This document shows, piece after piece, positions 1 to 64,000 of a DNA stretch of 64,000 bases; the first letter of the stretch is position 1; every line of letters begins with the position of its first letter. Source of the stretch: Eledone cirrhosa (taxonomy: Eukaryota); NCBI GenBank assembly GCA_964016885.1, contig OZ024742.1:154070001-154134000 (forward strand). The letters run 5' to 3'. The position numbers and the translations under genes are program-made. The notes under the pieces were generated by a model. It was not told the DNA's origin. It did not search any database and saw only the letters and a list, made by a program, of their open reading frames with translations.

Positions 1-1050
1 AAGAGGTGTGATGTCGATAGACTCTACCTAAGGAGATCTGAGGGTGGAAGAGGTCTTATCAGCATAGAGGACTGTGTTCAGATGAAGAAAAACAACCTAC
101 ACAAATACGTGACTGATAGTAAGGAGTAAGGAGCCAATGCTCAGAACTGTACTGAAGGAGAGGACAATAGGCCAGGGGATGTCGAAGGAGGAAATAACAT
201 CAAAGAGAAAGAGCAGCCTTCAGGAAAAATCCCTTCATAGTACCTTCTTTGAGAAAACTGAATTTAGAGATCCACAGACATGGAACTGGTTGAGAAGAGC
301 AAACCTTAAAAAGCTACAGAAGGAATGTTAATGGCTGCGCAGGAGCAGGCCCTCAAAACGAAGTGGTTGAAACACCATATTTACAAGGAGGAGGCTAGCC
401 CACTGTGCAGGATCTGTGGAGAGAGAGAGGAGACTGTGGCTCACATTGTATCCGAGTGTAAACACCTAGCCCAGACCCACTATAAGGGCTGGATACATGA
501 TGTGATGGGCAGGGTGATCCACTGGCACCTGTGCAAAGTAAACAATTTACCACATTCTGAGAAATGGTATGAGCATAAGCCAGAGGCGGTGATGGAGAAC
601 GATCAGGTGAAGGTGCTGTGGAATTTTAGGATACAGACGGACAAGAAACTGGAACACAATAGACCTGACCTGGTGGTTTTGGACAAAGAAAAAAGATCGT
701 GTCTGATTGTGGATGTGGCCTGCCCATTCGACACGAGAGTGCAAGAGAAGGAGAGGGAGAAAATTAACCGATACCAGGACTGAAAGTGGGAGGTAAAAAG
801 GATTTGGAACTGCCATGAAATCCAAGTGATCCCGATTGTCATAGGCGCACTGGGGACTATCTCCAAAAGTTTCGAGGGATGGTTAAAGAAAGTCGGCCCC
901 TTAACGCTTTTTGGAACGCTTCAAAAGGCATGCTTGCTGGGAACAGCAAGATCCCTCCGATACGTCCTGAATATCTGAGGCTGCAGGTAGTGGCTTGATA
1001 TTCATTCCAACGGACTTTCCAGTTAACTAACATCAATTACTGAGATTCAG
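1..1050 (+). mobile_element. 3' part of an R4/Dong-clade non-LTR retrotransposon (RT thumb, CCHC zinc finger, restriction-like endonuclease), decayed
   Basis: ORF 325-783 reads CRICGEREETVAHIVSEC..HD..KPE..LWNFRIQTD..RPDLVV.DK..LIVDVACPFD..EKINRYQD, i.e. a CCHC finger plus a PD-(D/E)xK RLE. Stops and frameshifts are present. It ends in (TAA)n at about 1053-1066. Confidence 0.9.
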
Positions 1051-1324
1051 GGAATAATAATAATAAATATAATGTTTTCTTTATTAACCACAAGGGTTTA
1101 CATAAAGTAGACATTAAGGACAGTACCGGACAATTTAGGGCGGTACAAAGGGGCATTTCTGCGTGTAAAAAAACAAGAAACAGAGGATGTAATAATAGAA
1201 AAAAGAAAAAAATTCCACAATAGGGGGGAGACTTCCGAGGGACATTGGTGGAGAAAGCCCATTAAAAAGCCACAGTGATCCTGACCACCAGGGCAAGTGC
1301 CCTCTCCCAGTTTCCATCTTTAAT

Positions 1325-4300
1325 TTACAGGCACATACTCAGAGTAGCCCCATTCACTCGCGCCATTCTTGCCTCTCTCACCCATCTTTCAACAAAATGC
1401 TGGGAAGAGAGCACTTCCCTTTCTACCCTGATGTTCCTTTTCAAATGAAATTTGAAAAAGTTAATCAGGACATCGCCGAAGAGGTAAATACTCGTCTTCA
1501 GCCCTTTCAAACGTGTCCACCATACTATCTCTTTCACCATGGCCACCCGACGTATAAAAAACTGCCTGCCATTCCCGGCTAAAGGAAGAGGGCGGGGCAA
1601 TCCTAGACACAGCTGCTAGCTGGATCCGTCCCACACGCGACAGCAGGTGTTCGACATAAACCCACAAGTCAGCAATGCTCGGACACTGCACGAGTGCGTG
1701 CAGGATGGTTTCGTCGCCCTGCGCGTATCTCGGACATGCCTGTCTGACGGCACCTCCATGCCTGTAGAGTTTATCCCGAACTTGCAAAGCTCCTCGGTAG
1801 CACTGCCAGGCCAGGGATTTCTGGAAGTTGTCCATAGGCCCGGCCCGAAAGTTCTTCCGAAGAGATTGGCTAGTTGATTTTCGTCGACGCCTAGATTTTC
1901 CCCAAGTACGTGGTCGATCTTCCTCTCCACTAATCCTCTATAGAACGCCAAGGTGGAGTTTCCACCGATCACATTGCCCGATTGGTCGAGGGCTGTGAGT
2001 GCCTGAAGACATTCCCCTCTCCAAGCGCTCTCTCTCGCTCTTCGCTTGACCCAGTACTGCAGCTCCGTCAAGGAGACGAGCTGGGGAAAGACGTGTCTAG
2101 CAAACGGAGACCACACCTGATCACCGTCGAGGAAGAGGTGGAGTTGTCGTAGCCTGAGCGCGTGTCTGCGCATCATCAGCCACGGCATTCCAAGCCCTCC
2201 ACGTAGCGGGTGTTGACAGCAGATGGACCACCTGACCATCGGACCGCGTCCCTTCCACAAAAAGCGAAAGAGCAAACGCTCCAGCGCAGTCAGGTGGGGC
2301 TTAGGACAAGGCACGACGGTCATGCGGTAGTAGATGACGGACGCGATATACGCGTTAGCCACCTCCGCTCGACCTTTCAGGGATAGCTTCCTCTCGGCCC
2401 ATTTCTGGGTGAGAGAACCCACCCTGCTCGTCACCTCGTCCCAGTTTTTATCCGTCTGGAGATCCGGACCGAACCAGACCCTTAGCAATTTAACTGGTCC
2501 GTCCGTCCAGCGCCCGACGACGCTGTTGGACGGCATGGACCTGCCTCTCCAGGTGCCGAGCTGCAGGCCCACTGACTTTTCCTGGTTGATCATTAATCCT
2601 GTCACCGCTTCGTATTCTCTTAGTGTAGTGCCGATAGCCTCGATGTGTTTGGCGTTCGACACTACTACGGTGACATCGTCCGCATATGCTGACACGGATC
2701 TTCCGCATCCTCGTTCGCGCGGGACCCCCTCAACGTCTCCAGTTTGTGCAGTAATGGCTCGATAGTCAATACGTACAAGAGGGACGAGAGGGGACAGCCT
2801 TGGCGGACCAAGCGCATGATGTTGAACGGTTCCGAAAGGTGACCGTTCAGTTTCACCACAGAGCAGATGTCGCTGTGCATGGCAGCGATCCAGCCTCTGA
2901 AGACGGGACCAAAGCCAGCCTCCCTCAAGACTGCAGCTAGGTAACGATGGTCGACTCTATCGAAAGCTTTCGACTGATCTTAATTGATCAAGTCCCCACC
3001 CGTGCCAGGTTCCCTAGCTACCCTCTCTACGATGTCTCGCATCAGGTGGAGGTTGTCGTGGATGGATCTGTCGGGAATGGCGCATGTCTGCGCCTCTCCC
3101 AGCAGACCACCAACGACAAGCGCCAACCTCTTTGCTAGCACCTTGGCCAAAATATTGAACTCTCTGTTTAGCACAGTTATGGGGCTAAAATTATCTATGT
3201 TATCCCCCTTGTTCGGATCCTTTCTCAGCAGCGCCACAGCTCCCCGGCTCACAGAAGTGGGAATTCTCCCGTTCTGTTGCCAGTTGCAGTAGACGTCCGC
3301 CAAGAGACCTCTGAACAAGTCTGGAACTGTACGTAAAGTTCATAGGGCAGACCATCCAAACCAGGCGATTTACACCTTGTGCGGCCAGTCATTGCTTCCC
3401 GTGCTTCAGCGGCTCTTATCGGCTTTTCGCAACACTCCGCCTCAGTGACCGAGAGCCGCGGCAGTCCGTCGAGGTAGACACTAAAATCCATCCCTCGATC
3501 CGGCACGCCGCTACCCCCGAACAACTGAGCGAAGTGTCGCTAAAAAGCATCACACATTTGCCATGGATCGAGTAGCATGCGACCGCCGTGGTCCACCAAA
3601 GACCGGATCGACTTTGTTGCCACGATCCGCCTCCGCCACTCGGGCCCATTGAACGGCTTTCGTCCTCTCGTATCTGAGAGCACGCACCCTAGCTCTGACA
3701 ACGCAGCCTTCGTGCTTTGTATTGAAGAATTGGTCAAGTGCCAATTTCGCCGCAAGTACGTCGGTCACGATGCCTTTGCTAAGCGCCTCGTCTAAAGCCT
3801 TACTAAACCTAATTGGCTCTATTCTAATTGCTCTTTTCAATGCAAACCACCATTTGTTGTTGACGATGGCCCCCGTCAACGCCCGCTTAACTAGTTAGCT
3901 AATCCGGTCTCTGAGGACTTGCGCGCTGGTAAGGACGCGTTTAACTTCCAGTAGCCGGGTCCTCGTCTATGAAGCCTATCTACGTCAAGCACACAGATCT
4001 CGAATGTGTGGTCCGTGTAGCTGACTATCTTGAATTGTGGACAGCCTATGCTAGACCTATCTATTTCTCTACAAAATACTCAATCTAGATATGATCTGGA
4101 TGACCCTATGCAATTTGTCTAATTCCACTTTGGTACATTCGGGAAATCCAATCGGTATCTGTCAGACAGTTCAAAACGCCTGAGCAGGTTGGTGAGACTC
4201 TTGCACCTTCCACCCCTATACGCTAATCTCATACAGTCCCAGCGTGCATCTAAGATACCGTTCCAGCCGCCCACTAACACTAAAGAGCGGGACGTTCCAA

Positions 4301-4688
4301 GAAAGGTCTCCAGACGACAGAAGAAATGAGGCCACCCTACACCTGTCCGGGCATAGACGACCACTAGCCTGAAAGCTTGCCCGTCTCCGCTGGTCACGTC
4401 TAGCACCACCAACTTACCTTCTGGGTCCAGGAAGATGGCCCGTATGGCGAGATCCAAACCTCTCCGAAAAAGCACAGCAATTCCTTCCCCCGATCCCGGA
4501 CGCTGGGAGATGCCTACACATCGTAGCCGCCGAAGATCGGATGAAAAGGCCCGTGCTTCGGAGATTCTGGTCTCGATGATGGCCCCTACATCTATGTTTA
4601 GTGAGCTGAGATCGTTGAGCAGGTAGCCCTGCTTCCATGATGACCCCAAGCCTCGAGCATTTATGCTGCCTATTCTGAGTGAGGTCAT
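1325..4688 (-). pseudogene. Tx1-like ORF2 (apurinic endonuclease plus reverse transcriptase), frameshifted
   Basis: Collinear ORF pieces 4119-4769, 3550-3879, 3249-3524, 2980-3318, 2665-2928, 1616-2695, 1461-1835 and 1325-1600. C-terminal CPR..ETILHAL..C motif. Confidence 0.9.
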
Positions 4689-4722
4689 GTTGAAATAGAG
4701 TGTAAAAGATGGGAAAGAACAC

Positions 4723-6640
4723 TTACCTTCTTTCTGGTAGAGGAAGGATGGTTTGTCCATCCTTTTCACTGGTTGTGGCCTCCTCCGGAAGGATGTCCTT
4801 ATAAATCCTCCTGGAGAGTGTTTGTCGGAAGTCTCCGATCTCTTTGGGGAATTTTTGTTTTAGTGTCGTGTACGTTTTCTGTGTGATATGAGTGATTTGT
4901 ATGTGTGGAGGTGGTGTGAACTTTTGGGTTGTTGTGTAGTCATTTTCTGTGATGCTGGTGTTGTGCTGCATGTAGTGTAATAATTGGTTGCTGTTCAAAT
5001 TTAATGCTGTGTAGTGTGTATCGTTTTGGTTGTCTTGTTTTGTTTGCGTTTGTTGTGGGTTTGTTTCTGTTACGCTTTTTGGTGACTTTTGTGGTGTTGG
5101 GGTTAATGATGGTGATGGTGTTGGTGTTTGTGGTGATGGGGTTGGTGATGCTGGTGTGGATGTTTGCATATCTGTCTTAACTTTCTTGTTCGATAATTTA
5201 TTTGTTAACCTCTGTATTTTTTTTTTTTTTGAGGGGGAAAGATGAGAATTTTTTCTTTTTTGGTTTCTTTTTTTTTTTTTTTTCCTGATACAGTTTCCTA
5301 CTCCTCGTCGTCACAATCTGTCTCCAGTTGCGATAAGCCGGAGAGTGGAAAATCCTCCACAGGCGTTGGTTTTGGTTGTGGCGTGGTGGATGGTGTAGCC
5401 GCTGGTGCTAGTTCTGGGGCGTTGGGTGGTGGCGGTGTTGGTTTTGCTACTGTTGCTGGGGTTGTTGCTGTTACAGTTGTTTCTGTTGTTGCTGCTACAA
5501 TTGTTGCTGCTATTTCTGCTGCTGGTTGAGTCACTGGGGTGGGTAAGGGAGGTGGCCTCAATCTTTTAGCCTGAGGGCAGAAAGCCCTTAGGTGGGTTCC
5601 TTCACCAGAAACGACACATAGGTCTTCTGCCCTCGACGATTACGGTGAGGTGGCTGCCGTCAGTGCAGGGATATCCTCAATGCTTTTATGATCCGCTTGG
5701 ATCAGGCGCTCCATCCAAGATCCGGACCAGTTCTCCTGCTTTTCTTTTGCTATTTCTATTATTTTGGTGTTGGCCTCAATGCCGGCGAGGACTGCAGGCA
5801 TTTGCCAGGGAATTTCGATGGCCGGTGGAACGTGGGTCACCCTGATCTTCACAATTCTCTGGCCACAATAGCTTGGGATGAGTGTGAAGTCGTCACTTAT
5901 TAATGGGGCCATGGAGTGTTCTCTGGCCTCATGTGGTGTTTCAAAGAACACGTCCACTGTTCCATGTGGGGTATTTTTGCCCACACATGTCACAAAGCTT
6001 TTTGGATTTGAGACTCAGATGCCCGTCCCACTCGGCGCGATTTTATGTTTATTGTCTGATAAGACACAGTGCATAGGCGACGTTGCTCCATTTTATTAGG
6101 TGGGGGTGAGGCTGACCCTGTATCCATCTTTCTTTACCATTCCTTTGGCTTCGTCTAATTCTTCCTGAGTTACCTGGATCGCTTCGCACGTTTTTGCTAC
6201 TCTGGCAAAACTCAGGTTAGTTTTCTTAATTTCATCGTTGCTGTTGTTATTATCGTTATTTTTGCTATTGTTAATTTTAGTTTCAGCTGTGGTGGTGGTG
6301 ACATCAGTGGTGTTCGGTGTGGAAGAGTTCATTTTCGTTGAATTCATTTCGATATCATGAGTTAATTTATTTGTTCTTTTGTTTCTGTTGTCGCTGTGGT
6401 GGTGGTGGGGGTGTGGGTTGTTGCGGTGGTGGTGGTGGTGGTGGTGGTGGTGGTGGTGGTAGTGGCGGCTTTAACACCTCCAGTCATTGGTAATGGCGGG
6501 AAATGAACGTCTGCCTGAGACAAATTTAAAATATTGCTACTGGTTACAATTCCAGTGTTGGCAAACGTAGCAATGTTTACAATGGTGGTGTCAGTGTCAG
6601 GTATTGGATTGTGAGGAAGGAGTGAATCAGTGTCATCCAT
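4723..6640 (-). pseudogene. Tx1-like ORF1 (gag-like, zinc knuckle, Thr/Pro-rich low complexity), disrupted
   Basis: ORF pieces lie upstream of ORF2. A frameshifted knuckle IVEGRRPMCRF/EGTHLRAFCP can be read at about 5570-5640. Confidence 0.65.
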
Positions 6641-6879
6641 TATATTTCAAATAAAACATTTTTGCTTGATAATTATAAAAAGTTTAAATTTTGGGCTCAA
6701 GCCCCAATATTTTTGAGTGTCCTTTTCAGAAATCAATGTATGTTCAGTTATATATAGTTAACAATAAAAATTTTCCATGAATGGTAATTTTAAATAACTG
6801 AAAATAACAAACCTTTGCGGAGCTCACGATGATACGATTTACTACGTAGGTCGCCAATAATAATAATAATAATAATAAT

Positions 6880-7445
6880 AATGCTTTCTTTATTAACAAC
6901 AAGGGTTTACATAAAGTAGACATTAATGACAGTACAGGACAATACAGGACGGTACAAATGGGTATTTCTGCGTGTAAAAAAAAACAGAGGATGTAATAAA
7001 AAAAATAACAATGAACAAATAAAAAATAAAAAATTCCCCAATAGGGTGGAGACTTCCTAGGGACATTTGTGAAGAAAGCCCATTAAAAGGCCACAGTGAA
7101 CCTGACCACCAGGGCAAGTGCCCTCTCCCAGTTGTCTACCATTAATTTACAGACACATACTTGCTTCTCTCACCCATCTTTCAACAAAATGTTGGGAAGA
7201 GAGCACTTCCCTCTCTACCAAGCGCATGATGTTGAACGGTTCCGAAAGGTGACCGTTCAGTCTCACCACAGAGCAGATGTAGCTGTGAATGGCAGCGATC
7301 CAGCTTCTGAAGACGGGTCCAAAGCCAGCCGCCCTCAAGGCTGTCGCTAGATAACGATGGTTGACCCTATCGAAAGCTTTCGATTGATCTAAATTGATCA
7401 AGGACCCAGCCGTGCCAGGTTCCCTAGCTACCCACTCCACGATGT
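6880..7445 (-). mobile_element. Second Tx1-like copy, 5'-truncated and internally deleted
   Basis: 6880-7218 matches 1075-1427 and joins directly to 7219-7445, which matches about 2810-3035 (LDQSKAFDRVNHRYL). Confidence 0.85.
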
Positions 7446-8765
7446 AATAATCGTTTCTTTATTGGCCACAAGATCTAATACGAAAAAAAACATTAGAGAC
7501 GGGACAGAACAGTACAGGTCGATACAAAGTGGGTTTTGGTCGTGTAAACAGGTTATAAAAAAGTCAGGCTAGAAATCCAAAAAAATATTCAAACAACAAA
7601 AATTCCCCAATAAGGGGGAAACCTCCGAGGGTCACTCGTAGAGAAAACAACACAAAAGACCACGGCCACCCTGACCACCAGGGCAGGCCCCCTCTCTCAC
7701 TTGTCCCACTCCTAAGACTACAGAGCGGGCCCGTTCACTCGGACCAGACTCGCAACTTTCACCCACCTTTCAACAAACTTACTAGAAGACAGCAATTGCC
7801 TCTCTACCCTGATTTTCCTCTTCAGGTGAAACATGAAAAAGTTAATCAGCGATTGACCGGACAGGAAAGTGACCCTCTTCAACCCTTTCAATCTTGTTCA
7901 CCACACAATCTCTTTCGCCATAGCCACCAGGCAGATGAAAACTGCCTGCCCTTCCTCCTCTTTAAAGGAGGATGGCGGGCTATCTGCACAATGAACTCAG
8001 TCGATAACCGGATCCGTCCTACACGTGACAGCAGCTGTTCGACATAGATCCACAATCAGCAATCCTAGGGCACTGAACGAGTGCGCACATCTCGGACAGG
8101 CTCGGCTGACAGCACCTCTGTGCTTGTAGAGCTTATCCCGAACCGACAACGCTCCCCAGTAGCACTGCCAGGCCAGAGATTTCTGGTAGTTGTCGATAGG
8201 CCCCGGTCAGAAAGTTCTCTTGAAGGGGGCGGTGAGCGCTTGGAGACATTCCAGCTTACAAGCGCTATCCCTCGGTCTTTTCCTGATCCAGGACTGCATC
8301 TCCATCAAGGAGACAAGCTGGGGAAAAGCGCGTCTGGCAAACGGCTCCCACACCTGTTCACCGTTTACGAAGCACCAGAGGTGTTGCAGCCTCTGCGCAT
8401 GTTTGTGCATCATCAGCCACGGCATGCCTAGTCCTCCACGAAACGGGTGTTGATAGCAAATGGATCGTCTGATCTTCCAAACGGAAGAGAAGGCGCTACA
8501 TTTTGGTCAGAGTTGAGCAAGAGACGAGGGTGAAGCGGAAGCGGATGACGGACGCTATGTAGGCATTCGCCACCCACATCCGGCTTTTCAGAGACAGCTT
8601 CCTCGCGGGCCATTTCTGGGTGAGGGAGGCCACCCTGCTCGTCACCTCGCTCCAGTTTTTCTCCATCTGGAGGTCGGGTCCGAACAGACACTAAGCAATT
8701 TAACCTGCCCGTCCGTCCAACGCCTCACGACGCTCTTGGACGGCATGGACGTGCCTCTCCAGATG
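7446..8765 (-). mobile_element. Third Tx1-like copy, diverged subfamily, 5'-truncated
   Basis: Collinear similarity to 1075-2552. ORF 8207-8425 MPWLMMHKHAQRLQHL resembles MPWLMMRRHALRLRQL. Confidence 0.85.
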
Positions 8766-9651
8766 ATTAGCTGTAATAATAAGAGAAGGGAAGATGACGC
8801 ATGTGGAGGATATAGTGTTATGGAATTGCTCCTGTAAGTTTTTGATTGTTAACATATTTAAAACAATTGTGATAAAACAATTATTAGTACAAATGGGAAA
8901 TAAGGCACCAGTCTTAGCTCTAATGAAATGAGGACTCATAATATCCTGGCATATGGGTCAAATATTCAATTTTGTATTATAAATCTTATATTCAAAAAAG
9001 AAAATGGTTATAAATGGAACAAATATAACAGCCAAATAGAACAGCCAAATAACAGCAATTTCACCACCACCACAACCTAGAAACACCACCTATCCCACGA
9101 CCCCTCTGTGTACACTAAATACAACAGCCAGATAACGGCAATTTCACCACCACCACCATCACCATTCCCAGCATAATAATAATTATTATTATTATTGTAT
9201 CTTAAGTTTTCTCAAAATGTTTAATTCAAATATTAAGGAAATATGTCAACATATATATTAAACATAGGCGACAAACCGCATATATGTATAGATCAAACAA
9301 ACGCATTCAACAGAACTCAGTAGCGACAACGCCATCACTACAGTCACCACCTCCACCACTCCATCATTGCTACCACTATCCCATCACCGCCGCCATCACT
9401 CCATCATTGCTACCGCCACTATTCCCCCACTACATTCTGTTAACTTAAGAAAGGGGAAGGTGGCGGTAACAATAGACAAGGGAGAGTCTAACAAAGGTAT
9501 AAATAGACTGACTTAGTAACCCGGTCAAACGTCAACGACTATAGCACAATTGGCTCCCCATTCCCCACCAACAATAGAAAAAGCCCCAACACCACCACGG
9601 ACATAGCCAACAACAGGCAACTTCAACAAAAAGTATATTATATTATTAATA

Positions 9652-9840
9652 AGGGCGGTCATTGGCAGTATTGGTAGAGGGTCGGATGCCATGCTTTGTA
9701 GCATATAGTTACGGTCCTTTATGTTTCTCAGTTCAAATCCCGCCGAGGTTAACTTTGCCTTTCATCCTTACGGCGGTCGATAAAATAAAGTACCAGTCAC
9801 GAACTGGGATCGATTTAATCGACTTTACCCTCCCCCAAAA
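9652..9840 (+). mobile_element. tRNA-derived SINE (long variant), 3' end interrupted
   Basis: A-box-like TGGCAGTATTGG, B-box GTTCAAATCC and the conserved body TTGCCTTTCATCCTTACG..GTCGATAAAATAAAGTACCAGT shared with about 10 copies in the window. Confidence 0.85.
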
Positions 9841-9859
9841 CGACCCCTCTAGTCTTGGT

Positions 9860-12038
9860 TGACACTCGTCCTAGGAGCGGTAACACGAAATGATTACCTC
9901 TTGGCGGTTAAGGATAAAACGCAACAAAATAAAGCCAATGTCAAATGATACAATCTCATACTGGATCGACCGTCACTCGGGTCAAAAAGGGCCGCGTCCA
10001 TCAGAGAGGAACCCGACTGGGGTCGAAAAATGAGTTAATGGTTCAAACATTCCCATCAATTCGGACCTGGAGACCTCCCATAACCGGAATACTCCTATTG
10101 TTGGTTCTCCATGCTCACCACCAAGAAATCCAAAGAAAAGAGAGAAAAAATGGTCAAGGGAAGACAATAAAGAAGTCCTTGAGGCTTTCTACACTGCCAT
10201 GTACAACCCATCAAATATATCGAATACAGAACAGACAAATCAACTGGAAAAAGAAACATCCCGAAAACAGAGGCTATATTGACAGTAACAAACTAGGCAA
10301 TATACGAAGAAATATTGTTAAAAAAAGTTACTAACTGATATAGAAATTGATCATATCAAGTAATTAGCACAAAGTCAGCGAAGGCAAAATGAAACATGTG
10401 TCAGTGAAAACGAGGTAAATTGTAACACTTCGAATCCCAGAGTTGGAGCGGAATTACTGACAGCAGAACAAATTAAAGAAAGGATCGAAAGAAGGGAAGA
10501 AGTGCCTGCTCACAATGATACTCAAATGAAAACAATGAGATCGTCAATGATAAAGAAATGAATGAGAATGAACTCAGCAACTTGAATAATTAGATTATGA
10601 TCGAATGGATGAAAATGAAAGAATCTGACATGGGGGAACGAGACGCTCTCCCTAAGATCCAGAACTCCAAACTGAACCAAAGGATAATACACAATACTAA
10701 CATAATTCTCAAAAACATTATCATCATAGACAAACTAAACATTACTGACCTAAATCATCTTTATTATGCATCGGCTAAAGTCACCACTCACTGAGTGAAA
10801 TGAAAAAACAAAGGAATTCCCATAAGAAACCTACTTGGCAAGAGAACATCAATCGCCAAACAAACCTTCTCCGATCTGACATAGAAATGTTAACAATCTA
10901 CAAAGTAGGTGAACATGTTAAACAAACTAAATTTAGAAAATTAAAAAGAAAATACAATCAACAAGTGATGTGGACATGGTGGTAGAAACAATCAAGCAAA
11001 AAGTGTCGGCCAAAGCTGCTCGTATAAGGCGCTTTGAAAAACGATCTAGATTCTATAAGGACAATAATATGTTCAAAAACCACCAAAGAAACTTCTACAG
11101 AAAAATTGGCAAGTCAACAATAACTGCTAAATCAATACCACCCAAGGAGGAAGTGCAAGAATTCTGGGAAAAGATCTGGGCCGAACAAGAAGTTCATAAT
11201 ATACATGCCCCATGGACAGACAGACAAATGAAAGATACAGCTCACCTTGAGGAACAAATATGGGAAAATATAAGAGTTGAACAGTTGCGTTTAGCTCTTA
11301 GAAAAACTAGCAAATGGAAATCCCCAGGAAAAGACAAAATACCAAATTTTTTGATAAATACCTTCACAGAGTCTCATGAGCTGTTAGCCTAACTTTACAT
11401 GAAATGGTTAAGGAACCAGAAAAGATACCATCATGGCTAGTTAACGTCATTACATTCCTACTTCTGAAGAATGATGAGACAAACAATCCCAACATTTACA
11501 GACCGATAACTTGCTTGACCACAATGTATAAAATGTTAACATCACTCCTAACTGAATATACATATGATGATCTGATAACAAATGATCTATTTCCCAATAA
11601 GCAGAATGGGTCTCATATGGCTGTAAAGATCAGCTTTTGATTAACAAAATGATACTGGAAGATTGACATAATAGACACAAACATATATCAATTGCTTGGA
11701 TAGCTTACAAAAAAAGCATTCGATAGTTTGCCACACAGTTCGATTGAAAAATGTTTAGAGATTTTCAACCTCTTAGGCTCTAATGATTACTTATCCCAAA
11801 TCCCAGGAAACCCGCGCATAGAAGAAATTCAAAAGATAGTACTAATGGGAACTGCCCGTATACTAAGGAATATTCTGTCAATTTAATTACATCACAAGTC
11901 CTAAATTACATCACCTAAAGATGCATGTGTGTGTTTATATGTTCTTTCTCGGACATTGTTGTCTCTTGAAGTCACTGGTTGTTACTTGGTGATAACTAGT
12001 ATGAACATAAAACAAGATACATGCAACTGTAATAATAA
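9860..12038 (+). mobile_element. R4/Dong-clade element A: 5' UTR, N-terminus and start of RT, joined to a C-terminus (internal deletion or chimera)
   Basis: KWKSPGKDKIPNF, YRPITCLTTMYK and KAFDSLPH, then an abrupt jump at about 11770 to IEEIQKIVLMGTARILRNILSI*, a 3' UTR and (TAA)n. Confidence 0.8.
9868..9943 (+). ncRNA. Candidate degenerate HDV-like ribozyme in the 5' UTR of the R4/Dong element
   Basis: P1 GTCCTAG/TAAGGAT (1 mismatch), P2 TGAT/GTCA, P3 ACC-TCTTGGC-GGT and J4/2 GCCAA. The ATG follows at 9945. P1.1 and P4 are poor. Confidence 0.35.
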
Positions 12039-12158
12039 TTGTTTCTACTTTTGTCACAAGGCCAGCAATTACTCAATGTATTACTGGTACTTTATTTTAT
12101 CGACCCCGTAAGGATGAAAGGCAAGGTTAACCTAGGCGGGATTTGAACTCAGAATGGC
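12039..12158 (-). mobile_element. tRNA-derived SINE, 5'-truncated
   Basis: Reverse complement of the SINE body and B-box, flanked by (TAA)n. Confidence 0.85.
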
Positions 12159-12224
12159 AATAATAATAATTATTGTTTATACTTCTGGCACAGCGATTAT
12201 TCCAGCGATTATTCCAGTGCAGGG

Positions 12225-13545
12225 ATAGACATATTTGGGTGTGCTGGAAGCAGATGACATCAAGAATAATGAAATGAATGAGTTGATGAGATCTGAATAC
12301 ATAAGGAGAGTGAGGAACATGCTAAAATCACATCTAAATACTAGGAATCTCATAAATGCAGTAAATTCCCGAGCTGTGTCTCTTATTAGGTACAGTGCGG
12401 GAATTCTGAAATGGAATGTTACTGAGCAAGAAGAAATTTATAGAAAGACTAGAAAGCTAATGACTATCTACAATATGTTCCACAAGATAAATGATGTTGA
12501 TAGACTGTACTTAAAGAGATCTCTATGTGGAAGAATTTTTATCAGCATAGAGGACTGTTTTCAGATGGAGAAAAGCAGTCTGCATAAACATGTGTCTGAG
12601 AGTAGGGAGCCAATGCTCAAAGTTGTACTGAAGGAGAAGGCAGTAAACCAGCGGATGCCAAAGGAGGAAATAACAACAAAGAAGAAGAGCAACCTTCATG
12701 AAAAAAATCCTTTCATAACACCTTTTTTTAAAGAAAACGGAATTCAGCGATCCATAAACATGGAGCTGGTTAACAAGCAGAAACCTTTATAAAGCTGCAG
12801 AAGGAATGCTAATGACTGCAAAAGAGCAGGCCCTCAGAACGAAGTGGGTGAAGTACCATATTGACAAGGAGGCAGGCTCACTGTGTAGGATCTGTGGACA
12901 GAGAGAGGAAACTGTAGATCGCATCGTATCCGACTGTAAACACCTAGCCCAGACTCACTATAAAGGCTGGAGGCATGATACAATAGGAAAGATGATTCAC
13001 TGGCATTTATGCAAACTAAATAATTTACCACTTTCTGAGAAGTTGTATGAGCATAACCCAGAGTCGGTGATAGAAAACGATCAAGTGAAGGTGCTATGGG
13101 ATTTCAGTATATAGACAGACGAGAAATTAGAACACAATAAGCCTGACATGGAAAACATGAGAAGAAAAACATATCATGCCTGATTATAGATGTAGCCTGC
13201 CCCTTTGACACAAGAATGCAAGAAAAGAAGGAGGAAAAAATTTAGCCGATACCAGGATTTGAAGTGGGATATAAAAAGGTTTTGGACTGTCATAATATCA
13301 AAGTTTTCCCGATTGTCAAGGAGTTCTAGGTACTATCTCAGAGAGTTTTTTCAGGGATGGTTAAGGAATATTAGTCCATCCCCGTTTTTGGAACACTTAA
13401 AAATGCATGCTTTCTGGGAACAGCAAAAACCCTCCGATACGTCCTGAATAGCTGAGGCTGCAGGTAGCGGCTTGATGTTCTTTTGAACAAACTTTCCCGT
13501 TAAATAACATCAATGACTGAGACTCCAAGAACAGCAACAACAAAA
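12225..13545 (+). mobile_element. R4/Dong-clade element B, 5'-truncated, same family as 1-1050
   Basis: YLGVLEADDI..DVDRLYLKR..AKEQALRTK..CRICGQREETVDRIVSDC..RHD. Collinear with 1-1050 including the 3' UTR CTGAGGCTGCAGGTAG. Confidence 0.9.
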
Positions 13546-14816
13546 ATAAAAAAAATAATAATAAAATAAATCGTAGTGACACCTACTCTCTCTCGTAAAT
13601 CTCTATAATCTCTATAGTAATTTAATCATTTAATACAAAATAATAATTTATTTTTCTATTTACAAAATAATGATTTCTTACAGATAACAAAGACTGGACA
13701 TGTTTGGGGAAAGTAATGAGATTGATTCAGTTCATTCATTTCTGACTACAGGAATTATTTTTTTTAAATTGCTGACAAGTAAAATAGACAGCATTCACAA
13801 TTTCAATGTTATTTGAAATTGTTTAGATCCAGAGCTGCAGAACGTCTCGATCTCTTGTATTCAATTCGTACTTCACTGTTATTTCTCACCCGACAGTTTA
13901 TGTAGGTTTATATTATCAGAAAATAAGACGATACCATAACATCTTTTACAAATAATATTACTGCAGGAGGCCCTCTCATCTAACTTGCTAAATACCCCCA
14001 TGACACTACTCCCCTCTGTTACCTTTCAGCGAACGTATCACATCCACATTAACTCATAGACTGTTGAAATAGAGTTCAGTATTACAATATTACATAACAA
14101 CCTAATGATGACACTTACTATCAACCTTTTTACATATTCAGAGTTTAAGTATTGAAGAATTATTAGAGGAGGCATACATATTTTAAATATTTTATATATT
14201 TTATCTTAATTATTTGAAATGCGTGCAATATATAAGTAAAGTTAGAAAAGGCCATCTGCAAGCCCAAAAGTTGAATTAACCGATTCCTGACATTTCATTA
14301 TTATGCCATCTCCAATAGTAAATATCTTATTCAGTTGGGAGGTTTATAGGTTTTAGATAATAAACACGCAACTCATCCCACATATAAATTAAGACTGAGT
14401 GTTCAAACATTTCAGAATGACCTCTCTTGTTTCCGATATGAATCTCTCCTCTGTTTTAAAATCAAATATAGTGGTTAAAGGACTTCCGTTATCGAATTTT
14501 AATCCGTGAGCAAGATGAGGAACCAATATGGAAAATCTTCACTAAACAGTGGTGGCCATACCTGGACCCCAAAACCAAGGTCGCACATATATGTTCCGTG
14601 TATGAAAGTTTAATTACACTATATATATATATATATATATGAAGAGATATGTTAGTTTAACGGTGGGTAAAGTACAAATAGTACGAAATGTTCTTCATTA
14701 GAATATATACTGACAAATGGAAGCTAAAATATAAAGATAGAGACTCGGCTCGGTAGACGAGGAACGGAATAACATGTTCGTGAAAAGCGCGTGTTTCAGT
14801 CAGCCATTATATATAT

Positions 14817-14985
14817 AGTATCGGTAGATGGTCGGACGCCATGCTTTCCAGCATAGTCACGTCCCTTTACGATCTGAGTTCAAATCCCGCCGAGGTTGAC
14901 TTTGCCTTTCATCCTTACGGGGTCGATAAAATAAAGTACCAGTAATGCACTGGGTAATTGCTGGCCTTGTGCCTAAAGTAGAAAC

Positions 14986-14990
<5 letters not shown>
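14817..14990 (+). mobile_element. tRNA-derived SINE
   Basis: Same body as the other copies, B-box GAGTTCAAATCC, ends GTAGAAACAATTA. Confidence 0.85.
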
Positions 14991-15043
<53 letters not shown>

Positions 15044-15769
15044 TATATATAATATATATATAAACAGTACAGTTAGGATTTTTTCAGAAGTATGTAACAT
15101 AAAAAGAACGAAAAGTTTTAGGAAATAACGCAACGACTTAGGATTTATGGGAAAAGGAAAGAAAAGAAAAAAAATACCTGTTGTATCTATAGTCTCTAAT
15201 AAAGGCTGATACTCATTGTTGTCTGATATTTAGAAAGGGATGGATTATATTTTGAATATGACATAAGTTATTTATTTCAGATGAACTAAATATTTATGTT
15301 TTTTTCACTTAATTTTTTCCATATACACATTTAAATGTATACGTGTACCGTAATATCATTGAAGCATACCTTCTGTACTCTCTCCACGATGAACAATGTA
15401 CATTATGTTTGAGAGTAACTCAAGCTGGTTTCTTCTAAACACTCCTTTATCTGTACAAAAGATAATAACACCACTGAGCAATGCAAGCAACATACTCATT
15501 AAGCCGGCGTGGGTGGATTAAATATTGTTTGTGAGAACCATTTGAGTTTTCTCTTCTTTTAGCCTAGTTTTACGTGTGTGTATTTATATACTAGCTTTGA
15601 AGCGATTTGCATCATTATTCGAACTCTAATTTCAATAATAAGACATGCAGCAACGTCGAATCAACAGTTTTCTATTGTTTACACCACAGCGTTCCCTTTC
15701 CTGGAAAAACCAAGAAAAGCCCGAATAGATTCGTCTGGCTATTGTTGCACCATATCGTGTATCCATGTT

Positions 15770-15965
15770 TGATTTCCTATAAACATGATGCCGGTAATTC
15801 GGGGAAGTGAAATAGCAATTATATCGATCCAATATTTACCTATTACTTTATGTTATCGAACTCGGAAGGAGGAAAAGCAGATTTGATCTCGGCAAAATAT
15901 ATAGATCCAAAACAAATTCTGCTCCGCATTTATTCGAAACTCTGTCGACTCCTCGAATCAACCAA
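15770..15965 (-). mobile_element. Old diverged SINE copy
   Basis: Weak similarity (TACTTTATGTTATCGAACTCGGAAGGAGGAAAAGCA) to the reverse complement of the SINE body. Confidence 0.5.
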
Positions 15966-16814
15966 CTTCCTATAGGCGGAGGAAATAACATATGGCTTAT
16001 TTACGTAGAATGTAACAACATATGGCTTATTTACCTAGCGAATATACTTACTTATATAGTGCATGTTTACTGAATTCTCTGTATTTAACTATTTTCATTG
16101 TAAATTGTGCTCACAAATTCATAACATAATTAAAAAGTCATCGTAGTCTCAATATGATTTTGTTGTACAATCCCATGATCACAAACCATTGATGCACTCT
16201 GTAGGCTATATTTATGTATCATTCTAATGATACCAGGACACTAATTGATGTATTATGTAGGCTATATGTAGGCATGAAAATGATGTTACCAAATCACTGA
16301 TTGATGTACGATGTAGCCCATATTTACAATCTGCTGGTACCAAATGACTGGTTGATGTGCCATGCAAGCTATATGTATACATCTAAAATGTTCATGGGAA
16401 CATTGACATTATTTCTACTAGCAGAAAAACCACCATTCTGATGGTTTTCTGCTAGCATATATAGTGTGCATAGTGATATTACACGCAAGTATATATGCAT
16501 GAGGATATGATACATCAAATAAAATCGTAATTGACAATATAAACAGAAATTGAACGTTGACTGCGTTACAATGTCTTATGTAATCAGTAACGTAATCCAT
16601 GGTACATTATAAAAGACGATATTATATATAAACTGCATTAGGAGAGAATTAATGACGGAAATATATCAATGTTTATTTAAGCGATGTGTTGATATTTGAA
16701 AATTTTAAAGAAGTGAATCTTAAAATAAGCCACAACATTATTTATATTTAATCAAGTATAACGAAATTTAGTAGATAACGTTTGTAATATTCATTCATTA
16801 TTTATTCAAAGTAA

Positions 16815-17002
16815 CGGTGGTGGATTGGCAGTGTCGTTAGAGGGTTGGACGCCATGCTTTCTAGCATAGTTACGTCCCTTTACAGTCTGAGTTCAAATCC
16901 CACCGAGGTTAACTTTGCCTTTCATCCTTATGGGGTCGATACAATAAAGTACCAGTAATGTACTGGGTAATTGCTGGCCTTGTGCCAAAAGTAGAAGCAA
17001 TT
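16815..17002 (+). mobile_element. Full-length tRNA-derived SINE with target-site duplication
   Basis: A and B boxes present. TTTATTCAAAGTAA is repeated on both sides (16801-16814 and about 17004-17017). Confidence 0.9.
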
Positions 17003-17907
17003 GTTTATTCAAAGTAATCCAACTTAATTTACAAACGGGATAAACAAATATATTCTGGAAGCAGTCCTGCACTCCTTACTTTATTATAGTTTGGATAAAT
17101 TTTCGTTCAATATATTGTAGAAAATGCTAACGTTGATGCACATATTATTGAAGACATACTTGACCTATATTTACTCAATGAACAAAACCTATGATATGAA
17201 AAGTTTGAACTGTAATTTACAAATAATCAAACGTACAAAATTATATAGGGCACTATAAATTAGGACATATTCCTCATTACGAAATACACCAAACAGATTA
17301 TTATTTGTTTCACAAGAAATATTGAAGTTGACATATATCCTGTAAGCTGACGTTTAGTTTAGCTGTTAGCGAAAAAATATGTTCTGATCTAAAGGACTTT
17401 TTAAGAATATCTAGAAATGGAGTATATTTTTTATAGTTTTATTCTTCTATAAAGTCACCTTTAACTAAGGTTACTAACGAACGGTGACAGATCTGAATTG
17501 AGTATATAGTTTGAGTAAAATAGTTTTACAAGAATCGACATAGAATGATAAACGGTATTAAAATTGAATATATGTTAAATGTTTTACGTATTTTTAATTT
17601 TATTTAATGAGAAGTATAGTATGTTTCAAATATGAGAAATTATAAATAAAATATTGACAGAAAGTATATAGAGAATTAATTAAACAACATGACTCGATGA
17701 CTAGTTTCAAAATAAAGTTTTTGTCAATAAAATATAAAAATGTTTGTGATTTCTTTTAAACGTCACGGACCTGGTCATAAAAACAACGGTATGAACTCCT
17801 CTGACAATAACACGAGTTAATTTCTTATAAATGTTAAGATGAAGATATATATACAGAATATAAACCTGGACATGAAATTGACGATATAACTGTTTAGTTG
17901 CTTCATT

Positions 17908-17984
<77 letters not shown>

Positions 17985-18503
17985 GGGAGAGGGGGCGTGT
18001 GTCTGCATATGAATATTGGAAGTGGGCATAAAACTGCAATCTTATAATTCGGTGCCTATATAACATTCTAATGGCAGCAATTTCTCACGAAATTTAGTTC
18101 ATTATATGGACATGCCATTCTCCTACACGTTGATCTTATTCAAGTGCAGGAAGACTGTTTAATTACTGCTGTAATTTCATTATTTAAATTGGAATTAAAT
18201 TTGACACTATGTATAGTCATATTTAAAAGAATATAAACAAAAGAAGCTACAGTATTACTCTGATTAAACTTTTGCAGTTTATTTTATTTGATTAATAGAA
18301 ATACAACTCAACTGAGGTTTTCATTTCTTTCATTAGACATTCTAGTAATTATTAATTTGTTTTTAATGATGAGTCATGGGAACTGATTAAGTATTCCTTA
18401 AAGTAAAACCATTAAATACCTCTATGTTGCTTAAGCTGATACCACAAATGAATGAACAAAATGTACTGTTGCAAGTTCTGTCATTATTGCATTCTCTCAC
18501 TCA

Positions 18504-18541
<38 letters not shown>

Positions 18542-18543
18542 AT

Positions 18544-18604
<61 letters not shown>

Positions 18605-18756
18605 TAGTCACAAAGCAGGCTTTGTTTGGAAACAACTAGTGAATTTAAATTGTAGGTAGTATGTGCTTACGCCGTATTTGACTAAATTAAATTAATCTGA
18701 TAGTTCGGATTTTAAAAAAAAAGACCTCTGAATGGAATATATATATATATATGTGT

Positions 18757-18792
<36 letters not shown>

Positions 18793-18845
18793 GAAAAATA
18801 AGTAAGTCAAACATGTAAAATCTGGCTTCATCTATTATAACTACT

Positions 18846-18898
18846 CTGCTACATATATTTCGGTGACAGCTATTATTGTCTGTGACCTCTTCAGGCAG
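18846..18898 (-). ncRNA. Type I hammerhead ribozyme (solo)
   Basis: Minus strand CTGC-CTGAAGA-GGT(CACAG..CTGTC)ACC-GAAA-TATAT-GTA-GCAG. Confidence 0.7.
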
Positions 18899-18959
18899 TA
18901 CGAATTAATGTGGAAAAGACAGGTAAACATATTGTTGAAATAAGTTCCACTCTGTGAAT

Positions 18960-20545
18960 TCATCGATATGTCCAGTTCCTGGGTGTGTTGTTAGTACTCC
19001 GAGGAACTGGATTCATATATGATTCCAGTTCCTCGGAGGACTAACAACACAGGTGACAAGGTGTCGATATGTTTCTTGAAAACAACCACGTTCACACCAT
19101 GTAGATCACTCAGATCCCTCGGCAGCTTGTTTAAGAGTTGATAGCCCTTGAACCCCAGGCTATTGCAATATATGCTCCTTATTCTAGATCTGGAAGACGG
19201 GACCTTTGGCACCACACAGAGTCGTCCTGTTCGGGGGTAGGTTCAGCCCCTAAAGCCAAAGTTTGGTGCTAGTCCCTCCAGGATTTTCCACACGTAGATC
19301 ACTGCGTATCTCTCCCGTCTTCGTTCCAAGAAGTAGTGGTTCACTTCTTTTAGCCTCTCCCAGTAGCTTATCTCCTTCATCGTTGCAATTCTGTTGCTGT
19401 AGCTTCGCTGGATTGCCTCAAAGCCCGTGGTTAGTTTGACAGTATGGGGTGACCACAACTGGGATCAATACTCCCGGCGGATTAGGACAAATGTACTCCA
19501 TAGTGTCAACATGGTATCTCGGTCTCTTGTCCGGAAAGTCCTCAATATCCAGCCAGCGAGTGCTCTGTACATGTCGCCACTTTCATGATGTATAATGAAA
19601 CATGCAGCGACGCTCATGTCTATACCCAGGTCACGTACCGATTTCGACACGGGAATGTCGGTCCCTCCTGTTCCAGTGTAACCGTGTTGTCCTACATTTG
19701 TGTTTGCAGGTTTGTATTGTAGGGCTTGACATTTGCCAGCATTAAACTTCATGTTTTAGTATTCCGCCAATTTGTATATCGCATCCAGATCTTGTTATAC
19801 AAGGGCAGCGTCAGCCGGGTTTTTGATTGCCTGTGCTACCTTAGTGTCATCAGCATAGCTAGTGAGAAATCTTGTATGTACTACAGAGGGCATGTGTGAG
19901 AGAGCCACCAAAAGCATTAGTGGTCCCAGGACTGTGCCATGGGGTACGCCAGTTGTTATTGATGTTTACTTTGAGAGGGCCCCGTTTGCTGCGACTGTCT
20001 GGCTTCTGCCCTTTAAGAAGTCACGCAGCCACTCATCTGCTTTGCAGTTATGCCGAGTCTGTGTAGTTTGTGACATATCATTCCGCGGGTCGACCTTGTC
20101 AAAGGCCTTCGCAAAGTCAAGATATATCTCGTCCACATGTGAGCTGTCTAGCAGTTGTTTCAGTACCCAGTCGTAGTGATGTAGCAGCTGTGTAAGGCAG
20201 CGTCTTCCTGGGCAAAATCCATGTTGTGTGCTAGACAGGCGGTCATTTTCCTCGCGGAAAGTGATCAGTTACTTTCTGATGATTCGCTCCGTGACCTTAC
20301 TGATATGTGACGACAGGGCACTGGCCTATAGTTTTTGGCCTCCGCTCTGCTACCTCCTTTAAGGATAGGGCATAGTGTGCCTTCTTTCAGCTCCCTGGGT
20401 AGTCTACCGCTAGTCTAGGAGCTTCTGAAGAGTGTCGTCAGTGGTGTTGCTAAGGCCCGCTTACATGTTTTTAAGAGGACTGCTGGGAATCCATCAGGAC
20501 CAGCAGCTGAGTCTGTTCTAATTTCATCTATGGCGCCTCATCTAC
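18960..20545 (-). mobile_element. CR1/L2-group LINE RT fragment, 5'-truncated and decayed
   Basis: Minus strand YLDFAKAFDKVD, GVPHGTVLGPL, SYADDTKV, MKFNAGKC, VRDLGI, WSPH and YWERLKE..LERRRER. Confidence 0.85.
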
Positions 20546-20548
20546 TTT

Positions 20549-20609
<61 letters not shown>

Positions 20610-20907
20610 GTTCAAGAAAACCAATCTTAAAGAGGGAGATGGAGATAGGAGAGGAGAGATATGAGAGGAGAGATTGGTGAATTAGTTAGAAACCAAAGCG
20701 TAAAGGCATGTGCTCAATGTGCAATATGCAGTAGAAAGCAGCTAGGTGGTTGGGTTCATGAAGAAGTTAGGTGCGCAGAGCTGGAAATATTCACTAGTTT
20801 AGCAAAACAAGACCACCAATTTCACAAGGAAGACATTATTAGTGTCAACATATTTTATTTTGATGTAACGAATGTTGAGAATAATAATGATAATATTAAT
20901 AATAATA

Positions 20908-21095
20908 ATTGTTTCGACTTTAGGCACAAGGCCAGCAATTACCCAGTGCATTACTGGTACTTTATTTTATCGACTCCGTAAGGATGAAAGGCAAAGTCAA
21001 CCTCGTAGGGATTTGAACTCAGATCGTAAAGGGACGTAACTATGTTGGAAAGCATGGCGTCCGACCCTCTACCGATACTGCCAATCCACCACCCT
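20908..21095 (-). mobile_element. tRNA-derived SINE inside the PLE left-arm 3' region
   Basis: Full SINE reverse complement within (TAA)n. Confidence 0.9.
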
Positions 21096-21115
21096 TATTA
21101 ATAATAATAATGTCC

Positions 21116-21235
21116 GTTTACAATTGTTTCGCTACTCCATATGATATTTCTGGATCAGATGACTATATATCATAATTGATCTGGTTCAGTTGAAAATAAT
21201 TAACATATTTAAAAGCCAGAGCGGCTCATCGGAAC
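21116..21235 (-). ncRNA. PLE 3' hammerhead variant (CCGAUGA core, long stem II)
   Basis: Mirror of 26867-26986. Confidence 0.55.
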
Positions 21236-24147
21236 TTCAAAGGAATATAAATTAAATTAATGAGAGAATGTTACATAATATAATGTTCCATATATTGTTT
21301 TTTACTATGGTGTCTTGGTTGCATCAGTTGTCAGCCATAATCAAGCAGTTGTAATCTGTCGAGGCTGCATTGTGTGAGATATGGCTATGGGTAACAAGAT
21401 GGTTGCCAAATGGCATATTTACCTTAAAAATTAGAGGGTGGTTTCAGGGGAAGTAACTCCTCGAGAGATTAGAAATTGTGGGTGTTTATAGTTAAGTGCT
21501 AATTTTTAAATTTCTTTAATTGAGAGACAATGTAGGGGAGGTAACTTATAATTATCGAGTTGTTCATAGCAATTTAAGTTATTAGCTACAAGTAAAAATG
21601 GGGCTACATGATTAAGTTGGGTCAAAAATTCTATTGGCGAAGGAATTAGCCCTTCGATGTTGACAGCTAATGGTTACCTCCGTTCTAACGTTAATCGGTA
21701 GAGGTCGAGATAGAGTTATGTAATATGCTTCCGTGATACAGAGATCACAAGATTTCCTTCGTCCATTGAACGGTTGGGCCCTAGCCACGATATCGCATTT
21801 TAGTGAGTGTTGAACGTTGTTTAATTTAAGGTTTTTAATGAGCCTGGCTAGCGATGTCGAACATCTGTTGCTAGGGTCTCGGAAGGAAAAAGAGTGCGCG
21901 TTATAGCGTACCTTAAAAGGGTTAGAGGTAGACCAGATATAAGAGCTGGTATTCGAAGCAGACTTAACTGTGCACCTGTAGACTATGTTGGGTGTCAGGC
22001 AGTGTCCATTTAATGGGCATGCATTGGGGGTAACGGCAGTTGCAGTTGCTTCTGCGGTTAGTGAGAGTAGGGTTATTTAACCTAAGCGGTAGGTCCGTGC
22101 TAGAAGGATTAGATGGAGGAGGTGTGCTACTAGAGTAATTATTGGTGTAGTGGCGTGGTGTATTTGATAGTGGTGGTGGTACCGCGGCGTGGGAGTTATA
22201 CTGTCTTAGCTTACGATGGTTACTGTATGCGATGTGGCTAGCTAGGTTAGGTGTTGTTGAGAATGAGATTTAAATGTTATTTTTATTAAAGAGTTTGTCA
22301 TATCTATGGTTTGGGGGGAGATGTTTAGTTAGGATAGAGAAGAAGCTTTTGGGGATATTAGTAGCTAGATTAGATCAGAATAGGGGGGGGGGGGGTTAAG
22401 TCAGGTGATATTTCTAGGTCTATACCTTCTAGGGGTTCGAGTGGAGTTGGTAGGGGCCTTTCTAGGGTTATTATTACCTGGGGATTTGTTATTTGTCATC
22501 CCATTTCTCATTCCTATTCTAGGGTTGATTTTTTGTTTCCTACTTGGAGTGTGGAGCAAGGCGCTGCCACCATTAAAGTTCCCTGAATAGGTGCTGTTAC
22601 TGCTAAAATTCCGGCGAATCTGGCTATATGCTAAGGTATTTCTAGTTCTAGTGTTAAGTTTATTATGGTGATTTGCTGTTTTATGGCATTTAGCTATGTA
22701 ATAAATTCATTATTCATAACCAGATTCAGAGAGAGCCTTATAATAATATTGTGCGTGGTTTATAAATATCTCCTCATTTGCTGATAGCATTGAGATCCTA
22801 TAGGAGATAGATTTGATTACTGCTCTGATGACTGCCGGTGGGTGGTTAGAGTGTGGGCTAATATAGGTGAGTATTTCACCTGGTTTGTGGTGAGGGTAAT
22901 ATAGATTATTGTTAAGATCCAGGGGGACGTCTAGGATGTTTACTACTTTATGGTTCGGCTCGATGGTGATAGAGAGACGGTTATCTTTAAAGAATCTATG
23001 TAATTGTTTCTTTAGCAAATCGATTCCTCGATTAGTGCAATTGTGGACTGCAAATAGGGCGTCGTCCCTGTAAAGTCCGCCTTACAAAATAGGATTTTGG
23101 CTCTGATGTTACGTAATAGATAATCCCAACTAAATCGGTGACTTGCGCGGAGTCACTTGAGCCCATCGTTTTGTCAAAGTTGTCTGTTCTATCTTTTCTA
23201 GTCCAGAGTGCTCCGTTGAATTCAATGATAGTCTGCCTAGCCAAAGTATGATGTTAATCTCATTATTGGTTATGTCCGAGTTGGTGGGGGCTAGGGCTAA
23301 TGATTTGTTGAGCAGTTCCGGGGTTATTGACGCGTAATAGCCATCATGTCAAATTGGATGAACCTCATAGATTGCTTGGACCTTAGATCGGAGAACCATC
23401 TAATGACCTGGCCGGTGTTGGACCACAACTTGTAGTTGGTATCATCCCGTAGCCCAGGGATTATTCTATCAAGGATGTTCTTAATGATGCGGCCCAGGTG
23501 AGATTTGGTTTGGCTTATGTGTCTAATAGATGGGTTCTCTATAAAGTTTGGCATGTGATCCTTGAGAGAGAACCGTGGGGTTGTTGGTACATAAGGGTGG
23601 GTAAATCTATCCAGATGCAAGTCCTTAACCAAAGCCTGGGCTTTTCGGTTAAGTACGTTTACACTGGAGGGTATATTTTTTTTATAGTTTTTATTGAGTT
23701 CTTTAAGAAGGAAAGAGTTGTAAGTTTCAGGAGTCATGCTGTATAGATTTTTAGTTTTGTCAGACATAAATTGTAAGAGGTGGCTCTCTTTAAATTTGTT
23801 CATAGTTGTTGCTAATTTAGTGAGGAAGTTATTCTTGTGTCTATAATGCTTTTTGAATTTAATGCTCCTGACGAAGTTGAATAGATCTTCATCAAAAGGG
23901 TCCAGCAGGATGTTGTGTCGGGGGTTCTTGCACGTGGTAAATCCATATCTATATGCCGTACTTCCGGCGTCAACAGCAACCGCACGGTCAAGATGGTACG
24001 CTTTCCATCTTATTCTTCGGATGAAGGAGTTGACACTCTGTATTAGGAGTTTGAGGTATGTCTTCCTGTCCGGGATAGGTATGGACTTAAGTGAGATTCT
24101 GAGTTCCTGCTTGCTCAAATATATATGGATTTACCACCTGCAAGTAA

Positions 24148-24178
<31 letters not shown>

Positions 24179-26866
24179 ACAACATCCTGCTGGACCCTTT
24201 TGAGAAATATCTATTCAACTTCGTCAGGAGCATTAAATTCAAAAAGCATTATAGACACAAGAATAACTTCCTCACTAAATTAGCGACAACTATAAAAACA
24301 TTTAAAGATAGCCACCTCTTACATGTTATGTCTGACAAAACTAAAAAATCTATGCAGCATGACTCATGAAACTTACAACTCTTTCCTTCTTAAAGAACTC
24401 AATAAAAACTATAAAAAAAACTATACCCTCCAGTGTAAACGTACTTAACCGAAAAGCCCAGGCTTTGGTTAAGGACTTGCATCTGGATAGATTTACCCAC
24501 CCTTATGTACCAACAACCCCAAGGTTCTCTCTCAAGGAACACATGCCAAACTATATAGAGAACCCCTCTATTAGACTCATAAGCCCAACCACATCTGACC
24601 TGGGCCGCATCATTAAGAACATCCTTGATAGGATAATCCCTGGGCTACGGGATGATACCACCTACAAGTTGTGGTACAACACCGGCAAAGTCATTAGATG
24701 GTTCTCCGATCTAAGATCCAAGTAATCTATGAGGTTCATCTCATTTGACATAGACGGCTATTACGCGTCAATAACCGCTAACTGCTCAACAAAGCATTAG
24801 ACCTAGCCACCACCAACTCCGACATAACCAATAATGAGATTAACATCATACTTATGGCTAGGCAGACTATCATTGAATTCAACGGAGCACTCTGGACTAG
24901 AACAGATAGAACAGACAACTTTGACATTACGATGGGCTCAAGTGACTCCGCGCAAATCACCGATTTAGTTGGGATTTGCCTATTACGTAACATCAGAGCT
25001 GAAATCCACCCTTGCAAGGCGGAATATACAGTGACGACGCCCTATTTGCAGTCCACAATTGCACTAATCGGGGAATCGATTTGCTAAAGAAACATTTACA
25101 TAGATTCTTTAAAAATTACGGTCTCTCTATCACCATCGAGCCGAACCATAACGTGGTAAACTTCCTAGACGTCACCCTGGATCACAAAAATAACCTATAT
25201 TACCCTTACCACAAACCATGTGAAATACTCACATATATTAGCCCACACTCTAACCACCCACCGGCAGTCATCAGAGCAGTAATCAAATCTATTTCCTATA
25301 GGATCTCAATGCTATCAGCAAATGAGGAGATATTTATAAACCACGCACAATATTTGAATAAGGCTTTCTCTGAATATGGTTATGAACAATCACTTTATTA
25401 CATATCTAAATGCCATAACACAGCAATTCACCATAATAAACTTAACACTAGAACTAGAAATACCTTAGCATATAGCCAGATTCGCCGGAATTTTAGCAGT
25501 AACAGCACCTATACAGGGAACTTTAATGGTGGCAGCGGCCTGCTCCCCACTCCAAGTAGCAAACTAAAAATCAACCCTAGAATAGGAATGAGAAATGGGA
25601 TGACAAATAACAAATCCCCAGGTAACAATAACCCTAGCAAGGCCCCTACCAACTCCACTAGAACCCCGAGAAGGAATAGACCTAGAAATATCACCTGGCT
25701 TAACCACCCATTCTCATCTAATCTAGCTACTAATATCCCAAAACGCTTCTTCTCTATCCTAACAAAACATCTCCCCCCCCCAAAAAAGAAACCCCATAGA
25801 TATTACAAACTTTTTAATAAAAATAACATTAACATATCATTCTCCACAACACCTAACCTAGCTAGCCACATCGCATTCAGTAATCATCATAAGCTGAGAC
25901 AGTATAACTGCCACACCGCGGACACCACCACCCCTATCAAATACACCACGCCACTACACCAATAATTACTCTAGTAGCACACCTCCCCCATCTAATCCTT
26001 CTAGCACGGACCTACCGCTTAGGTTAAACAACCTACTCTCACTAACCCCAGAAGCAACTGCAACTGCCGTTACCCTAATGCATGCCCATTAAATGGGCAC
26101 TGCCTGACACCCAACATAGTCTATAGGTGCGCGTTTAAGACTGCTTCGAATACCAGCTCTTATATCTGGTCTACCTCTAACCCTTTTAAGGTACGCTATA
26201 ACGCGAACTCTTTTTCCTTCCGAGACCCTAGCAACAGATGTTCGACATCGTTAGCCAGGCTCATTAAAAACCTTAAATTAAACAACGTTCAACACTCATT
26301 AAAATGGGATATCGTGGCTAGGGCCCAACCGTTCAATGGACGAAGGAAATCTTGTGATCTCTGTATTACGGAATCATATTACATAACTCTATCACGACCT
26401 CTACCGATTAACGTTAGAACGGAGGTAACTATTAGCTTTCAACATCGAAGGGCTAATTCCTTCGCCAATAGAATTGTTGACCCAAATTAGTCATGTAACC
26501 ACATTTTTACATGTAGCTAATAAGTTAAATTGCTATGAACAACTCGATAATTATAAGATACCTCCCCTATATTGTCTCGCAATTAAAACAATTTAAATAT
26601 TAGCACTTAACTATAAACACCCACAATTTCTAATCTCTCGAGGAGTTACTTCCCCTGAAACCACCCTCTAATTTTTAAGGTAAATATGCCCTTTGGCAGC
26701 CATCTTGTTACCAATAGGCAGATCTCACACAATGCGTCCACGACAGATGAATACTGCTTGATTATGGCTGACAACTGATGCAACCAAGACACAATAGTAA
26801 AAACCAATATATGGAACATTATATTATGTAACATTCTCTCATTATTTTAATTTATATTCCTTTGAA

Positions 26867-26986
26867 GTTCCGATGAGCCGCTCCGTCTTTTAAATATGTT
26901 AATTATTTTCAACTGAACCAGATCAATTATGAAATATAGTCATCTGATCCATAAATATTATATGGAGTAGCGAAACAATTGTAAAC
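26867..26986 (+). ncRNA. PLE 3' hammerhead variant (CCGAUGA core, long stem II, palindromic stem III)
   Basis: GTT-CCGATGA-GCCGCTCC...GGAGTAGC-GAAA-CAATTG-TA-AAC. Confidence 0.55.
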
Positions 26987-27012
26987 AGACATTATTATTA
27001 TTATTAATATTA

Positions 27013-27200
27013 AGGGCGGTGGATTGGCAGTATCGGTAGAGGGGCGGACGCCATGCTTTCCAGCATAGTTACGTCCCTTTACGATCTGAGTTCAAATCCC
27101 GCCGAGGTTGACTTTGCCTTTCATCCTTACGGGGTCGATGAAATAAAGTACCAGTAACGCACCGGGTAATTGCTGGCCGTGTGCCTAAAGTAGAAACAAT
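27013..27200 (+). mobile_element. tRNA-derived SINE inside the PLE right-arm 3' region
   Basis: Full SINE at the position homologous to 20908-21095. Confidence 0.9.
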
Positions 27201-27319
27201 TATTATTATTAATATTATTATAATTATTCTCTACATTCCTTACATCAAACTAAAATATGTTGACAATCTTTTAATAATGTCTTCCTTGTGAAATTTGTGG
27301 TCTTGTTTTGCTTAACAAA

Positions 27320-27390
<71 letters not shown>

Positions 27391-28634
27391 AAAGTAGTTA
27401 TGTGCTTTTCATTATTATATATTTCACAAGTGCCGGACAGACTATGATATAAATAATCTTTGTCGTCTCCTTATTCTGGTTCGTTCACATTTCAAAAGAT
27501 AAAAGACAAGAAGGCTAAAATCATGCCCAACATGGAAATATATATCCCTATGTTATATGGGGGTCTTTAACTTAATAAACACAAAAATAAAGCCTCAAAA
27601 GTGGCTAGATTTTGTAATACTTCTTTTATAGATGGAAACAAAAATATTGTGCTATCTATCTTTGATATTCCGATGAAATCATTTCATTTCGTCTTCTACA
27701 ATCATAAAGTTGGGAAGAAGCCAATGATGGACAATTTATTTAATCATTACCTCGGATTGGATACAAAAAAATCAGGTTAGGTCAAAGTTCTTTAAGATCA
27801 TGTATGACTTCTGGTTAAATAATAATCACAACAATGTTGAAAACATTATCGTTAGAACATATGATATAACATACTTAGAGATTGTGGTAGGCATGAACTC
27901 CCTGCAAACCTGAATCTTGGCTTTGATATTACCATAGAGACTTGAGTAACGATTCCAAGGCATAATTTTAGACATCTCAACTCAGTTTATGCATTTATCT
28001 CCTTGAAGACACCACTATCATTACCATTTATATCATCTTTTAACTTGCACTATATATGTAACAATATATCTTTGCAGAAAATATGTGTTGGGGCGAATAT
28101 GTATAGAATTCATAAGTCTAATTCTTTACGAGTGTTATTCAGGCATTTCATTGAATAAATAGTGTATTCAATGTGTTTTGCATATGAAAATATTGTTGCC
28201 AAAAGCGGATTTTACTGATTCGTATTGGAGTTAAGTAGGAATTCTACAGGAGCGTTTAGTGCACATAAATATTTCTCATCTTCAAATAATAAATACAAAC
28301 AAAATAATCAGAGACCACATCCTAAATGTAACCATTTTTTTACACTTCCTTACGGCACTTTATTAAAATTTGACATTTACTCTCTATTCTCTAAGCTATT
28401 TTCTCCTTTCACTGCTATCTATTTCTCTTTCTCACACACACTTTCTCTCCTCTGCTTCTATATTTATCTTTTGCACAAAACCTTAGATCTAGTCATCTGA
28501 ATATTATTTTTGTATATCTTACGAGCGATCGATCTGCTTTTGATCTTAAGGAGACTTTCCCTCTATTGTACATAAACACAGACATTAAGATAGACACTTA
28601 CACACATGCATACATACATACACACACACACATA

Positions 28635-30117
<1,483 letters not shown>

Positions 30118-30136
30118 TTTATATATATATATATAT

Positions 30137-30177
<41 letters not shown>

Positions 30178-30530
30178 AATATATGTAAGTCGTTTGGAAG
30201 CCTCGACAATGCAAATGGGTAAATCTCCGGGTAACAAGATCCGTTGGTGGAGAGAGAGATGTAAGTGGGTGTACGTTGAGATGCGTGGTGTGTATGAGAT
30301 GTGTAGAAGAATGAAGGAATGAGTATAAAGGATAAAATAAAAATAACAACACGAGAGAGAGTTACCTTGGGAGAGATTTAATAGTCCCTATATATTTCGG
30401 ATTCACATCCATCAACTGGGGTTTTTCCGGGGTGGGGGAAATGTTGTCTGTCGACAGGTGCGAAACGCGTCCTCCGCTGTTTGTTGTGTATATACATAAA
30501 TATATAAATATACACATATATATATATACT

Positions 30531-30574
<44 letters not shown>

Positions 30575-30599
30575 TACATATATATATATATCTGAATGT

Positions 30600-30850
30600 A
30601 TCTATATTGTATTTTGCAATACACTGTATGCTTAATTAAAAGCATTTCGAAGACTTTATGCTATTGTTTTAGAGCAGTGACAGACTCACTTACTTTAATT
30701 TTCAGCAAACAGGGGAGATAAAGCTGACAGGGCCCTGTTTCGCATTTATTGATGCTTATCAAAGCCAACTACTCCTCCTGTTTGCTGATATCTTGGATGT
30801 TTGGTTCTTATAGAATTCTAGTAAATAATCAGGAACTGATACATTCATAT
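30600..30850 (-). mobile_element. Short ~250 bp HHR-bearing element, decayed (same family as 48510-48885)
   Basis: HHR at 30722-30766 minus: GGCT-TTGATAA-GCAT..ATGC-GAAA-CAGGGCCCTG-TC-AGCT. Its flanks align with 48670-48885. Confidence 0.6.
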
Positions 30851-30880
30851 ATATATAGCTATTTCAGAGCACTAATTCTA

Positions 30881-30956
<76 letters not shown>

Positions 30957-33169
30957 AAAAATAAAATAGGGAAAAATAAGAGGTTGAGAGTAAGCATATG
31001 TTGTTAGTCATCCATATGAATATGTGAAATAATTAATACTTAATATTAAGTATGAAGTGTGATAGATAATTCATATTTTATATAATCATTCGATGACTTA
31101 CATTTTAATGTATGGGGAAGCTATTATTGGTCAATATATATTAGATTGGTGTTTCTTTAGAATAGCCATTGGTAAGTATCCAATATAAGTTCGCTGCTCA
31201 TCTATCCTGTTTCTATATATAACTTTTTTTGTATTTATTAATACCCGTTATAAAGTTATATCCCAAAACATAGCGTGTTCGACACTTGGAGAGTTTAAAA
31301 CTTAATATATTATTAATACATAATTGTACAAAACTGTCATAAACACGTATGCTTTCGAATATTGATGTACCAACCTCTCTATATAGACATGCATACATGA
31401 GTATACGTATGTATGTACATAAGTACGTGCTTGTGTAGAAATATACATGACCCTATCCATATACAATAAGAACGAATGGCGAGCTGATTGATACTCAAAT
31501 TCCTTCTCATCATCAATAATGTTCCCGTTCATCCAGATCCCTTATGCACTAAGATGGACACTTTGAACCCCAATATTTCATTGAAACTGTGTTAACTAGC
31601 AACATTCTACTCGTGTTTTGCATTCACATATATACACACAAACAGAAATATATATGTCTACATTCGGAAACAACAAAATGACACTTAAATAAATAACAAA
31701 ATATCCGAATAATTAAAACATGTTACAAACAATAATCTAGAAATGACATAATAGGTATATACTCAGCAACTTAAAGAAAACTAAACAAAACAAAGACACA
31801 CATCGAAAACAAGTCAGGAATAAAGGATAGACACATAAAAAGCACCCCACCTCCGATACCACCACCACCACCGAACAAAAAAAAACAATTGCGAAGAATA
31901 TCTTAAGAAAATAGTATTACAAAAGATCTCATGAGAAAAAGAAATCTCCCTCAGTAATATATATAGAATGAACTCGAACTGAAAGTAAAACAGGTCTCCC
32001 TCTTGAAGCCCGCAGTGGCGTGAACATGAATAGAGAAAACAATTCAGAAGCATGAATAGAAAATACAATTTAGTTTAAATATATAAAAAAATCTGAACAA
32101 CTTTGAATATTACCTTACACTCTCTTTCACTATATAAAACAATGTGCATATACTCCAGACATACTTACATTCAGAAAAAAACATCCATATATATAAATGT
32201 GTGCGCGCGCGCGTGTGTGTCCGTGTGTGTATGTGTGTGTATACAAATATCTATCTATATATCCATCTCTATATATACATATACTCGGGAGGTGTTATGA
32301 GAAGATACACAAACACACAAGCACAGACCCCCCCCCCCCTCTCTCGCTCTCTCTCTCTCACTTTCTCTCTTTCTCTTGCTCCCTCTCAATCTCTATCACA
32401 CACACATATATATGTGTGTGTATGTGCATGCAAAATATATATTTTTCTCCCCTTTATATTATATTGTTTTTTCAGTGTAATGCCGACTGACAAAACTAAC
32501 TTCCAATGGTTTACAATCAATATCGAAATTATTTTCGTATTTACAGAATAACATAAAGCACGGAACGTCTATAGATAGCTTATTGCAGATTATAGTTTAC
32601 TTAGAGCGTGGACGAGGTTGGTTTTTGTCAAGACACCTCATAAAAATACTATTTATGCATTGATTTATCGAGAGATGCTGCTATCCAACACCACCGACAC
32701 AATTTTTTATGAAACGAAATTTCATATTATCTCAAATATATCAGATTATTTCCCTAAATGTGTCAAAATGTCATCATTCCTTAAAGGGGCGTGATACGAT
32801 AGTTCCGATCCTTCCGTCACTTAGGTATAGCTTTAAGTACATAAAGTCCTATAATTCTGTGATATTGACCAGCTAGAATTTCTAATAAATAATATCATAT
32901 TAACAAATTACCTCTCCTATTTTGGAAAAGTTTAATACATATGTTTTGTATTTTTGCCAGGGATTGCCTGGATGCTTCTAGGGGGGGGGGGGGTTAGTTT
33001 CAGTTCTGTTTTTGCGGTATCATGGAGAAAGTTCTGACTAGGTAGCGTTCGCGTGCATCTTGTATGGTCCACATTTACAAAATTTCTCTGACCACAAACA
33101 GCTCTATAATGCTATTAATGAAGAAAATCGTCGGAGTTAACTGCGTATTATTGATAAACTCATTAAAGG

Positions 33170-33600
33170 CAGTAGATAGGCAGTATCGGTAGAGTGTCGG
33201 ACAACACACATCCATAGGGTCATAGAATTAGGGCCTTTTACATTCCGAGTCCAAATCCAACCGAAGATAGCTTTGCATTTCTTCCTTACGAGGTCGATTA
33301 AAATAAAGTAACAGTCATGCACTCGTTGAGTTCAAACGACATTCATCCTCCCCTAAAATTGCTGACCTTGTGTCTATATGAGAAACCATTATTGTTAGGC
33401 TCCATTGTTAGGAGGTGGATTGGCAGTATCGGTAGAGGGTTGGACGCCATGCTTTGCAGCATAGAGTTATGTCCCTTTATGATCTGAGTTCAAATCACGC
33501 CGGGGTTTAACTTTGCCTTTCATCCTTACGGGGTCGATAAAATAATGTACCAGTAATGTACTGGGTATTTGCTGGCCTTGTGCCAAAAGTAGAAACAATT
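33170..33600 (+). mobile_element. Two adjacent SINE copies (older 33170-33390, younger 33411-33600)
   Basis: Two A/B-box heads. ATTGTTAGG flanks the second copy on both sides. Confidence 0.85.
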
Positions 33601-33667
33601 ATTGTTAGGCTTCATGACATTTATGAAGCATATATCTAGAATGATTTTATTTATATTGTTATGTATG

Positions 33668-33715
<48 letters not shown>

Positions 33716-34481
33716 AATGAAGTAATTCCGTCGGAAAAGTACAGGAAAAAAGAGTGTTCTATGTAGGTAACAGAGCTTAATAGTTATGTAATAAACAACA
33801 TAAGGCAATTATTCCGTTTACCAGAGGTTTCTTAAAAGCAAAAGATTTTGCTCTCAATCCTCAGAATGAAAAAATCCTGGTCTCTTTATTGAATTTGGAT
33901 TTTAAAAAACAAAAATGCAATCTATATGAAAGTGAGGCTGGAGAAAGAAGAAGGAAAGAAAAAATAAAATAAAACCACACATGCAAACACACACACAAAC
34001 ACGCACACACACACACAAGCATATACACGCACACACATTTATATATATATAAATACATACACTCATACATATACACACACATATGTGTATATAAATACAC
34101 ACATACACATACATATACACATATATACATACGCACATAAATATCAACACATCCATACATACACATACATATAAACAACAACACACACATATGTACACAC
34201 ATACATACATATAGAAACATAAATATATATATATATTTATAATCTTTGAAGTGTGAGGACAACTGGAAAGCTTCCATTACTCATACTTCTCGCCTTCTTC
34301 ACTACCTCTTCTACGGCCTCGATATGAATACCCCCTCCGCCTCCGTGGTATTTTCTTCGTGGTTATAGGAGGCTTAGCTCTGTTTCTCGACCGTTATATC
34401 GCGTGACTATCTCCCCCTCCGCCTTTTGGGATTCTTTCTCACGTCGTGTAGCCGCGTTCTTGAGACTAGTAAAATGAGGTA

Positions 34482-34569
34482 TCCTCTTGATAAGTCGGCA
34501 GACCTCGCAAGGACTCTATATCTTTGATATATTGTTTTTGTTTATGCCACGAAACTACGTAGTCGAGGA
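34482..34569 (+). ncRNA. Degenerate type I hammerhead
   Basis: TCCTC-TTGATAA-GTCGGCA...TGCCAC-GAAA-CTACGTAG-TC-GAGGA. All stems are intact and the core has two substitutions. Confidence 0.55.
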
Positions 34570-35009
34570 ATTTAGGAACGGTTTAGGTATGATACATTTT
34601 ATTACTAATTATATCTAAATGTTTCTTCTCTCTTCATACTGTATTTTTAACTCTGATACTGGTTCAGTCTGGTTCAAACTGAATTGGTCTGTCCCAGCCA
34701 TTCATTGAGCAACATCGGTGAAGTTGGCACCCTTAACACACAGTTGGGTGGGGATGCATTCATGTATATATGTGTGTGTCCGCATGTATCTGTGTGTTTC
34801 TAAATATATATATATATATATATATATACGGATTAACAAATAATAGTTAAATGCAGTCCACTTAGGTGAAGTCCAGTTATGGTATTCCAGGTAGTGGATG
34901 ATATTAACGCTTGGCTTGGTTTGACTCAACAAGGCATTTTCATAGTGATGCTGCGGGTATGCTGTAATTCCTATGTTGTAAACACTTGGAGTAATAATAA
35001 ATGAGGAAA

Positions 35010-36895
35010 GAAGGTTTACATGGTTTGCTATACAAAAAAGTTTTTAATTAAATAGCTTACATTTGTTTCACTGAGCTGGTATGTCTAGAGATCACTATCC
35101 GCCTAATTTTGCGTCACTCGATCGCCAATACAGAATTATAACCAGTCAGATCTTCGGAGCATGCGAGAATGAAGAAATACACAGGCAAGAAAAGAAAAGA
35201 AAATATGGAGTAGTTATGGCATTCAATTAGAACAATAACAACAACAATTATTACAACAATGCTATCAATAAACTATTTAAGGAGACCCTGACATTACTTA
35301 GGTGGGGGGTATATAATGTATCTAATGTTACGGCGTGAAAATCAGCTGTCATAAGGCAAAAAGTATCGTAGTGTGTATCAATTTTAAATTATAAAGATAA
35401 GCTAGTTTTTACAGTCTTTCTCTTCATCTTCAACAGTATACATGAGTGGGACCACTGTCAAAGCTCAATAGTTGTAGAGTTAATACAGAGGTTAACGAAT
35501 TAATATACGCATATATCTACGCACACACACACACATATATATAAATATATATACACATATATGTGTACATAGACACATACATACACATCAATATACACTC
35601 GTACAAAAATATACATACATGCAAAGAGAAAAGCGTGCTAATTGTAGTTATGGCAAAAAGAAGGTAAAGTAACATTGTAGTAGTGAAATGAGAAAAACTA
35701 GGATCTAGGATCAAATGATTGCAGCAGCCGAGAAGGAGTAAGATTGTTGGTAGATGAGGTATTTACAGACAATTGTGTGGTATAGATTTGTGAAGGAAAT
35801 AGTATACTTAATGAATATATTTCTGTGTGTAGTAGGTATCCTAATTTAAAGCTATGTTATGTTGGTTCGATTCATGGAGGTTTGAATCTTATGAATTTAG
35901 TGGCTATTCTATGTCTGCAGAAGATAGATCTTTCTAACTTATTATTAAGTAGCCTTTTAACATTTCTAAGGATATACAATAGCTCAAGATCACACAGCCC
36001 GCAATAGGACATCCCTGTACTATAGGTTTTAGCAGCCGACAACTTCGACCAGTTGATAGTGTAGCTAGCGTTGCTGTCCTTCAATTCCCATATTTTTCTG
36101 GCGAGGGTGGTGGAACCCATAAGTGCTCGATTTTTCATTGAGTGCCTGTGCACATACCATCTTTTCTTAAAAGAACCCGTGGTGGATCCTATGTAATTCC
36201 AGGTGGAGTTACCCGAGATGACAGTGCACATGTACACCAGGCTCGAATCGAGACATCTGTTCGCCAATGGGCACCTATCTGGGAGGTGACAGTTGCAGTT
36301 TGTGGCGCTATTTTGTGCAGCTTTTACATTCCTATTTAGTACCCTGTTATAAGTGGGTTGTGATATATGCCCCATGGGGTTTTGCTGCTGCGCGTTTGTA
36401 TGCGCTTGTGGTTGTGATGTTGTGATGAGTTTGTGCTTATGTATAGGTGCAATTGATTTACTTGAGATATTTCTGTGGTTGATCTTGCGTATGTGTGATT
36501 CTATGTTAGCTGCTGTTGAGAAAGAGAGTTTTATAGTAGATCTATTGAGTATTTTGTGATATCTATGCGAGATAGGGAAGTGTTTATCTATTAGTTTAAA
36601 GAATGTAGAGGGCAGTCTAGTTTTTATAGAGGAGTTGAATATTGGGTTGAATCATAGGTATTTTCTTTGTCTGTTTCTTCTATTGTTTCTAGGGTTTACG
36701 TTATTAGTGTTTTGGCCGTTTACTCTAGGTGTTACATGTCTAACCCTATGTCTAGTCAAGCTATTCCTATTATTATGTGATCGGTTGGAGTAGAAATTAC
36801 TAGGATTGTTTATGTTGTCCTAATTCACTATATACTGTAGTTTATCTTTATGACCGGCCCTACTTAATGCTGCATTATAATTTCACTACTACAAT
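35010..36895 (-). mobile_element. Nested PLE, 5'-truncated: RT thumb, GIY-YIG ORF and 3' region with HHR (35053-35163)
   Basis: ORF 35872-36375 CNCHLPDRCPLANRC..LVYMC..YIGST..FKKRWY.H..CGLCDLE..CRH. Confidence 0.85.
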
Positions 36896-36899
36896 GTTA

Positions 36900-37023
36900 C
36901 TTTAACTTCTTTTTGCCATAACTACAATTAGCACGCTTTTCTCTTTGCATGTATGTATATTTTTGTACGAGTGTATATTGATGTGTATGTATGTGTCTAT
37001 GTACACATATATGTATATATATT

Positions 37024-37081
<58 letters not shown>

Positions 37082-37612
37082 TGTGTGTGTGTGTGCGTAG
37101 ATATATGCGTATATTAATTCGTTAACCTCTGTATTAACTCTACAACTATTGAGCTTTGACAGTGGTCCCACTCATGTATACTGTTGAAGATGAAGAGAAA
37201 GACTGTAAAAACTAGCTTATCTTTATAATTTAAAATTGATACACACTACGATACTTTTTGCCTTATGACAGCTGATTTTCACGCCGTAACATTAGATACA
37301 TTATATACCCCCCACCTAAGTAATGTCAGGGTCTCCTTAAATAGTTTATTGATAGCATTGTTGTAATAATTGTTGTTGTTATTGTTCTAATTGAATGCCA
37401 TAACTACTCCATATTTTCTTTTCTTTTCTTGCCTGTGTATTTTCTTCATTCTCGCATGCTCCGAAGATCTGACTGGTTATAATTCTGTATTGGCGATCGA
37501 GTGACGCAAAATTAGGCGGATAGCGATCTCTAGACAGACCAGTTCAGTGAAACAAATGTAAGCTATGTGATTAAAAACTTTTTTGTATAGCAAACCATGT
37601 AAACCTTCTTTC
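36900..37612 (+). repeat. Inverted pseudo-LTR arm of the nested PLE with HHR at 37456-37567
   Basis: Reverse complement of about 35010-35690. GCT-CCGAAGA-TCTGACTGGT...ACCAGTTCAGT-GAAA-CAAATG-TA-AGC. Confidence 0.8.
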
Positions 37613-38468
37613 CTGATTTATATATATATATATATATATATGTACAAGCATACACATACACAAACATAGCCATACACACATACATATACATACATACATA
37701 CAAGCAAACAATCATACACATATACACACGTACATACATACACATACATAAATGCACTCCTCTACATATTCACACACGCAAATAAATATAAGAAAAATAT
37801 ATATAAAAAAATTAAAAATATTATAGAGTTGACAGCGATACAAACAGCGGGGAGCTGAACAGACACGCGTGGTAAGTAATACACACAAATGCACGTATAC
37901 ATACGTACGAAATAATGAATACATACACACACTCTCACACATAAATATTCATATACAAATACATAAACACATACGTACACATACACAAATACATGCACAA
38001 ACACGCACACACACACGTAACACTGATACACACACATATATATATTCATATATATATTAATATATATATAAAAATATAAAAATACACACACACATATATA
38101 TGCATACATACACACACACATATACATACATAGCTATACGATTATACACATACAAATACGTACATATCATAAACACGCAGAACCAAATACAAACACACAC
38201 ACACATACGTATATATACATATATATATATATATATACATACATACACACATACATGTGTGTGTGTGTGTAAAACTCAGTCTTAGATAATTCATATGAAC
38301 CTTACATATACATATATATAGTAGTAAAGTAATAAGCAACATAAGGCAATTATTCCATTCACCAGTGGTTTCTTAAGAGCAAAAATAATTAAAAGCAAAA
38401 AAATGTGCCTTCAATCTACAGAATGAAAAAAACCCCTGGTCTATCTACATATACATATATATACACAC

Positions 38469-38539
<71 letters not shown>

Positions 38540-39361
38540 CACATAAATATACATACACATACACATAGGTATGTGAAGGGCAAGGCAAAAAGAATATATG
38601 GGGGGGGGGAAGACATACGAAAAGGTGAAATATAAGGGGAGATAAGGGAGAAAAATATATACAAGAGTACAGAACGTAGATTCAGCAAAATAAAAAAAAC
38701 GTAGCAGTGGTAAAGAGCGGAGAAGGAGTTCAAGGTGGTTGATTTATCATAGGCGTGTCAATCCAGTTACAGATCACATGCGATTTCAGATGAGGACATG
38801 ATCTGAAGATCTCAGTCTTTGAGTTAAGGCAAGCGGAGGTGGCTCTCAAGTCTAGAAAAAATCCTATATTTTTCTGTGGTACACAAAGGACAATTGTTTG
38901 TGTCCCTTTGGTACTCCCTCGAATGGTCTAATATAGACCAATCGATAGAGTACGGGATGTTACTATCCTTGAATTCACACATCTTACTTGCGAGGGCCGT
39001 TGATGTTCGTTTATCGGAGTGCTTAAAAGAAGCGACATGTGAGTAAAATCTGTCCTGGGTCATACCGACATATCGCTCACTCCTGGCTGGCTGGTTGTTG
39101 ATTACCAGTGTTATTTTAGCCTCATAAACAACATATTTGGTGTTACATTTACCCTGCAATGAGCATTCATCCGGCTTCCTGCAACTGCATCCTGGATTTG
39201 TTCTCGTATGGTTTCAACTGGTGATTTTGGACTTCATAGATGGGCAACAAGAGTAGCTGATCTTAACTACGTTCCTATTAAATATATTATAATATCTATG
39301 ATTAGGAGGAAAATGTTTGTCTAAGTGTTCAAGGAATTTCCTTCCTACATTAGAAGCTTTT

Positions 39362-39514
39362 AAATTTTTTTGCTTTTAAGAAACCACTGGTGAATGGAAT
39401 AATTGCCTTATGTTGCTTATTACTTTATTACTATATATATGTATATGTAAGGTTCATATGAATTATCTAAGACTGAGTTTTACACACACACACACATGCA
39501 TGTGTGTATGTATG

Positions 39515-39567
<53 letters not shown>

Positions 39568-40120
39568 GTGTGTTTGTATTTGGTTGTGCGTGTTTATTAT
39601 ATGTACGTATTTGTATGTGTATAATCGTATAGCTATGTATGTGTGTGTGTATGTATGCATATATATGTGTGTGTGTAATTTTATATTTATATATATATAT
39701 ATATGTATATAGATATGTTTGTGTGTATATATGTGTGTGCATAAGGGTTACGTGTGTGTGTGCGTGTTTGTGCATGTATTTGTGTATGTGTATGTATGTG
39801 TTTATGTATTTATATATGAATATTTATGTGTGAGAGTGTGTGTATGTATTCACTATTACGTACGTATGTATACGTGCATTTGTGTGTATTACTTACCACG
39901 CGTGTCTGTTCAGCTACCCGCTGTTTGTATCGCTGTCAACTCTATAATATTTTTATTTTTTTATATATATTTTTTTCTTATAATTATTTGCGTGTGTGAA
40001 TATGTAGAGGAGTGCATTTATGTATGTGTATGTATGTACGTGTGTATATATGTATCAGTGTGTGCATGTATGTATGTATATGTATGTGTGTATGGCTATG
40101 TTTGTGTATGTGTATGCTTG

Positions 40121-40178
<58 letters not shown>

Positions 40179-40374
40179 ATTATGTATATATATATATATT
40201 TATGTTTCTATATGTATGTATGTGTGTATATATGTGTGTGTGGTTGTATATATGTATGTGTACGTATGGATGTGTTGATATTTATGTGCGTATGTATATA
40301 TGTGTATATGTATGTGTATGTGTGTATTTATATACACATATATGTGTGTATATATGTCTGTGTATGTATGAGTG

Positions 40375-40456
<82 letters not shown>

Positions 40457-40714
40457 GTGTGTGTGTCTATGTATGTTTTTGTGTGCGTGTGGGTGTGCGT
40501 GTTTGTGTGTGTGTTTGCATGTGTGGTTTTATTTAATTTTTTCTTTCCTTCTTCTTTCTCCAGCCTCACTTTCATATAGATTGCATATTTGTTTTTTAAA
40601 ATCCAAATTCAATAAAGAGACCAGGATTTTTTCATTCTGAGGATTAAATGCAAAATCTTTTGCTTTTAAGAAACCTCTGGTAAATGGAATAATTGCCTTA
40701 TGTTGTTTATTACA

Positions 40715-40720
<6 letters not shown>
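39362..40720 (+). repeat. Inverted arm: (TG)/(TA)-rich ~1.29 kb segment between two HHR motifs
   Basis: Partial HHR at about 39370-39398 and a complete HHR at 40632-40687. Confidence 0.75.
40632..40687 (+). ncRNA. Type I hammerhead ribozyme
   Basis: TCATT-CTGAGGA-TTAAATGCAAAA-TC-TTTTGCTTTTAA-GAAA-CCTCTGG-TA-AATGG. Confidence 0.75.
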
Positions 40721-40758
<38 letters not shown>

Positions 40759-41042
40759 CAAATAACGAAACGAAATTAAATTTCGTTTCGCTTCTAACTC
40801 ACTTTTGTATGACTGACGCTTAAACAATTAAGTTAAAGTGTACATCTACATATGTATACGGAAGTATTAGTATGCATATAAATACACACATGTATACATA
40901 TGTACATGTACTCAGCTTTTCACTAGACACTTTACAGTGAGTGTCAGCTAGTCTGTATGTAACCACACAGGCGGACCGGGTTTTAGAGTCATACGAGTTT
41001 TCAAGGAAACACATTTCCTCATTCTCCAGAGGGCCAGACAGG

Positions 41043-41087
41043 AATATTGGACTAGTTTCGATGTTATTACATCTCATCAGCAATATT
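41043..41087 (-). ncRNA. Minimal type I hammerhead; 7 minus copies starting at 41043, 41511, 41979, 42447, 42915, 43383 and 43851
   Basis: Reverse complement of AATATTG-CTGATGA-GATGT-AATA-ACATC-GAAA-CTAG-TC-CAATATT. Confidence 0.92.
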
Positions 41088-44000
41088 TACCCATCTTCCG
41101 GCTTCTCTGGAGAATTGTAAAAGCACATATCGTTATATGCTTTTTCTATGAAAATTAGTAGTGGGTAGACTAATTTGCATAGAACGTGAGTCATTGTACG
41201 CACCGGTTCAGCGGAAACGATAAAAACAAATAACGAAACGAAATTAAATTTCGTTTCGCTTCTAACTCACTTTTGTATGACTGACGCTTAAACAATTAAG
41301 TTAAAGTGTACATCTACATATGTATACGGAAGTATTAGTATGCATATAAATACACACATGTATACATATGTACATGTACTCAGCTTTTCACTAGACACTT
41401 TACAGTGAGTGTCAGCTAGTCTGTATGTAACCACACAGGCGGACCGGGTTTTAGAGTCATACGAGTTTTCAAGGAAACACATTTCCTCATTCTCCAGAGG
41501 GCCAGACAGGAATATTGGACTAGTTTCGATGTTATTACATCTCATCAGCAATATTTACCCATCTTCCGGCTTCTCTGGAGAATTGTAAAAGCACATATCG
41601 TTATATGCTTTTTCTATGAAAATTAGTAGTGGGTAGACTAATTTGCATAGAACGTGAGTCATTGTACGCACCGGTTCAGCGGAAACGATAAAAACAAATA
41701 ACGAAACGAAATTAAATTTCGTTTCGCTTCTAACTCACTTTTGTATGACTGACGCTTAAACAATTAAGTTAAAGTGTACATCTACATATGTATACGGAAG
41801 TATTAGTATGCATATAAATACACACATGTATACATATGTACATGTACTCAGCTTTTCACTAGACACTTTACAGTGAGTGTCAGCTAGTCTGTATGTAACC
41901 ACACAGGCGGACCGGGTTTTAGAGTCATACGAGTTTTCAAGGAAACACATTTCCTCATTCTCCAGAGGGCCAGACAGGAATATTGGACTAGTTTCGATGT
42001 TATTACATCTCATCAGCAATATTTACCCATCTTCCGGCTTCTCTGGAGAATTGTAAAAGCACATATCGTTATATGCTTTTTCTATGAAAATTAGTAGTGG
42101 GTAGACTAATTTGCATAGAACGTGAGTCATTGTACGCACCGGTTCAGCGGAAACGATAAAAACAAATAACGAAACGAAATTAAATTTCGTTTCGCTTCTA
42201 ACTCACTTTTGTATGACTGACGCTTAAACAATTAAGTTAAAGTGTACATCTACATATGTATACGGAAGTATTAGTATGCATATAAATACACACATGTATA
42301 CATATGTACATGTACTCAGCTTTTCACTAGACACTTTACAGTGAGTGTCAGCTAGTCTGTATGTAACCACACAGGCGGACCGGGTTTTAGAGTCATACGA
42401 GTTTTCAAGGAAACACATTTCCTCATTCTCCAGAGGGCCAGACAGGAATATTGGACTAGTTTCGATGTTATTACATCTCATCAGCAATATTTACCCATCT
42501 TCCGGCTTCTCTGGAGAATTGTAAAAGCACATATCGTTATATGCTTTTTCTATGAAAATTAGTAGTGGGTAGACTAATTTGCATAGAACGTGAGTCATTG
42601 TACGCACCGGTTCAGCGGAAACGATAAAAACAAATAACGAAACGAAATTAAATTTCGTTTCGCTTCTAACTCACTTTTGTATGACTGACGCTTAAACAAT
42701 TAAGTTAAAGTGTACATCTACATATGTATACGGAAGTATTAGTATGCATATAAATACACACATGTATACATATGTACATGTACTCAGCTTTTCACTAGAC
42801 ACTTTACAGTGAGTGTCAGCTAGTCTGTATGTAACCACACAGGCGGACCGGGTTTTAGAGTCATACGAGTTTTCAAGGAAACACATTTCCTCATTCTCCA
42901 GAGGGCCAGACAGGAATATTGGACTAGTTTCGATGTTATTACATCTCATCAGCAATATTTACCCATCTTCCGGCTTCTCTGGAGAATTGTAAAAGCACAT
43001 ATCGTTATATGCTTTTTCTATGAAAATTAGTAGTGGGTAGACTAATTTGCATAGAACGTGAGTCATTGTACGCACCGGTTCAGCGGAAACGATAAAAACA
43101 AATAACGAAACGAAATTAAATTTCGTTTCGCTTCTAACTCACTTTTGTATGACTGACGCTTAAACAATTAAGTTAAAGTGTACATCTACATATGTATACG
43201 GAAGTATTAGTATGCATATAAATACACACATGTATACATATGTACATGTACTCAGCTTTTCACTAGACACTTTACAGTGAGTGTCAGCTAGTCTGTATGT
43301 AACCACACAGGCGGACCGGGTTTTAGAGTCATACGAGTTTTCAAGGAAACACATTTCCTCATTCTCCAGAGGGCCAGACAGGAATATTGGACTAGTTTCG
43401 ATGTTATTACATCTCATCAGCAATATTTACCCATCTTCCGGCTTCTCTGGAGAATTGTAAAAGCACATATCGTTATATGCTTTTTCTATGAAAATTAGTA
43501 GTGGGTAGACTAATTTGCATAGAACGTGAGTCATTGTACGCACCGGTTCAGCGGAAACGATAAAAACAAATAACGAAACGAAATTAAATTTCGTTTCGCT
43601 TCTAACTCACTTTTGTATGACTGACGCTTAAACAATTAAGTTAAAGTGTACATCTACATATGTATACGGAAGTATTAGTATGCATATAAATACACACATG
43701 TATACATATGTACATGTACTCAGCTTTTCACTAGACACTTTACAGTGAGTGTCAGCTAGTCTGTATGTAACCACACAGGCGGACCGGGTTTTAGAGTCAT
43801 ACGAGTTTTCAAGGAAACACATTTCCTCATTCTCCAGAGGGCCAGACAGGAATATTGGACTAGTTTCGATGTTATTACATCTCATCAGCAATATTTACCC
43901 ATCTTCCGGCTTCTCTGGAGAATTGTAAAATACTTCCGTATACATATGTAGATGTACACTTTAACTTAATTGTTTAAGCGTCAGTCATACAAAAGTGAGT

Positions 44001-44177
44001 TAGAAGCGAAACGAAATTTAATTTCGTTTCGTTATTTGTTTTTATCGTTTCCGCTGAACCGGTGCGTACAATGACTCACGTTCTATGCAAATTAGTCTAC
44101 CCACTACTAATTTTCATAGAAAAAGCATATAACGATATGTGCTTTTACAATTCTCCAGAGAAGCCGGAAGATGGGTA

Positions 44178-44222
44178 AATATTGCTGATGAGATGTAATA
44201 ACATCGAAACTAGTCCAATATT
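44178..44222 (+). ncRNA. Minimal type I hammerhead; 3 plus copies at 44178, 44646 and 45114, predicted cleavage after GUC (44215)
   Basis: 7-bp stem I, perfect CUGAUGA/GAAA core, 5-bp stem II and palindromic ACUAGU stem III. Confidence 0.92.
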
Positions 44223-45375
44223 CCTGTCTGGCCCTCTGGAGAATGAGGAAATGTGTTTCCTTGAAAACTCGTATGACTCTAAAACCCGGTCCGCCTGTGT
44301 GGTTACATACAGACTAGCTGACACTCACTGTAAAGTGTCTAGTGAAAAGCTGAGTACATGTACATATGTATACATGTGTGTATTTATATGCATACTAATA
44401 CTTCCGTATACATATGTAGATGTACACTTTAACTTAATTGTTTAAGCGTCAGTCATACAAAAGTGAGTTAGAAGCGAAACGAAATTTAATTTCGTTTCGT
44501 TATTTGTTTTTATCGTTTCCGCTGAACCGGTGCGTACAATGACTCACGTTCTATGCAAATTAGTCTACCCACTACTAATTTTCATAGAAAAAGCATATAA
44601 CGATATGTGCTTTTACAATTCTCCAGAGAAGCCGGAAGATGGGTAAATATTGCTGATGAGATGTAATAACATCGAAACTAGTCCAATATTCCTGTCTGGC
44701 CCTCTGGAGAATGAGGAAATGTGTTTCCTTGAAAACTCGTATGACTCTAAAACCCGGTCCGCCTGTGTGGTTACATACAGACTAGCTGACACTCACTGTA
44801 AAGTGTCTAGTGAAAAGCTGAGTACATGTACATATGTATACATGTGTGTATTTATATGCATACTAATACTTCCGTATACATATGTAGATGTACACTTTAA
44901 CTTAATTGTTTAAGCGTCAGTCATACAAAAGTGAGTTAGAAGCGAAACGAAATTTAATTTCGTTTCGTTATTTGTTTTTATCGTTTCCGCTGAACCGGTG
45001 CGTACAATGACTCACGTTCTATGCAAATTAGTCTACCCACTACTAATTTTCATAGAAAAAGCATATAACGATATGTGCTTTTACAATTCTCCAGAGAAGC
45101 CGGAAGATGGGTAAATATTGCTGATGAGATGTAATAACATCGAAACTAGTCCAATATTCCTGTCTGGCCCTCTGGAGAATGAGGAAATGTGTTTCCTTGA
45201 AAACTCGTATGACTCTAAAACCCGGTCCGCCTGTGTGGTTACATACAGACTAGCTGACACTCACTGTAAAGTGTCTAGTGAAAAGCTGAGTACATGTACA
45301 TATGTATACATGTGTGTATTTATATGCATACTAATACTTCCGTATACATATGTAGATGTACACTTTAACTTAATT

Positions 45376-45384
45376 ATATATATA

Positions 45385-45460
<76 letters not shown>

Positions 45461-45623
45461 TATATATATTATATATTATATATATATATATAATTATATA
45501 TATATATATATATATATATAATTATATATATATATATAATTATATATATATTATATATTATATATTATATATTATATATAATATATTATATATTATATAT
45601 TATATATTATATATATATATATA

Positions 45624-45721
<98 letters not shown>

Positions 45722-45785
45722 TATATATGTGTGTGTGTGTGTGTGTCTGTGTCTGTATATATATATATATATATAGATATATGTA
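45376..45785. repeat. (TA)n/(TG)n microsatellite
   Basis: Direct observation. Confidence 0.95.
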
Positions 45786-48134
45786 TAATAGTAATAACTA
45801 TAAACGAAGATGCAGCTGCAAGTAGTAGATAAGCCTCGATGATAGAGTCATTAATAAATTTCTCCTGAGAGTGAACACAAGAAGTTAGGTAATAGTGACG
45901 CAATGAATGATGCGACCAGAGTCATGTTGCCGCATTAATATTACAACAGCGAAAATACAGAATATATGTGTGTCTGTATGTATGTGTGTGCGTATGTGTA
46001 TGTGTGTGCATGTGTGTGTGTGTGCGTGTGTGTGTGTATATGTGTGTGTATGTGTGTGTGTGTGTGTGTTTGCAGACAACTAACATTTTACGTCGTCTTA
46101 AACATTCATGGCTGGAAAGTGTTAAGCCAAAATATCCCCAACATACTCTAAAAGCCATAAACTGGTTCCACATTGAACCACATCAAGTGTAACAGGGATA
46201 ACACTACCAATTTGGATGAGCTAACTTTGCCTGGTGCTTTGTAACATTTAATTATTGCAGGCTTAATGTGCAGAATCAAGCGTTTACAATCCACTTAAGG
46301 ATAAAAAGAAATATGCATTGAGTTAGTTGTCTGGAAAGAGGCAACACATGTATTACGGAGTTTCTTTTCTAGGATTGCCCCAACATTGTTTTATAAATGA
46401 TGCGAACAAATATCGCAATAATGGTATGTCATTCACGCAGTTACTTATCATTAGCAATGCCCCATGTTACAACGAATCACAGATTTAGGAAGTTGAACAA
46501 ATCGAAGGACTCTTCGTGTCTCAGGTTCTAACGTCCGCCTTCAAGTAATATGATGAATACACCAGGGAGAGCATAATATATGTTACACACACTTAATGGC
46601 TCTCGATGCTAACCCGGGTTACATACCAAGTATTTATTGAACAGTTTCACATGTCTATTAGCAATTCAGCTTAGTTATGAAACCAATGTTTACCAGACAC
46701 CTTAGAAAGTCAGTGTTTTGTGGAATGAGATATAGGATAAAACATCCCAAGAACTCAAAACTGTCCTTCCCTTTAATCGACGTAGAAGTGAACGATTATT
46801 TGCACGTTGCTTGGAATGTATGGCAGTAAACATTATACTGAAGAACATTTACTAACAATGATTTGGAAAAATTCCTGAAACTGTCGATTGAGAGGAAGAG
46901 GAATTTGAAAATAAAAAGTGAGATCGCTAATCCTGGACAATATAGCAGCCAGTGGCAATTTTTCAAAGGAAGGGGGCAACCATTAAAAAACATGACGTAG
47001 GAGTAAATAATTTCCTCGTTATATAAAACCTAGATCATCAAAAGCCACTGAAACAGAGGTTTGAAGAGGGACCCCACCCCCACTCACACACCGAAAAAAA
47101 GAAACACAATTGTATACCTCTAACTTTACACAAGAAATACGCAAATTTTAATCTTTCTTCCATTGAGAGAAATCGTTTAGATAATCTTACGGTATGCCTC
47201 CATTAATAGGATAAATTAAATTAAAAAAATATTCAGTAGGGTTTTTTATATGCAGTGTGTTTAAAAACATCAGGGTAGGGAAATCATTGAACATAGAAGT
47301 AATGTCTCACATATACATAGATAAACAAATGTATGCAGCATATATTTAAATATATGCCATTAATGTACTATGCCATTCAATACAACTACACAACCAAACA
47401 TATAAAAAGACAATTAAAAGTGTGTAAAAACACGGAACAATTTATTTTTCGCTAAATGTTTATAAAAATATGCATTCGTTTATTTGTATGTAAATTAAAC
47501 ATTTCATCCTTGTAAATTTACACACACGCACACACACATACACACATACACCCACCCACACACACACACATACATACATACACCCACCCACACACACACA
47601 TATATATATATATACATGAATAGAATTCAATTCCAATATATTATAAATTATATACCATTCTCCCCATGTAATAATACATACAGACACTGAAATAAACAGT
47701 GAAATACATAAAAACATACATATCCCATTGAACATTTATACATATTGCCATACTTTGTTTTAATTGTGTTAAATATCTTGGAAATAATTTAATTTTTACA
47801 GTATATGCAATATAATTAAAAACTTTACTATATGATATGAAACATTCTATAGAAATGTTGATATATAATATGAAACAATTTCTAGACATATTAAACTTTA
47901 TTTCACTGAATATCTAACAAAGGTTTGATATTCGAAAACATTAATAAATTTATTTCAGAACGAATATATTTGCATATTTTAAACAATCCTGTCAAAAGTT
48001 CAATTCATATAAAGAGAATGGTCATATAACCCTGATGCACAGACGTAAGCATACATTGATTTACCAAAACATCTTGGCAAGAAAACATACTTAGACATAC
48101 AAACATAAACATTTATTTACATGTAGATATATGT

Positions 48135-48166
<32 letters not shown>

Positions 48167-48168
48167 AG

Positions 48169-48200
<32 letters not shown>

Positions 48201-48251
48201 CTATATATAGAGTTATAAACTCAAACAGTCTTTTACAATTAATTAGCTCAA

Positions 48252-48286
<35 letters not shown>

Positions 48287-48509
48287 TGTGTGTTTGCGTG
48301 TGTGCGCGTGCGGTAATTGTATGTGTAGACTCTGTTTATATCAGAATAGGAACACAAAAAATGAACTGATAAAGGTAAAGCATACATGAAATTAATTACA
48401 ATAATCCGACATCGTTCATCCTTCGATGATTTCAACCCACCCCCATAGAACTTTAGGAGAAGTGCTAATTGAGACCTATCTGATACTGAGGATGGTGTCG
48501 TTACTCTTC

Positions 48510-48885
48510 AAACTATTATAGAAGTTGGATTCTTATAGAATCCCAATAATTATCAGGAGTAACATTGTCACTACTTTAAAAGTGATAGCGTAGAGTCTTC
48601 TACGGTATATTTCACCAATCCTAATGACCTAATTTTTGCTGGACCGGCAATTGCTCTGTATAATCAGCCCCTGATTATTACTGGAATTCTATAAGAATCC
48701 AGCTTCTATAATTTTCGGCGAAAGCAGGGGTGTATATGGCTCTGATGAAAGCCAAACAGCGCGAAACAGATATTCAGCTTCTCTCCTTTCTTTCGCCGAA
48801 AAGAAGTAAGTGACATAGTCACTTCTTTAAAACTGTATAGTCTTCTAAATGTTTTTAATTAAACATATGGTATATTGCCTAATAT
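48510..48885 (+). mobile_element. ~250 bp HHR-bearing unit, about 1.3 copies plus a short inverted piece, decayed
   Basis: HHR-like 48738-48779 GGCT-CTGATGA..GC-GAAA-CAGATAT-TC-AGCT. GTCACTACTTTAAAA and GTCACTTCTTTAAAA lie about 250 bp apart. 48512-48558 is inverted relative to 48670-48712. Confidence 0.55.
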
Positions 48886-48919
48886 ACTATACATACTATA
48901 CACACACACACACACACAG

Positions 48920-48995
<76 letters not shown>

Positions 48996-49019
48996 ATAGT
49001 ATGTATAGTATATATACAT

Positions 49020-49074
<55 letters not shown>

Positions 49075-49099
49075 GATAAATCTACCAAAATATACGGTA

Positions 49100-50685
49100 G
49101 TATCCAATGCGTGTGAAGAACTCAATGTAATCCAAATATCACGAAAAGAGGAGATACATTCAAAAATTTCGATGAAAATCACAGGAAAACAGAATTAAGA
49201 TAAATTAATAAAAACAATGAATAAAAACAAAGAACAAATTCCTTATATTAAAAAAATTATCATTTTACGATCGTTTCTAGGATATATATGTGTGTTGGTA
49301 TATCATATAGATCTATGTAAACATTTTACAAACTAACACAGGAAATATACATACCTTCACATATATATGCTGTCTACAGAAATAAGGATAATTGTTTATT
49401 GAAAAAAAACAACAAAGTTTTAATATAATGGGAACAGGTTTTGAACTGACCAATAGAAAAGTAGTAAGAGGTCAAGTGAATAAAATAGTGGTAGTAGTAA
49501 TTTAATTTAGGGGTAGAGGAATGCAAACTTAAGTTTTAAATGGAAAGAATACTTTGAATGAAAAGAATACTTTGGTAATGAAAAGAGGTCAAGCTGGTGG
49601 AGGGTACACGAAAATTTGATGTTATTAAAGAATAATGTTAATGTTAAAACCGAAGGAGAATAAGATTTTAGGGTAAAGGTGTTAGTGAGAAATACCAATC
49701 TTATTTAAAACACAAGGAATTTAGATCTATAACAAGAAATTAAATTCATTGATAGGTATACTTATAGGGGTACATTTATATTAATTCATATGGAAGTTAT
49801 CAACAAGAATTATATGTTATTAAGAAATGTTGTTAAAAACGAAGGAAAATAAAATGTTGGGATACATGTACTAATGAGAAATACCAATCTTATATAGACT
49901 ACAAGGAATCTAGATTCATAACAGGAAATTAAATTAATTTATAAGTATACTTTTAGGTATTAATTTTAGGAAAAAAAAGCTGTAAGAGTGAAATAAAATT
50001 ATGAAGTTCTCTGTAGTAAAGTACTAATTATAGGTTAACTAAATTTAAAAAAAACTAATTATAATAATATGTAAAATATAAGTGTAAGGTGTATATTAAT
50101 TAGGTTTGTAATATTTGAAAGTTCTTCTAATTCTATGCTTGCAAGATATAATTAATTCTTGTCGCTTATTTAATAGGATATCCTTAGATTTCATTAATTC
50201 AAAAAGTTCCTGGGAGCATAATCTACACTCATATCTGTTATTTTGATAAGGGGTGGCCTTTTTGAGCACACTCCAGGTCAGGTTGTAATCGATATTCTTT
50301 TTTCTATAATGATTAATCGTTTAAGCCAATGATCTTGTATTAGATAATGCGGCATTTTTAAAACTATGTTTGTGGGTATTAAATCTTACTTTAAATTGGT
50401 TAGACGTAGCTCCTATATATGAATAAGTTGAGTCCTTAGTGCCAATTTTACATTTATATACTGTTATTAATAAGACAATTTCCCTTTAATGGGCAATTTC
50501 TTTTGTTTCTACAGTTACAACCATTCGTGAATATTATATCAGGCGAGTTAGTCAAATTTGCTGTGGAATTTACTCGACTTGTTAGATGTGAAGGAGATGG
50601 TGGTTTGTTGCGGTTTATTTTAGTATTATGGTTGGTTTGATGTGTTGGTGGTATATTCATGTTTTTTTTACTGTTATATGCATTG
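49100..50685 (-). mobile_element. PLE left arm: GIY-YIG region and 3' region with degenerate HHR (about 49261-49385)
   Basis: CNCRNKRNCPLKGNCL..YIGAT. Minus strand ATTT-CTGTAGA...GAAA-CGATCG-TA-AAATG. Confidence 0.75.
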
Positions 50686-50694
50686 TACTAGACA

Positions 50695-52170
50695 AACACT
50701 ACTTGAATTTCAGAAGGAATACTGGACCAGAAATACATATAGTAATCTATTCGACATTACTATGGGCTCTAGTAATTCTGCCCAAATTACCGATTCTGTG
50801 GGCCTCTTTATTCTATTTAACATAAATTCTTCTCTTCCCCACCTTAAAGGTGGTTTATATCGTGATGACTGTCCTCTTCTTTCCACTAACCTTAGCCTAT
50901 AAGAAATTGAAAAAAAAAATTATTAGAACTTTCCTCAAAGACTATTATAGTCTCAAATAGATTTGAAAACACCAGTAAACTAGTTAATTTGCTAGATATA
51001 ACTTTACACTTATCTACAGGTATCTAACAACCTTACCATAAACCTAACCAAAACTTACGTTACATACACTCACAATCCAATGACCATAGATCTATCCTTA
51101 AAAACCTAACATAATATATATCACTCAGAATTTCTAACTTTTCATCTAAACAGGATGAATTCGATAAAAATGCGCCCTTTTTAAACGAAGCTTTAGCTAG
51201 AAGCGGCCACAAAAACAAATTAGTCTATATATCTTGCACCAATAATACTTCAAACATACAACCCATATTACCATCAAACACCAAATGAAAACACACACCT
51301 AAATGCCACTCACGCTACACCCAAAAATAACAACCTAAATCTTAATTTCTCTACCTCTTCTCACATAAAATATAATAACTTTCAAAAAACCATTCATCAT
51401 AATACTGCAATATACGTTAATAACATTACTAACAAAATTCCTAATAATCAGACTAAAACACCTAAGTTAATCTAACTAAACCAATATATAATAAATTCTC
51501 TCTCGAAGTTAACATCCAGATACTTCGTATAAATATAAAAAATAACATCGAAACCGTAATAGACGAGTTACTTGGTATAATGCTCCATTTAATCTACAAA
51601 TTAAAGATAATATCCCTAAAAAATGTTTACTATCCTAGTGAAAAACCTCAGCCAAACCATAAATGCCATCAAATTTTAAATAGATCAACTGTCAAATGTT
51701 CCTACTCCACTACCAAAAATATACAAGAAAATATAAGTGCGTACAATGCATATAAAAGTACAAAAAACCACGAATGTACCACCAACACTTAAAACCAACC
51801 ATAATACTAAAATAAACTGCAACAAACCACCATCTCCTTCACATATATCAAGTAGAGTAAATTCCACACCAAATTTGATTAACTCCCCTGATATAATATT
51901 CACGAATGGTTGTAACTGTAGAAACAAAATAAATTGCCCATTAAAGGGAAATTGTCTTATTAATAACATAGTATATAAATGTAAAATTAGCACTAAGGAC
52001 TCAACTTATTCATATATAGGAGCTACGTCTAACTAATTTAAAGTAATATTTAATACCCACAAACAGTTTTAAAAATACCGCATTAGCTAATACAACATCC
52101 TTGGCTGAAACAATTAATAATTATAGAAAAAAGAATATCGATTACAACCTGACCTGGAGTACAACCTGAC
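50695..52170 (+). mobile_element. PLE right arm: RT C-half, linker and GIY-YIG start, decayed
   Basis: FDITMGSSNSAQITDSVG..GGLYRDD and CNCRNKINCPLKGNC..IVYKC..YIGAT. 51745-52160 is the reverse complement of about 50270-50685. It ends at (TA)n. Confidence 0.85.
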
Positions 52171-52175
52171 CTGGA

Positions 52176-52259
<84 letters not shown>

Positions 52260-52644
52260 ATATATATATATATAAGAAAAGAGAAGTAAGGTTCTAATAT
52301 ATATAATGTCAAGAGGATCGACGATTTAGTCAACACGAGACACTACAAGAAGCCATTTGCTCAAATGAACCACGTGATAAGACTGAGCCTAATGCATCAA
52401 TGTTTCTGATCGGATTTTTTAATATTTTATTTGTGACAATATGACACTGACAGTAATATTTATTTTTTGCACTACATCCTCACTCTATTACTAGATATGT
52501 TGCTGTGTACATCTGCAAACGTCAATCAGACTTCTATGTTGTTTATTTACCTAAATGTATCGTACTTAACATACTTACCTATTGTGAGACGTAATAATTA
52601 TACCAGCCTACCAGTAAGCATAGATGGCCAGATATATTTAAAAT

Positions 52645-52833
52645 AATTGTTTCTACGTTTGGCACGAGGCCAGCATTTATCCCAGTGTATTACTGATACT
52701 TTATTTTGTCGATCCCGTAAGGATGAAGGGCAAAGTTAACATCGGCGGGATTTGAGCTCAGAGCATAAAGAGCTGTAACTCTTTGCTGCAAAGCAGGACT
52801 TCTGACCCTCTACCGATACTGCCAATCCACCTT
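52645..52833 (-). mobile_element. tRNA-derived SINE
   Basis: Reverse complement of the full SINE. Confidence 0.85.
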
Positions 52834-53089
52834 AAAAATAATGGCGTGATATACGGACCCGGAAATAAAACTATCTGCGATTGTTCAAATGTTTATTCGA
52901 AGCAGAATGGATCATTTCATAAGAGAAAAAATATCACTTGGATCAACCAGCAACTGAATCTGTAAGTAATCGACAGCATCCCAGACCTCATTTGCTTAAC
53001 GAGTTGGGGTTGACCGCGTCAAATTTGACCGAAGAAACGATGCTCCCGTTGGTCTTTCCAATTGCTAATATTATCTGACGGTCGCAAAT

Positions 53090-53215
53090 CCAGACAGAAG
53101 GAGCAAGGTGAAATAAAGTGTGTTGTTCAAGAAGACAACGCATCACTCGGTCTACGAATCGAAATCACATCCTCACGATTGCAAATACAACTTTCTAACC
53201 TCTAAGCCACGCGTC
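53090..53215 (-). mobile_element. Second SINE family (tRNA head plus CORE-like segment), diverged
   Basis: Minus strand GTGGCTTAGAGG (A box), TTTCGATTC (B box) and TTCTTGAACAACACACTTTATTTCAC. Confidence 0.55.
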
Positions 53216-53257
53216 TTCCTAGATAATACACGGTAATATTATGTATAACTACCGTGA

Positions 53258-53478
53258 GGGCGGTGGATTGGCAGTATCGGTAGAGGGTCGGACACCATGC
53301 TTTACAGCATAGAGTTACGTCTCTTTATGATCTGAGGTCAAATCCCGCCGAGGTTAACTTTGCCTTTCATCCTAATGAGGGTCGATAAAATAAAGTACCA
53401 GTCACGCACCGGGGCCGATGTAATCGACTTTCACCTCCCCAAAAGTTGCTGGACTTGTGCCTATATAAGAAACCATTA
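53258..53478 (+). mobile_element. tRNA-derived SINE (long variant) with target-site duplication
   Basis: ATTATGTATAACTAC is repeated on both sides. Contains the GCCGATGTAATCGAC segment. Confidence 0.9.
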
Positions 53479-53902
53479 TGTATAACTACAGTTTTTATAC
53501 AGGCTATGTTTATTTTTATGCTACAGAAATCAAGATTACAAGTTCATAAGTTAGATTCCCGGCATTGCTTCAAGTCCTTGCGCCAATCAATTTAATTCAC
53601 GTTTACCCAGTCTATTCGTCAGATAAAAATGAAATATATTCATACATTAAAAGCCTAACACGTCCCATACTGCGAGACAATGAATTTCTCTGAGAACTAT
53701 TGTGTACATTAATATCACGAGTAGACAGTTACGTTGATCAAACAACGGGAACAATCGTCTTGATCACTAACTTGTGTCTCTGTACAACCTGTTGTTATAT
53801 GAGATGTGTAATTTTTGTTTGCCATCTTGCTGAGATAAAGAAAAATGACGAAGGAAATAACTTATTTCATATAAATGAGTGAGTATACACGTGAGCCTAT
53901 AA

Positions 53903-53934
<32 letters not shown>

Positions 53935-53942
<8 letters not shown>

Positions 53943-55237
53943 CGTCCTTTCACGCACAAGGCGCCAAGGTGCGCATGTATTGTCCAACCAAGTGCCAGTG
54001 TGGTTCAATGGCGGGTTAATAAATTAACGAGCCAGAACAAATATAAACAAGGTAGCGCTAGTTTGATAGCGCTAGTTTGTGATTTAAATTCAGGAATTTT
54101 ATATTCTTTGAATGAAAAGAACCTTCTGACGAGAATCTCTCTTTGTAACGAGGGCCGTATGGCCTACGTTTTATTTTTGGGATTCGAAACCGATCGGTAA
54201 AGGTAACTATAGTAGGTAAAGTCAATTTTTTAAAATTTATTTTGAAACTTTTTCATTATTTACTAAACCTTGTTTATATTTGTTCTGGCTCGTTAATTTA
54301 TTAACCCGCCATTGAACCACACTGGCACTTGGTTGGACAATACATGCGTACCTTGGCGCCTTGTGCGTGAAAGGACGTATTTCATATTACTACTACCTCC
54401 ACATACGTTGAGAACAAACCGGGTCATTCCGACTGCTGCTGATAACAGCGGTGGCTAGTTCGACCTACCTCCTTTTGCCTCTATCTTTACTACGGCCCTT
54501 GATAAACCTGTTCTACATCATCCACTCTCATCCCAGGAACAGTCTTTGATAGCGCTAGTTTGTGATTTAAATTCAGGAATTTTATATTCTTTGAATGAAA
54601 AGAACCTTCTGACGAGAATCTCTCTTTGTAACGAGGGCCGTATGGCCTACGTTTTATTTTTGGGATTCGAAACCGATCGGTAAAGGTAACTATAGTAGGT
54701 AAAGTCAATTTTTAAAAATTTATTTTGAAACTTTTTCATTATTTACTAAACCTTGTTTATATTTGTTCTGGCTCGTTAATTTATTAACCCGCCATTGAAC
54801 CACACTGGCACTTGGTTGGACAATACATGCGTACCTTGGCGCCTTGTGCGTGAAAGGACGTATTTCATATTACTACTACCTCCACATACGTTGAGAACAA
54901 ACCGGGTCATTCCGACTGCTGCTGATAACAGCGGTGGCTAGTTCGACCTACCTCCTTTTGCCTCTATCTTTACTACGGCCCTTGATAAACCTGTTCTACA
55001 TCATCCACTCTCATCCCAGGAACAGTCTTTGATAGCGCTAGTTTGTGATTTAAATTCAGGAATTTTATATTCTTTGAATGAAAAGAACCTTCTGACGAGA
55101 ATCTCTCTTTGTAACGAGGGCCGTATGGCCTACGTTTTATTTTTGGGATTCGAAACCGATCGGTAAAGGTAACTATAGTAGGTAAAGTCAATTTTTTAAA
55201 ATTTATTTTGAAACTTTTTCATTATTTACTAAACCTT

Positions 55238-55244
<7 letters not shown>
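53935..55244. repeat. 483 bp hammerhead tandem array: ~120 bp inverted arm plus about 2.5 plus-strand units, between (TA)n tracts
   Basis: 483 periodicity. 53935-54053 is the reverse complement of about 54267-54387. Confidence 0.93.
54121..54204 (+). ncRNA. Type I hammerhead with extended stem II; copies at 54604-54687 and 55087-55170
   Basis: ACCTT-CTGACGA-GAATCTC...GGGATTC-GAAA-CCGATCGG-TA-AAGGT. Confidence 0.9.
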
Positions 55245-55300
<56 letters not shown>

Positions 55301-55393
55301 TAGATAGATAGATAGATAGATATAATTATTATCATAGAGTAAAATGACAGAAGGCCGGACTCGGGAAATTCCTTCAAAGATTTATTTCAGCAA

Positions 55394-55451
55394 ACACTAG
55401 GTACATTTCAGTGGCCAGGTTATGTAAAGTCATGGTGACATCATCTGGTGT
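55394..55451 (-). ncRNA. Degenerate hammerhead-like motif
   Basis: Minus strand ACAC-CAGATGA-TGTCACCA..TGGCCACT-GAAA-TGTACC-TA-GTGT. Confidence 0.4.
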
Positions 55452-55929
55452 ATATTACATAATATATATATAATAAATGAATACTGGTAAACACAATCAA
55501 AGAGCCTATAATGAGAGTAATCTGATTAAAAAACAGGAAAAAGGTTTTTGACTCGAAGGTGATCGAGAGTTGTTGTCAGTTTATATATATATATATGAGT
55601 GTCTGTGCGTGTGAGGATCTACAATTTTACTCACTCGTTATATATGCTTTGTTTTGTTCCTTGCGCGCTTAACGGCCTCACATATTTAGAGTCTTTTTTC
55701 GTGACGCACATACTTTTGAAACTATAACATCTAACATATAAACGACTTTTGCAACCATAGGGTTTCTCTCTACCACCCTCAGCGCAAATCGGATCACAAA
55801 CCTCATGCATGCACTTATGGACGTTAAATATTTCACCGAATCCCTCAGGAAAACACTGCCCTTTTCTTTCATATATCAGAGGGTGATGTAGAGGCGAGAT
55901 ACGTCACAATTATTCCGTTGCCGACGTTG

Positions 55930-56830
55930 CTGCATCCTACGTTGGTGTTCTGAGACGTCCCTCCTCCTTCTGCCCCTGCTGGCGTCGAGTCACGCCAACG
56001 CACTCGGGATGCCATCCAGTGCAGCCTGGCCTCAGACAGGCTCACGCGCCAGCTCGACCAGCACCGCCTTGCTTGTTTTTGTGCGGCCTCCAAATCCCAA
56101 AGTGGTGCCTGGCTCCATGTTCTGCCCTCCCTCTCCACTGGCACGCAGCTAGACAACCATAGCCTGCGAATCGGCGTTTCCCTGAGGCTCGGCCTCCGGA
56201 TCTGCCAGCCACACCAATATCGCTACGGTTCCACCGTGGACTCTTTCAGCCTCCACACGCTTTCCTGTCGCCACAGTGCCGGCCGCATTCGACGCCATAC
56301 TGCCCTCAACGAGGTCATTAAGCATGGCTTCGACGCTGCAGGCTTCCCTTCCTAGCTAGAGCCGGTGGGGCTGGATCGAGAGGAAGGCAAAAGGCCAGAT
56401 GGCATGACCATCTTCCCGTTCCGCGGTGGCAAACCCCTCGTCTGGGATGCCACTTGCACCGACACTTTCTGCAGCCGCAACTTGTTGCAGTCTGCGACTG
56501 ATCCAGGTTCTGCTGCACGTCGGGCTGAGGGGGGCAAACTCCGCAAATACCGGTCGCTCTCCGACAGGTTTGCAGTCGTTCCCCTGGCAGTGGAAATTCT
56601 GGTGCCTTCGGCTGCTGAGCTACCTCCTTACTCACCACCATAGGCGCTGAGCTGGCCAGCCGCAGGTGTGAGCCCCGCGAGTTGGAGTGGCTTTTCCAGC
56701 GCGTCTCTGTTGCCGTCATCCGGGGAAACACCATCTCCATTCTGTCCGCCGGGGCTGTGTATGGGCTCCATCGCGTACCAATACATTAGTTAAATACCAT
56801 TCTTTCATCTGATACAACACAATAAAGTAA
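55930..56830 (+). mobile_element. CRE-like non-LTR retrotransposon 3' fragment (zinc finger plus RLE), decayed
   Basis: SGAWLHVLP..LRLG..H.LSC..RRH..LN..LEP.GL..KRPDGMT..P..GKPLVWDATCTDT, followed by AATAAA. Confidence 0.8.
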
Positions 56831-57612
56831 ATAACATACTTGGATAGTGTCAGCTCTGTTTCGCCATGCATTTGTATATAGGCACGATCTTAATATTCTC
56901 CAGAAGGTAAGTCACTGTATAATAAAGGAAAAGCAGAATGATGTAAAGCTGGAGCAGGTGCTTCGTAAATATCTTAGCTGTTCACGATACTGATGCTGGG
57001 AAGTCTCATTGAAATGATCCCAGTACCGGTGTAGGCAAATCGCTGCAACGTGAAACAAAGTGCCCTGCCCAAGACAAAGTATGTCCTCATACAAAATCAA
57101 TACTCATTACCATCAAAGATCACAAAATTCAGAGTGGATGTAAACGATAATTTTTTTTTTTTGCTCTTAATAACGATTTTCAACTGATACATGGCCAAAA
57201 GTGTGATATGAAATTGTAACATCAATGACATTTACAATGGTATTTACCACGTGCTTTTTAAAGATATTAGTAGATATCATCCATGTGGCCTTTATTTTGT
57301 AGTTTGAAGTGTGGTGTCCGGGCTGCAATTGAAGTGTAGGTTTGAGTCTCTTCACTTTGAACATGAATAAAACATAATATAAATGTATAAAAATAAGACT
57401 TTAGATATAGAGATTTTTTTTCAAAGGAAGAGTTAACTGAAACTTATTTGGTGATTTTAACACTCTAATATAAAAGCAATAATGAATAAAGTTACAATCG
57501 CAGCTGGTTATTTCGATATAATGTCTGAGACTGCCGGCATTATGATTTTCAAACATGAATGTTTGTTTTATGCCACTCAACACGGACACACACTCACACA
57601 CACACATTTATA

Positions 57613-57681
<69 letters not shown>

Positions 57682-57851
57682 GCCTCTACACTTAAATAGC
57701 ATGTTAATATCTAGTTAAAAGTGTGATAACTCACATATTGACTTTGTTACACATTTGAATCTTTATTTAATATTTTCATTTGTAGATACCGTTAGCATAG
57801 AACATATTCTGTAGAACAATCCATTCATTATAAATAAAAACGCCACATAAT

Positions 57852-58043
57852 AATTGTTTCTGCATTTGGCACAAGGGCAGAAATTATTCAGTGCATTACT
57901 GGTAATTTATTTTATCGACCCACGTATGGATGAAAGGTAAAGTTAACCTCTGCGGGATTTGAACTGAGGATGGAAAGGGCCGTAACTCTATGCGTCAAAG
58001 CATGGCGTCTGACCCTCTATAAATACTGCCATTCCAGCGCCCT
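57852..58043 (-). mobile_element. tRNA-derived SINE, diverged
   Basis: Reverse complement of the SINE body. Confidence 0.8.
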
Positions 58044-60361
58044 TTAACACGACATGATAATAATTAGGCACACCTCTTATTTAAAACAGAATAATACTAA
58101 ACGAAATAATTCTCGTTACTCCTTTCAAGCATAATAACAAATTAGTAATTAAGATTAAATATTTGCACTGTTACATAATTACATTTAAAGAATGTCCATA
58201 CAACAAATACACATGTGGATTTCATGCACAAGATTCTTTGGTCAGATATCAGATCAGTTAATTTCCAGGGCAAATGGTGACGAATGATATTAGATTATAT
58301 CCTTGAAATAAAATGTAATATTAAGTGTTCATAAAAACATGTTATGGCATCTAGAACGAAATAATTTTATCTCAAATATGCTTTATAGCTTAATATACAT
58401 TTTCTAATCAGAAATTTATATCAATCTACCGGGGACAGAATTTATCTATTTAACCTTAATAAATTCAATAAATTACGAGGAATTTTGTATTTTCCTCACA
58501 AGGATGAATATATTGTACAGCAATGAATATAAGACGGCTTAATACAATAAAATATAAGATTCTTTTTAAAATAAATATCCCGTTCCCTATTCAGGACTGA
58601 ACCACAAAGCAGGTGCCTCGTAATATTCAATACCTTGACAGCACATTAATTGCATACCTGAGTATGGACAGAAAAGTGATATGAATGGAGCCTTTCAATA
58701 CAATATATACGATTCTATAGAATTTCTCGAACTGCGTCAAATAGACGCCACATCTCCATCGTAAACGAAACGTATATTGGATAAGATATCTCTAGATAAA
58801 CGTTGCTTGCAAAATGACGTGATTGTTACATCTGGTACCTCATTCTACTTTCTCAGTCCTAGCCTGGTGGTAAAGATACAGTTAAATATTAAGAGAATAA
58901 GAACACAATTAAACTCAATATCACATAATTTTATTTAGTATTATATTAAAAAAAACAAAAAAAACAAAGGCATAGTTGAAGCAATTATCACATGGAAACT
59001 GAATAGTTTCAAGTATTTTGTTGTTAGAGAGCCTGTTCCTCGAGAAAAATAAATGCTTTTTCGCCGCTAAGCTTTATAACAATTTTCTTTTGTATGATTT
59101 AGTCAAATATAACATCTCGCCACAAAGATGTTAATATAATTGTGCAGAAAATAATTTCCAGTGGTGTGATATATTATAATAGAATGATAAAGTGAATTGC
59201 TTCCTTTGCTGTAGGAACACTCACATCATTATATATATAAATATACATATATATATGTCTGGAAATTTACTCGAGATATTATTTCTAAATTACATAGGTA
59301 TTAAAGTCATAAATACATTTGAAGTGCCCCGTTGAGAAAAAGATAAGATTAAAATCTAACGACTATGAGATATTATATAATCATGTGTTGTTAATAAGAT
59401 GTAATGTTAGAATTAGAGATGATAAAGTCATCTGAAATGATGTAACGGATCATAGACAAATATTAGTACGACATTATTTTCATGCAGATAATAAACAGCC
59501 CAACTTCTTTGTTATGATCTGTCATTTAACCTTGATTTCTCACATTATTATTTCTGGTTAATATCAGATCATGTTTCTATCTGAATATATTGTATTAGTG
59601 TTTCGTTTGAACCTCTCAATGTCTATGTACAACGACAGTTACATAACCTCATATATCAGTGAATAATGGTGATGTTTGTATCAGATGCTTTTCATAAAGA
59701 AGAATACAAATAATTATAGACGATAATTTGGATGGAGAAAGAAGTAGGTTTTCACATTTTATCGAAAACTCTCCTCTGTGTAAATTGATGATCTTTAGAG
59801 AAGGAAATTACTTTTTAACATAGCTTCAATTACATAACTAAATATGTGGTAGACATGAAAGCATAGGACGTTGTTTGATATTTTATGTTGTTTGTGTTAT
59901 GACTGGAAACAGATTACGGCAAATGTAACAAGAAACTGTAACAAATGTAACAAGCAACTGTAGATTCATGACTCATTAATACCCGTTGATTGGGTGGATT
60001 AAACCTTGCTAGGGTTATCAGTTGTTAACGAATACTTTCAGTACCTTTTCAGGTAAAATGACCAAATATATATTCTATTTAAGGGATTTTATTTTGTTTT
60101 TTTCTTAACTGTTGCTCCATCTCAAGATATTTTTTGAAGATTATGAATGTGTAAAGCCTGTTTATTAATGTAAGTACATTTTCACAAAGGATCAAAGTGG
60201 ATAGTCAAATTAAGTTAGACATAGTTGGGCCAATGCTGTCCCAAACATGACCAAGTTATCAAAGTTATATATATATATATATAAAACTTCGATAACCTTG
60301 TTAGGTTTCGGCCAGCATATATATGTATATAAAGATGACAAGCTACTTCGAGTCTTTAAGA

Positions 60362-60405
<44 letters not shown>

Positions 60406-60408
60406 ATT

Positions 60409-60459
60409 AGATTCTACAGGACTAGAACTGTTTCATTCTTTAGAAATCATCAGGAATCT
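60409..60459 (-). ncRNA. Type I hammerhead ribozyme (solo, abutting (TA)n)
   Basis: Minus strand AGATTC-CTGATGA-TTTCT-AA-AGAAT-GAAA-CAG(TTCTAGTC)CTG-TA-GAATCT. Confidence 0.75.
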
Positions 60460-60926
60460 GGCTATCCACAAATAAATGTGGTATTTATAGGTGTTTTCGA
60501 GTGGTAGGAGAGGGTGGGGCGTGGGATGGCTAGAGGTCATTGGTTGATAGAAAAGGGAATTCATTAAAGGCTAATACTTAAAAGTTATAATTTATATTTA
60601 GAGTGACAAAGGCAGAAAGAATTCTATAAACAAGTTCAGAATGTGGTGCCACTCCTTATTTTTAAGTGTCTCTTAAGCTAACAATCACTATATTTCAGGT
60701 GTCTATAAGATCATTGGGGGTCGGTCATGATTGATGGATTTCAAGAAAAGGGAAAATTCTTTAAAAGCTAATCCTTTAAAGTTGTACTTAGAGTGACAAA
60801 TGCCAAGAGAATTCAATAAACCAGTTCAAAATATTGGGTACCTATCACTATTTTCAGGTTTCTCTTAAGCTATATTCCAGCTGTAAACAGACACATTCAC
60901 AAACGCACACACACACGCCCCGCCCC

Positions 60927-60980
<54 letters not shown>

Positions 60981-61040
60981 ATAAATATATATATATATAT
61001 ATATATGTATATAAATATATACACACATACATATATATAT

Positions 61041-61081
<41 letters not shown>

Positions 61082-61103
61082 TATATTATATATTATATAT
61101 ATA

Positions 61104-61171
<68 letters not shown>

Positions 61172-61174
61172 ATT

Positions 61175-61206
<32 letters not shown>

Positions 61207-61231
61207 CAAATATATACACACATACATATAT

Positions 61232-61361
<130 letters not shown>

Positions 61362-61364
61362 ATT

Positions 61365-61398
<34 letters not shown>

Positions 61399-61423
61399 CA
61401 AATATATACACACATACATATAT

Positions 61424-61534
<111 letters not shown>

Positions 61535-61594
61535 TAGAAAGTGATGTTTTTTTTTTACAAAATGAAAAATAACCGAGGTGTCCTACACGAGTGA

Positions 61595-61891
61595 AAGTAT
61601 AAAGAAAAAGGGATGAAATCGAAAATGCAACTGGACTCTAATTTAAAAAAAATATATATATTTTGGGGGGGTTCCTTTACCGGTTTCGCAGTTCTTCTGC
61701 TTTTCAAAAGGTGAGTTGAGATGGAGGGTGTGTGGTTTTTCTCACAGATGTGAGAAAAACCACAGACCCTCCATCTCAACTCACCTTTTGAAAAGCAGAA
61801 GAACTGCGAAACATGTAAAGAACCAAATAAATATATATGTTTAAAAAAAAATAAGACTCCAGTTGCATTTTCGATTTCATCTCTTTTTCTA

Positions 61892-61895
<4 letters not shown>
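61595..61895. repeat. ~150 bp-arm fold-back between (TA)n tracts
   Basis: Inverted repeat centred at about 61746. Each arm has an outward-pointing GCGAAAC-NN-GTA. Confidence 0.85.
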
Positions 61896-61927
<32 letters not shown>

Positions 61928-61994
61928 TTCGTGGAACACTGGAAGTTAATATCCGTAGTGGTAGAGCACTCAGTCCAAGGGACGAGTTAGGTAG

Positions 61995-62141
61995 AAGTGG
62001 TTACACAAAAGTTAGTTCACCATACCGAGAACAATTATTTCACGTTAGCGGATCTTCAGCTCGCGATGGGCCCATTCCCATCTGAAGATCCGCTAAGGAG
62101 AAACAACTGTTCTCGGTATGGTGAACTAACTGTAGTGTAAT

Positions 62142-62145
<4 letters not shown>
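61995..62145. repeat. Short fold-back with a degenerate HHR in each arm
   Basis: Minus CGAG-CTGAAGA-TCCGCTAACGT-GAAA-TAATT-GTT-CTCG. Plus CTGAAGA-TCCGCTAAGGA-GAAA-CAACT-GTT-CTCG. Confidence 0.65.
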
Positions 62146-62206
<61 letters not shown>

Positions 62207-62682
62207 AGAACTTCTATTTAAATTGTTGGGATACAACAAGCAAACATCTTTATAACTGATATAAAGCACTCAACAAATTATTACAGTAAAAATACGATAT
62301 ATTAACAAATGGAAACTATATTTATAAAACAATATTTATTTCATTTTACATATTTCAAGGACACCAAGTTAAATTATGGTGTGCTTTAATCAGATAAAAT
62401 ATAATATAGAGCAGTTTTATGAATAAATATTGACATACCCATAAAGAATGCGACCGTTCCTGCTTAGTTGACTGTATCTAGGCGATTACGCTGTCAAAAT
62501 ATTCGATAAATATTCCACTACAGCCGACGCGAAGCGCTAGTTTTGGTTATTTGTCTGAGATTCCTTCATAGAAGCCTCATTCGTATAGCCTGGTCTATTC
62601 GATTTTTTATATAGTTAATTATGCTAATTGGGAGAGGAATTAGTATATATTTTATCTTGTGATTCTATAGACATGTTTTATG

Positions 62683-62903
<221 letters not shown>

Positions 62904-62907
62904 TATA

Positions 62908-63950
62908 TAAATATGTATGTACACGTACATACATATATGTATACAGACGTACAGTAGTATGTATATATATATACATACATGCACACATATATATATGTAC
63001 GTATGGATTCACCAAACATTTATTAAAATGCTCGGTGTGTTTGTAAACAAACATCCCGTATTAAGCTGTAGTGTCTAGTAACCATCGTTGCTCGTTTGTT
63101 CAACACTGACAAAGGAACACTGTACTACTTTCAAGCTTATTAGCTATCGTCAGCAACGTACACCTTCCTGTGAGGTTGTTGAACGTATATACTTACCTTA
63201 TGCATATTAACGGCTGAGTAGCCCAATTTGCTGACGATATCTAATAAGCTTGAAACTAGTACAGCGTTCCTTTGCCAGTGTTGAACAAACGAGCAACGAT
63301 GGTTGCTAGACACTACGGCTTAATACGGGATGTTTGTTTACAAACACACCGAGCATTATAATAAATGTTCGTTGAATCCATACGTACATATATATATATG
63401 TGTGCATGTATGTATATATATACATACTACTGTACGTCTGTATACATATATGTATGTACGAGTACATACTTATATTTAAGTAACAGCCGTACTAAGAGGT
63501 GGAAATGAAATTTCGTTTCATTTTTTCAGTTCATGGTTTTCGGTGCACCCGGCCGATTAACCCACTCGATATGCAAACTGGCCTACCTAGCCGTTAATAT
63601 GCATAAGGTAAGTATATACGTTCAACAATCTAGCATGAAGTTATACGTTGCTGACGATAGCTAATAAGCTTGAAACTAGTACAGTGTTCCTTTGTGAGTG
63701 TTGAACAAACGAGTAACGATGGTTGCTAGACACTACGGCTTAATACGGGATGTTTGTTTACAAATACACCGAGCATTATAATAAATGTTCGGTGAATCCA
63801 TACGTACATATATATATGTGTGCATGTATGTATATATATATACATACTACTGTACGTCTGTATACATATATGTATGTACGTGTACATACTTGTATTTAAG
63901 TAACAGCCGTACTAAGAGTGGGAAATGAAATTTCGTTTCATTTTGTCCGT
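62908..63950. repeat. 420 bp hammerhead tandem array: ~320 bp inverted arm plus about 1.7 plus-strand units, between (TA)n tracts
   Basis: CTGACGATA at 63231 and 63651. 62908-63227 is inverted. Units are slightly diverged. Confidence 0.9.
63646..63686 (+). ncRNA. Minimal type I hammerhead; copies at 63228-63266 plus and 63118-63158 minus
   Basis: CGTTG-CTGACGA-T-AGCT-AATA-AGCT-T-GAAA-CTAG-TA-CAGTG. Confidence 0.85.
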
Positions 63951-63951
63951 T

Positions 63952-63983
<32 letters not shown>

Positions 63984-64000
63984 CACACATATATATATAT

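Follow-up and report, generated by a model that had tools for sequence, protein, structure and literature searches.

Circular RNAs of retrozymes have been reported from coral, mussel and axolotl, and the reverse transcriptase (RT) of Penelope-like elements (PLEs) is proposed as the means of their mobilisation (PMC7229834). The idea that a PLE RT mobilises retrozymes by acting on a circle is a hypothesis built on co-occurrence and phylogeny (PMC7229834; 10.64898/2026.07.22.740005); in the accessible part of the preprint, retrozymes are linked to PLE terminal repeats and local amplification is favoured (10.64898/2026.07.22.740005), and the available text of PMC7761336 says that retrozyme repeats show no motif pointing to a partner. 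In PLEs themselves, a 5'-truncated copy is inverted and just one of the ends carries a tail (PMC8557442, PMC3846280), the limits of which are two RT start sites (PMC11167929). In vitro, both target strands are cut and extended by PAc Poseidon (PMC11167929), and the way in which PLEs produce inverted, tailed insertions is described as open (PMC8557442).

The locus considered here lies in a 64,000-nucleotide stretch of Eledone cirrhosa DNA, hereafter called the window, and consists of an array of 468-bp ribozyme units whose features are collected in Table 1. Judged by its sequence, the array is classed with a dispersed, young family that is an animal non-LTR retrozyme, and a Penelope-type enzyme likely produced its ten units in a single recent event, with one RNA, probably a circle, as template. 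A related arrangement arises in L1 twin priming, where one RNA is primed from both strands of the target and a head-to-head junction with microhomology is formed; unlike that process, the second primer would here use a fixed site about 70 nt from the first, and the arms overlap in sequence over several units.

As in animal non-LTR retrozymes, the family consists of non-coding tandems with a type I hammerhead, a GC content below 50% (0.37 in this unit) and a self-paired monomer, and it occurs as dispersed multimers in a genome that also holds PLEs (PMC7229834; 10.64898/2026.07.22.740005). The array is made up of units only, and its composition reveals no LTR/PBS/PPT layout; no open reading frame (ORF) combining RT and GIY-YIG was found in it, so that it is not an autonomous PLE, and, when the unit is doubled, its longest ATG frame (85 aa) spans a site at which the units of the family have one additional base. 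At 468 bp, the unit is longer than retrozymes of 170–400 nt and falls within the 51–972 bp given in the accessible part of the preprint. Circular RNA is known for published retrozymes, as far as the available texts describe them, and is predicted for the window family. Unlike published non-LTR retrozymes, which are head-to-tail only in those same texts, the family has head-to-head arms and follows a tail rule, and, at variance with the statement on partner motifs in the available text of PMC7761336, the ends of its arrays carry a PLE signature.

With the Hydra-clade EN+ PLEs, as far as their published description is available, the array shares a (TA)n target, an inverted 5'-truncated copy, a tail at one end and a hammerhead in the terminal repeat, but it contains no ORF, and in each of its arms the terminal unit is repeated as a multimer; moreover, the tail measures 69–74 nt here versus 30–40 nt in those elements (PMC8557442). 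Similarly, PAc Poseidon resembles the present family in the two internal RT start sites that bound the tail, in cleavage and extension of two strands and in its AT-rich target, although the available part of that work contains no report of different sites on the two strands and no circular template (PMC11167929). Among the titles and abstract openings listed by literature searches, none deals with retrozyme arrays whose arms are head-to-head, with a rule of strictly one tail or with a test by private alleles, and 'tail', 'head' and 'orientation' had no match in the accessible text of the preprint (10.64898/2026.07.22.740005). The class is known, and what is new is genomic evidence on an open mechanism.

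Array layout and the tail/no-tail ends

The array comprises two head-to-head arms of 468-bp units that align to one 468-bp concatemer at 100% identity, with zero substitutions over 4,624 bp, which bears out the claim of an earlier note on this DNA that about ten identical units are present. The ribozyme sense is directed outwards on both arms, and the arms are therefore head-to-head. When unit positions are numbered from the first base 3' of the predicted cleavage site (q1, window position 44216), arm 1 has its 3' end at q298 (the tail end) and is truncated 5' at q396, and arm 2 has its 3' end at q224 (the no-tail end) and its 5' end at q182. The outer end of each arm (q298, q224) abuts (TA)n, the other two ends are inner ones, and the cleavage site coincides with none of the four, just as the earlier note had observed. 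Inside the tail of arm 1 lies a 12-bp hairpin (q260–q284), and the alternating AT directly 3' of arm 2 is compatible with, though not proof of, a target-site duplication (TSD) of about 13 bp. The same note had described everything around the array as decayed, which does not hold: another hammerhead repeat in the window is nearly identical throughout (Table 1), and a PLE fragment at 35.9–36.3 kb encodes protein that is 99% identical to many copies, some of them in 808-aa open frames.

Table 1. Features of the array and its surroundings in window coordinates (q, position within the unit)
Feature	Position	Strand	Remarks
3' end of older Hydra-type PLE	40179..40721	+	inverted partner arm 33780-34243; tail of ~65 nt
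Left (TA)n target run	40719..40751	.	the older Hydra-type PLE copy has its no-tail end at this run too
Arm 1	40752..43930	-	3,179 bp, 6.79 units; ribozyme sense on minus
PLE-type tail, q225-q298	40752..40825	-	74 nt; outer end of arm 1 only
Hammerhead on arm 1	41043..41087	-	six more in 468-bp steps, last 43851-43895
Head-to-head junction	43929..43930	.	2-nt (AA) overlap common to both arms
Arm 2	43929..45375	+	1,447 bp, 3.09 units; ribozyme sense on plus
Extended stem I	44151..44243	+	closed by 10-bp inverted pair
Type I hammerhead	44178..44222	+	predicted cleavage after 44215; more plus copies 44646-44690, 45114-45158
One monomer, cleavage site to cleavage site	44216..44683	+	predicted circular RNA
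Locus-private 1-nt deletion (A after q29)	44244..44245	+	in all 10 units covering the site
Alternating AT, directly 3' of arm 2	45376..45388	.	13 nt; from sequence
Other hammerhead repeat	54.06-55.25 kb		483-bp unit; 99.7% self-identical

In the 3.0-Gb assembly, at least 310 unit matches on many contigs were obtained from the 37 of 548 candidates that were scored; an exact 27-mer of the window unit's subfamily has 816 matches, and a 30-mer of a sister subfamily, which is about 88% identical, has 7,041. The locus set comprises 86 loci, namely the window locus, the 34 best matches, 22 loci of its own subfamily, 23 of the sister subfamily and six of a young clade; the own-subfamily and sister loci were taken from position-ordered lists for contig 1, the sister set being a selection, and L057, L085 and L103 were dropped as duplicates. 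A TA-rich flank is found on at least one side at 75 of the 86 loci, and junction-adjacent duplications of 12–17 bp occur at 8 of 16 loci that were chosen for their non-TA flanks. The dispersed copies, and the TSDs of more than 4 bp at these loci with non-TA flanks, fit a non-LTR retrozyme. Homogeneous long arrays with no or almost no differences contain 8, 8, 18 and 24 full units. At older loci (L049, L087, L138 and arrays of 53 and 32 units), blocks of mutated units have been duplicated; since older arrays change in this manner, the number of units is not always the number of turns. A dimeric circle was considered for the alternating units of L049, L087 and L138 and was rejected, later block duplication fitting the patterns better.

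Two arms are present at 65 of the 86 loci and a single arm at 21 (15 tail, 6 no-tail). With canonical outer ends defined as q294–303 (tail) or q222–231 (no-tail), all 56 two-armed loci at which both ends are canonical pair one tail of about 70 nt with one no-tail end, and no like-with-like pair occurs among them; four of these second arms are very short and were called by motif. Under an independent choice at even odds, 56 mixed pairs out of 56 would be expected with a chance of about 1e-17. The remaining nine two-armed loci have one non-canonical end each, one of them at an assembly gap, and seven further loci supply five more tail/no-tail pairs, one non-canonical case and one single arm. The tail arm is the longer one at 32 of the 56 loci. 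Among 52 junctions that were measured, 29 overlap by 1–9 nt, 6 are blunt, 13 have 1–26 extra bases and 4 are unreliable. The inversion and the arm ends of the window locus make up the tail/no-tail signature that is standard for PLEs and that recurs at dozens of loci, and it is very probable that PLE-type retrotransposition made the window insertion; the earlier note had named neither this signature nor the retrozyme class or the mobilising machinery.

The ribozyme unit and the Penelope-like elements of the genome

Hammerhead cores are present in all ten units, seven on the minus strand and three on the plus strand, and the ribozyme is of type I, with a stem I of 7 bp, a stem II of 5 bp and a palindromic stem III. 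The inverted pair TTCTCCAGAG/CTCTGGAGAA, noticed earlier as bracketing the ribozyme, is real and makes up the outer segment of an extended stem I, which is predicted to bring the ends of the cleaved monomer together. The 'minimal' hammerhead with a palindromic stem III that had been described along with it stands as far as the palindromic helix is concerned; the PLE min-HHR, in the sense defined in the available text of PMC4209133 (no helix III), is ruled out by the canonical short palindromic helix III.

A full-length alignment to the Rfam model Hammerhead_HH9 was obtained (E 3.6e-6, 31.8 bits; gathering score 52), Rfam giving nothing at gathering level; miRNA-like Rfam matches, far below gathering, were taken as AT-hairpin matches. 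The linear monomer folds with z = -10 and with its ends paired, and the circular monomer folds at -155 kcal/mol versus -95 for 30 shuffles. In a covariation set of six hand-picked related units (the window unit, two sister units and three of a distant family), 92.9% of the cells are paired, and for 6 of the 14 pairs both partners are changed; when the partners were slid as a control, at most one pair changed on both sides, the units being related and the control therefore not a probability. Because of the Hammerhead_HH9 alignment, the z = -10 fold and the two-sided pair changes, the motif is regarded as more than chance. It has the canonical parts (the core CUGANGA/GAAA, a G10.1-C11.1 pair, an NUH site and three helices), its core is invariant across the related units, the cleavage triplet is GUC, GUU or GUA and hence always NUH, and the palindromic helix III is likewise present and invariant in the six units. 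Within a monomer, a 2-bp stem III would require a 2-nt loop, which the folding program disallows, and between two copies a 6-bp duplex of -4.8 kcal/mol is computed. Motifs with such a short palindromic stem III cleave as dimers according to the available text of PMC4209133, and by analogy dimeric hammerhead cleavage of the array transcripts is plausible.

Pfam recognised none of the six PLE fragments in the window, and the Hydra-clade call was made because of the RWK, DKT and CxCX5C motifs. Autonomous Hydra-type elements with 808-aa frames show head-to-head tail/no-tail pairing at 4 of 8 loci, with a tail of about 176 nt, and one end only is visible at the other four. Three Hydra-type families were compared, whose open frames reach 727, 808 and about 715 aa and whose tails measure about 200, 176 and 67 nt, respectively; part of the PLE comparison took in 4 of 7 loci. 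Between the unit and the terminal repeats of these three families, no significant homology was found beyond AT-rich stretches, a single 28-nt match (83%, E 0.004) having been obtained. The family with the tail of about 67 nt is a candidate partner by tail length only. A Hydra-clade enzyme is a somewhat likely maker of the insertion.

Private alleles and the template of the two arms

The A after q29, which is deleted in the window array, is kept in the 35 other best-match loci. Genome-wide, the 26-mer with the deletion has 10 matches, 7 minus and 3 plus, all at the window locus, and the intact allele has 816. A variant of L096 is likewise carried by each of the 5 units that cover it, on one arm as on the other, and the single further match, which lies on a different haplotype, was rejected as its donor for that reason; the variants of L130 and L081, which were expected to be private, each mark a clade of seven loci. 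The arms of one locus are closer to one another than shuffled pairs are (1.73 vs 3.29 differences for 30 pairs, and 3.55 vs 10.38 for 11 pairs in a second set), and none of 5,000 shuffles was as low as the observed arm difference, terminal pieces of both subfamilies being compared. At 27 of 51 informative two-armed loci, a non-majority allele is found in every covering unit of both arms. The arms of L146 are discordant (11 differences), L154 switches haplotype, and at L096 and L187 a variant is common to the terminal units of the two arms only; L146, L154 and L190 look like mixed templates. Contigs from public runs that cover the deletion site all carry the family allele, such contigs dropping rare variants, and no record among the minority of pieces viewed contains the junction of the window array, which is not evidence of polymorphism. 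A single template molecule for both arms is highly likely. That the insertion is very recent and its family active, as the earlier note had proposed, is supported by the private deletion in all units, the 816 subfamily matches and the near-identical long arrays.

The cleavage site is crossed without an indel in 384 of 386 cases and with one in the other two; of the 138 inner ends that were resolved, 2 fall no more than 5 nt away from it, compared with 3.2 expected. Given these scar-free crossings and the lack of end enrichment, a plain linear monomer is excluded as template and jumping between monomers becomes unlikely; the crossings fit a circle and an uncleaved multimer equally well. The circle is favoured because the deletion has no donor in the assembly and because long arrays almost without differences exist. 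A circular monomer is thus the probable template at the window locus.

Competing explanations and a model of two-site priming

Priming at two nicks by a PLE enzyme could also have used an uncleaved linear multimer, transcribed from a donor of at least seven units that all had the deletion. Uncleaved RNA is the dominant substrate in vitro in the available account of PAc Poseidon (PMC11167929), other haplotypes do have donors that are long and homogeneous (the L130 clade, with 7 loci and up to 25 units), mixed multimers would suit both the variants confined to terminal units (L096, L187) and the switches of haplotype (L146, L154, L190), and scar-free crossings are explained as well as by a circle. 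However, the deletion is found in no other unit of the assembly, a donor fixed for the new variant would itself require single-unit amplification, and partial sharing between arms is rare compared with full fixation; as a result, a linear multimer is considered rather unlikely. Growth in the manner of a satellite, in which a short PLE-type insertion of one or two units per arm from a deleted template was later lengthened by unequal exchange, is improbable: zero substitutions in 4,624 bp imply little time, and several other near-identical arrays are long on both arms, even though older loci do show block duplications and such a route is proposed in the accessible part of the preprint (10.64898/2026.07.22.740005).

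Alternatively, one cDNA may have folded back and copied itself, the second end being cut by the endonuclease, as outlined in the available texts of PMC3846280 and PMC8557442. Shared alleles would then arise without two priming events and identical arms would be predicted, and at several loci (L037, L055, L093, L101, L132) both arms start at the same palindromic position; yet in L092, L102, L144, L156 and L184 each arm has sequence that the other lacks, which means that neither can be a copy of its partner, the longer arm can be either, and a multi-unit first strand would still be required, which renders fold-back very improbable. Template jumping is known of the R2 RT, and a comparable enzyme could have passed end to end between cleaved linear monomers, the ends of which are held together by stem I in the folding; in L146 and L154, moreover, the cleavage site falls inside the interval to which the haplotype switch is mapped. 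The chance of such jumping is nevertheless minimal, considering that indels accompany so few of the crossings, that truncations are not piled up at the cleavage site and that all ten units carry an allele missing from the 816 other matches. It is hardly credible, finally, that an artefact of assembly or of fold-back produced the inversion or the number of copies: consensus building can yield perfect identity, and the array is seen in the assembly rather than in a spanning read, but the inversion is asymmetric with differing flanks, the end rule is repeated at 56 loci, several of them with TSDs, and the deletion lies outside any homopolymer. The two outcomes that the earlier note had named as contrary to its reading, an ordinary satellite and an artefact, are accordingly both deemed unlikely.

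The preferred reading, held with reasonable confidence, is that both nicks of a staggered cut in (TA)n primed reverse transcription at two fixed sites on one circular monomer, the products being joined through microhomology. In this sequence of events, a tandem transcript would cleave itself, probably as dimeric hammerheads, and the monomer would be ligated into a circle, as in other retrozymes. The enzyme would nick AT-rich DNA on both strands, about 12–14 nt apart as suggested by the TSDs of sister loci and by the flanks, whereupon one 3'-OH would prime at about q298 and the other at about q224–229, in keeping with the observed end pattern. Both cDNAs would be drawn from the same molecule, in agreement with the allele shared by the arms, and would presumably roll through 6.8 and 3.1 turns before their ends anneal at the 2-nt microhomology visible at the junction and are filled in. 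The rolling of about seven and three turns round a 468-nt circle, as first proposed in the earlier note, would be the likeliest source of the shared deletion and of the clean crossings, which a linear multimer fits too.

Several points run against this best reading. Some loci look like mixed templates, older arrays have changed by block duplication, the L130 and L081 variants are not private, the unit lacks significant homology to the three Hydra-type families compared, and nine two-armed loci have a non-canonical end. A donor array bearing the deletion could sit on an unassembled haplotype or in a parent, and in vitro, as far as the available text of PMC11167929 goes, the start sites did not differ between strands. 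A further proposal is put forward tentatively, its chances being rated slightly short of even: a dimer of the PLE enzyme would make two simultaneous copies of a single circular ribozyme RNA, with a separate fixed priming site for each target nick and with both polymerases rolling round that one circle by strand displacement.

Through the window family, retrozymes are connected with the insertion signature of PLEs, and a testable two-site, probably rolling-circle, model is provided. If the dimer proposal holds, the long-unexplained PLE tail and inverted 5' copy would be what obligate priming on two strands at two sites leaves behind, and retrozyme arrays would start out long instead of lengthening in the manner of satellites. 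The family amounts to thousands of short, young, allele-marked insertions that follow a strict one-tail rule, and since a candidate template of 468 nt and candidate enzymes that are intact occur in one genome, both the way in which PLEs insert and the mobilisation of retrozymes by a PLE RT on a circle can be tested directly in vitro and in pedigrees.

Further hammerhead repeats and the layout of their arms

The 468-bp hammerhead unit is accompanied in the window by further hammerhead repeats and by Penelope-like elements (PLEs), whose coordinates are collected in the table below. The copies of the 483-bp repeat are 99.7% identical to one another and carry a hammerhead with a long stem II and a palindromic stem III; its inverted arm of 121 bp ends ~110 nt past the end of the direct arm, which is the same tail/no-tail layout as in the 468-bp array. 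The third family is distantly homologous to the 468-bp unit and likewise arranged head-to-head; its stem II has a T-T mismatch at the base, and its site is GUA. In two other loci of the assembly (L144:2372-2493 and L184:4359-4586), the tail arm halts (at q234 and q221, respectively, in unit numbering) at or adjoining the no-tail start site, as if one polymerase had collided with the other.

Hammerhead and PLE features in the window and in loci (L) of the same assembly
Feature	Location	Remarks
Decayed Hydra-type PLE, head-to-head	window 20787-27326	arms 92.9%
Older Hydra-type PLE	window 33700-40721	tail ~65 nt on one arm
Younger PLE nested in the older one	window 34997-37621	
Second hammerhead repeat	window 53933-55245	483 bp x 2.5
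Third hammerhead family	window 62829-63985; L067:500-1100; L104:1200-1900	
Additional isolated hammerhead-like cores	window 18894 (-), 48742 (+), 60453 (-)	
Intact Hydra-type ORFs	L157:2844-5267 and L158-L163	808 aa

Short resemblance and a contig from a run of another organism

Unit positions q19-q60 (window 44234-44275) match a hammerhead-like motif of a different PLE family (L162:1643-1672) at 83% over 28 nt (E 0.004); this segment is possibly a decayed second ribozyme, or the resemblance is possibly due to chance. Run X2, from another organism (B), yielded one 499-nt contig of the 469-nt family form with overlapping ends at a depth of 2.4, and no contigs of the sister subfamily were found in that run. 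Unit-derived words are nearly absent from two other runs of its study; a stray molecule is the most likely source of the contig, and transfer between species is a less likely one.

Hydra-type PLEs

The 468-bp array is located in the TA run at the no-tail end of the older Hydra-type PLE. The decayed Hydra-type element carries a tail, of ~200 nt, on one arm only. Numerous copies of the 808-aa ORFs occur at 99% identity, and their PLE family, which is apparently active, offers a candidate enzyme to study in vitro.
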